Shown here one piece after another: positions 1 through 32,422 of a stretch of DNA of 32,422 nucleotides. How positions within the stretch are numbered: position 1 is the stretch's first letter; each line of letters opens with the position of its first letter. The DNA lies in NCBI GenBank assembly GCA_029838215.1, contig JALGVI010000030.1, forward strand, positions 1 through 32,422, given 5' to 3'. The stretch comes from Candidatus Helarchaeota archaeon. GTDB taxonomy: Archaea; Asgardarchaeota; Lokiarchaeia; Helarchaeales; RDOG01. The notes beneath the pieces are model-generated. The model ran no database searches and was not told where the DNA came from. It saw only the letters and a list, made by a program, of their open reading frames with translations. The position numbers were made by a program, and so were the translations under genes.

Positions 1-23
1 CGGATTATCAAGATGTCGTCCAT
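1..23 (-). CDS. 5' end of a gene running off the left edge (MDDILII...)
   Basis: The ATG at 23-21 on the minus strand opens a frame that continues out of the window, divergent from the 180 ORF. It is too short to identify. Confidence 0.25.
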
Positions 24-136
24 TTTTCAAAACCAAATACGTGTTTCTCTATCAACCATTGGAACAAACAACGTTTAATCTAGCATTCAGAAATAAATTT
101 TTTTCTCATTCCTACAAAGAATTTAAAAATCACAAA

Positions 137-144
137 TTAATATA
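137..144 (+). promoter_or_regulatory. putative archaeal TATA box for the 180 gene
   Basis: TTAATATA preceded by A-rich sequence, about 35 nt upstream of the ATG at 180. Confidence 0.3.
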
Positions 145-179
145 TGAGATAAAATCATGTAAGCGGAGATTCTCGTTAA

Positions 180-842
180 ATGAAGAAAAATTTCTATAAG
201 GCACGTCTTTTCATTGGAGTTTTCTTCATTCTAGGAATTCTAGTGGTAACCAACATTGCTTTGACCTGTGCATTAAAAAATATAGCAATGAACAGTGATG
301 CTCAAGCACCGTGGAATGAACAAGACTTGAATTTGTGCGTGAACACCGTTCAAGTGAACATCACCCAAGACAATATAACAGTACCTTCCTCAGTAAGAGT
401 CATGGGAGAAATTGTAATTTCTGTCAAGTTCGAAGTAAACGAAACGCTCTCTTCAGGATACATTCAAGTCAAGATCGTCATGAATCGACCCGTGAATCAG
501 GCTTTTCCACCATATTATCCTGCTGTTATTACGGAATTGGTTCAAGCAGAAAATTTCGAAAGTGTAGCCGTTGGGACAGAATACACGAGTACTGCCAGTT
601 ACAAGGTGGTTGGATTTACGGGGCAGATTTGGTTTGATGTTTCTCTTTATTACATAAATAGTTCGGATAATATTTTCCTGAACTCCACTCAATCAGAACT
701 TGTTTCGGTCCAACCCGGAGACGACACGATTTTTAATGTCGTTTCTCTGACGATCATGTTTACTGCATTAGGTGTGGGTGCTGGAATTTTGGTACTAAGT
801 TTTTTTCCGAAAAAACACGAGTCTCCAAAAAGTTCAAAATAA
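180..842 (+). CDS. hypothetical membrane-anchored surface glycoprotein
   Basis: Basic N-terminus plus hydrophobic signal/anchor, a beta-rich middle with N-x-S/T sequons (NIT x2, NET, NSS, NST), and a C-terminal TM helix followed by a basic tail. Confidence 0.7.
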   Translation: MKKNFYKARLFIGVFFILGILVVTNIALTCALKNIAMNSDAQAPWNEQDLNLCVNTVQVNITQDNITVPSSVRVMGEIVISVKFEVNETLSSGYIQVKIVMNRPVNQAFPPYYPAVITELVQAENFESVAVGTEYTSTASYKVVGFTGQIWFDVSLYYINSSDNIFLNSTQSELVSVQPGDDTIFNVVSLTIMFTALGVGAGILVLSFFPKKHESPKSSK

Positions 843-1001
843 CTTATTCGAATATTAAGTTTGAAGTCTTCTTGTGACCGACTTGATTATGAGAAAAATA
901 AGTAATTTTCATTTAACCGAAGGTTTAGTAGATTACCGACTTATTTAAGATGAATACTATCCATGAGAATTTCGCATTATTTTAGCTCATTTATGATTTA
1001 G

Positions 1002-1577
1002 ATAGATGGGGATGATGTTATCACCTGCCCGTATTGTGGTGCTAAAACGCCCGGAGACATGTTTTGTTCCGTAGAGTGCATGAAAAAAGCTAAGGCAAAA
1101 AAAGAGCATGATGTAGACGAAGATCAAGAAATCCAACAACTTTACAAGTTATTACCTGAATTGACTCACGATTTTCTTTTTTGTGCCTTCCATAAGCAAA
1201 AATTAGCCGTAGGAAAGCCAGAGCCAATTCCCGATGATCTCAAGGAAAAATATGTTGAGAAAAGAAAAAAGTTTTGTCCCCGTTGTTATCGAACTTATGG
1301 ATATTCGTACCTATTAATAAAGAAGGATGTAATAGAAGAAGAAAATAATGAAGAGGAAACGGAGAAATGGGATTTTAAATTGCTTCCTTTTGACGAGATG
1401 AAGGATTTTCTTTTTGATTTAAATCATTATGTTGATAAGGAACACGTTTCAAATTTAAATGAACCAAAACAAGAGATGTTTCGTCCTAGACAACGCCCGA
1501 GAGGCAATTATCGACAAAGAAGAAAGAAACCTTATAAAAGAAAAAAGACATTTAGAAAAACCAGAAAACAAACCTGA
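1002..1577 (+). CDS. double zinc-finger protein with Arg/Lys-rich C-terminal tail; true start uncertain
   Basis: The frame is open from 1002, after TAG 999-1001. It encodes CPYCGAKTPGDMFCSVEC (DUF2116/FCS/TRASH-like), then CAFH...CPRC, then a basic tail. The ATG at 1059 in the ORF track falls inside the first finger. Confidence 0.65.
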   Translation: MDGDDVITCPYCGAKTPGDMFCSVECMKKAKAKKEHDVDEDQEIQQLYKLLPELTHDFLFCAFHKQKLAVGKPEPIPDDLKEKYVEKRKKFCPRCYRTYGYSYLLIKKDVIEEENNEEETEKWDFKLLPFDEMKDFLFDLNHYVDKEHVSNLNEPKQEMFRPRQRPRGNYRQRRKKPYKRKKTFRKTRKQT

Positions 1578-1683
1578 CTTCGACATGATTTTTAAGTTAT
1601 GATTTTTTAAAAAGTATTGACGGAGAGGGTAAAAACGTTTCACTGGAGCTTAAAATGAACATGCACGAAAATGTAGGGGCAAA

Positions 1684-2676
1684 ATGCGAATGAATGATGG
1701 TAGTGATGATTTTTCCGACTCTAGGTATTCCGATAACGACTGGACTTCGCAGGATGCGAAAACAGTAATTGATGAGTTTAAAAAAATTCATGAAATTGAA
1801 GAAGACATCGTACCCATATCTGAAGGAGTGAGTGATGTCTCAGAAGTCACGATCGAATTAGAAGCCTTACGAAAAATGCTTTTCCACGTGTATGAATTCG
1901 GCAACTTTGAAGATGCAATAAAAAAGTGGAAAGAAGTTTACGGGTTAATGATAGGAAGAATCGAATATGGTCGATTGATCATAACAGATGCAGCACCCAT
2001 TACCCATGGAACGGCTCGTGGCGTGGAATTTAAGAAAGATGATTACGTGTTCGCAGCAAAACTCAATGACATGATAACTGCAGACACTGAACGAAAAGAG
2101 TTTTTCGTTGGATGGTATCATAGCCATCCCGCCATTGGCTTGTTTCTATCAGGAGTGGATTTAGTTAACCATTTAGGATATCAATTAGTAAATGAAGTTG
2201 CGGCGGCAATCGTCTTCGATCATTGTCTTCTTCTTGAAAAACAGATCCCGTTCAAAGTATTTCGTCTTGATTCGGTGGACTTCTCGAGCCAAGATGATTT
2301 GGGTTATCATGAAGTTAGTTACATCATTCCAGGGATCAGCGAAGAAGAACAATTCCTTTTAGCAAGGGAAATGCACGATGAAATAGCCAAGGATTTGAAA
2401 AAAACACGCAGCAATTCAGCAGAGAAATTGTTCCGCAAGCAAGTAGAAAGCGAATATAGGGAATTCATGAAAAGAGTTAGAAAAGAACACATTGAATACG
2501 AAAAAACGGATTATAAGAAATTACGAAAGGGAAAGAAGGTCAGCAAGGCCAACCGTACTGCTCCCAGGAAAAAAGGCGGAAAGAAAAAACCAAAGGCGAA
2601 AAAAGCAAAAAAATCGAAGAAAACAAAGAAAGCAAAGGAGAAAAAGAAATCTAAAAAATCAAAGAAGAAGTCTTAA
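1684..2676 (+). CDS. JAMM/MPN+ (Rpn11/CSN5-like) metallo-isopeptidase with C-terminal helices and Lys-rich tail
   Basis: KEVYGLMIG (catalytic Glu) and GWYHSHPAIGLFLSGVD form an intact E...HxH-x7-S-x2-D motif. Confidence 0.9.
   Translation: MRMNDGSDDFSDSRYSDNDWTSQDAKTVIDEFKKIHEIEEDIVPISEGVSDVSEVTIELEALRKMLFHVYEFGNFEDAIKKWKEVYGLMIGRIEYGRLIITDAAPITHGTARGVEFKKDDYVFAAKLNDMITADTERKEFFVGWYHSHPAIGLFLSGVDLVNHLGYQLVNEVAAAIVFDHCLLLEKQIPFKVFRLDSVDFSSQDDLGYHEVSYIIPGISEEEQFLLAREMHDEIAKDLKKTRSNSAEKLFRKQVESEYREFMKRVRKEHIEYEKTDYKKLRKGKKVSKANRTAPRKKGGKKKPKAKKAKKSKKTKKAKEKKKSKKSKKKS
2515..2673 (+). repeat. Lys-rich low-complexity coding tract (KKAKKSKKTKKAK-type)
   Basis: The last ~53 codons of the MPN gene are dominated by AAA/AAG. 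Confidence 0.85.
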
Positions 2677-2679
2677 TTT

Positions 2680-3237
2680 TCAATCGAAGAAATAATCCAT
2701 CAATACTTCATCATAATATTGACCATTTATGCGGTATTGCTTCTTACGCATTCCTACCTTAATGAAGCCCATATCTTCATATAATTTTATGGCATTTTTA
2801 TTTGTTGAAAAAACTGCGAGGCAAATTTTCTCAAAATTCTTTTTTCTTGCTTCTTCAATTGAGGATGTCATCAATTTTCGTCCTATGGAGGGTTTAGCAT
2901 GACGAAATTCTTTTTTTATCAATATTCCCAGTTCTCCAACATAACAGGCTTCCCACGTGCTATGTTCAATCACGCATTGGCCGACAACCTTTCCTTCAAA
3001 ATCAGCCACAATTATGATATTTTTCTCTTCTTCATGATTATAAAACCAGCTAGTGCGTTCATATTCTGAGGTGATTTGTGTTATGACGGGAATGTAGCAC
3101 CTTTCTTGAACAACTTGATTGAAATTTGCCCACAAATCATCGAGGTCTTCACGTAAAGCATTACGAATCGTGATAGAAACGTTACGTCCATCCTTTAAAA
3201 CAGTTTGAAAAGTTGCTGACATTGACTCACATCTCAA
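2680..3237 (-). CDS. GNAT family N-acetyltransferase
   Basis: VVGQCVI, GELGILIKKEFR...IGRKLM (motif A), LAVFSTNKNAIKLYEDMGF (motif B). Confidence 0.9.
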   Translation of the reverse strand: MRCESMSATFQTVLKDGRNVSITIRNALREDLDDLWANFNQVVQERCYIPVITQITSEYERTSWFYNHEEEKNIIIVADFEGKVVGQCVIEHSTWEACYVGELGILIKKEFRHAKPSIGRKLMTSSIEEARKKNFEKICLAVFSTNKNAIKLYEDMGFIKVGMRKKQYRINGQYYDEVLMDYFFD

Positions 3238-3252
3238 GCCAGGGATGTCATA

Positions 3253-3771
3253 TCATACGTTGATGTCTTCAGGACGATCTTCAAAGGCACGAAGTGGAAT
3301 ATCTTTACAGATACCATCGGGAGTAGTGCGTCGAATGGTGAGCGGTAAGATTTTTAGCTTTAGCTCGTATTCAGCAATGGAGATGGGTTCTTTTTTCACG
3401 TATGGAGGAATTTCAGACACCAGTATGGGAGCGGACATTGAGATTTGCAGGGCTCTTGCACCTATGATCCTGGAGCGTTCATACTTGGTTAGATATCGAG
3501 GTCCAATCCAATCGATTTTGATTTTTTTCAATCCTTCACGGACTAATTCGTCAATACTTGCCTCAATATCTTCAACGTGCACTTCCACTTCATCTTCAAG
3601 TTCGGTTTCTTCAGGGATTTCGACCTTTTTTTTCTTGGCTTTCTTTATTGTTTTCTTTATTTTTCGGACTTTTTTAGCCTTCTTGGCTCTTTTTGTTTTT
3701 TTTGCTTTTTTTGCTGTTTTTTTCGCTTTAGGCGTTTTTTTAGAAGAAGTTTTCTTTTTTGCCTTACCCAT
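3253..3771 (-). CDS. rpoK: DNA-directed RNA polymerase subunit Rpo6/RpoK (RPB6 homolog) with long basic+acidic N-terminal extension
   Basis: LTKYERSRIIGARALQISMSAP...IAEYEL...LPLTIRR..PDG matches the RPB6/Rpo6 core. Confidence 0.95.
   Translation of the reverse strand: MGKAKKKTSSKKTPKAKKTAKKAKKTKRAKKAKKVRKIKKTIKKAKKKKVEIPEETELEDEVEVHVEDIEASIDELVREGLKKIKIDWIGPRYLTKYERSRIIGARALQISMSAPILVSEIPPYVKKEPISIAEYELKLKILPLTIRRTTPDGICKDIPLRAFEDRPEDINV
3625..3771 (-). repeat. Lys-rich low-complexity coding tract (H1-like) at the RpoK N-terminus
   Basis: The first 49 aa contain 27 Lys, 2 Arg and no acidic residue. Confidence 0.85.
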
Positions 3772-3881
3772 TTTTTGTAATCACCACTAACGAGAACCTA
3801 GAGTAACCATGGATACAAAATTAAAAAAATTGAGTATTACACAAAGAAAGCTCACGGATTATTTAAATTTTATCATGTCCA

Positions 3882-5549
3882 TCAAGTTCTCAAGAAATCC
3901 GAGCTTGATTTTCTAATAACTCCTGATAAGAGATTCAAACGGATCATATCTTCCAAAAGGAGAATAATTTGAGTATTAGTTATTGCAACTCTTTCGTGAA
4001 TTTCTTGAAATGTCAATACACCATCGTCTTTTTCTTTGACCATTTGAATGATCAGCTCCCGAATACCCATTTCATTTACGAGCTGGTCATCTTTAATGTC
4101 ATAAAAGAGGTTACGTAAGAATCCATTTTGTTTTAAATCAGTAATGATCTCGCGAAGCACCAATTCTGAATAGTTCAATCGTTCAGAAATTTCTTTTATC
4201 GTCATTTTTGCCTTAGAACCGACAAGTTGAGTAACTTCAGTCGTGAAGGAATTGATCCAATCCGGAACATCCTTTGGAAATTCTTCAATTTCTTCAATCG
4301 TGAATTCAAGCTTATGATAGTCGGACCCTGTCGCCAAGTTCGGATCATTCAACCTGTAAATGTCGAATCCATAATTCTTACGTCTCTCATCATACTTGGT
4401 GTGGTCAAATACGAGGGCAATGGCTTTTGGATTAGCACTTTGAAAGCCTAAATGATTGATGATGTCAGTGTGAGAAAGGAATAGATTTAACCCGGGATGG
4501 CTATGATACCATCCAACTATGAATTCACCCTTACCTTCAGCATAAAGAGCGTCATCAATTTGAGCTGCCTTGATATAATGTTCATCCTTGAATGCAAATT
4601 CGGAGGAGCTGCCAGACATTATTGGCACCGCATCCACGCAAAAAACATCGTCTCCTTCAATCCGACCTATCAGCCATCCGGCTGTCTCCACCCATTTACT
4701 CTCAGGAATACCACTATTAGCATAATATAACATGTGAAGCATCATGTTACGATATGCCTTGCAATTTATGATGACTTTTCCTTTTTCCTTGATTTGAGCT
4801 TTTTGGAGGTGAAGCTTATCATCATTTACGAAATTTGACAATACCTTGTGGAAAGTACCTAGTAAATTTGCCCTCAATGCCGGTCCTGCAAATGATAATC
4901 GGTCAGATTGGGGCTCTATTGATGAAACGAGAATGTCCTTTGCTTCACTTGCTTTTCCTTCTAATAAGTATTTTAAGAACAGCGTTAGATCGAGACCCAT
5001 TCCAGAAACATCAAGCATTTCAAGTTCTTGCATGTGGACATTTATCAGAGACATGGCTTCTTCTTTTTTGTTTAAGAGGAGAAAGATAATTGCCTTGAAA
5101 TTCTGATAAATTATTGCTCTTTCATGTATGAACCTCTTTAGGACACCTTCTTCCAGATCAACTCGTTTTTTTGTAAAATCAATTGCCTTATCGAAAAACT
5201 TTAATGCCGTCTGAAGATTCTTATCGCCTTCAGTATCATCAAATGAAAGGAGACATGTTCCAATGTCTGCACAACATTTAGCAATATGTTCCAAGGTATT
5301 CGCCTTTTCTGCAGAACTTTTCGATATAACTTTAATTGATTCGTCAAATACCTTGATTGCTTTTTTATATTCACCCAGTTCTGAAAAACAAGCAGCCGCA
5401 CGGTAAAGAAACGTGGCAATCTTTAATTCTCTATCATCAGCTTCACTTTTTTTAACTTCTGAAATCAAAGCCAAATAAATTTTTATGGCATCTTGGAATT
5501 TACCCTGGGTTTCCATTAAATGGGCTTTTTCTTCCATTGACATGCCCAA
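3882..5549 (-). CDS. multidomain protein: TPR-like helical repeats + JAMM/MPN+ + two winged-helix (PCI-like) domains
   Basis: TPR-like motifs (AAACFSELGEYKKAIKVFDESI); MPN with VETAGWLIG and GWYHSHPGLNLFLSHTD; C-terminal MTIKEISERL...LREIITDLKQNG and LTFQEIHERV...LLEDMIRLNLLSGVI. The start may be ATG 5543 rather than TTG 5549. Confidence 0.85.
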   Translation of the reverse strand: MGMSMEEKAHLMETQGKFQDAIKIYLALISEVKKSEADDRELKIATFLYRAAACFSELGEYKKAIKVFDESIKVISKSSAEKANTLEHIAKCCADIGTCLLSFDDTEGDKNLQTALKFFDKAIDFTKKRVDLEEGVLKRFIHERAIIYQNFKAIIFLLLNKKEEAMSLINVHMQELEMLDVSGMGLDLTLFLKYLLEGKASEAKDILVSSIEPQSDRLSFAGPALRANLLGTFHKVLSNFVNDDKLHLQKAQIKEKGKVIINCKAYRNMMLHMLYYANSGIPESKWVETAGWLIGRIEGDDVFCVDAVPIMSGSSSEFAFKDEHYIKAAQIDDALYAEGKGEFIVGWYHSHPGLNLFLSHTDIINHLGFQSANPKAIALVFDHTKYDERRKNYGFDIYRLNDPNLATGSDYHKLEFTIEEIEEFPKDVPDWINSFTTEVTQLVGSKAKMTIKEISERLNYSELVLREIITDLKQNGFLRNLFYDIKDDQLVNEMGIRELIIQMVKEKDDGVLTFQEIHERVAITNTQIILLLEDMIRLNLLSGVIRKSSSDFLRT

Positions 5550-5570
5550 TTCCTAGCCTTTAAAAAAAGA

Positions 5571-6119
5571 TTAATCAACCTTAATATTTTTCACGAGTGC
5601 TTTAGCCAATGTAGTAAAGGCTTCATTGACATTTTTATTTTCCTTAGCAGAGGTCTCTATGAAATCAATGCACCCGATTCGTTCTTTCAACGCCTTGCCT
5701 TCTTCAGAGGATACTTCCTTGTTCTCCAAATCGATCTTGTTTGCTATGAGTACTTTCTGGTGATTTCCTTGTATGTGTTTTTCACAGTTTGGTAGCCAAT
5801 CAGTTTCAATTCTGTTAAACGTGGATTTTCTTGATACATCGTAGACAATTAGCACTCCTTGACTTCCTTGGAAATATACATTTAGCATTTGCGCCCAACG
5901 ATCCTGTTGACCAGCCAAATCCCATAGAGTAAACTTGATCTTCGTGCCATCATCAAGTTCCAAAGTCTTTAGGTATATATTTGCACCCATCGTTGATTTA
6001 TATTCTTCACTGAACTTATCCGTTACGTATTTTTTCACGAGTGATGTTTTGCCTACGGCAGGTTCGCCGATCAGAATCACCTTAAACACATATAGCGGTA
6101 GCTTCTTCATATCTTGCAC
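5571..6119 (-). CDS. Rab-like small GTPase (Ras superfamily)
   Basis: G1 GEPAVGKT, G2 YKSTMG, G3 WDLAGQ, G4 NKID, G5 ETSAK. No C-terminal prenylation Cys. Confidence 0.95.
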   Translation of the reverse strand: MQDMKKLPLYVFKVILIGEPAVGKTSLVKKYVTDKFSEEYKSTMGANIYLKTLELDDGTKIKFTLWDLAGQQDRWAQMLNVYFQGSQGVLIVYDVSRKSTFNRIETDWLPNCEKHIQGNHQKVLIANKIDLENKEVSSEEGKALKERIGCIDFIETSAKENKNVNEAFTTLAKALVKNIKVD

Positions 6120-6375
6120 CTTTATCCGCCCTTGTTAAATTTCCTTATTTCCAGATTAGTGATTAATTTGTTGAATTTAGACTTCATATCCAGATATAAT
6201 TTGTTGCTTGAATATTAAAATTAATGAGGTATAATAACAATTCCTTATTTTTCTTCAGTATGATTAATCTTTTTTTAAGATTTTTATCATTCTGGTATAT
6301 ATCAGTCATCAATCTTTTGATAAAAATTATAAGTTAAATTTTAATTTTGTTGCAATTTCTAAAATGAGTTGTTTT

Positions 6376-6873
6376 TTAGAGTTTTAACGACATGAGATAG
6401 GCGTCTTCGCCGTCTTTGTAATATCCTGAAAGAGTTTTTACGATTTTAAAGTTAAATTGCTTGTACATTTCAATTGCAGGAGCATTAGAAATGCGGACTT
6501 CTAGAATGGCTTCTTTTACACCATAATCTTCTTTCATTGATTGCAATCCTGCTTTTAAGAGATGAGTTGCGATTTTTTGTTTCCTAAATTGTTCTCTCAC
6601 GGCAATAGAAACCAGATGTCCCTTTTTTGTCCATTTTAGACCAAAGTTCGAAATTCCCTTCTCTTCACGAAACATGCAGTAACCGATGAGCGAGTTCTCG
6701 GAAGTATGCTCAGCTACCAAAAAGCTTTTGGGATATTTATAATAGATTTGTCGAAAGAAGTAATCGGGATAATTTTCGGGCAAGCATGTCAAATTAATTT
6801 CCATGACCTGTTCCAAATCATCTTCCGTGAAGTGCCTGATTTTAAAATGGTTTGGTATTGTTTCTTTTTTCAT
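6376..6873 (-). CDS. ard1: Ard1/Naa10-like N-alpha-acetyltransferase
   Basis: INLTCLPENY, GHLVSIAV..QFRKQKIA, LEVRISNAPAIEMY, YYKDGEDAYLM. Confidence 0.9.
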   Translation of the reverse strand: MKKETIPNHFKIRHFTEDDLEQVMEINLTCLPENYPDYFFRQIYYKYPKSFLVAEHTSENSLIGYCMFREEKGISNFGLKWTKKGHLVSIAVREQFRKQKIATHLLKAGLQSMKEDYGVKEAILEVRISNAPAIEMYKQFNFKIVKTLSGYYKDGEDAYLMSLKL

Positions 6874-7038
6874 TGAAATGATCTCGCGAGCAACATTGAC
6901 TTTTGTAATAATACCACGTCTTCGGAAAATAACTCATGCACGAACATGTAAGCAATTCATAAAAGTTAAAAAAGAAATATAAATGCTTTTAAAAAAAGAT
7001 TATTTCTCCGATTTTGAAAATAATATCCTTGTAAGGAC

Positions 7039-8358
7039 GTGAATGGAATTTCAAGCAGGCGACCATTTAACTTTTATCAGATTCGAGAGTGTATTGAAGA
7101 AGAATTCGAGATAATAGATGAGAAATTTGATTATATGAGTGGTATACCTGTTTTTCTCATCAATCCGAAACCAATACACGGTTTGCTGGAAGATGGGTTT
7201 AGTAGATTGATAAGGAGCTTTGAACAAATGGATCTCATTCCTGTCTTGCGAGATCCCAACGCTCTCGAAAGGGAGCTCATTCGTTATGATCTTCAGGTCA
7301 AGACATCCGACAAGTTTCTCACGCTCCAAATAGTTCCCGTGAAAAAAAAGCCTCAAAAGGAAAGACGTTACTTGGTAAATTTAGGGCTTTTCATTGCCAC
7401 GTGTTTTTCTGTAGTTTTTGCTGCTTTCATATATGTTTTTTTCATGGACCCTCTTTATGGGGGTTTATTTCCATATTTCAGGGACATGAGTCTTCCGTTT
7501 TTGATAATGTTTTATGCCATTAGCGTGTTGGGAATTTTAGGATTGCATGAAGCAGGGCATTTGGTTGCTCTTAAAAAACACGACATTCGCGGGACGTTGC
7601 CTTATTTCATTCCACTTCCATTCCCACCTTTAGGGACTTTGGGGGCCATCATAAAGCAGGAAAGTCCTGCAAAAAACAGGAATGAGTTATTTGACATGGG
7701 ATTATCGGGACCTTTGGTGGGCTTTGTTGTCTCAGTAATAGTTTTAATAATAGGATTGCTCCTGACTCGAACCATTAATACTGATGACTACATTAATTTT
7801 ATGGTTATCTTGAGTAATACAAGCCCATTTTTGCCCGACACGACACATTACGAGTTTGCCCAGAGTCTCCGTGGTCCACCAATGCCACTTCCTGCAATTT
7901 TTTATATTCTGGAGCCGATCTTAAAGCCTACCGAATTATTTACCACCATGAGCCCTCATTATGGCGTGACTCTTCCCGATCAATATTCGTTCATGCATCC
8001 GATAGCTTTTGCTGGCTGGGTTGGTTTACTGCTGACGAGTTTGAACATGATGACTGTCGGACAGTTAGATGGCGGTCATGTCATCAGGGCTGTCTTCGGA
8101 AATAAATCTTTTAGAGTTCCTTATACGAATTATTATTTACCATATTACAAGTTAGCGGCTTTAATTGGATTGGCTTTTCTTGCAGTATATAACCCAATTT
8201 TCGCATTCTTGATCTTGGCACTTTCCCGTTTTTCATTGACGCATCCAGGTCCGTTAAATGACGTGTCATCTCTTTCAACGTCTCGCAAAATTGCTTTTAT
8301 TGGATTTTTAATAGTCATTGTATTGTCCACTACACCAGGAAGTTTATTAATGCTTTAA
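7039..8358 (+). CDS. site-2 protease (peptidase M50) intramembrane zinc metalloprotease
   Basis: HEAGH in a TM helix, PFPPLGTLGA, AGWVG, NMMTVGQLDGGH; GTG start. Confidence 0.92.
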   Translation: MNGISSRRPFNFYQIRECIEEEFEIIDEKFDYMSGIPVFLINPKPIHGLLEDGFSRLIRSFEQMDLIPVLRDPNALERELIRYDLQVKTSDKFLTLQIVPVKKKPQKERRYLVNLGLFIATCFSVVFAAFIYVFFMDPLYGGLFPYFRDMSLPFLIMFYAISVLGILGLHEAGHLVALKKHDIRGTLPYFIPLPFPPLGTLGAIIKQESPAKNRNELFDMGLSGPLVGFVVSVIVLIIGLLLTRTINTDDYINFMVILSNTSPFLPDTTHYEFAQSLRGPPMPLPAIFYILEPILKPTELFTTMSPHYGVTLPDQYSFMHPIAFAGWVGLLLTSLNMMTVGQLDGGHVIRAVFGNKSFRVPYTNYYLPYYKLAALIGLAFLAVYNPIFAFLILALSRFSLTHPGPLNDVSSLSTSRKIAFIGFLIVIVLSTTPGSLLML

Positions 8359-8566
8359 TGACGGTCCAATTTGTTTTTAATCGATTCTTCCAAGACTTGA
8401 AAAATTGAAAAAATCACAAAGATTTAAGAAAAAATCCGGGCATTTCACCTAAAATCCAACTTTTTTTTAAGATTTTCTCTTTATAAAAAGCGAAAGGATT
8501 TATATTAGAATATGGGATTGATAGGTTCATATATATACTACTCTTCCAATATCGCGGAGGGTCATC

Positions 8567-9454
8567 ATGGCTTGGCAACCATACGAGATTCTGGATAAAA
8601 CAGAAAATACGGAAAATATTTACAAGATAATCGTCCTAGGGGATGGATTTGTAGGTAAGACAGCCATTACCGTCAGATTTTGCGAAAATCAGTTCAAAGA
8701 TGAATACATCATGACCATTGGGGTCAATTTTGGAACAAAGAAATTTCGTTATAAAGGAACGTCCTATACGCTTCAAATTTGGGATATTGCAGGTCAAGAG
8801 AGATTTGGGGCTTTTAGAACTTCGTATTATAGTGCTGCTGTAGGCGTAATTTTGGTTTATGACGTAACGAATAAGTTGACATTTCTTGATCTACCAAATT
8901 GGACTTGTGAATTTCAACAATTAATTGGAACCAAACCTGTAGTCGTAGTTGGCAACAAGCTAGACTTGCCGGACTCGGGACAGGTTGACTCAAGAACGGG
9001 CAGACCTTATGAGAAACAGGTGGGTTTCAAAGAAGGTAAGTGCTTTGCAGATTCCATAAATGCGACTTTTCTTGAGACTTCAGCAAAGGGAAATTATAAT
9101 ATTGATAACATGTTTACGGCTTTGGTAGATTCGGTAGATGAAAAATTGTTTTCAAACATGCTCAATGTAAATTCGTTTAATTCGATTGATTTAGGCTTTA
9201 ATAAGCTCTATAGTCTCGTTTCAGGAAATGACGTCAGCAAGATTTACGACTCATTAATGATGCTAAAGCATTCTATTTTTCAACAAAATCCATATTCTGT
9301 GGTGCTTGGGAATATAAACGAGTGGATAAATTACCTGCCAAAGGCTCCTTATACATCAGAAGTTAGTAGCTTATTACTTAAAAGCATGGATGTCTGGCAA
9401 CAATATTATGAGCAGAGCTTGAAAGAAGGCGAGGCAGTCTCTTCAAGAATTTAA
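8567..9454 (+). CDS. Rab-like small GTPase with G4-alpha4 insert and ~100 aa C-terminal extra domain
   Basis: GDGFVGKT, YIMTIGVNF, QIWDIAGQERF, LVYDVT, NKLD, ETSAK; SD-like GGAGGG upstream. Confidence 0.93.
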   Translation: MAWQPYEILDKTENTENIYKIIVLGDGFVGKTAITVRFCENQFKDEYIMTIGVNFGTKKFRYKGTSYTLQIWDIAGQERFGAFRTSYYSAAVGVILVYDVTNKLTFLDLPNWTCEFQQLIGTKPVVVVGNKLDLPDSGQVDSRTGRPYEKQVGFKEGKCFADSINATFLETSAKGNYNIDNMFTALVDSVDEKLFSNMLNVNSFNSIDLGFNKLYSLVSGNDVSKIYDSLMMLKHSIFQQNPYSVVLGNINEWINYLPKAPYTSEVSSLLLKSMDVWQQYYEQSLKEGEAVSSRI

Positions 9455-9474
9455 TTTTTCCTTTTTTTTCTTTT
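9455..9474 (+). terminator. U-rich archaeal terminator candidate
   Basis: TTTTTCCTTTTTTTTCTTTT immediately after the stop codon. Confidence 0.5.
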
Positions 9475-9557
9475 ATCTAATAATTATTAATGCGAATTTT
9501 TAGTTTGAGTGTTAATTTTTTTCAATTATTTTGCAAACCGATGAAGAAAAGAGCTCA

Positions 9558-10601
9558 TTATCGTTTGAAGAAAAAATTGTGACTCAAGAGCTGCACGGTC
9601 GCAATAATGGTAACCAACATGATAAAAATTGTCGTGATCATGAAAAAATAGGACAGAATCGTCAAGGTTATAAAGCCGACATTGAGTACAAGTGTTGACA
9701 GCAATGTATTTCGTAGAAATTCCTTTTTTGATGGTTTATCCTCAAACCGGATTATAAAGGTGAATAAAGCAGCGATTGCAAGAAGGATAAACGGAAAAAG
9801 AAGCCACATCATTGGATCTTGGAACGATTCATTTAGTGTATTATTAAAATGCGGGGCGGTGGCAACATCAACGATGAGATGTAACCAATTCATTGTATAA
9901 AACGCGCCATATTGATTAATTAGGATCTCAGGTCCAGAACAGACAAATCCGTTATTGATTATCCGATTGAGATAAATGGGAGTTCCATCTTCGAGAAAGA
10001 CAACGGTATACCAATGTAGTGGAGTTTCCGCGGCATATGCATTGTAACCAAGATATTGCAAGAAAGAAGCGGTTACCACTGCCTGAGCTTGACAGTCGCC
10101 GTGACCTGAAATTAATGCTTCGGTAGGTGTCGCCACTCGGAGAATGACGAAATATTGGAAGTGGATGTTCAAGTATTGAATCTTGAAAAGACAAAAATCG
10201 CTAATCAATTCGAGTTTTGCCGGTTTATCGAGGGCCGCAAATTCCGTTTCATTGATGCTTTTTGATGAGTTCAGCCAGTCGTATAACATGTTCGGTTCAG
10301 AGGAATTAAGTGCGGTTACGGCGGGAGCATTCGGAGTGATCAGGGTGGAAACATTGACGTGTCGATAGAATTGTTCGGGCCAAATAAAAGGATTCGAAAC
10401 CAGAATGAAGAAACAAATGAATAATGCTATTGGTAGCTTGCCCGCGCGCCGCCAAAAATTCTTTTTTCGCAAGCAACAAATTCCGGTAATGAGGACGATT
10501 ATTAATAGTCCAGAAATGAATGCGAAATAAATCGTAATTAAGAAAATGTAAAAAATGAGTAATGGAATTCCCACGTATAGAAAGAATTTCTTCCAATTCA
10601 A
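9558..10601 (-). CDS. polytopic membrane protein with transglutaminase-like (Cys-protease fold) domain
   Basis: TPTEALISGHGDCQAQAVVTASFLQYLG (catalytic Cys) and HWYTVV (His). About 3 N-terminal and 3 C-terminal TM helices; several N-glycosylation sequons in the soluble domain. Confidence 0.8.
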   Translation of the reverse strand: MNWKKFFLYVGIPLLIFYIFLITIYFAFISGLLIIVLITGICCLRKKNFWRRAGKLPIALFICFFILVSNPFIWPEQFYRHVNVSTLITPNAPAVTALNSSEPNMLYDWLNSSKSINETEFAALDKPAKLELISDFCLFKIQYLNIHFQYFVILRVATPTEALISGHGDCQAQAVVTASFLQYLGYNAYAAETPLHWYTVVFLEDGTPIYLNRIINNGFVCSGPEILINQYGAFYTMNWLHLIVDVATAPHFNNTLNESFQDPMMWLLFPFILLAIAALFTFIIRFEDKPSKKEFLRNTLLSTLVLNVGFITLTILSYFFMITTIFIMLVTIIATVQLLSHNFFFKR

Positions 10602-10611
10602 AGGAAACCCA

Positions 10612-11466
10612 TCATTCTTCGATATTTATGATCTTGTAGTTGTGTTTCCATGCAGGTATGTTTTCAAGCATGGCTTGACGGCTTTGTTCGTTCCAACCGT
10701 AATTTTCGAGGTAACGAATCCATTGCGTCATGTTCTGCACGGTTACGGAAAAAGGGACTTCCTTAAATATGGAGTATCGAGTGATTTTAAGAGCCACCGT
10801 TGCAGCTGCTTGGTTGTCAATGGTTTTCAAGATTTGTTCCAGTTCATCAAATGCTTGATCGATGGGCAATGCTTTAACCTTAGGTATCATGATGGACTGC
10901 CTGTGTTCTTTAATGAGATCGTAAATGCTTGCGAATAGGCGATTGATATTCCGACCGCTTTTCGCAGATACTTCGATATATGGTGCGTTAATATATTTGG
11001 CAAAATTTTCGGCTTCATCCGGAGCAACCATTCGGTCAGGCAAATCAACCTTGTTTCCTACGACGATCATCGGCGTCCTGCCTGTTTCATCCTGAAATTC
11101 CAGAACCCAGTTCTCAAGGTTTCCAAAAGATTCATAGACGGTTGTATCAAAAACGAGAATTCCACAAGATGCACCCCGATAATACATGTTTCTCAGGCTT
11201 TTGAATCGGCTTTGTCCTGCAACATCCCAGATTTGGTATTTCATATTTTTTCCATCAAGACGCAAAGATTTTATGAAGAAGTCGGCACCGATCGTCATTT
11301 TATAGCCTGATTTGAAAAGCCCCTTACAGAATCGGGTTCCAATAGCGGTTTTTCCAACGGCTCCGTCACCCAGAAGTATCAATTTATAGAGAGCATCATA
11401 CTCGGCATTATCAGGAAGCGTTTCCAATTGAATGTCATCATCGTCGGATTGGGAAATAATCATCAC
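10612..11466 (-). CDS. Rab-like small GTPase with ~95 aa C-terminal extra domain
   Basis: EYDALYKLILLGDGAVGKT, YKMTIGADF, QIWDVAGQSRF, YYRGA, NKVD, EVSAK. Confidence 0.93.
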   Translation of the reverse strand: MMIISQSDDDDIQLETLPDNAEYDALYKLILLGDGAVGKTAIGTRFCKGLFKSGYKMTIGADFFIKSLRLDGKNMKYQIWDVAGQSRFKSLRNMYYRGASCGILVFDTTVYESFGNLENWVLEFQDETGRTPMIVVGNKVDLPDRMVAPDEAENFAKYINAPYIEVSAKSGRNINRLFASIYDLIKEHRQSIMIPKVKALPIDQAFDELEQILKTIDNQAAATVALKITRYSIFKEVPFSVTVQNMTQWIRYLENYGWNEQSRQAMLENIPAWKHNYKIINIEE

Positions 11467-11771
11467 CTTGCCTATGGCTCAATTGTCCTTGCATGATCAA
11501 ACAATTGTGTTCTCACACGATATGCAAGACCATTGAGGATTTTATTTTACAAATAGTTTTCGTTTGATAAATTTTTGAACTATTTATTCGGGATTTCTCT
11601 GCCAACATGGAGAGATTCGATGCTATTCTTTAAGATCATCGTGAATGCCATCATTTCTTGATGGTTAAGTCAAAAATCAGTTTCAATTTTAATCCAAAAT
11701 GGTGTAACCGAATCATTGATGAATATAAAACTCGCGACAAAAAGTAATAAAAGTAAAAAACGAAAAAATAC

Positions 11772-12293
11772 TTGATGCAGGCTTATACTCATTTATTAAC
11801 CGGAATCCTCATTGAACTCTTGTGCTTTTTATTCATACCTATGGAATATTTCTTTTTTGCGATATTTTTGATGTTAACTCTTGCCTTTTTATCTCATGCC
11901 GTGCTTGATCCGCTTGCGAGATTCACGTACCACCCGCCGGAAGCCCATTGGAACGATTCTTTCTGGAAATATTATCATGTCATTATTAGCATGATTGCAT
12001 TTGTCGTCATGATTTCATTCGTTTTAATCGAATGGACTCTTGTTTTAGGCATGTTCATGGCATCATTGTTTGACATCATGGACTGGGGAGCGCGCTTCTT
12101 GAGAAAGTATCAGGGATTTCATTTGGAGTGGTATGATCGTCCATTCTTGCACGATTTCTTTTGTGCACCATTAAATCGTCTTTTCAAACCATTGCCCAAT
12201 TGGAATGAAGAAAAAAAAGGCATCCTGCCCGAAATCGCATTAAATATTGCCCAAATCATCCCCATAATTTGGCTAATTATCGTTTTCTTATAA
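11772..12293 (+). CDS. putative membrane metal-dependent hydrolase (YdjM-like)
   Basis: N-terminal THLLTG, LSHAVLD and further His/Asp residues among about 4 TM helices; TTG start; 17-nt convergent overlap with the next gene. Confidence 0.55.
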   Translation: MMQAYTHLLTGILIELLCFLFIPMEYFFFAIFLMLTLAFLSHAVLDPLARFTYHPPEAHWNDSFWKYYHVIISMIAFVVMISFVLIEWTLVLGMFMASLFDIMDWGARFLRKYQGFHLEWYDRPFLHDFFCAPLNRLFKPLPNWNEEKKGILPEIALNIAQIIPIIWLIIVFL

Positions 12294-13170
12294 TTTGTTT
12301 TGCTTCTCGAGTTAGATAAGTTGCGATCTCGTGAGCATGATTTTTTCCAGTTGCTGATTGCATGTTTTGGAGTCCACAGGCAGTATTGCATTCATTTAGT
12401 ATGAGCCCTTCCTTAGTATTAAAAGCATCGAGGATCATTACTTCGCCACGAAAAGCCGCAAAGATAGAACGGTTGAATGCTCTTAATTCGGAAGAGATCT
12501 CCTGCTTTTTTAAGAGTGACGCCCCGCAAGCACTGCATTTCCAACCATCCTTCAATTCAGCACTAGCAGCATCTTTGGTCTCGCCTTCAATCACGAATGA
12601 ACGAATTATCTTGTCGTAAACGATTCGTTCTTGCAGTAAGAAATAATCCCGTGTTCCAATCAAGTCTCTTGATGCATTCATCCGTTCTTGAAGGATACAG
12701 AGTCGATGCTCTAATTCGTGCTGATCTTGAATTAAAAATGCGTCTTTTCCTTGCAGGCTGGAATATAATGGCTTCATCACGAGTGGATACTTGATTTGAT
12801 TAGCCGCTTGGAGGTTTTCTTCAAGAAATTCGCTCTGTATGGAGATCAGTGCTGTTTTTGGAACGGAAATGCCGTGTTGTTGGGCGATGACAGTCATCAA
12901 GTATTTATTTTGTGAATGCAGAAAATAAAAAGGACATGGGATGATGCGGGATTCGCACGAGACAAGTTGATGATATAATTCGAAAGTCCACTTGAGCCCA
13001 CTGAGGCGAGAAAAAATCACATCGAATCGATCAAATTGAAGAAAATTTGTAAGTTGCAGTTCATCGCTAAATAAAACAGTTGCTTCAGCACCTAATTTTT
13101 CAAGTTCGCCTTTAATTTTCATTCCATATTGAGCGAATTTTCGAGAATTGTTTACAATTGCGATTTTCAC
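12277..13170 (-). CDS. RimK/LysX/CofF-like ATP-grasp ligase
   Basis: QNKY...HGISVPKT, YPLVMKP, LLQERI, IRSFVI, ILD, LILNECN; GTG start. Confidence 0.85.
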   Translation of the reverse strand: MKIAIVNNSRKFAQYGMKIKGELEKLGAEATVLFSDELQLTNFLQFDRFDVIFSRLSGLKWTFELYHQLVSCESRIIPCPFYFLHSQNKYLMTVIAQQHGISVPKTALISIQSEFLEENLQAANQIKYPLVMKPLYSSLQGKDAFLIQDQHELEHRLCILQERMNASRDLIGTRDYFLLQERIVYDKIIRSFVIEGETKDAASAELKDGWKCSACGASLLKKQEISSELRAFNRSIFAAFRGEVMILDAFNTKEGLILNECNTACGLQNMQSATGKNHAHEIATYLTREAKQIIRKR

Positions 13171-13209
13171 GGATTAAAACTCCGTATTTTTCGTAATGAA
13201 ATTGAGGAA

Positions 13210-13614
13210 TCAATCATAATTGACTTCGCAAGCACCCAGATCAATCATTGGTGCATCTACGATGAAAAGTTCCTTTACAAGTCCTTTTGTCACGTCAATT
13301 TGAATGACTTCTCGATCTTCTAGCGGTTTTATTGCTTCAACATCAATACAAATCGGTAGATTCTTAATTGTTTGATCGGGAATCACGTTGAAATTGATGT
13401 CTTTTGAATAATTGTGAAAGAAGTCAACGGTACAAGCGACCTCTTTCCAGCCACCTTTGGTCATTGGTCCACAGCTCCCTTTTCTCAGGTAAATGAAGAG
13501 TCCAAGGTCATTTTTGTTCTGTTCTTCTTCTAACTCAAGAGATTCTTGAATTGCTCGCTCGATCTCTTTTTTGGCTTCATCGGAAAATTGAAATTTCATT
13601 GCATTTAGTTTCAT
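13210..13614 (-). CDS. HesB/IscA-like fold protein (tentative)
   Basis: MKFQFSDEAKKEI..., LFIYLRKGSCGP, LPICIDVEA...IQID, C-terminal DLGAC resemble the HesB/IscA pattern. Confidence 0.5.
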   Translation of the reverse strand: MKLNAMKFQFSDEAKKEIERAIQESLELEEEQNKNDLGLFIYLRKGSCGPMTKGGWKEVACTVDFFHNYSKDINFNVIPDQTIKNLPICIDVEAIKPLEDREVIQIDVTKGLVKELFIVDAPMIDLGACEVNYD

Positions 13615-14018
13615 AAAAAAATTAAATTATTCATGATTTTTCATTATATCTATCGTAAACGTGACAAGATCATGAGAAAAACGATACTGAGAAGGTTAAA
13701 AAGTAGCAAATGATTCGGCGTATTAAAAGGAAAATAAGGGACATTCGCAGAAATGATAAATAGGGTGAATGAAAATATTAAAAATTAGAGTAATTTTACG
13801 GATTTGATCATAAAATAGAACATATAATAGGTATTTGTTCACGGATTTATAGATTTTTCGAATGATTTTATTTCTTTTTACAATCTTACTTGTTGTTTAT
13901 TCAAACCAAAGCATAAAAATGAATTCAATAGGTTTTAAGTGAATAATTTTCAAAATTATCGCTTATTAATGATAATTTCTTGAAAATATCTAATAAAATC
14001 GATAGTTTTCGGTGATAA

Positions 14019-15371
<1,353 letters not shown>

Positions 15372-15377
15372 GTTATA

Positions 15378-15407
15378 TTCTTCTTTCTTTTATTCCTTTT
15401 TTTCTTT
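15378..15407 (+). terminator. U-rich terminator candidate after gdhA
   Basis: Long pyrimidine/T tract directly after the stop codon. Confidence 0.45.
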
Positions 15408-15494
15408 GATTATCAAAAAAAAAATGTAAATATTTTTTTGATATTTCCTTAAATTGAGGAAAATTTTGATTGAAATCCGCTTGAATCTTGCATT

Positions 15495-16274
15495 TTAATC
15501 AAAACGGCGATCGAGTGCAGGTATTGGCTCAATTTTATGTCGTGAACTTTTCATTCGATTCATGAGAGCGACATATTTGTCATCATCTTTAGGATGACGT
15601 TTTTGGTGTATTTCTTCAAGCATTTCATCTAGTTTTTCATAAGTTACGGTAAATCCCAATTGGTTTGATAGTTCATCTTCATCGGTTTGTCCTTCCCATA
15701 ATCCCGCAGTAGGTGTGCGCTTGATGATTTTTTCAGGGATGCCCAAATATCGGGCGAGTTGTCGGACTTCGTGTTTATAAAGATGTTGAATGGGTAGGAA
15801 ATCCACACCACCATCACCATATTTCGTGAAATAACCGATGTCATCTTCGGATTTATTTCCCGTTCCTGCGACAAGATAGTTATTAAGATTGGCAAAGAAA
15901 TAGAGAGTTATCATGCGTAATCGGGGCTTGATATTGGCCTTCGCAAGTTTAAAGGAGCTCTCAGTGCCATAATCTTTTATGGTTTTCATGAACTGATCAA
16001 ATGTATCCGATAAATCAACAACAAGGTGCTTTATACCCAGAAACTCGACCATGATTTTTGCATCAGCAAGATCAGCCTCGCTCGAATGACAAGGCATTAG
16101 AAGACCCAGAACCGAATCTTCGTTGGACGCCCGGACACAGAGCGTTGCTGTAAGAGCGGAATCAATGCCTCCACTCAGACCCACTACAAAACCCGCTGCA
16201 TTAGCATTTTTCTTGATTATTTGGATGAATTTCAAGATGCGCTCGAGTTCTTTTTCTATATTTGGAATGGTCAT
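15495..16274 (-). CDS. nadE: NH3-dependent NAD+ synthetase
   Basis: VVGLSGGIDSA, NIKPRLRM, GTGNKSE, GYFTKYGDG, PTAGLWEGQTDEDEL. No glutaminase domain. Confidence 0.97.
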   Translation of the reverse strand: MTIPNIEKELERILKFIQIIKKNANAAGFVVGLSGGIDSALTATLCVRASNEDSVLGLLMPCHSSEADLADAKIMVEFLGIKHLVVDLSDTFDQFMKTIKDYGTESSFKLAKANIKPRLRMITLYFFANLNNYLVAGTGNKSEDDIGYFTKYGDGGVDFLPIQHLYKHEVRQLARYLGIPEKIIKRTPTAGLWEGQTDEDELSNQLGFTVTYEKLDEMLEEIHQKRHPKDDDKYVALMNRMKSSRHKIEPIPALDRRFD

Positions 16275-16407
16275 TTCTCTACACCAGAAGATCTTGTTGA
16301 ATTTTAATAAAAATGGAATTTGACTTCAAGAATTAGGAAATTTTTCGAATTGAAATATTTTTTGAATAGATGAAATGAATTTTTTAAAAAAATGAGGGAA
16401 GACGGAT

Positions 16408-17859
16408 TTAGTAATCCAAGTATTTCATGATTTCCCACGGTGTTACGTAAAGACAATATTGGTTCCACTCGTTAGTCTTATAATCAATGAATGTATCGAA
16501 AATATGGCTGCCTAACGCTTCCTTTAAGACTTGGTCAGTACTCAGCTCTTGAATTGCATCTCTAAGAGTGGTAGGTAATTGATCAATGTTAAGATCTTTC
16601 TTTTCTTTTGCGCTCAGTTCATAGACATCAACATCACGGGACATTCCGGGATCAATTTTCTTTTTGATACCATCCAATCCAGCTGAGAGTAATGCAGCAA
16701 ATGCCAGATACGGGTTTGCACTTGGATCAATGCCTCTATATTCAATTCTTCGTCTTTTTGCATATTTAGGTCCTTTTAGATATACGGGGATCCTGATCAA
16801 CGCAGATCTGTTTCGCTTGCTATAAAGAACATTAATTGGTGCTTCAAATCCAGGAACGAGTCGTTTATATGAGTTTACTGTTGGTGCACAAATTGCAGTT
16901 AATGCTTTTGCATGTTCCAACAAACCACCAATATAATATCGGCATGTTTGACTGAGTTCAGCATAATCATCGTCTTGATCGTAGAAAATATTATTCCCAC
17001 CGGTAAAGAGAGACATGTGAATGTGCATTCCGCTGGCATTATCCAACATTATGGGTTTTGGCATGAACGTGGCTATTAATCCAGCTTCTTTTGCTATATT
17101 TCGGGCTGCAAGTTTATATACTTGTATTCTATCAGCCGTTTTAAGCATGTCTGCATAACTGAAGTTTATTTCAACTTGACCGTTAGTTGCAACTTCATGA
17201 TGATGCATTTCAACAGTATAGCCCATTTCAATAAGCACGTCAGATAATTGATTTCTATATTCAGTTGTCGAGTCTTCGGGTGGATTTCTGAAATATGCTT
17301 CTTTTGGTCTAATCATGTATCCGCCTAAAGTGCAATCTTGAGATTTGGGCATTATTCGAGGAGCACCCCAACTATCTCCAGAACCGCCTGCAGGAGAAAC
17401 ATACAGATCATAAGTCAAACGCGATGGATCAATGGAGTTAAACACGAAAAATTCAATTTCAGGACCGAAATATGGTGTAAAACCCATTGCTTTTGCTTTT
17501 TCTACAGCTCTTCGAGCAGCATACCCACGTGGATCAACATCCGATGATTCCGTGCTTCCGTAGGGCTCTCGAATATCACCGATTATTACAGCAGTTTTAT
17601 GCTTTCCTTCCGTCCATGGAAGAATATAAATCGCTTCTTTGTCGGGGAAAAAAATCATATCGCTATTTTCAATACTCTTAAAGCCCCGAATTGAAGAGCC
17701 ATCGAAACCTATTCCAGTTTCAAAATACCGGTCATTTTCAAGGTAATTTTCTATGGGTGAGCTGAAGCTTTGAAAGATACCCCGAACGTCTGTGAATGCG
17801 TTTAGTATCCACCGCACGCCGTTCTTTTTGAGTAATTCTCTTGCTTGTCCAATATCCAT
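16408..17859 (-). CDS. glnA: glutamine synthetase type I
   Basis: FDGSSIRGF, GPEIEFF, HHHEVATNGQVEI, FMPKP..DNASGMHIHMS, NSYKRLVPGFEAP, NRSALIRIP, IEYR..DPSANPYL. Confidence 0.98.
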   Translation of the reverse strand: MDIGQARELLKKNGVRWILNAFTDVRGIFQSFSSPIENYLENDRYFETGIGFDGSSIRGFKSIENSDMIFFPDKEAIYILPWTEGKHKTAVIIGDIREPYGSTESSDVDPRGYAARRAVEKAKAMGFTPYFGPEIEFFVFNSIDPSRLTYDLYVSPAGGSGDSWGAPRIMPKSQDCTLGGYMIRPKEAYFRNPPEDSTTEYRNQLSDVLIEMGYTVEMHHHEVATNGQVEINFSYADMLKTADRIQVYKLAARNIAKEAGLIATFMPKPIMLDNASGMHIHMSLFTGGNNIFYDQDDDYAELSQTCRYYIGGLLEHAKALTAICAPTVNSYKRLVPGFEAPINVLYSKRNRSALIRIPVYLKGPKYAKRRRIEYRGIDPSANPYLAFAALLSAGLDGIKKKIDPGMSRDVDVYELSAKEKKDLNIDQLPTTLRDAIQELSTDQVLKEALGSHIFDTFIDYKTNEWNQYCLYVTPWEIMKYLDY

Positions 17860-17900
17860 TTTCTTTCACTCATTCATATTTTAAAAGATATATTTATAGA

Positions 17901-17939
17901 ATGTTCAGATAGCATTTTAAGTTACCTTAACATGTTCAG
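17901..17939. promoter_or_regulatory. ATGTTCAG direct repeat upstream of glnA (candidate operator)
   Basis: Identical 8-mers at 17901-17908 and 17932-17939, 31 bp apart. Confidence 0.4.
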
Positions 17940-18101
17940 TTAAAATACAAAAATATGATACACAATTTATATTTTTTCCGTCCCGAACAATATTGCTACG
18001 ATTAAAAATTATTTATTGTTTCGTTTTTTTTTCATGATTTTGCATGTTTTGATTTATTTGAAAAAAATTTTGATTATTTTGTGCACCTCTATTTAAATAT
18101 T

Positions 18102-18157
18102 GAGCTGAACAGGCGATAAGGAATTCAAGTTGAGGCACTATCTCTGTTCAGTAGCTC
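18102..18157. other. intergenic imperfect inverted repeat / stem-loop
   Basis: GAGC-TGAACAG-G-C-GATA ...20 nt... TATC-T-C-CTGTTCA-type pairing with a 3-nt bulge. The arms contain CTGAACAG (18105-18112) and CTGTTCAG (18144-18151). Confidence 0.55.
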
Positions 18158-18270
18158 TTAAAAGCGTTGAACAACTTTTGAGTTTTGTAATGTTGAATTC
18201 GGATATCATCACGTCAAGATAAGCTGATTTACGAAATTTGGGTATTTTTTTAAACTAAAGAATAAAAAAA

Positions 18271-19431
18271 TCATTCCATTTCTGCTTGAGCTTTACACCA
18301 TAACACGATCTTGGGAGTCAACCAGAATGCACCGTAAATCAGCGGCCCGGCGAGTATCAATAGAATTATTCCAAAGATCAATAGATTGATAAGAGGGAAA
18401 ATGGGGAGAATGCTCATTAGAAGACCCATGTAATCAACATATAGTAAAGACATGAACGTGGATCCAAGGTAAGCAGGGAGAGTGTTGCTAAGCCCGTGGA
18501 TGATAATCGGTCCGACAAGGCTTTGAGTTTTTTCGTAAATGATGCACATGAAAATTCCGAATAGTCCCGTTGAAAGAACTCGAGTGGCAGCATCAAAAAT
18601 GTTGTTGATTTCAAACGTTTTCGGAATGGAAATGATTAAACCATCAAATTTTACATACCACGGAAGATGAAATAGACCAAAAATCAAAGATGATATGATG
18701 ATGGATGCAAAATAAGACCCGTGTTTCCAAGATTTGGTGGCTCGACGGAGCTTATTGTAGAAATAACCACGAAAAATTAGTTCTTCACTCAATGCTACAA
18801 AAAGTATTTGATAAATCAAGGCTATTAAGAAAATGGGATTTGGAATCGTCATGAATGGAGTGAGAATCTGCATTACAACAATTATTTGAGGAAGAAACAA
18901 GAGAAGGGCAATGAGAATGATAGGTCCCAGCAATATAAAAGCCATTATAAAAAGATACGAAGATCCCAATAATGCATTTTGCCAAAATTTCTCCTCGTGA
19001 AGACCAAAGTCCTTGAGGACGAGACCTTCAACTACAAGGATTTGCAAGAAAATTAAATAGAGCATGGGGAGCTTTTCAAGTGGAAGAGTGCAAATATAAG
19101 TGATGTAAGTCCGAAAAACACAGATTAGAAAAGTGTAGTAAATGTTTACGAAGAGTATCTTCTTTATACTCCAATTATCTTCTAATCGATGAAGATCCAA
19201 AAAATCATTAATTTTGGATGGGCGAAATACCACGTATAGAATAGGAATGATTAAAATGAAGGAGAAAAGAATCGGCAATAAATGCATGTATTGATAATCG
19301 ATGGTAGAAGGCAAATGTAGATCAATCCTGAATGGATTTATCGGTAAGAAATCAAATGTTAAAAACAGAATCATGCTTGATAAGAATATATAAATCAGGG
19401 ATGGCAAAGCTCGCTTAATCCAGACATTCAT
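18271..19431 (-). CDS. CPBP/Abi (CAAX protease Rce1-like) intramembrane glutamic endopeptidase
   Basis: ALSEELIFRGY, FGLFHLP, IIIHGLSN in a polytopic protein. The start is placed at ATG 19431 (GAGGG upstream) rather than 19509. Confidence 0.9.
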   Translation of the reverse strand: MNVWIKRALPSLIYIFLSSMILFLTFDFLPINPFRIDLHLPSTIDYQYMHLLPILFSFILIIPILYVVFRPSKINDFLDLHRLEDNWSIKKILFVNIYYTFLICVFRTYITYICTLPLEKLPMLYLIFLQILVVEGLVLKDFGLHEEKFWQNALLGSSYLFIMAFILLGPIILIALLLFLPQIIVVMQILTPFMTIPNPIFLIALIYQILFVALSEELIFRGYFYNKLRRATKSWKHGSYFASIIISSLIFGLFHLPWYVKFDGLIISIPKTFEINNIFDAATRVLSTGLFGIFMCIIYEKTQSLVGPIIIHGLSNTLPAYLGSTFMSLLYVDYMGLLMSILPIFPLINLLIFGIILLILAGPLIYGAFWLTPKIVLWCKAQAEME

Positions 19432-19707
19432 TAAAGAGCCCTCACGTGATTTTACCAAGGTATTTGAGGAGAAAACTCGGTGAATATTATTCTTTTTGTA
19501 TATCGGCATTTAAAACTAATTTCCATACTTTTAGGATCATGGTGATTATTTTATATATCTAAAAAGTGATAGATAAAACTCGCGCCAAAATCTTTGACGA
19601 ATCAAGTAGGTTTTGGTTTGTAAAAAAAAATTGGGGATGTAAAACCATTTTGAAAGAGAATGAAGAATTCATATTTAATTTAGTAAAATTCAAGGAGAGT
19701 TAAAATC

Positions 19708-21714
19708 ATGGCATTAGGAAAATTTTTAGAAGCTGTGAATATTAAGGCGAAATATTATCCAAAAGACCGCCTCGCCGTGATTTTTGGAGACGAATACATC
19801 ACGTGGAAGCAATTAATGGCCAGAATTAATAAATTAGCAAATGCTTTAAAAAAGCTCGGAATTAAAAAAGGGGACAAGGTTTCATTTCTGTTTTACAATT
19901 CGCCACAATTCTTGGAGTCAAACCTCGCAATACAAGAGTTGGGTGCCATTCCTGTACCGATGAATTATCGTTATGTTGCATCGGAAATGGAATTTCTACT
20001 AAACAACTCAGATGCTAAAATCTTCATTTTTGATGAGGATGCTTTAGGGGAGCTTGAAAAGATACGGGATAAAATTCCAAAAGTTGAACATTTGATTTTT
20101 GATGGTCCATTGGAGAAAACTCCAGAAGGCATGTTAAATTATAATGAAATTACCGAGCAAGCAAAAAACAAGTTAATCAAGGTGAATTTAAGCGTTTATG
20201 ACACGGCAGTTATAATTTATACAGGAGGAACAACGGGTCGACCAAAGGGAGTAATGCTTTCTTACGACAATATCCTTTCAAACGAGGAAAGTGCCATGGC
20301 GATGCTTAGCGGCCTGTTGCCCCCAGTTAATGAGCTTGATGGACCATTTGCTAGGAACGAATTACAGAGGCGACTTCTGGAAACGAACGTATCTTTGACA
20401 GGAATTCCAGAGGTTTTCTTTGAAGATCCCAGATTTCATGATAAAGTAATAGTCGTGGAGCAGCCTGCAAAAAAGGGTCCTTCAATTCCTGCAATGACTT
20501 ATGCAATTCGTGAGGGAAAGTTAAAGTCCCTTGTTGGCAAACCTCCCGAAGGTAAATATCATGGCTTGGTCCACATGGCTGTTGCAGATCAAGCAAGAGA
20601 CCTCGCAAATTTGCGACCTTTGACATATAGCAGATGGGGAAGAATAAAATTCAGGTTTAAAATGTTAAAACTCCTTCTTCAAAAAAGAATTCGATTCGAG
20701 GGTGAACCAGAAGTAAAGAATGCGTTAAAGAGGGCAGTGCAGAATCGTCCCGAAGAAGAAGAGATTAATAAAACGATCATGGTTCCACCACTTTTCCATT
20801 TAGCATCTTATGCAGTATTTTTGATTTCATGGATGTTCCAGGGTTCCATCGTCGTGTTCACGAAATCCAAACGTTTTAGTCCTGAAGAAATCTTAGAAAT
20901 GATAGAGCGCGAAAAATTGAAGCAAATATTTCTCGTTCCAACAATGTGGAAAAGAGTTTTGAATTATCTTGAAAAGACTGACCGAAAATTTGATTTGTCT
21001 TCGATTTCGATCATGTTAACGGGTGCAGCAGTTCTTAAAGGTAAATATAAGCAAAAATTGCTTGAATATTTCCCAAATGGAGTTGTGGTTGATGCATTCG
21101 GACAGAGTGAGATGGCTCCTGTGGCAGCCATGCGAATAGATGGGGACCCTAATGAGGTAAAGGACCGATGCGTTGGTAAAATCCTTGAGGGACTCGATAT
21201 TAAAGTAGTTGATGAAAAGAACAATCCCGTTCCTGAGGGGCAGATTGGTGAACTCTGTTACAGGGGAGCTTCAGTCATGCAAGGTTATTACAAAGATGAG
21301 GAAAAGACTAGTGCCACGATAGATTCTGATGGATTCCTTCATAGCGGGGATTTGGGTTACATCAAGGATGGAGAAATTTACATCGTGGAACGCAAAAAAG
21401 AATGCATCAACACGGGAGGCGAAAAAGTCTTTCCGTTGGAAGTAGAAGAGATCATTGCGGAAGATCCGAGGGTTGAACAGGTGGCAGTCATTGGTGTTCC
21501 TGATGAAGAATGGGGAGAAACGGTTAGGGCAGTGGTGGTACCGAAAAAGGGAAGATCCATATCAGAAACCGACATAATAAAGCTTGTTGAAGGCAAGATC
21601 GCAGGTTATAAAAAACCCCGTTCCGTAGTATTTGCAAATGAATTTCCAATGTCTCCTGTTGGCAAAATACTGCGACAAAAAATAAGAGATCAATACGGAA
21701 AGCCGTTAAAATAA
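19708..21714 (+). CDS. AMP-forming acyl-CoA synthetase (class I adenylate-forming) with a large internal insertion
   Basis: YTGGTTGRPKG, PPLFH, FGQSE, GFLHSGDLG, ERKKECINTGGEKVFPLEVE, GKILR. Confidence 0.95.
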   Translation: MALGKFLEAVNIKAKYYPKDRLAVIFGDEYITWKQLMARINKLANALKKLGIKKGDKVSFLFYNSPQFLESNLAIQELGAIPVPMNYRYVASEMEFLLNNSDAKIFIFDEDALGELEKIRDKIPKVEHLIFDGPLEKTPEGMLNYNEITEQAKNKLIKVNLSVYDTAVIIYTGGTTGRPKGVMLSYDNILSNEESAMAMLSGLLPPVNELDGPFARNELQRRLLETNVSLTGIPEVFFEDPRFHDKVIVVEQPAKKGPSIPAMTYAIREGKLKSLVGKPPEGKYHGLVHMAVADQARDLANLRPLTYSRWGRIKFRFKMLKLLLQKRIRFEGEPEVKNALKRAVQNRPEEEEINKTIMVPPLFHLASYAVFLISWMFQGSIVVFTKSKRFSPEEILEMIEREKLKQIFLVPTMWKRVLNYLEKTDRKFDLSSISIMLTGAAVLKGKYKQKLLEYFPNGVVVDAFGQSEMAPVAAMRIDGDPNEVKDRCVGKILEGLDIKVVDEKNNPVPEGQIGELCYRGASVMQGYYKDEEKTSATIDSDGFLHSGDLGYIKDGEIYIVERKKECINTGGEKVFPLEVEEIIAEDPRVEQVAVIGVPDEEWGETVRAVVVPKKGRSISETDIIKLVEGKIAGYKKPRSVVFANEFPMSPVGKILRQKIRDQYGKPLK

Positions 21715-21888
21715 CGAAAAAAATCCATTTTTTTTTCAATTATTCCGATTTAATCGTTTAATGGTTTAATTTGTAATTTTTCACTTAGAAATAGACATGG
21801 AAATAGTTAAAAACAAGTTGAACAAACATAAAACCAATTGTTTCATAAGAATTTACACACTTTTATTTTAATTTTTGGAGGTTTTTAC

Positions 21889-23196
21889 ATGAAAACTAAA
21901 GAAGCTGATGCCAAATACATGTTTGATTTCATAAAAAATATCTGTGATAAACACGGACCTCGACCATCCGCTTCAGAGGCAGAATTAAATGCGACCGAAG
22001 ACATAGAAAAACAATTACAAGACCTTGGTTGCGATGAAGTTTTCACGGATGATTTTTATCTACATCCAGGGGCATATCCACAGGGTTTTGTCAAGATTCC
22101 ATTCGTATTGATACTGACATCCTATTTGCTTTACTTGTTTATTCCCATTATCGTGTTGTTTCTCGTCACATTTGCATTGATCGTATTCATCGTCGAATTT
22201 CCTCTGATGAAGGAATTCATTGACCCATTATTCAAGAAAAAATTATCACGCAACGTGTTTGGAAAGATCAAGCCGAAAAAAGAAACCCGAAAGATCGTCA
22301 TAATAGGAGGACACACGGACTCAGCAAATGTTTTTCCACTTTTCCAAAAAACGCGCCGAGGAATTTTAAAATACGTCTTTGGCATGATCGGAATTGTTGC
22401 AATTTTCATGGTTTATGCGGTCATCACGTTTATCATACAGGTCATGGCATTCTCGTTATCCAATACGTTTTTGCTCGGTCTAATCAGCTTGCCCAGCATG
22501 TTTGGATTTCCATTTCCAATATTTTTCAACATTGGGTATGTGGTTTTTCTTTGTGCGCTTCCATTTATACTGTACGTGTTGCTAAACACGCAATTCTTTA
22601 CGAAACCAGTTATGGGAGCAAACGATAACTTATCCGGTGTTGCGATTGCAATGGGCATTGCGAATTATGTTCAACAGCATGATCGTTATGAACACGTGGA
22701 GTTGTGGTGTGGTAGTTTCGGATCTGAAGAGTCGGGACAAAGGGGTTCCAAGGCGTTCGTGAAGAAATATGGTGATGAATTAGGCATTCTGAACAATGCA
22801 TACACGTTAATCCCAGAATCCGTGGGCGTCGCAGACATTGTAGGTTTTATATCAGCCGAAGAAATGCATTTTGTAAAGCATAGCGACTTCTTGTTACAAG
22901 AGTTCCAAAAAGCATACGAAGCATGTCTTGCAATGGTGGCGCTATCCGGTACAAAGTTCTGTAAGATGGGAATATCACCGCAGGATTTTGCCGGCACGGA
23001 CGCCATGCGATTTAGTGAGAAGGGCTACGAAGCCATTGCTTTTATTGGAGCAGATAAAGACGATCAATGGCCACTTTGTTACCATTCCTTTGACGATGTG
23101 CCTGAAAACATACGTCCAGAACCAATGAGATATTTATTGGAAGTAATCTTGACGTTTCTGGAAAAGTTGGACAAGGATTTAGCCGCAAAAGAATAG
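21889..23196 (+). CDS. membrane-embedded M28 family metallopeptidase
   Basis: GGHTDS, GANDNLSGVA, GSEESGQRGS, YHSFDD with TM segments inserted. The start is placed at ATG 21889 (GGAGG upstream). Confidence 0.9.
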   Translation: MKTKEADAKYMFDFIKNICDKHGPRPSASEAELNATEDIEKQLQDLGCDEVFTDDFYLHPGAYPQGFVKIPFVLILTSYLLYLFIPIIVLFLVTFALIVFIVEFPLMKEFIDPLFKKKLSRNVFGKIKPKKETRKIVIIGGHTDSANVFPLFQKTRRGILKYVFGMIGIVAIFMVYAVITFIIQVMAFSLSNTFLLGLISLPSMFGFPFPIFFNIGYVVFLCALPFILYVLLNTQFFTKPVMGANDNLSGVAIAMGIANYVQQHDRYEHVELWCGSFGSEESGQRGSKAFVKKYGDELGILNNAYTLIPESVGVADIVGFISAEEMHFVKHSDFLLQEFQKAYEACLAMVALSGTKFCKMGISPQDFAGTDAMRFSEKGYEAIAFIGADKDDQWPLCYHSFDDVPENIRPEPMRYLLEVILTFLEKLDKDLAAKE

Positions 23197-23207
23197 AGGA
23201 TGCACAA

Positions 23208-23226
23208 TTTTCTTTTCTTTCTTTTT
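23208..23226 (+). terminator. U-rich terminator candidate
   Basis: T-rich tract after the M28 stop, between convergent genes. Confidence 0.4.
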
Positions 23227-23262
23227 CTATCTTGAATTGATAAAAAGCATTATTATTTTTCT

Positions 23263-23781
23263 TCAAAGAAGAATGGGGAAAAAAGCATTTTCTTTAATCA
23301 CATTTAAGCATACGGAAGTTGACGTTCGTTTTATTTGGAATTTTTTGTTAAGGCTTTTCAAGAAATTGTTTAGTTCACTTATGTGCTTGAATTTAACGGC
23401 GATGATGCTGTCCCAGTCTCCCGTTGTATCATAAATGCCATAAACGTGTGGATTTTTGGATAGTTCATTTTCGATTTCTTGGATGGACTCACCCAGTATT
23501 TGAAGAAGAATGATGGCAGTGATTTGATATCCAATTTTTTCCGTATCGATATCTATGGTGAATTTCTTGATGACTCCTTTTTCCTTTAAATTGGAAATTC
23601 TATTATGGACGGTTCCAACGGCGATTCCTATTTGTTTCCCAATTTCGCGATAATTTGTCTTGGAATCTTCTTCTAGAATTTTTAAAATTTCTAGGTCAGT
23701 TCTATCAACCTTGTACTCTTTTCCATCCTTTCCCTCTTTTTCTCGCGTGTCATTTTTCTTTTCCTTGCTCATAAGCTTCAT
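23263..23781 (-). CDS. Lrp/AsnC family transcriptional regulator
   Basis: VDRTDLEILKILEEDSKTNYREIGKQIGIAVGTVHNRISNLKEKGVI; RAM domain with TTGDWD. Confidence 0.95.
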   Translation of the reverse strand: MKLMSKEKKNDTREKEGKDGKEYKVDRTDLEILKILEEDSKTNYREIGKQIGIAVGTVHNRISNLKEKGVIKKFTIDIDTEKIGYQITAIILLQILGESIQEIENELSKNPHVYGIYDTTGDWDSIIAVKFKHISELNNFLKSLNKKFQIKRTSTSVCLNVIKENAFFPILL

Positions 23782-23969
23782 CCTCTAAAAAATGAATCTT
23801 ATTTAACGAATATATAAAAGTAATCATAATTTGTTCAAGATTTCGAGTTAAATTTATAATTCAATCAGAAGTAAAATGAATGAATTTCTGAAAAATTAAT
23901 AAAAAGGATTAAACTGACTTTTAAATCCACCATCGAAAAAATATGAGCTTAATCTGAAAAAAAGAAAAA

Positions 23970-25217
23970 TCAAGGATAGATACCTCGAAGTTCAATGGCA
24001 CGAGCAATTCTGGCGATACCGACTAAATACGCGGCATTTCTAAAGTCAGTTTTTTCCTTTTCATACATTTTATATACATCATCGAAAGCATGTGCGAGGA
24101 TTCGTTTGAGTTCGTGGTTCACGCGGTCAAGATCCCAAAAGAATGAATGCAAGTCCTGTACCCATTCAAAATATGAACAGGTAACGCCTCCAGCATTGGC
24201 TAGAATGTCGGGAACAACGATGATATCACGTTCTTCCAGAATTTTATCAGCCGAACTCAGCGTTGGACCATTCGCACCCTCGATTATGGTCTTCGCTTCG
24301 GTCGTTTCTGCTATTTTATCATTGATTTGATTTTCAAGAGCGCAAGGCAAGAGAAAGTCACATTTCAATCTCAAGAGATCTTCGTTACTGATGAAAGTAG
24401 TTCCATCGAACTCCACGACAGAACCAGTCTTTTGTTCGTGATTCTTTAATTCGATCATGTCCATTCCATCGGGATTATAAACCCCGCCTTTTTCATCGCT
24501 TACTGCAACGATCTTACAGTTATGTCGTTCATATAAAAATCGTGCAATGGCAGAACCGACATTTCCAAACCCCTGAATGGCTATCGTAGTCGATGAGTCG
24601 AGCTTTTGCTTCGTTTTTTTGCAAAATTCTTCCATTATGTAAAGCATTCCTTGACCCGTTGCGGTTTCTCGACCAAGAGAGCCGCCAATATCAATCGGTT
24701 TCCCGGTAACGACTCCAAGACTGGTCTCTCCGACATTCATCGAATAAGTATCCATTATCCAAGCCATAATTTGAGAATTTGTATTCACATCAGGAGCTGG
24801 AATGTCCCGCCATGGAGAAAACGTCCCGATCATTGATGTATATCGGCGAGTCAAACGCTCAATCTCATTAATTGAAAGTTCCTGTGGATTACAGATGATT
24901 CCTCCTTTCGCACCCCCGTATGGAAGCCCTACTACGGAAGTCTTCATGGACATCCAAAAAGCGAGTGCCTTTACTTCATCAAGGGTGACTTGTGGATGGA
25001 ATCTCACGCCTCCTTTAGTTGGACCGCGAGCTGAAGAATGTAATACTCGAATTCCAGTAAAACATTCAATTTTGCCATTATCTCTTCTAATAGGGAGATT
25101 TACAATGTTTATTCTCTCACAATTTTTAAGAATTACGAGAATATCCTTATTTAGATTTAGGAAATCGGCTGCCTTGTCAAGCTGAGCCATTGCATTATCC
25201 CATGGTGATATTTCCAT
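23970..25217 (-). CDS. gdh: Glu/Leu/Phe/Val dehydrogenase, glutamate dehydrogenase (GudB/archaeal type)
   Basis: PTKGGVRFHP, MSMKT, YGGAKGG, DIPAPDVNT, TGKP..GGSLGRETATGQG, QGFGNVG, GGVTCSYFEWVQ. The start is placed at ATG 25217. Confidence 0.93.
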   Translation of the reverse strand: MEISPWDNAMAQLDKAADFLNLNKDILVILKNCERINIVNLPIRRDNGKIECFTGIRVLHSSARGPTKGGVRFHPQVTLDEVKALAFWMSMKTSVVGLPYGGAKGGIICNPQELSINEIERLTRRYTSMIGTFSPWRDIPAPDVNTNSQIMAWIMDTYSMNVGETSLGVVTGKPIDIGGSLGRETATGQGMLYIMEEFCKKTKQKLDSSTTIAIQGFGNVGSAIARFLYERHNCKIVAVSDEKGGVYNPDGMDMIELKNHEQKTGSVVEFDGTTFISNEDLLRLKCDFLLPCALENQINDKIAETTEAKTIIEGANGPTLSSADKILEERDIIVVPDILANAGGVTCSYFEWVQDLHSFFWDLDRVNHELKRILAHAFDDVYKMYEKEKTDFRNAAYLVGIARIARAIELRGIYP

Positions 25218-25339
25218 AAAAATTTCACCTCCAAAGAAATGAAGAACTACAATTAAGACTTCCCTGATTCCCATTTAAAAAGTAGTCTTGGAATCAAGTC
25301 AAAAAAAAAGATGAAATGGTTAAGTAAAGAGTGGTTAGC

Positions 25340-25726
25340 TCATATAAGGTCAGGATACGCAGAGATCGTTATCGTGTAGGAGTAATCGCCCAAGTAAGTA
25401 ACGTTTACTACGATTGTTGCGATGAGAACAAATCCTACAGGAATGATTTCTTCATAGCTTCCAGCACCGTATGCTTCATAGACATTGACAGGTGTATAAG
25501 TGGAGTTTTTTATTTCAACGATGCATCCACTACAAGTCAATTCTACATGCAATTTGTTACGTGGCATGATCACGTACATCGCATATCCTTGTTCCACTCC
25601 AATTCCAGAACCTTGTCCCTGAAAAGTGTACTGATGCGGTATCAGTACTATGGTCGTGATCACGGTAATACTAACCAAAATTGCGATTATGATGGCGGCA
25701 GTTTTTTTCTTGCCCATTCCTTCCAC
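25340..25726 (-). CDS. hypothetical small signal-anchored beta-rich protein
   Basis: KKK followed by a hydrophobic anchor; beta-rich body with NST/NVT sequons and a CSGC. Confidence 0.6.
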   Translation of the reverse strand: MEGMGKKKTAAIIIAILVSITVITTIVLIPHQYTFQGQGSGIGVEQGYAMYVIMPRNKLHVELTCSGCIVEIKNSTYTPVNVYEAYGAGSYEEIIPVGFVLIATIVVNVTYLGDYSYTITISAYPDLI

Positions 25727-25842
25727 CTAGCATTCGAATTCAGTTAAATCCGCTTGTGAAAATTCTGTTAACGAATCAATAAGAACTTGCTAATCTTGCC
25801 TATTAAATTTTAATATTGCGAATGGTATATAACGAAAATGTG

Positions 25843-26640
25843 TCATTTTCCAACAAAATTGGGCTTTTTTTTCTCGTTTAGAGCAAATACACCGATGCGA
25901 TAATCTTCAGTACCGGCTGATTCAACCTGTATTTGACGTTCCACTTCTAAGTGATCATCAAGACTTTTCGTGTAGGATTTCAAAAACAATTCTTTAGTTC
26001 TTGCATATGCAAGAGTCGGACCTTTTGCTAATCTTTCTGCGTGTTCAAGTGCAACTTTCTCTAGGTCTTCCGGTTTGACAACTTTATTGATAAGTCCCAA
26101 CTCGAGTAATTCTTGAGCGGAAATAATGTCGCCAAAGAAACAGAATTCAGCGGCTTTTGCCCATGGAACTTGTCGGGGTAGAAGAAACGTGCCACCGAAT
26201 CCAGGAATCAATGCAAGTTTGGAGAAGCTTTCAGCAAATCGAGCCTTATCTGAGGCGATGATGATATCGCAACATAGTGCCAAATTCATTCCGGCACCCA
26301 TTGCGTAACCGTTTACTGCCGCAACTATGGGTTTTGGAAACTTTCGGAGCTCATATCCAATGCCGTAAAGTAGTCGCGTAAGATCGTCCATGTATTCCTT
26401 TGAACGGTTTTTCTCAATTGATGCTTTCATTCCTTTAATATCTCCTCCTGCACTAAAACTCCGCCCAGAACCGGTAATCAGAAGGCATCTTACACCATCA
26501 TCATCTTTCAAATCATTTAAAATCTGAGTAAGTTCTTTTCCCGTATTAATGTCTAGCGGGTTTAACTTTTCCGTGTTAATGAAGCGAATGAGTGCAACGT
26601 CACTCGCCAATTTTTCAACAGATAAATTTTGAAATGTCAT
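25843..26640 (-). CDS. enoyl-CoA hydratase/isomerase (crotonase) family protein
   Basis: ITGSGRSFSAGGDI, PIVAAVNGYAMGAG, LALIPGFGG. The probable start is ATG 26640 (ORF track 26655). Confidence 0.93.
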   Translation of the reverse strand: MTFQNLSVEKLASDVALIRFINTEKLNPLDINTGKELTQILNDLKDDDGVRCLLITGSGRSFSAGGDIKGMKASIEKNRSKEYMDDLTRLLYGIGYELRKFPKPIVAAVNGYAMGAGMNLALCCDIIIASDKARFAESFSKLALIPGFGGTFLLPRQVPWAKAAEFCFFGDIISAQELLELGLINKVVKPEDLEKVALEHAERLAKGPTLAYARTKELFLKSYTKSLDDHLEVERQIQVESAGTEDYRIGVFALNEKKKPNFVGK

Positions 26641-26739
26641 AAAATTCACCTGCATGATTTTTCATCAAAAATAAAGAAAAGTTTTTCTTAAAAAATCAAG
26701 GAATTACTTAACAAAGCCATTAATTTCATGTGAGGACTG

Positions 26740-27534
26740 ATGATGGATCTCAAGTATATTCAATACGAAAAGAAAGATGGAATCGCCACGATAACATTAA
26801 ATACGCCCAAGAATTTAAATGCTCTTAATGTTCCGACTTGTTCGGAATTACTCGAAGCCCTAACCGATTGTGAAAAAGACGAATCCATTCGTGCAGTGAT
26901 TTTTACAGGAGCTGGACGCATTTTTTCATCAGGTGGTAACATCAAGGAATTTAAGGACCACGTTGATAAGGGAACTTCTCCCAAATTGATTGGGGACATC
27001 ACGGGTGTCATGCACCCTTGTGCGGTGAAATTAGCCACCATGCCAAAACCAGTCATATGTAAGATAAAACACGGTGCTTATGGTGCAGGATTGAGTTTGG
27101 CTTTGGCTTGTGATCTCGTGTATGCATCAGACGATGCCATTCTTGACACGGCATTTTTCTCGGTGGGTTTGACGGTTGATGGCACGGGTACTTATTCAGT
27201 TCCGCGCATCATTGGAATCAAAAAAGCAAAAGAATTCTTCTGGTTAAAGAAGTTTTCCGCCATAGAAGCCGAAGAATGGGGACTCATAAATAAAGCCATT
27301 CCCATTGACGAAATAGATAAATTTGTTGATGACATCGCCAAAAGACTTGCTAATGGACCGACCTTGGCGATTGCCCGATCAAAAACATTATTGAATAAGA
27401 CGTTCCTGCAAACCATAGAACAACAGGGAGATGACGAGCGCACCTTTCAAATTGAGATCGCCGCTACAGACGATTTTGCAGAAGGTGTAAGAGCATTCTT
27501 GGAAAAAAGAGCTGCAAACTTCAAAGGAAAATAA
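26740..27534 (+). CDS. enoyl-CoA hydratase/isomerase (PaaG-like) family protein
   Basis: FTGAGRIFSSGGNI, GAYGAGLSLALACD, GLTVDGTGT, EGVRAFLEKR. Confidence 0.93.
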   Translation: MMDLKYIQYEKKDGIATITLNTPKNLNALNVPTCSELLEALTDCEKDESIRAVIFTGAGRIFSSGGNIKEFKDHVDKGTSPKLIGDITGVMHPCAVKLATMPKPVICKIKHGAYGAGLSLALACDLVYASDDAILDTAFFSVGLTVDGTGTYSVPRIIGIKKAKEFFWLKKFSAIEAEEWGLINKAIPIDEIDKFVDDIAKRLANGPTLAIARSKTLLNKTFLQTIEQQGDDERTFQIEIAATDDFAEGVRAFLEKRAANFKGK

Positions 27535-27550
27535 TAAAGCTCCGTTTTTT

Positions 27551-28771
27551 TTATTTTAATTGATTTTTTCGTGCCTTTATCGAATGGATCATGTAATTTA
27601 ATTTCATCAATGAGTTTACGGCTTTCATTACAAGGACAATCTTTGAGTTGGTAAAGGCATTATTTTCGTATTCTTTTATCGTTCTCCGTGCGACCTTGAG
27701 CATGGCATCCAAAGCTTCTTCTTGGTTGGCTCCAAAATTCCAGCGTGGGTTCAGGCACGGAATGGTTTTTCGTTTTCGTAATAAAGTCCGGAAATCTTCT
27801 AAATCTTCCAATGGTCTTGAAAGGCATGTAGAGCCAGAACCGATTAATCGCATGTCATGAGCGTCCGAGTTTGCCACGGCGGGCAGGTTCCATTTTTTAC
27901 CAAATCGATCAGCCATCCAGTTGAAATAGCCCATGAGAAGAAGTAGTTTTCCGAATAGATTGCTGTGAGGCATTTCTGAAGCATGTTGGATGAAGAAGTC
28001 ATCAAAAATCAAGCCAGTCGATAAATTTATTGTTTCAAAACCATCGGCTTTTCTCCATGCTTCCAGATTTGCATCCTTATCAATTGTCGTGATTTGGCAA
28101 CCAGAAGGACCAAATGGATGCGGTAAGATAACGAGTCCCCCTTCCTCATGAACTTTCTCAATGAATTCTGCTGGCGGCATCAATCCGATTTTGGCCGTTC
28201 CACCCAATTTCGTGATGAAATCTCGAGGAATGCCCAGTGCCAAGATCTCGCGGTCAAACCGATCCCCTTTTTCCCTGTGACCCGTGTTAAATTCAGATCC
28301 AGAAAATACAATAAAGTGCTCGGGAAGCTTGCCGTTCTTCTTAAATTCATTTATCTTATCAACGAATTGCCACGATGCTTCCAAGCACTTGTCATTGGGG
28401 ATAAACCGTCCGTTCTCCGTAAACAGGGAATGATCCGTGAGTGAAATCCCATCAAGAAAGAGTCGCCCCTTATAATGAGTCCCTGCTAGATATTTAGCGA
28501 TATTTTCTATAGAATCGTGACCATCTGAAACGGAAGAATGCACGTGATTATCGTAATAAAATCCATTCACGTCAGGGCAGGAGTATGGATAGATATCTTG
28601 AGCCGCAGAGAGATATTTTAGAAAAAAGAGGGTTAATTGAGGAAGCTTTGCATACGGAGGAAGCCGCCTGTTCACGCGGAAATCTAAAAGATTCCATAGT
28701 CGTTTTGGCATTGGGAAATAATCGTCATTAATCTCGGGATTTGTTCGATATTTCTTAAAGACAGATGGCAT
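27551..28771 (-). CDS. PHP-domain metallophosphoesterase-like protein
   Basis: DNHVHSSVSDG, LTDH, GSEF, ILPHPF, ANSDAH. Confidence 0.85.
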   Translation of the reverse strand: MPSVFKKYRTNPEINDDYFPMPKRLWNLLDFRVNRRLPPYAKLPQLTLFFLKYLSAAQDIYPYSCPDVNGFYYDNHVHSSVSDGHDSIENIAKYLAGTHYKGRLFLDGISLTDHSLFTENGRFIPNDKCLEASWQFVDKINEFKKNGKLPEHFIVFSGSEFNTGHREKGDRFDREILALGIPRDFITKLGGTAKIGLMPPAEFIEKVHEEGGLVILPHPFGPSGCQITTIDKDANLEAWRKADGFETINLSTGLIFDDFFIQHASEMPHSNLFGKLLLLMGYFNWMADRFGKKWNLPAVANSDAHDMRLIGSGSTCLSRPLEDLEDFRTLLRKRKTIPCLNPRWNFGANQEEALDAMLKVARRTIKEYENNAFTNSKIVLVMKAVNSLMKLNYMIHSIKARKNQLK

Positions 28772-28795
28772 GCGATCACTGGTAAAAATTTTAGA

Positions 28796-29581
28796 TTAGA
28801 AAAAGCTCTCGTCAAGATATTTTTCCTTGAGTTTCTGGAGTAAATCTTTCTTTTCTTTACCCCTAGATTGAACCACTTCGAGTGCCTCATTTTCGATGGA
28901 CATTCCTTCAGCCAATCCCACGGAAGCACACTTGTCAAATACGGTTAATATTGACGACATCACGGTGGAATCCATTGAACCCAATTTTCGTGCAAGTTCC
29001 ATTCCTGCATTTTCCATTTCTTCTTTAGTATCGAACAATTGATCGATGAGACCCATTTTTTCTGCTAAGGGCACTTTAATCTTGTCTCCCGTGCACAGGA
29101 TGAATTTGGCATCAGATGGTTTTCGGACTATTTTCGAAGTAATCGTCATCCCTCCGTGTGTTGGAAACATGAATTTATATTTAATTTCAGGGAGTGAAAA
29201 CACCACATCTTTAGTACAATATCTGAAATCACAAGCGAAGGTCACGAGACATCCAATTCCAATGGCATATCCGTGCACTAAAGCGATTTTTGGCACGGGA
29301 AAGTTATAGAGAAGTCCCATGAATTCTTGTCCAGTGTTCAAGAATACATCAACATTTCCAGATTCTTTTAAATCAAATCCTGCACTGAATGCACGATTTC
29401 CACTTCCACGAATGACAATCACGCGGACTTTTGGATCTTTTTTAAGTTCAAGAAGTGCATCACGAAATAGCATGACTTGCTCACTATCAAAGAGATTCAT
29501 GTCTCCATTCGAGAGTGTAATTAATGCAATTCTTTTGATTCTTTCTACAATCACTTTTTTGTTTGGGTAATTATCACTCAT
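28796..29581 (-). CDS. enoyl-CoA hydratase/isomerase family protein
   Basis: RGSGNRAFSAGFDL, PKIALVHGYAIGIG, FSLPEI. Confidence 0.9.
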   Translation of the reverse strand: MSDNYPNKKVIVERIKRIALITLSNGDMNLFDSEQVMLFRDALLELKKDPKVRVIVIRGSGNRAFSAGFDLKESGNVDVFLNTGQEFMGLLYNFPVPKIALVHGYAIGIGCLVTFACDFRYCTKDVVFSLPEIKYKFMFPTHGGMTITSKIVRKPSDAKFILCTGDKIKVPLAEKMGLIDQLFDTKEEMENAGMELARKLGSMDSTVMSSILTVFDKCASVGLAEGMSIENEALEVVQSRGKEKKDLLQKLKEKYLDESFF

Positions 29582-29751
29582 GTTGCTAAACCACTGATGA
29601 TTAACCTTTTTTCAACCGACATCCGTGATTAATTTTTAGATTCAAATATATTTTCTTCAAATAACAAATTTTTTCAAAATTATAAAGATATTTATACAAA
29701 ATTAGACAGAAGCGATAACGTGGCATGTCTTTTTTGGGTATAAACAAGCCG

Positions 29752-29770
29752 AAAAGAAAAAAAAGAAAGA
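29752..29770 (-). terminator. U-rich terminator candidate after aIF5A
   Basis: A-rich tract on the plus strand just beyond the minus-strand stop at 29776. Confidence 0.4.
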
Positions 29771-29775
29771 ATATA

Positions 29776-30183
29776 TCACTTCGGACCTCGGACATTCATG
29801 ATTTTTCGTTGTCCCATGACATCCCAGTATTCTACTGTTGCGCCTTCCACGATCTTCTTGGAGAGATCGTCATCCTGAGGCATGTCGATTTCAAATGTCT
29901 CGTATGTTTCATTATCGGTCAACATTATCGTACTTCCCATAATTGCAGTAATAAGGGCTTGATTTTTTTCAATGATGGGCACGTCGACATTTGCATGGCT
30001 AGGGAACGTCAAACTTCTCTTATTACCATCAAATAGACCAACACATACGACTCGGCATTTTGCATGTCCGTGTTTGCCTGATTTTGAAACATCAACAGAA
30101 ACCACCTTGCACGGTTCGCCATTAACCAAGATATATTTCCCAGATTTCAATGCCCCTGCATGAGTACTCATCTTTGACAACAT
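29776..30183 (-). CDS. eif5a: translation factor aIF5A/eIF5A
   Basis: GEPCKVV, SKSGKHGHAK (hypusine Lys motif), VDVPIIEK. The start is ATG 30183 or GTG 30189. Confidence 0.97.
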   Translation of the reverse strand: MLSKMSTHAGALKSGKYILVNGEPCKVVSVDVSKSGKHGHAKCRVVCVGLFDGNKRSLTFPSHANVDVPIIEKNQALITAIMGSTIMLTDNETYETFEIDMPQDDDLSKKIVEGATVEYWDVMGQRKIMNVRGPK

Positions 30184-30474
30184 AAACACCTAAATTCTTT
30201 TCAATAATATTTGTCGAGTCTATTAATTATAATTACTTCTTATCAAGGAATTAATAAGGATTTAATAAAAAATTCGACATGTAGGATTTTTCAATTTAGA
30301 CGTGAAAAGGAATGAAAGAAATGAGATGAGACCCAAAATATTTCGAATTACGAATGAATTAGTGATTTTAAAAGGAGAATGAAGTCTTAGACCTGAAGAA
30401 ATCGGTAGTATTGAAAGAGTTTTCATGATAAAAAAGTTTAAGATTTTAATTTTAAACCTATATTTGAAATTTTT

Positions 30475-31377
30475 ATGAAGATTTTGGCGATCGTTAACTA
30501 TAGTGAATCACTCATGGAGAAAGCCGAATTAATCGAATTGCTCAAGACACGAGAGGAGTTTGTCAAGTGTTGTGGAAGAGATTTTACTCTCAACTTGATT
30601 TCAGACAAGTATAATTTAGTGTATAATGTCAAGGAACACGAAGATCTTCATATAAAAGTAGGATTAAGAGGATGGGGTCAATTCGAGTGGGAAATCATCA
30701 AAATCCTACACGAAAAGAAATATGTGGTGCCAGAACCGATATGTTTCATCCCTATCAGGAAGCACCATAATAATAATTGGGCTTTTGGTTCCTTGGAGCA
30801 AGTGGATGGTGTCCTAATATGCCGTTCTATCAGGGGTACGGATTTGTGGCAGTCCTTTTCTCTTGAGAATCTTCGAAAAGTCATTGAGCTTCTAAGAAAA
30901 GTCCATGCTGATGATTCAATTCGCGTTCCACTGATCGAGAATTATAAAAAGGCCGAAATCATGAGAGGTTTACATTATGCAAAACAATTCGATTTTGGAA
31001 CGTTTAGGGATGCTCTCTTTAAGAAGTTAAAGCATTATGATACGATATCGCTGAAAAAGCGTTTTATTCACGGTGATGCACGACCAGATCACTTTATTTT
31101 TACTAATGGAAATATCGGAATGATCGATTTCGAAGGTGCCTGCATGGGAGATCCCATTAAGGATTTTGGGACGCTAATTGCAGAGCTTTTAAACGGAGAC
31201 ATCGAACTAAATAATTTACAGGGATTAATATTTGAAGATTCATTTACGCCCGAGATTAAAGAAAGATTTGAGTTTTTCATGATACGGAGACTTTTGGTAA
31301 AAATGAAATATGAAAACTCGGTTAGTGCTAAATCAATAATAATAAACATACTTTCAGATAATTTTGACATATATTAG
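30475..31377 (+). CDS. APH/choline-kinase-like phosphotransferase
   Basis: HIKVG, FEWEII, VPEP, FIHGDARPDH, MIDFEG, DPIKDFG. Confidence 0.8.
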   Translation: MKILAIVNYSESLMEKAELIELLKTREEFVKCCGRDFTLNLISDKYNLVYNVKEHEDLHIKVGLRGWGQFEWEIIKILHEKKYVVPEPICFIPIRKHHNNNWAFGSLEQVDGVLICRSIRGTDLWQSFSLENLRKVIELLRKVHADDSIRVPLIENYKKAEIMRGLHYAKQFDFGTFRDALFKKLKHYDTISLKKRFIHGDARPDHFIFTNGNIGMIDFEGACMGDPIKDFGTLIAELLNGDIELNNLQGLIFEDSFTPEIKERFEFFMIRRLLVKMKYENSVSAKSIIINILSDNFDIY

Positions 31378-31394
31378 TTGGAGAACACGGGGAT

Positions 31395-31904
31395 TTGACT
31401 ACAAAAAAATACGTGTTAGATACTTCTGCGTTTCTTGGAGGAATTGACCCAAATATTCTTATAGGGATTGAACTTTTTACGGTCCCTGATGTGATCAAAG
31501 AGATAAAAACACGGCATGTCAGGGAAAAAGTCGACCTTGCAATCAAACTTGGACGGCTAAAGTTACTTGAACCAAGAGAAGATGACATCAAGATTATTTC
31601 AAGGGCGTGTGAGGAAACAGGAGACTTGAAATCGTTATCAACGGTAGATAAACTAGTTCTTGCCCTGACCTTGAGATTAAAGAATGAAGGAGAAAATCCA
31701 GTTTTATTAACAGATGATTATTCAATGCAGAACGTAGCGACTGCTTTAAAAATAGAATATAAAGCAATACAGGAAAAGGGAATTAAAAAGTTTTTGAAAT
31801 GGACAATTTATTGTCCCGGTTGCAATAAGAAATTTCCACCAGACACGAAATTAACTACGTGTGATGAATGCAATACGGAACTAAAACGTTTTAGCAGCGA
31901 GTAA
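31395..31904 (+). CDS. nob1: Nob1 rRNA-processing endonuclease (PIN domain + Zn ribbon)
   Basis: YVLDTSAFL, TVPDVIKEI, LSTVD, LLTDDYSMQNVA, CPGC...CDEC; TTG start. Confidence 0.93.
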   Translation: MTTKKYVLDTSAFLGGIDPNILIGIELFTVPDVIKEIKTRHVREKVDLAIKLGRLKLLEPREDDIKIISRACEETGDLKSLSTVDKLVLALTLRLKNEGENPVLLTDDYSMQNVATALKIEYKAIQEKGIKKFLKWTIYCPGCNKKFPPDTKLTTCDECNTELKRFSSE

Positions 31905-32110
31905 TATTCATGCATGGGAGTAATAATTGCGCCGATCTTTTCCGTACTCGCGGAGATTCTTAATTTCGGGATGAAATAAGAGATTTATTCGAAACCACTT
32001 CTACATGATCTTGTCAAAATAATGAGCCATTGAAGTTCTTGGTTTAATCATGTTCGGATCAATATCAAGTTTTTTAGTTATTAATTATCTTAGTTCTATT
32101 GGTGAGTGAA

Positions 32111-32287
32111 ATGAGTCCGATAGAAGTTACGTGTAAGAAGTGCGGTACGATTTTTCATGCACTTCTAGAGCAAATAGGGCATTTAACCTGTCCAAAATGT
32201 GGTGAAACAAAAGCATTTACAGTAATCCACAATTACGTGCCGTCAGAGCCGCTTTATGCCCCGGAGATTCCTCTTTATTTCGATTAA
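32111..32287 (+). CDS. small zinc-ribbon protein (FmdB-like pattern)
   Basis: MSPIEVTCKKCGTIF...CPKCGE; GGTGA SD 5 nt upstream of ATG 32111. Confidence 0.7.
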   Translation: MSPIEVTCKKCGTIFHALLEQIGHLTCPKCGETKAFTVIHNYVPSEPLYAPEIPLYFD

Positions 32288-32300
32288 TTTTTTCTTTTTT
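32288..32300 (+). terminator. U-rich terminator candidate
   Basis: TTTTTTCTTTTTT right after the stop codon. Confidence 0.45.
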
Positions 32301-32422
32301 GTTTAATTAGAGAATTTTCAATTTCCCATGACCGACAAAAATATATAAATCTAACTGCTTTTTCCAAAATCTCCTAGACCGTAAGAGATATAAAGGTTTG
32401 AGAGAACTATAGACCGGTCAAT

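Follow-up and report, generated by a model that had tools for sequence, protein, structure and literature searches.

An Asgard archaeal fusion of TPR repeats, an active-type MPN domain and tandem winged helices: a putative ubiquitin isopeptidase encoded beside a Rab-like GTPase

[quoted passage not shown] According to PMC6043591, none is known in archaea. The window analysed in this study, a stretch of 32,422 nucleotides from a Candidatus Helarchaeota archaeon, encodes a protein that joins the module types of these complexes in a single chain, and which a first-pass annotation made from the DNA letters proposed as a candidate proto-lid or signalosome subunit. Is this protein a forerunner of the lid, or a separate assembly of similar parts? 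Our preferred answer, to which we assign a probability of about 0.6, is that it is a putative GTPase-coupled, scaffold-targeted ubiquitin isopeptidase: a lineage-specific fusion of eukaryote-like parts and not a lid forerunner.

The fusion gene and its TPR arm

The fusion gene is on the minus strand, where an open reading frame that starts at an in-frame TTG (5549) spans 3882..5549. The first-pass annotation reported this same span without naming the strand; it holds for the reading from TTG, but translation probably begins at the ATG at 5543, giving a protein of 553 aa (Table 1). Residues are numbered here as in the database protein P0002, two lower than in the first-pass annotation. Upstream on the same strand is a gene for a small GTPase, its end 28 nt from the ATG of the fusion gene, and the two genes are probably co-transcribed.

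Table 1. Coordinates of the fusion gene, its domains and predicted active-site residues, and the neighbouring GTPase gene
Feature	Position	Strand	Residues or length	Basis or remark
TPR-MPN(+)-WH-WH fusion gene (likely start)	3882..5543	minus	553 aa	stop 3882-3884; shares its ATG start with database protein P0002 (100% identity)
N-terminal TPR arm	4830..5537	minus	3-238	11 helices, about 5.5 repeats
MPN+/JAMM metalloisopeptidase domain (putative)	4293..4778	minus	256-417	
E286 codon, predicted JAMM catalytic glutamate	4686..4688	minus	286	translation WVET; invariant in 11 orthologues
Predicted JAMM zinc site H347-S-H349-x7-S357-x2-D360 (HSHPGLNLFLSHTD)	4464..4505	minus	347-360	orthologue alignment and DNA
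Winged helix 1 (WH1)	4077..4268	minus	426-489	AF2 C-terminal model
Winged helix 2 (WH2)	3885..4076	minus	490-553	AF2 C-terminal model, translation
Rab/Ras-like small GTPase gene	5571..6119	minus	182 aa	Pfam Ras, E 1.7e-48

A full-length AlphaFold2 (AF2) model of the fusion protein, built on an 11-sequence alignment (mean pLDDT 80, pTM 0.51), contains the 11 helices of the arm (3-238), a low-confidence stretch at 241-251, the MPN domain (256-417) and then the two winged helices; the relative placement of the domains in this model is uncertain. TPR-like repeats, a complete JAMM domain and two C-terminal winged helices had already been read from the letters, as had the presence of three module types in one chain with the MPN between the solenoid and the winged helices. 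Pfam and AF2 recover both the modules and this arrangement.

Rather than a PCI solenoid, the arm forms a canonical TPR, one of the kinesin-light-chain/LGN/SNAP type. Pfam TPR_12 matches residues 7-74 (33.3 bits, cut-off 30.1), and TPR_1 and TPR_2 matches are present in all 11 family members. VIA places the arm closest to KLC2 (Z 16.6), LGN (16.2) and gamma-SNAP (15.6), and a profile of the arm searched against the PDB retrieves consensus TPRs (down to E 1e-45), KLC, STIP1 and alpha-SNAP. The solenoid of a PCI subunit is not among the top rows for the arm either in the whole-model VIA comparison or in this profile search, an absence that is no proof. Faint MIT and SNAP matches are also seen in the arms of some orthologues.

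The MPN domain and the ubiquitin system of the genome

Pfam JAB matches residues 269-374 (47.4 bits, cut-off 22.5, E 2e-12). E286, H347-S-H349, S357 and D360 do not vary among the 11 full-length orthologues and were confirmed on the DNA, so the JAMM motif is intact, as the first-pass annotation had it; judged by this motif the domain is catalytically complete, a putative zinc-dependent isopeptidase. At the predicted active site E286 is expected to serve as the general base and H347, H349 and D360 as zinc ligands, with S357 as a further conserved residue, and the invariance of the whole site across the orthologues argues for catalysis.

The nearest solved structures by sequence comparison are, in order, CsRpn11 (phmmer against the PDB, E 7e-14), Rpn11 (1e-11) and CSN5 (5e-9), with AMSH at 3e-5; nearness to the eukaryotic Rpn11, CSN5 and AMSH is to be read as a rough order from PDB bit scores. 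A profile of the domain finds CsRpn11 with E 3e-22. Comparison of folds, which had been proposed as a check for each domain, points the same way for the MPN, with Foldseek returning Rpn11 (E 1.6e-8) and VIA giving Z 15.8 for Rpn11, 15.0 for CsRpn11 (28% identity) and 13.8 for CSN5. The Ins-1 of CsRpn11 and Rpn11 pairs with the ubiquitin tail, and an Ins-1-like segment of the fusion protein, at about 307-323, aligns with it.

AMSH and AMSH-LP, MPN+ deubiquitinases with a MIT domain that are recruited to ESCRT, share a layout with the fusion protein: an N-terminal helical recruitment module is followed by a constitutively complete MPN+ domain. AMSH carries a second zinc site, Ins-2, which is not seen in the fusion protein; it is also more distant in sequence, has no winged helices, and its MIT has three helices where the fusion protein has a TPR of 5.5 repeats. 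Eukaryotic Rpn11 and CSN5 have the MPN+ fold and motif and work alongside PCI-type winged-helix scaffolds, but PCI and MPN are separate subunits in eukaryotes and parts of a single chain here. Moreover, Rpn11 and CSN5 have an inactive MPN-minus partner and a C-terminal helical bundle, whereas the fusion protein has winged helices in the place of the bundle helices. CsRpn11 of Caldiarchaeum subterraneum (PDB 6FJU/6FJV/6FNN) is likewise archaeal, a free-standing MPN+ enzyme of a eukaryote-like ubiquitin system with the same JAMM motif, an aligned Ins-1 and the best sequence match of any solved structure; it differs (PMC6043591) in its length of 228 aa, in its place beside a Ub/E1/E2/E3 operon, and in having neither a TPR arm nor winged helices.

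The source genome is 94% complete and has ubiquitin and an E2 on contig C112 and more E2s on C122 and C161; C155 gives a weaker E2-family match. The fusion gene is outside any Ub/E1/E2 operon, with no Ub, E1 or E2 gene adjoining; the paralogue nearest to its MPN domain, at 50% identity, is encoded by a JAB-coiled-coil gene overlapping that of an E2. The genome has nine JAB-family matches, the ninth a weak one. The eight with loci all retain H-x-H...S-x-x-D (one with x8 spacing), and thus there is no MPN-minus partner of the Rpn8/CSN6 type among the eight paralogues inspected. Another JAB gene lies 2 kb away (1684-2676) and was weighed as a possible Rpn8-like partner, but rejected: it retains the JAMM motif and is also absent from the four orthologous loci that cover the downstream side. 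A whole-genome PF01399 search for a separate PCI subunit, which a divergent PCI could escape, gave four matches, none above the cut-off; the two that were inspected are a membrane-associated winged-helix protein and an HTH protein of 1000+ aa.

The tandem winged helices

The C-terminal 136 residues, folded alone with AF2 (pLDDT 91, pTM 0.80), give two winged helices of the canonical a1-b1-a2-a3-b2-b3 order that are related to each other (hhalign 95.7%). The a1 helix of WH1 is long (426-442) and follows directly after the MPN domain. The protein ends in the wing of WH2, where the motif G-x-I-R-x-x-S-x-D-F-L-K is conserved; in the orthologue alignment no other part of the C-terminus is conserved as strongly as this wing.

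Mainly by rank order in comparisons of the models, both winged helices appear to be of the PCI/UFL1 type and unlike those of DNA-binding regulators. In VIA, WH2 matches a human lid PCI subunit with Z 9.9 (rmsd 1.4, 64 aa), DDRGK1 with 9.8, PCID2 with 9.5 and CSN7 with 9.4; against the PCI winged helices of the lid, CSN, eIF3 and TREX-2 it gives Z 8-10 at rmsd 1.2-1.7 A over 62-64 residues. Its best fold matches, the PCI, UFL1 and DDRGK1 winged helices (Z 8-10.5), rank slightly above DNA-binding ones. WH1 reaches Z 7-7.8 against the winged helices of eIF3c and a lid PCI subunit, and for the region the top structural matches in VIA are the winged helices of UFL1/DDRGK1, a lid subunit, CSN3/7, PCID2 and eIF3m. 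Foldseek of the C-terminal model against the PDB has no match at E <= 1e-3, and the C-terminal profile against the PDB gives non-significant matches throughout (Lrp/AsnC 0.005, eS25 0.006, DDRGK1 0.03, CSN2 0.09, CSN4 0.4). Sequence therefore does not by itself classify the winged helices, and their class rests on VIA-align ranks.

PCI is the best Pfam winged-helix family among the orthologues. Four of the 11 pass its cut-off of 22 bits (P0007, 37.2; P0011, 30.3; P0008, 27.0; P0009, 26.7), the match falling on WH1 in P0011 and on WH2 in the other three, and one orthologue has been automatically named 'PCI domain-containing protein' by NCBI. The fusion protein of the window has no Pfam PCI match at E <= 0.01. 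The Pfam PCI model also matches ordinary prokaryotic winged helices in control genomes, so that 'PCI-type' rests mainly on rank order and not on a sharp boundary. The earlier suggestion of a PCI-like second winged helix thus stands on the orthologues and the VIA ranks, but not on the window's own protein, which stays below the Pfam threshold. The possibility that these are ordinary DNA-binding winged helices had been raised at the same time, and here the evidence points away from it: regulators rank below PCI winged helices, and the Pfam HTH matches at 441-479 (Rrf2, HTH_24, HTH_11) are weak and all below their cut-offs. The a3 'recognition' helices of both winged helices are not basic, having a net charge of -3 to +1 and being largely hydrophobic, neutral to acidic. 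Of 10 members, 6 have an acidic C-terminal region (pI 4.5-5.1), among them the window's protein (pI 4.8), and 4 have a basic one; comparison of the family members found no conserved basic surface on the winged helices.

The PCI domain (PF01399) of lid, CSN, eIF3 and TREX-2 subunits has a similar wing pattern, [LM]-I-x-x-G-x-I-x-G-x-I. In that domain, however, the repeats are packed directly on the winged helix, whereas the fusion protein has a canonical TPR with a whole MPN in between. The MPN and linker (residues 239-425) separate the repeat arm from WH1, and there is therefore no contiguous PCI domain. The only solved structure that matches both winged helices together is the UFL1/DDRGK1 array of the UFM1 E3 ligase (PDB 8B9X, 8OHD), with modest scores in both VIA (Z 10.5 at rmsd 4.6 A over 131 residues) and Foldseek (E 1.7e-3, TMq 0.49). 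In the ESM-Atlas the fold comes closest to an archaeal (Promethearchaeota) UFL1/DDRGK/PCI cluster (TM 0.56). UFL1 differs in being a ligase scaffold without a protease domain, and the winged helices of the window have no sequence-level UFL1 or DDRGK signal.

Distribution, GTPase pairing and proposed function

Of 400 genomes searched in the phylum, 7 carry the family, and all 7 belong to one order: it is present in all seven genomes of that order that were searched, including 6 of 6 others, and in 0 of 393 elsewhere, which fits a conserved, lineage-specific function. One subclade has a single winged helix only, and the tree suggests that it has lost WH2. The basal branches of an MPN-only tree with Asgard paralogues are unresolved (support 75/70), so the MPN domain alone does not establish monophyly of the family against the paralogues. 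A literature search that took in the main texts of Asgard papers found no paper describing a TPR-MPN-WH-WH family. No longer fused form, for instance with the GTPase, turned up in the range of 969-2765 aa, which is weak evidence.

The GTPase gene is 21-44 nt upstream in 5 of the 7 loci (the window, L020, L021, L036 and L037). The fusion members paired with it are only about 40% identical to one another and fall on both sides of the deepest split of the tree; the GTPase orthologues are 65-71% identical. Two subclades (L022 and L038) have no GTPase upstream, and the link therefore cannot be essential to the core function of the family.

In the reading we favour, the gene product would be a soluble zinc-dependent JAMM isopeptidase (a deubiquitinase or Ubl-deconjugase) of the Asgard ubiquitin system, with an Rpn11/CSN5-like catalytic domain between two protein-docking modules. 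Such an enzyme would strip ubiquitin, or a Ubl from the Ub/E2 systems of the genome, off selected substrates, while the TPR arm and the tandem winged helices would choose the substrate or the site of action by binding partner proteins. In clades with the gene pair, the upstream GTPase may switch the enzyme or localise it, perhaps through contact with the TPR arm. Coupling of this kind would resemble the binding of Rac by the p67phox TPR or the MIT-domain recruitment of AMSH.

It is improbable, in our view, that the protein instead assembles through its PCI-type winged helices, with itself or with further subunits, to form a lid/CSN-like scaffold which positions and regulates the MPN+ site, perhaps docked on PAN or the 20S proteasome, as an ancestral or convergent single-chain PCI+MPN complex. 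One chain does contain all three module types, the MPN is closest among eukaryotic families to Rpn11/CSN5, WH2 superposes on the PCI winged helices listed above, and its highly conserved wing is the element from which PCI complexes build their inter-subunit sheet. The narrow distribution, a single order, speaks against an ancestral role. The arm, parted from the winged helices by the MPN, is an ordinary TPR without a PCI-solenoid match, and in the AF2 model the chain ends in the wing of WH2, with no C-terminal helices for a helical bundle. Neither an MPN-minus partner nor a free PCI subunit above the cut-off was found, one subclade manages with a single winged helix, and the best match to both winged helices is the intramolecular UFL1/DDRGK1 array, not an inter-subunit horseshoe. 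These points tell against the proto-lid or ancestor-like role that the first-pass annotation had inferred. Prediction of a homodimer from two copies of residues 252-553, with their own alignment, reached 0.00 where the mark was 0.42 and is evidence neither way. We regard as a long shot an archaeal PCI/MPN-type machine in which copies of the protein, with or without unrecognised partners, are scaffolded through the WH2 wing and the Rpn11-like site is gated by the GTP state of the Rab-like GTPase; if true, it would be a GTPase-switched deubiquitination complex, with the lid/CSN building plan evolved independently in one Asgard order.

Two further alternatives concern the target of the enzyme and of its winged helices. 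That the JAMM site acts elsewhere than on ubiquitin conjugates (on SAMP/Urm1-type conjugates, in Ubl-precursor maturation only, or on a non-Ubl peptide bond), or that the protein is mainly a scaffold with incidental protease activity, seems rather unlikely. Desampylases and precursor-processing enzymes are indeed found among prokaryotic JAMM proteins, a weak desampylase match comes from NCBIfam (E 0.006), the gene is not beside Ub, E1 or E2 genes, and CsRpn11 itself processes the ubiquitin precursor (PMC6043591). However, the likeness to CsRpn11, Rpn11 and CSN5 is far above that to archaeal JAMM1 or desampylase and the nearest paralogue is E2-linked; the strict invariance of the whole active site across the orthologues speaks for catalysis. 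The least likely alternative is that the tandem winged helices bind nucleic acid, as a DNA regulator or on RNA or the ribosome like UFL1/DDRGK1 on 60S, which would make the protein a chromatin- or ribosome-tethered isopeptidase. The Rrf2, HTH_24 and HTH_11 matches, the Lrp/AsnC-type regulators and eS25 in the profile search (E about 0.005), the docking of UFL1/DDRGK1, the best tandem match, on the 60S ribosome (PDB titles) and the basic C-terminal region of four members could be read in this way; but the regulator matches are all non-significant or below Pfam cut-offs, DNA-binding winged helices rank under PCI-type ones in the fold search, and both the charge of the a3 helices and the acidic C-terminal region of most members, the window's included, argue against it.

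The fusion protein therefore looks like an analogue in composition of the PCI/MPN complexes and not their forerunner. Asgard archaea own both an Rpn11-like MPN of the active type and PCI-type winged helices, and have joined them in cis at least once. The narrow distribution argues for lineage-specific tinkering with a shared domain toolkit and not for a direct ancestor of the lid, a distinction that matters when 'eukaryotic signature' architectures are counted in scenarios of eukaryogenesis. What is new is the conserved linkage to a Rab-like GTPase, together with a nearest paralogue that overlaps an E2 gene. Being soluble, of moderate size and open to clear active-site mutants, the fusion protein is tractable for biochemistry and structure work, and its pairing with a Rab-like GTPase makes it possible to test, on a concrete example, whether a small GTPase controls ubiquitin removal in a prokaryote.

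Architecture and catalytic domain of the fusion protein

The fusion gene lies in an open frame that begins with TTG, and from the likely ATG its product is identical to P0002 in the public protein collection. GC content is ~37%. The surrounding genes mark the source as an Asgard archaeon, and NCBI labels the database relatives Helarchaeota, Lokiarchaeota or Promethearchaeota. The full-length AlphaFold2 model, built on an alignment of 11 orthologues, has a mean pLDDT of 80 and a pTM of 0.51, the latter too low for reading contact between the N-terminal TPR arm and the winged helices (WHs). Modelled separately, the C-terminal 136 residues reach a pLDDT of 91 and a pTM of 0.80 and form two textbook WHs. 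The TPR arm, complete JAMM domain and two C-terminal WHs described in the first-pass annotation are all borne out.

Features of the window, of the fusion protein (residues) and of other contigs of the same genome
Feature	Position	Strand	Remarks
Second JAB/MPN+ protein, 330 aa	1684-2676	plus	2 kb from fusion gene; JAMM motif HSHPAIGLFLSGVD
RNA polymerase subunit K/Rpo6	3253-3771	minus	
Fusion gene ORF	3882..5549	minus	open frame from TTG
Likely ATG of fusion gene	5543	minus	two codons downstream of TTG; product 553 aa
Rab/Ras-like GTPase, 182 aa	5571-6119	minus	ends 28 nt before fusion ATG
Ras-family GTPase, 295 aa	8567-9454	plus	~100-aa C-terminal extension
347-aa ORF	9558-10601		between the two extended GTPase genes; no Pfam match
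Ras-family GTPase, 284 aa	10612-11466	minus	~100-aa C-terminal extension
Metabolic genes	14022-15371	plus	
Metabolic genes	23970-25274	minus	
Metabolic genes	25843-29581		
TPR arm	residues 3-238		11 helices (AlphaFold2)
TPR repeats, TPR_12	residues 7-74		Pfam
Low-confidence segment	residues 241-251		AlphaFold2
MPN alpha/beta domain	residues 256-417		AlphaFold2
JAB/MPN domain	residues 269-374		Pfam, E 2e-12
Long helix after MPN	residues 426-442		AlphaFold2; two WHs then follow
WH1	residues 426-489		a1-b1-a2-a3-b2-b3 (C-terminal model)
HTH matches	residues 441-479		Pfam, sub-threshold
WH2	residues 490-553		a1-b1-a2-a3-b2-b3 (C-terminal model)
E2 (UQ_con) gene overlapping start of 482-aa JAB + apolipoprotein-like coiled-coil gene	C161, locus L032, 5730-7620	plus	
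MPN+ protein, 242 aa	C160, locus L012, 1486-2214	plus	single C-terminal WH
E3_UFM1_ligase match in 484-aa frame	C85, locus L033, 26041-26505	minus	marginal: 26.6 bits, cut-off 23.2

The MPN+ domain has all the features required for catalysis. E286, H347-S-H349, S357 and D360 are invariant in 11/11 full-length orthologues, with the motif also confirmed on the DNA, as are the surrounding WYHSHPG core (345-351) and NPKA-x-ALVFD (371-380). A segment at ~307-323 aligns with, and is similar in length to, Ins-1 of Rpn11 and of CsRpn11, the soluble Rpn11 homologue of Caldiarchaeum subterraneum; P307, I308, G311, E315, F318, H322 and Y323 are invariant within it. Among solved structures CsRpn11 is the nearest (phmmer E 7e-14, profile E 3e-22), followed by Rpn11 (1e-11, 5e-17), CSN5 (5e-9, 2e-14), BRCC36 (5e-7, 2e-9) and AMSH (sst2; 3e-5, 2e-8). 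Structure comparison concurs, with a Foldseek E of 1.6e-8 for Rpn11 and VIA Z scores of 15.8 (Rpn11) and 15.0 (CsRpn11). Asgard and Caldiarchaeum JAMMs have been described as closest to Rpn11 (Fuchs et al. 2018, PMC6043591).

Winged helices and helical arm

Compared as profiles, WH1 and WH2 match (hhalign probability 95.7%, E 9e-9) and therefore belong to one WH class; judged by sequence, the pair probably arose through internal duplication. Pfam PCI has no match in the window's own protein, and is matched by 5/11 orthologues, four of which exceed the curated cut-off (22 bits): P0007 (37.2), P0008 (27.0) and P0009 (26.7) in WH2, and P0011 (30.3) in WH1. In these four, PCI leads the next HTH family by ~4-5 orders of magnitude, and the NCBI pipeline names P0008 'PCI domain-containing protein'.

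When the C-terminal model was compared exhaustively with 48,161 PDB representatives, PCI-class WHs held the top ranks: a UFL1-DDRGK1 chimera (Z 10.5 over 131 residues, spanning both WHs), a human lid PCI subunit (Z 9.9, rmsd 1.4 A over 64 aa, 22% identity), DDRGK1 (9.8), CSN3 (9.6), PCID2 (9.5), CSN7 (9.4 / 9.2), eIF3m (8.5), CSN4 (8.3) and Csn12 (8.2). WH1 scored Z 7-7.8 against the WHs of eIF3c and the lid. DNA-binding WHs (BirA, E2F-DP, MarR-type) reached Z <= 8.5, mostly 7-7.7, at rmsd 2-3 A. The PCI guess of the first-pass annotation holds at the level of the WHs. Since the lead of PCI-class over DNA-binding WHs is only 1-2 Z units, a Foldseek search with the C-terminal model gave no match at E <= 1e-3, and Pfam PCI also gives matches to WHs in four control prokaryotes, the 'PCI-type' label is well supported as a rank order but does not mark a sharply bounded class.

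Both WHs have hydrophobic a3 helices of neutral to acidic character (net charge -3 to +1), and the C-terminal region has a pI of 4.5-5.1 in 6/10 members, the window's protein among them. These properties speak against conserved binding of nucleic acids. Conservation within the C-terminus peaks in the WH2 wing (G-x-I-R-x-x-S-x-D-F-L-K), the element that mediates contacts between subunits in PCI proteins of the lid and CSN structures. The tandem WHs find matches among UFL1/DDRGK1-type WH arrays, including an archaeal (Promethearchaeota) ESM-Atlas cluster of 77 proteins of ~788 aa that combine Pfam E3_UFM1_ligase, DDRGK and PCI. Such Asgard arrays may deserve separate attention; the window's genome itself has a marginal E3_UFM1_ligase match.

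The arm is ordinary TPR. Its VIA matches in the whole-model scan are kinesin light chain (Z 16.6), LGN (16.2), HAP40, BtubC, gamma-SNAP (15.6), Rap phosphatases, NASP and p67phox; its profile matches KLC, STIP1, OGT, alpha-SNAP and, with E values down to 1e-45, consensus TPR proteins. The top-ranked matches of both searches include no PCI-subunit solenoid. A PCI domain is defined by a solenoid packed on a WH, whereas arm and WHs are not contiguous in the fusion protein, so that this two-part unit is missing from its primary structure.

Genomic context and relatives

A Rab/Ras-like GTPase gene precedes the fusion gene, and the two genes recur as a pair, 21-44 nt apart, at the loci of P0007, P0006, P0008 and P0003. 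The fusion proteins there are ~40% identical to the window's (P0003, 63%); the GTPases compared, from the P0006 and P0007 loci, are 65-71% identical. The P0011 and P0087 loci lack the pair, and both sides of the deepest split in the family tree carry it. Beyond the pair, gene order is partly conserved, as general synteny rather than an operon: genes for a RimI-type GNAT and an M50 protease adjoin the pair in 4/4 orthologous loci (the window also encodes GNAT acetyltransferases and an M50 protease), and the P0007 and P0008 loci alone have Rpo6 after it. In the window, the Rpo6 ORF spans 172 aa, of which just residues 92-138 form the Rpb6 core; syntenic orthologues at loci L020 and L036 are annotated with 115 aa. 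The long basic extension at the N-terminus of the window's ORF may stem from a misplaced start codon or be genome-specific. The metabolic regions of the window contain two glutamate/leucine dehydrogenase paralogues and three genes for enoyl-CoA hydratase, as well as glutamine synthetase, NAD synthase and an AMP-binding ligase. They make up a neighbourhood of amino-acid and fatty-acid catabolism with no relation to the fusion protein.

The fusion gene lies outside any ubiquitin operon. Ubiquitin and an E2 are encoded on contig C112, further E2s on C122 and C161, and a weaker E2-family match lies on C155. Nine JAB-family matches were found in the genome; the nearest paralogue of the fusion's MPN domain (50% identity) is the E2-overlapping JAB-coiled-coil gene on C161, whose group (~450-600 aa) is common in Hel-/Lokiarchaeota. 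The MPN of the second JAB protein in the window is 39% identical to that of the fusion; its gene is missing from the four orthologous loci that cover the downstream side, so this adjacency looks specific to the window's genome.

Fusion of existing modules or a lid-like assembly

The first-pass annotation took the protein for a candidate proto-lid or signalosome subunit. Its distribution speaks against this. When 1.84 billion representative proteins were searched exhaustively with HMMER, ~1000 MPN relatives turned up, with the full architecture confined to a handful of clusters (P0002, P0006, P0009, P0012); P0087, P0088 and P0089 are shorter TPR-MPN-WH1 forms of ~480 aa. (In P0088, a one-WH metagenomic protein of 685 aa, the arm is tandemly duplicated, with ~205 extra N-terminal residues repeating its pattern.) By arm-profile search the family is present in 7/400 genomes of the phylum, all within the window's own order (6/6 other genomes there, 0/393 elsewhere). 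The ordinary TPR arm also counts against a proto-lid, as does the lack of partner subunits: the JAMM motif is retained in 8/8 inspected JAB paralogues, and no separate PCI protein above the Pfam cut-off was found in the genome. The proto-lid reading is therefore unsupported, and we consider a lid-like assembly improbable.

The pattern is that expected of a lineage-specific fusion of existing Asgard modules, not of a relic of the lid's ancestor. There are also MPN proteins of ~240 aa that carry one PCI-like WH, including one on contig C160 (Pfam PCI 19-21 bits, just under the cut-off), and so the MPN-WH unit predates the TPR fusion. Proteins resembling this minimal form occur elsewhere, e.g. 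P0143. In the MPN-domain tree, whose base relative to the paralogues is unresolved, one-WH forms nest among two-WH forms, suggesting that WH2 was lost in that subclade.

PCI complexes were not known in archaea to Fuchs et al. 2018 (PMC6043591), and Makarova et al. 2024 (PMC10936438) report PCI-like WHs and TPRs in Asgard ESCRT-associated proteins and do not mention the TPR-MPN-WH-WH architecture; our full-text literature search found no description of a TPR-MPN-PCI fusion. Added here are the conserved GTPase pairing, the match of the tandem WH to the UFL1/DDRGK1 type, the WH1-WH2 duplication signal, the putative WH2 loss and the E2-linked paralogue. The fusion architecture is real, conserved and unusual, and the evidence supports an isopeptidase of the Asgard ubiquitin system that is soluble, Rpn11-like and, by prediction, catalytically competent; catalysis, modifier identity, GTPase binding and oligomeric state are all features that we infer. 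The protein is a predicted JAMM deubiquitinase with novel accessory modules, in which two protein-docking modules, the TPR arm and the tandem WHs, would set the specificity or location of an isopeptidase that, in most of the family, would be functionally tied to a Rab-like GTPase.

Follow-up and report, generated by a model that had tools for sequence, protein, structure and literature searches.

A lineage-specific conserved operon of a Rab-like GTPase gene and an Rpn11-type isopeptidase gene in Helarchaeales

We analyzed a window of 32,422 nt (the whole stretch of DNA under study, contig JALGVI010000030.1 of a Candidatus Helarchaeota archaeon) and identified a Rab-like small GTPase gene directly upstream of a gene encoding a TPR-like solenoid, an Rpn11-type MPN+ domain, and tandem winged-helix (WH) domains. 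The pair is a real, lineage-specific conserved operon, and on the sequence evidence the GTPase and the isopeptidase probably work together. In the reading that we prefer, with a probability of about 0.4, the operon would be vertically inherited within its Helarchaeales lineage and co-transcribed, and the GTPase in its GTP form would regulate or localize the isopeptidase, with the TPR-like solenoid as the most plausible site of contact.

Gene arrangement and domain composition

Both genes are encoded on the minus strand. The GTPase gene (5571..6110) encodes 179 aa from an ATG at 6110 and matches database protein P0063; an alternative GTG start at 6119 (ORF 5571-6119, 182 aa) is less likely, and an AAGGTG Shine-Dalgarno-like motif precedes the ATG. 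The downstream gene (3882..5543, 553 aa plus stop, matching database protein P0003) more likely starts at ATG 5543 than at the alternative TTG 5549 (ORF 3882-5549). The spacer (5544..5570, minus strand) measures 27 nt from the GTPase stop to this ATG and 21 nt to the TTG, so that the 21-nt same-strand gap reported in a preliminary description of this DNA is confirmed for the TTG start and widens to 27 nt for the ATG. It contains TCTTTTTTTAAAGG followed by AGGA. Across orthologous loci, the spacer is short throughout (21-42 nt), with gaps from the GTPase to the MPN gene of 27, 26, 26, 21, 22, 30, 30, 35, 42, and 22 nt, and its sequence is not conserved. The element TCTTTTTTTAAAGG might function as a TATA-like box or as a partial oligo-T terminator of archaeal type.

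The GTPase matched Pfam Ras (PF00071) at 1.7e-48, scoring 164.7 bits where the cut-off is 21.6, and all of its G1-G5 motifs are intact (GEPAVGKTS, the T in YKSTMG, DLAGQ, NKID, and TSAK). Switch II of the window protein reads DLAGQQDRW and retains the catalytic Gln (DxxGQ). DLAGD replaces DLAGQ in P0072, P0075, P0076, G001, and L060; part of one subclade (B, below), G001 included, has thus lost the usual catalytic Gln, which fits a classical switch poorly. The top 60 solved relatives were all Rab proteins (such as Sec4, Rab8, Rab1, Ypt1, Rab3, and Rab5; ~4e-37 to 1e-31), the best being Sec4, Rab8, and Rab1 at ~4e-37, and the NCBI name for the orthologues is "Rab family GTPase." A prenylatable C-terminal Cys (CC, CXC, or CAAX) is absent from the window GTPase, and 0 of 14 orthologues have a C-terminal Cys; the window protein stops straight after helix 5 (...ALVKNIKVD), without the Rab hypervariable tail.

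Pfam matches in the MPN protein were JAB (PF01398; 2e-12, 47.4 bits, cut-off 22.5), TPR_12, and weak HTH/WH matches, and its structure was assessed on an AF2 model with a mean pLDDT of 82 (92 in the WH region). Residues 1-238 (4830..5543, minus strand) are predicted to form a TPR-like solenoid of 11 helices, as delimited by the secondary structure of the model and the Pfam TPR matches, and the modeled solenoid resembles the TPR domains of kinesin light chain, LGN, SNAP/Sec17, and p67phox with Z scores of 13-16, values generic to helical repeats. The MPN+ (JAMM) metalloprotease domain follows at residues 257-420 (4284..4775, minus strand), with the HxH...S..D motif at 4464-4505 and E286 as its Glu. 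The JAMM residues E286, H347, H349, S357, and D360 (P0003 numbering) are intact and invariant in 16 orthologues. Profile matches of this domain were CsRpn11 (1.4e-22), Rpn11 (5e-18), CSN5 (2.5e-15), and AMSH (~1e-7), and the model matched the structures of Rpn11 (Z 17.2) and CsRpn11 (Z 16.5). Tandem WH domains are predicted at residues ~444-547 (3903..4214, minus strand), the second of which (WH2) appears to be PCI-type. In the model, the tandem aligns with UFL1/DDRGK1 (Z 10.9 over 126 residues), and WH2 with the winged helices of the proteasome lid, CSN7, eIF3, and PCID2 (Z 8-10, rmsd 1.2-1.7 Å). Pfam PCI (PF01399) matched 5 of the 16 orthologues (best 4.9e-7) and not the window protein, in which the MPN domain separates the helical repeats from the WH domains. 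The Rab-like GTPase, TPR, active-type MPN, and WH assignments made earlier thus hold across the Pfam, relative, and structure comparisons, as predictions from sequence and model.

AMSH/STAMBP, an ESCRT-associated K63 deubiquitinase, combines an MIT domain with MPN+, and it shares with the window protein an N-terminal helical module and what is predicted to be an active-type JAMM enzyme. The preliminary description had drawn on AMSH and ESCRT sorting as an analogy, which fails here: the MPN domain is far nearer to CsRpn11, Rpn11, and CSN5 than to AMSH, and the WH domains are not those of ESCRT-II. Pfam gave no MIT match at E 0.01 or better in the window protein. MIT scores were weak in 7 of 16 orthologues, with no single passing stretch in the orthologues examined individually; such weak, repeat-like scores are typical of TPR cross-matches, and we therefore rejected an AMSH-type deubiquitinase, for lack of a bona fide MIT domain. 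An ESCRT-II-like tandem WH was likewise rejected, as Vps25 was matched only at a Foldseek E of ~1e-2 with an rmsd of ~9 Å.

Conservation of the pair and its limits

The window genome holds 72 Ras-family matches in 3.6 Mb, often clustered, so that ~2% of genes would have a Ras-family upstream neighbor by chance and one locus alone is weak evidence. The ordered, co-directional GTPase-MPN pair was present in every locus recovered from 3 deep subclades (~14 assemblies or contigs), a recurrence that shows the adjacency is not due to chance. Subclade A comprises the window and L038, subclade B comprises G001/L031, L040, and L058-L061, and subclade C comprises L039, L041, L056, L057, L062, and one ENA contig. 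Comparisons from one subclade to another give identities of 56-71% for the GTPases and 37-48% for the MPN proteins. In A and B the pair has GNAT and M50 genes on its upstream side, B additionally carrying an inserted radical-SAM gene; in C these two genes are found downstream, and a different gene precedes the pair. The pair itself is unsplit across the three flank arrangements. In the converse search, 4 of 4 further GTPase orthologue clusters had a co-directional gene 22-42 nt downstream, which encoded a JAB domain wherever it was complete; the L062 copy is cut by the contig end and was confirmed by identity. The operon-like arrangement suggested by the preliminary description is therefore borne out by co-directional ORFs, short gaps, and a pair kept across rearrangements and deep divergence.

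The linked GTPases group in a single clade (UFboot 100 / aLRT 92), with the best matches from the other 2 Helarchaeales families, f2 and f3, falling outside it. Identities to the GTPase in the database run from 63 to 100%, followed by a gap to ≤48% with one outlier at 55%, and the orthogroup is confined to linked genomes. A branch (99/98) separates the linked MPN genes from the others, and their topology, (B,(A,C)), equals that of the GTPases. Fixed order and orientation, 21-42 nt spacing, congruent trees, and a GTPase clade found only in linked genomes together point to a lineage operon whose members have co-diverged. Under our preferred reading, a Rab-like GTPase paralogue would have arrived directly upstream of an older gene already encoding the TPR-like, Rpn11-type MPN+, and PCI-type WH modules, or else the GTPase may have been lost once outside the linked lineage, and both genes would have co-diverged as a unit since their pairing.

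That the two genes are mere neighbors transcribed separately, with the T-rich spacer ending the GTPase transcript and supplying the TATA box of a leaderless mRNA for the MPN gene and with conservation reflecting slow rearrangement, is very unlikely. The window does carry T7AAA ~20 nt before the MPN start, T5-T6 runs occur in the spacers of L031, L060, L041, and L056, and the GNAT, M50, and Rpo6 neighbors are partly syntenic too. However, no T-runs were found in the spacers of L038, L039, L040, L058, and L062, every other neighbor has been shuffled and the GTPase-MPN pair never, and neutral synteny rarely lasts across subclades as deep as the MPN identities of 37-48% indicate. Among sequencing runs listed for 3800-6400, none is of RNA, and one run of sediment DNA shares a small part of the sequence words.

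The linkage is narrow. The MPN orthologue was identified in 7 of 7 Helarchaeales species genomes and the GTPase adjoins it in 2 of these (1 of 3 families), with a divergent pyruvate kinase gene upstream of the MPN orthologue in f2 and a gene for a ~540-aa polytopic membrane protein upstream in f3. Of the alternative neighbors, the f3 540-aa membrane protein, an f2 807-aa protein, and a subclade-C gene of 124-135 aa had no Pfam matches. In 5 of 7 species genomes the MPN orthologue occurs without the GTPase, so the enzyme can do without it. In 23 other genomes of the class, the best MPN paralogues have no GTPase within 1.5 kb, and the sister GTPase clade in Lokiarchaeia (P0106) is unlinked, lying between a deacetylase gene and MCM. 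Of the nine JAB loci in the window genome, only the 3882-6110 locus has a co-directional GTPase neighbor, with one convergent GTPase on C71. On this 1-in-9 count, the 23 genomes with no GTPase within that distance, and the unlinked sister clade, we rejected the idea that GTPase and MPN genes are linked across Asgard archaea in general. The synteny across Asgard genomes put forward as a check on the pair accordingly stands within 3 subclades of a single Helarchaeales family and fails beyond it, being absent from those 5 species genomes and the 23 others. The sole long MPN orthologue, P0146 (685 aa), carries extra N-terminal TPR repeats and no GTPase, and the longer GTPase homologues are paralogues of ≤44% identity, 0 of them with a JAB domain. 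In the literature searched, coverage of which is incomplete, we found no description of a GTPase-JAMM operon in Asgard archaea.

Readings of the partnership

It is possible, and only slightly less likely than the preferred reading, that the operon is conserved although its proteins never touch, a GTPase duplicate having landed upstream and been kept by a shared promoter or common conditions, with the two products serving the same broad process or unrelated ones. The MPN orthologues of f2 and f3 without a GTPase would fit such a history, as would the dozens of fast-duplicating GTPases in Asgard genomes, exemplified by the 72 matches in the window genome. A fused GTPase-MPN form was not found among the orthologues, which is weak negative evidence in the same direction. 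In f3 the place upstream is taken by the gene for a membrane protein of a quite different kind, indicating that the MPN gene has repeatedly come second in small operons. Set against this, the pair outlasted at least 2 independent local rearrangements that shuffled all other neighbors, the GTPase is strongly constrained (56-71% between subclades vs 37-48% for its MPN partner), and it forms a discrete orthogroup present in linked genomes only. Kept adjacency, GTPase constraint, and a linked-only orthogroup are the usual signature of functional partnership. Retention of the operon is nevertheless explicable by promoter sharing alone, and the T7 tract of the spacer in the window could terminate transcription or act as a TATA box for separate transcription.

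A reversal of roles, with the GTPase as the target of the TPR-MPN-WH protein, which would be its GAP, GEF, or chaperone or would strip a ubiquitin-like modifier from it, seems quite improbable. TPR scaffolds can present substrates, and some Rab and Ras proteins of eukaryotes are modulated by ubiquitylation. The loss of Gln in part of subclade B (DLAGD) suggests that hydrolysis is dispensable or supplied in trans by the partner, and the GTPase, having no membrane-anchor signal, cannot by itself localize anything to a membrane. On the other side, Pfam and the structure search detected no GAP, GEF, longin, roadblock, TBC, or DENN-like domain in the MPN protein, we found no evidence of GTPase modification, and the MPN active site is equally conserved in lineages without the GTPase.

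The preferred reading, in which the GTPase acts on the enzyme, was foreshadowed in the preliminary description as a GTPase-gated isopeptidase; such gating, including GTP-dependent binding to the TPR region, is pure conjecture. The isopeptidase would remove ubiquitin-like modifiers made by ubiquitin (Ub)/E1/E2 operons elsewhere in the genome. Archaeal operons of the Ub/E1/E2/Rpn11 type were identified on contigs C122, C112, and C161 of the window genome, and the Ub-like genes on C112 (19687-19884) and C122 are candidate sources of isopeptidase substrates. In the ubiquitin operon on C122, the nearest GTPase is 5 kb off, with unrelated genes between.

Relation to known systems and significance

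The nearest eukaryotic proteins to the MPN+ domain are Rpn11 and CSN5 of the proteasome lid and COP9 signalosome, and WH2 superposes on the PCI WH. Unlike the lid and the signalosome, the window protein carries all modules in a single chain, with the MPN domain between helical repeats and WH, and we identified no MPN- partner for it. We know of no small GTPase that is a subunit of the lid or of the signalosome. That the Rab-like GTPase is the dedicated switch of a single-chain enzyme resembling a proto-lid or signalosome, which GTP would recruit or open and which would have no direct eukaryotic counterpart, we consider unlikely. By sequence, the MPN domain is most closely related to CsRpn11 of Caldiarchaeum subterraneum (PDB 6FJU, 6FJV; PMC6043591), and the JAMM motif is intact in the window protein. 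CsRpn11 is a single-domain enzyme whose gene lies inside a ubiquitin operon, whereas in the window protein an 11-helix TPR-like solenoid precedes the MPN domain and two WH domains follow it, and the gene stands behind that of a GTPase, with genes for Ub, E1, and E2 all absent from its vicinity.

An Asgard operon of a LAMTOR1-like gene, a Rab-like GTPase gene, and a DENN gene has been described (Liu et al., bioRxiv 10.1101/2020.10.19.343400), and the window pair resembles it in placing a Rab-like GTPase gene in a small Asgard operon with presumed regulators or effectors. It differs in that the partner is an isopeptidase and in being confined to one Helarchaeales lineage. By analogy, the complex of p67phox with Rac (PDB 1HH8, 8WEJ) may serve as a precedent for the proposed mode of GTPase-TPR binding. 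Alignment of the window solenoid to the TPR domain of p67phox gives Z 13.5 with an rmsd of 2.6 Å over 161 residues, a match within the generic helical-repeat range and exceeded by those to kinesin light chain, LGN, and SNAP.

Asgard genomes contain scores of small GTPase genes, and to our knowledge a partner is known for hardly any of the proteins. Conserved operons are among the few means of learning by computation what any of them does, and the pair points to a specific candidate effector, suitable for expression, of one Rab-like orthogroup. This candidate is an unusual one, an Rpn11/CSN5-type isopeptidase fused to PCI-like scaffolding. The distribution, restricted to one family-level lineage, is narrow and thus says little directly about the ancestor of eukaryotes. 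If the two proteins do not bind, the pair would be a caution that even deeply conserved GTPase adjacency in paralogue-rich genomes may be operon hitch-hiking. If nucleotide-dependent binding holds true, it would connect signaling by small GTPases with the removal of ubiquitin-like modifiers in an organism related to the ancestor of eukaryotes.

Gene pair and encoded proteins

Two co-directional ORFs were identified on the minus strand of the window: a GTPase gene (5571-6119 with a GTG start; the likelier start is the ATG at 6110, preceded by an AAGGTG motif and giving 179 aa, P0063) and, downstream, a gene encoding TPR-like, MPN+ (JAMM), and tandem winged-helix regions, here the MPN gene (3882-5549 with a TTG start; likelier the ATG at 5543, giving 553 aa, P0003). 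Pfam matched the first to Ras (1.7e-48) and the second to JAB, its name for the MPN/JAMM domain (2e-12), to TPR_12, and weakly to HTH/winged-helix families. The GTPase stop lies 21 nt (TTG) or 27 nt (ATG) from the MPN gene start; the ORFs and Pfam matches bear out the pair with a 21-nt gap of the preliminary description, counted to the TTG.

The GTPase has all 5 G motifs (GEPAVGKTS, the T in YKSTMG, DLAGQ in switch II, NKID, and TSAK), and its closest solved structures are Rabs throughout (Sec4, Rab8, and Rab1; ~4e-37). The chain ends directly past helix 5 with no C-terminal cysteine and thus lacks the Rab prenylation signal. Two further Ras-family genes in the window, 8567-9454 (+; Ras 4.5e-50) and 10612-11466 (-), each with a C-terminal extension of ~100 aa, are paralogues outside the linked clade, with 31-32% identity to the linked-GTPase orthologue of genome G001.

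The MPN protein, modeled from a 16-sequence alignment (mean pLDDT 82), comprises an 11-helix TPR-like solenoid (residues 1-238) followed by a linker, an MPN domain (residues 257-420), and 2 winged helices (residues about 444-547), so the earlier label TPR-MPN-WH holds. JAMM residues E286, H347, H349, S357, and D360 were unchanged in 16/16 orthologues. Profile searches with the MPN domain ranked a Caldiarchaeum Rpn11 homologue first (1.4e-22), followed by Rpn11 (5e-18), CSN5 (2.5e-15), and AMSH (~1e-7), and a structure search concurred (Rpn11 Z 17.2, CsRpn11 Z 16.5). The C-terminal part, modeled by itself at pLDDT 92, best matched the tandem winged helices of UFL1/DDRGK1 overall (Z 10.9, 126 residues); its second winged helix (WH2) aligned at Z 8-10 (rmsd 1.2-1.7 A) with PCI winged helices from subunits of lid, CSN, eIF3, and PCID2, whereas ESCRT-II Vps25 matched only marginally. 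Pfam PCI was matched by 5 of the 16 orthologues. The analogy with AMSH and ESCRT first drawn was not borne out, the eukaryotic relatives being Rpn11/CSN5 plus, apparently, PCI. Pfam MIT scores occurred in 7/16 orthologues, but no single stretch passed in those examined individually, and the scores look like TPR cross-matches.

A second MPN+ gene (1684-2676, +; 330 aa, JAB 5.7e-14), between a zinc-finger gene and a GNAT gene, encodes a protein with 39% identity to the MPN domain of P0003. G001 lacks a gene here in its syntenic region (L031), indicating a lineage-specific insertion, or loss in G001.

Conservation of the pair

With 72 Ras-family and 9 JAB matches in the 3.6-Mb genome of the window, one such adjacency would arise by chance with a probability of roughly 2%, so the single locus alone means little. 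Names of the sources of the orthologues put the organism among the Helarchaeota. Synteny was tested from both the MPN protein and the GTPase. The full-length MPN family is a small one, with about nine clusters at 50% identity among 1.8 billion representatives. Each orthologue of at least 39% identity had a 175-180-aa Ras-family gene directly upstream on the same strand (L031 of G001, L038, L039, L040, L041, and one ENA contig). The GTPase orthogroup was discrete in the database search, with 14 clusters at 63-100% identity and the next at 48% or below, except one 55% outlier. Four further GTPase clusters all had a co-directional gene 22-42 nt downstream, which encoded a JAB domain wherever complete; that of L062, cut by the contig end, had 80-81% identity to subclade-C MPN proteins.

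Loci with the pair, from one Helarchaeales family, fell into subclades A (window, L038), B (G001, L040, L058-L061), and C (L039, L041, L056, L057, L062), between which identity was 56-71% for GTPases and 37-48% for MPN proteins. Subclade A has GNAT and M50 genes immediately upstream of the pair; B has them on that side too, together with an inserted radical-SAM gene, and carries Rpo6 downstream; in C a 124-135-aa gene is upstream and GNAT and M50 are shifted downstream. The GTPase-then-MPN order is unbroken across all 3 arrangements. Linked GTPases formed a single clade (100/92), with the best matches from the order's other families outside; a branch supported at 99/98 set the linked MPN genes apart, and both trees gave (B,(A,C)). 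This pattern points to a single origin and subsequent co-inheritance under selection, not to chance.

The GNAT acetyltransferase (6376-6873, -) and M50 site-2-protease (7039-8358, +) genes adjoin the pair in all 3 arrangements, with varying orientation and side, making this four-gene neighborhood looser than the pair. The Rpo6/RpoK gene (3253-3771, -), which the window has 110 nt beyond the MPN gene, follows the pair in A and B, not C; its 172-aa product has a long N-terminal extension, compared with 83-115 aa at L031, L040, L058, and L060. DLAGD replaces DLAGQ in part of the subclade-B linked GTPases (L031:10704-11231, L060:4001-4528; P0072, P0075, and P0076), removing the usual catalytic glutamine and retaining all other G motifs. 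This substitution points either to a putative subunit that stays GTP-bound constitutively or to hydrolysis with assistance in trans.

Limits of the linkage

A TPR-MPN orthologue was found in 7/7 species genomes examined for the order, and an adjacent GTPase in only 2 of the 7, representing one of three families. Upstream of the MPN gene, family f2 has a divergently transcribed pyruvate kinase gene and family f3 a co-directional gene for a roughly 540-aa polytopic membrane protein (gap 6 nt in L032, 21 nt in L036, overlapping in L035), a possible membrane-bound alternative to the GTPase as partner of the enzyme. At these f3 loci (L032:4984-6606 in G005, L036:7216-8862 in G003, L035:4455-6092 in G006) the MPN proteins lack WH2. 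The membrane protein, with at least 10 hydrophobic segments, matched nothing in Pfam; its homologue in the genome of the window (C125:7801-9483, 35% identity) has no JAB gene nearby. The sister GTPase clade (Lokiarchaeia, Thorarchaeia) is flanked by a histone-deacetylase-family gene and MCM, and the best MPN paralogues in 23 other genomes of the class had no GTPase within 1.5 kb. Synteny across Asgard genomes, the check initially proposed, is thus positive within one lineage and negative beyond it.

Only one other JAB gene of the window's genome, on contig C71, lies close to a GTPase gene, and there the two are oriented convergently. Other JAB genes belong to Ub/E1/E2 operons of the classical type, on C122 (Ub-like, E1, 95-aa ORF, E2, JAB; L067:7921-11279) and C161 (an E2 gene adjoining that for a 486-aa JAB protein; 8783-9695). 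With C112 (E1, E2, Ub; 18436-19884), these operons are a source of candidate substrates of the MPN enzyme.

Probable co-transcription and possible partnership

Spacer length (21-42 nt) is conserved across loci and spacer sequence varies. The window's spacer contains TCTTTTTTTAAAGG, which in archaea might serve either as a leaky oligo-T terminator or as a TATA-like element giving rise to a downstream mRNA with almost no leader. Runs of T5-T6 are present in L031, L060, L041, and L056 and absent in L038, L039, L040, L058, and L062. On general grounds the pair is most likely co-transcribed, and separate transcription of the 2 genes is improbable.

The pair is conserved and co-diverging with catalytic motifs intact, in a genome also encoding ubiquitin-like modifiers, E1, and E2. 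The preliminary description proposed a GTPase-gated isopeptidase. The GTPase would be a nucleotide-dependent partner of the isopeptidase, as regulator or localizer, with contact plausibly through the TPR-like solenoid; p67phox offers a precedent for TPR effectors of GTPases, although its structural match to the solenoid (Z 13.5) is only generic. Strict gating is countered by the MPN gene of sister lineages without an adjacent GTPase, by the lack of any GTPase-MPN fusion among the homologues, and by DLAGD in place of the catalytic Gln in part of subclade B. We give direct partnership a probability of about 0.4. An operon whose 2 products make no contact is nearly as probable. Reversed polarity, with the MPN protein acting on the GTPase, is unlikely.

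No description of a GTPase-JAMM operon was found in the searchable literature; a known conserved Asgard GTPase operon combines a Rab-like GTPase with LAMTOR1-like and DENN proteins (10.1101/2020.10.19.343400). The GTPase-MPN pair is best called a lineage-restricted small-GTPase operon with a presumed effector, its component domains being already known. It gives one Asgard Rab-like orthogroup a concrete, testable candidate partner, itself curious as a single-chain MPN+/PCI-like protein.

Follow-up and report, generated by a model that had tools for sequence, protein, structure and literature searches.

The window analysed here, a stretch of 32,422 nucleotides from a Candidatus Helarchaeota archaeon (contig JALGVI010000030.1), carries two Rab-like GTPase genes, P0001 and P0002, which lie at most 1.2 kb apart. 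In both products the G domain is followed by about 100 further residues, and the last ~100 residues of the two proteins matched no Pfam family. The locus raises the question of what this extension is and what it does on a small GTPase. Asgard Rabs are without prenylatable tails and without the REP and GDI of eukaryotic Rabs, and for this reason the localisation of Asgard GTPases is an open question (PMC10933270). An initial annotation, made from the sequence alone, had described a shared C-terminal domain of ~95 aa that could not be assigned to a known family, and had proposed that it mediates membrane targeting or obligate (hetero)dimerisation. In this study, we report that the extension, by profile comparison and structure prediction, belongs to a family of modules that is widespread among Asgard archaea and remotely related to the C-terminal four-helix bundle of Vps28.

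The gene pair and its G domains

The features of the locus are listed below by position in the window.

8567..9454, + strand: P0001, type A Rab-like GTPase gene, 295 aa (ORF; Pfam Ras, E=4.5e-50)
8624..9136, + strand: P0001 G domain, aa 20-190, G1-G5 intact (Pfam Ras)
8969..9022, + strand: type A-specific insert of 16-18 aa after NKLD, P0001 aa 135-152 (alignment)
9140..9184, + strand: P0001 linker, aa 192-206, predicted ordered (full-length AlphaFold2 model)
9185..9415, + strand: P0001 Vps28-C-like four-helix bundle module, aa 207-283
9416..9451, + strand: conserved type A C-terminal tail of P0001, candidate short linear motif (conservation and pLDDT)
9558..10601, - strand: P0003, 347-aa multi-pass membrane protein, context gene (ORF coordinates)
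10612..11466, - strand: P0002, type B Rab-like GTPase gene, 284 aa (ORF; Pfam Ras, E=3.9e-49)
10633..10872, - strand: P0002 Vps28-C-like four-helix bundle module, aa 199-278 (module-profile match, E=1.1e-20, and alignments)
10912..11385, - strand: P0002 G domain, aa 28-185 (Pfam Ras)

The full proteins were 37% identical (E=7e-62). Their C-terminal parts alone were 26% identical over 77 residues (E=5e-11), well outside what chance would give, and the sequence blocks quoted in the annotation aligned, so that the shared C-terminal domain was borne out.

Both G domains matched Pfam Ras at E~1e-50. Matches to Gtr1_RagA reached only 15-20 bits, below the cut-off, and covered the G domain only. The best solved relatives of P0001 were Rab21, a Thorarchaeota Rab (PDB 7EZB) and Rab8A (E~1e-33 to 1e-35), together with Sec4 and Rab1; the G domain is thus closest by sequence to Rabs, and stretches resembling RabF motifs (IGVNF, LQIW, YYxxA, LVYDVT) are visible by eye. 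The G1-G5 motifs of P0001 (GDGFVGKT, T50, DIAGQ, NKLD and SAK) are intact, their residues being invariant or at least 90% conserved among the 38 members of the family described below, and the catalytic Gln is kept in all 38. Judged by these motifs, the G domain probably remains a working GTP/GDP switch.

As in the Asgard Rab-like GTPases described previously (PMC10933270), there is no prenylatable Cys: neither P0001 nor P0002 has one near its C-terminus, in line with the annotation, and in none of the 38 members do the last 10 residues include a Cys. The described Asgard Rabs, however, end after the G domain, whereas P0001 and P0002 add an ordered extension of about 100 aa containing a folded domain. 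A further difference is the insert of 16-18 aa past NKxD, which is confined to type A; it was found in every type A row of the alignment and is gapped in P0002 and in its nearest relative, P0010 (261 aa).

A four-helix bundle remotely related to the Vps28 C-terminal domain

The extension had been thought to be a folded helical domain, and prediction agreed. AlphaFold2, run with 29 module sequences, gave four helices with a pLDDT of 94.7 and a pTM of 0.84, forming a compact up-down four-helix bundle of the kind that defines the Vps28-C-like superfamily (about 90 residues). The full-length model of P0001 had a pTM of 0.85. The region shared by the two proteins is real, but in P0001 the ~95 aa are better read as three parts: a linker at 192-206, a bundle of ~80 aa at 207-283 and, at 284-295, a tail of 12 aa. 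The linker is predicted to be ordered, with a pLDDT of 94 for residues 191-200 and 91 for residues 201-210. The type A tail has the consensus S-L-x-[DE]-G-x-[AP]-V-x-S-x-[IL]; G288 and V291 are conserved in 36/38 members, and residues 288-295 are predicted disordered (pLDDT <50). No such tail follows the module in P0002. Within the bundle, the loop between helices 2 and 3 (K-x-S-I-F-x-x-N-P-Y-S-V-V-L-G-N) is conserved far above the need of packing. An HPt four-helix bundle was considered and rejected because the conserved phospho-accepting His on helix 2 is absent.

A structure search of the kind the annotation had suggested ranked the Vps28 CTD first in two independent structure libraries; this domain is the C-terminal half of PF03997 (PDB 2J9U, 2J9V, 2J9W and 2G3K). 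In profile-profile comparison, a mixed alignment of modules matched an alignment of Asgard Vps28-C domains over 65 columns with a probability of 88.9% (P=2.4e-6). The score of 34.2 compares with 14.6 for the reversed profile, a maximum of 12.3 in 40 column shuffles, and a mean of 14.8 (sd 3.3, maximum 25.3) in 40 block shuffles. The 38 GTPase-borne modules compared directly with Vps28-C gave only a weak match (19%, P=1e-3) restricted to helices 3-4, and the link therefore rests transitively on intermediates. GTPase modules matched the modules of TrmB-type proteins (97.5%, P=6e-12) and of coiled-coil-type proteins (89%, P=2e-6, hhalign), and the coiled-coil-type modules matched Vps28-C (95%, P=4e-8). 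Pfam PF03997 itself matched neither P0001 nor P0002 at E<=1, nor any of 23 module sequences at E<=10, and the module profile found no Vps28 chain among PDB sequences at E<=10, its matches there being at chance level.

The bundle could instead be a lineage-specific one that has come to resemble Vps28-C by convergence, serving as an adaptor without evolutionary or functional tie to ESCRT. We regard this as doubtful, since genome-wide profile searches in the two directions (E<0.01) picked exactly each other's domains. The sole match of the Vps28-C profile across the source genome was the module of P0017 (E=0.0064), and the module profile found the Vps28-C domain of a 789-aa UFL1-like protein of genome G010 (E=0.0044), a domain that also scored above the PF03997 cut-off (26.3 bits). 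The intermediates, with probabilities of 92-95%, stood well above the shuffled controls, and the first rank in both structure libraries likewise speaks against convergence.

The domain is therefore not unassignable, as had been supposed. Vps28-C is known to be re-used in multidomain Asgard proteins (10.1101/2024.02.06.579148; 10.1101/2020.10.19.343400), where its published partners are adaptin appendage, longin, TPR, Ig-like, HTH/PCI and UFL1 domains; a GTPase is not among them. Although the type of domain was known, no report of a GTPase-borne copy was found in the literature, and the combination of a Vps28-C-like bundle with a GTPase seems not to be on record. P0001 and P0002 differ from Vps28 in having no N-terminal core or steadiness box, their N-terminal 190 residues being a Ras-family G domain, and they are for that reason not ESCRT-I subunits.

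Distribution of the family and of the module

A profile search of Asgard genomes, proposed with the annotation, recovered both a wider module family and the 38 GTPases that carry the bundle, about 36 of type A and two of type B (P0002 and P0010). All come from Lokiarchaeia-class Asgard archaea, in Loki- and Hel-labelled bins. The module is thus predicted ordered and has homologs, and the proposed new subfamily stands as a distinct, narrow and lineage-restricted group of Rab-like GTPases. A third paralog of type A (P0006) lies on another contig of the source genome, and type A genes form two tandem arrays, one of seven genes on L055 and one of three on L106, neither of which has a type B gene nearby. 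SCP2 genes near these two arrays were set aside, since the genomes abound in genes of lipid metabolism and the proximity is probably coincidental. A word-based protein search with the C-terminal profile returned only the query itself and one relative; scans of genome and metagenome contigs with that profile returned no relatives, and when the full-length model was compared with the ESM Atlas, only its G domain was matched and no cluster shared its two-domain shape.

The module also ends, or is repeated in, proteins with TrmB winged helices and coiled coils, and occurs in tandem copies within long proteins. Small coiled-coil proteins ending in the module (such as P0016, L073-L075 and L061-L063) were found in 190/251 Asgard genomes and are thus widespread, in contrast to the rare GTPase fusion. 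In them the module is always C-terminal, but it follows a coiled coil and a low-complexity linker in place of a G domain. In the source genome a Ras-like GTPase gene is followed after 10 nt by one such gene, and in genus g9 such a gene is flanked by GTPase genes on both sides. A GTPase neighbour was present at 5/33 of these loci, in two lineages (four near-identical genomes of g9 and one locus of the source genome), so that the gene link between module and GTPase is suggestive rather than general. When the 175-aa GTPase of G000:C88 was modelled with the bundle of the adjacent coiled-coil and module protein, in a run without controls, the ipSAE was 0.00, a value that speaks neither for nor against binding.

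The source genome encodes Vps25, at L060:9840-10733, as well as Vps4 and two Snf7 proteins. No Vps28 was detectable with Pfam PF03997, a weak match at C161 being a DNA methylase, and the only EAP30/Vps22 match was a sub-threshold one to a 495-aa winged-helix/coiled-coil protein at L057:1453-2940, with no clear Vps22. An ESCRT-II partner is therefore only a candidate.

Possible role of the bundle

In Vps28 the C-terminal domain serves as an adaptor for protein docking, with ESCRT-II as its partner, and the solved examples act as monomers. We propose, with a probability of about 55%, that this lineage-restricted family uses its Vps28-C-type bundle to dock the GTPase switch to a protein receptor instead of a lipid anchor. 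The ordered linker and the bundle of ~80 residues would replace the hypervariable prenylated tail, and the switch, its G domain still cycling between GTP and GDP, would be localised by protein contact. The receptor might be a winged-helix ESCRT-II-like protein or another protein bearing the module. Loki- and Heimdallarchaeal Vps28 binds Vps22 in yeast two-hybrid assays (PMC9192718), and re-used Asgard Vps28-C domains are assumed to bind ESCRT-II (Makarova et al. 2024, 10.1101/2024.02.06.579148). A bolder and correspondingly speculative version, to which we give little weight, is that the bundle binds an ESCRT-II-like winged-helix subunit or related scaffold, so that recruitment for membrane remodelling or sorting would come under nucleotide control.

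The family is rare and lineage-specific and its tie to Vps28-C is remote, yet the localisation of Asgard small GTPases and the processes they control are at issue, and for one lineage the family offers a concrete and testable answer, namely protein contact. The bolder version would, if correct, provide both a prokaryotic precedent for the coupling of Rab GTPases to ESCRT and an alternative, lipid-free means of localising a GTPase before prenylation evolved. Earlier links between Asgard GTPases and ESCRT-type modules consisted only of gene neighbourhoods and longin-domain fusions; the fusion adds a direct physical link between these two groups of eukaryotic signature proteins. Being small and soluble, and represented by several paralogs, the GTPases of this family lend themselves to pull-downs and crystallography.

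The bundle might also act in cis, packing rigidly on its own G domain as an inhibitor or effector mimic and modulating the nucleotide cycle or the access of effectors. The predicted full-length pTM and the linker pLDDT above 90 suggest that the two domains are held in a fixed orientation, and both the conservation of the helix 2-3 loop and the coupling of the bundle with a family-specific G-domain insert in type A would fit such a role. We nevertheless consider it unlikely, as the same module also ends proteins that are not GTPases, a distribution that points to docking as its general role. The cis-regulatory and adaptor readings are compatible with one another.

Obligate pairing of the GTPases through their bundles, between types A and B or homotypically, was the heterodimer idea of the annotation, with Rag pairs and Roc-COR proteins as models. 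The likeness is that in all of them a G domain of the Ras superfamily precedes a folded C-terminal domain, which stands in place of a lipid anchor, and helical bundles often dimerise. The closeness of the type A and type B genes in the window favours the idea, and the tandem modules of long proteins make contacts between modules conceivable. The pairing is not conserved, however: the arrays of seven and three type A genes, the third type A gene on a separate contig, and the two type B proteins set against about 36 of type A all tell against it. The C-terminal roadblock of Rag GTPases is a dimerisation domain, whereas the present fold is an all-helical bundle, neither the alpha/beta roadblock nor COR, and solved Vps28-C domains are monomers. 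We therefore hold obligate dimerisation to be improbable.

Some four-helix bundles bind membranes, but direct targeting by this one as a substitute for the prenyl tail is highly improbable, because, despite the missing C-terminal Cys, a TIP47 C-terminus among the structural matches and a membrane-protein gene beside P0002, the bundle is compact and built around an ordinary hydrophobic core, and neither an amphipathic nor a transmembrane segment is predicted in it. Relatives of the module, moreover, are carried by soluble scaffolds of the coiled-coil and DNA-binding type, and the membrane-protein neighbour occurs at the P0002 locus only among the family loci examined. Docking to a protein receptor remains the preferred reading. 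The neighbour, P0003, is encoded on the strand of P0002 and starts 10 nt past its stop, an arrangement that makes an operon of the two likely. It matched no Pfam family and is transglutaminase-like by language-model features, its nearest ESM Atlas clusters carrying Transglut_core (score 0.92).

Two GTPases with a common C-terminal module

Two open reading frames of the window were found to encode Rab-like GTPases, designated type A (P0001) and type B (P0002):

8567-9454, + strand: P0001, 295 aa
10612-11466, - strand: P0002, 284 aa

Pfam Ras matched the first ~190 residues of each protein (E~1e-50), and no Pfam family matched the last ~100 residues of either. The whole proteins are 37% identical; their extensions by themselves align at E=5e-11 across 77 residues, through the blocks described in the initial annotation, and neither protein has a terminal Cys, as was stated there. 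A third paralog, P0006 (294 aa), is encoded on contig C131 of the genome to which the window (contig C82) belongs; this genome measures 3.6 Mb and is 94% complete.

A HMMER profile of four extensions was used in an exhaustive search of 1.84 billion cluster representatives and matched only nine proteins: further GTPases or GTPase fragments, and four proteins of 880-1080 aa with three matches in each. Iteration of the profile delineated a module of ~77-85 aa, which occurs in one to six copies in long Promethearchaeota/Lokiarchaeota "hypothetical proteins" with a TrmB-type winged helix at the N-terminus and long coiled coils; P0017 represents this form in the genome of the window (Pfam TrmB, E=2e-9). 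AlphaFold2 modelling of a 29-sequence module alignment predicted a four-helix bundle (pLDDT 94.7, pTM 0.84), in agreement with the folded helical domain proposed earlier. The Lokiarchaeial proteins P0011-P0014 and L017:4609-7500 (contig C1 of the window's genome), annotated as hypothetical, carry up to six Vps28-C-like modules in tandem. By eye only, the central region of the 880-1080-aa proteins resembles the TrmB C-terminal domain.

Probable relationship of the module to Vps28-C

Vps28-C (PF03997) was found in 137 of the 201 Asgard genomes searched; each genome of family f4, in the class of the window's genome, has two copies, one in a canonical ~215-aa Vps28 and one that forms the C-terminal end of a ~790-aa PCI/UFL1/DDRGK protein. 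An alignment of 23 Vps28-C domains from such Asgard proteins was compared with a mixed alignment of modules, giving a probability of 88.9% (P=2.4e-6) spanning helices 2-4. The score of 34.2 compares with 14.6 for the reversed alignment, at most 12.3 for column shuffles, and a mean of 14.8 (sd 3.3, maximum 25.3) for 7-column block shuffles. Searches in both directions converged: the Vps28-C profile, run over the whole genome of the window, gave a single match, the P0017 module (E=0.0064), and the module profile, run over five other genomes, ranked the Vps28-C domain (Pfam score 26.3 bits, above cut-off) of a 789-aa protein of one of them, G010, behind the genuine module proteins (E=0.0044).

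GTPase-borne modules are linked to TrmB-type modules (97.5%, P=6e-12) and to coiled-coil-type modules (89%, P=2e-6), and these in turn to Vps28-C (92%, P=8e-7, and 95%, P=4e-8, respectively), whereas the direct comparison of GTPase-borne modules with Vps28-C reached only 19% (P=1e-3), so that the assignment is transitive. On these sequence comparisons, the domain that the initial annotation could not assign to a known family probably belongs, via intermediates, to a Vps28-C-like superfamily (roughly 70-75%); convergence with Vps28-C instead of homology is the less likely reading.

Multidomain Asgard proteins have already been described in the literature as re-using Vps28-C, with adaptin appendage, longin, TPR, Ig-like, HTH/PCI and UFL1 as partners (10.1101/2024.02.06.579148; 10.1101/2020.10.19.343400); that list holds no GTPase, whereas the host in the window is a Rab-like GTPase. 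As a literature search revealed no mention of a small GTPase joined to a Vps28-C-like domain, the fusion appears to be a new architecture of an already known domain re-use.

Distribution of the fusion and traits of type A

The coiled-coil, linker and module form is nearly universal in Asgard archaea (190/251 genomes; 83/89 high-quality ones), and the TrmB-type form was present in all 68 sampled family f4 genomes. Of the species-representative genomes that were searched, none but the window's own had the GTPase fusion. A full-length GTPase and module profile, run against 5.8 billion proteins, recovered 38 clusters (287-307 aa), all with the module (E<=1e-14), intact G motifs and no terminal Cys, and labelled at NCBI only as "GTP-binding protein [Candidatus Lokiarchaeota]" or "Rab family GTPase [Candidatus Helarchaeota]". 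Fusion genes occur in tandem arrays: an 11-kb contig carries seven copies (L055:4786-11360) and GCA_011365055.1 three (L106:10001-13113). On each of these contigs, both metagenome-derived, two SCP2-domain genes lie no more than a few kb from the array.

Two features distinguish P0001:

8969-9022, + strand: Gly/Pro-rich insert after NKLD
9416-9451, + strand: conserved C-terminal tail, S-L-x-[DE]-G-x-[AP]-V-x-S-x-[IL]

The insert (16-18 aa after NKxD) is kept in all type A members and absent from type B, and is, as judged from the alignment, a family trait not peculiar to P0001. The Gly and Val of the tail are retained in 36/38 members, and its last eight residues (288-295) are predicted to be disordered (pLDDT <50); conserved yet disordered at its end, the tail looks like a candidate short linear docking motif.

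Putative role of the bundle and neighbouring genes

Vps28-C is known to bind ESCRT-II. The module is placed at the ends of scaffold-like proteins and, outside the fusion, its gene lies 10 nt downstream of a small GTPase gene in the window's genome and between two GTPase genes in genus g9. Together these point to a protein-docking adaptor: most likely the bundle localises the GTPase switch through contact with a putative protein partner, which would stand in for the prenyl anchor missing from Asgard Rabs (PMC10933270). Two-hybrid interactions of Loki/Heimdall Vps28 with Vps22 have been reported (PMC9192718). A Pfam search of the 94%-complete genome revealed no recognisable Vps28 or Vps22; its ubiquitin-ESCRT locus (L060, contig C112:11000-30000) holds the genes for E1, E2, Vps4 and a 297-aa Vps25 that is extended at its N-terminus, along with two Snf7 genes. 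Demonstration of an ESCRT-II-type partner would add much to the interest of the fusion.

A cis-regulatory role, which could coexist with docking, is compatible with two observations. The full-length model of P0001 is confident (pLDDT 88, pTM 0.85) with an ordered linker, which suggests a bundle held rigidly in one place against the G domain, and the helix 2-3 loop is strongly conserved. Obligate A-B heterodimerisation, as first proposed, is weakened by arrays made of type A alone and by the scarcity of type B, of which only P0002 and P0010 were found.

Further genes in the window include:

1684-2676: second JAB/MPN gene
3882-5549, - strand: TPR, JAB/MPN and winged-helix gene
5571-6119, - strand: plain Ras-like GTPase (182 aa), 21 nt upstream of the preceding gene
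9558-10601, - strand: P0003, 347-aa multi-pass membrane protein
18271-19509, - strand: Rce1-like CAAX-protease-family (CPBP) membrane protein

P0003 starts 10 nt behind the P0002 stop on the same strand, so the two are likely in one operon. P0003 contains a GHGDCQ motif and had no match in a Pfam scan, but its nearest ESM Atlas clusters have a transglutaminase core (score 0.92). This probable co-transcription with a membrane protein is the one point for direct lipid binding by the bundle, and for the membrane targeting originally suggested, but such a neighbour was not seen at the other loci. All GTPases in the window lack a CAAX box, despite the Rce1-like protein encoded there. At L075:156-1701 (contig C88 of the same genome), the gene of a 175-aa Ras-like GTPase, in which His replaces the catalytic Gln (DIGGH), is separated by 10 nt from the downstream gene of a 337-aa protein with a coiled coil and a Vps28-C-like module.
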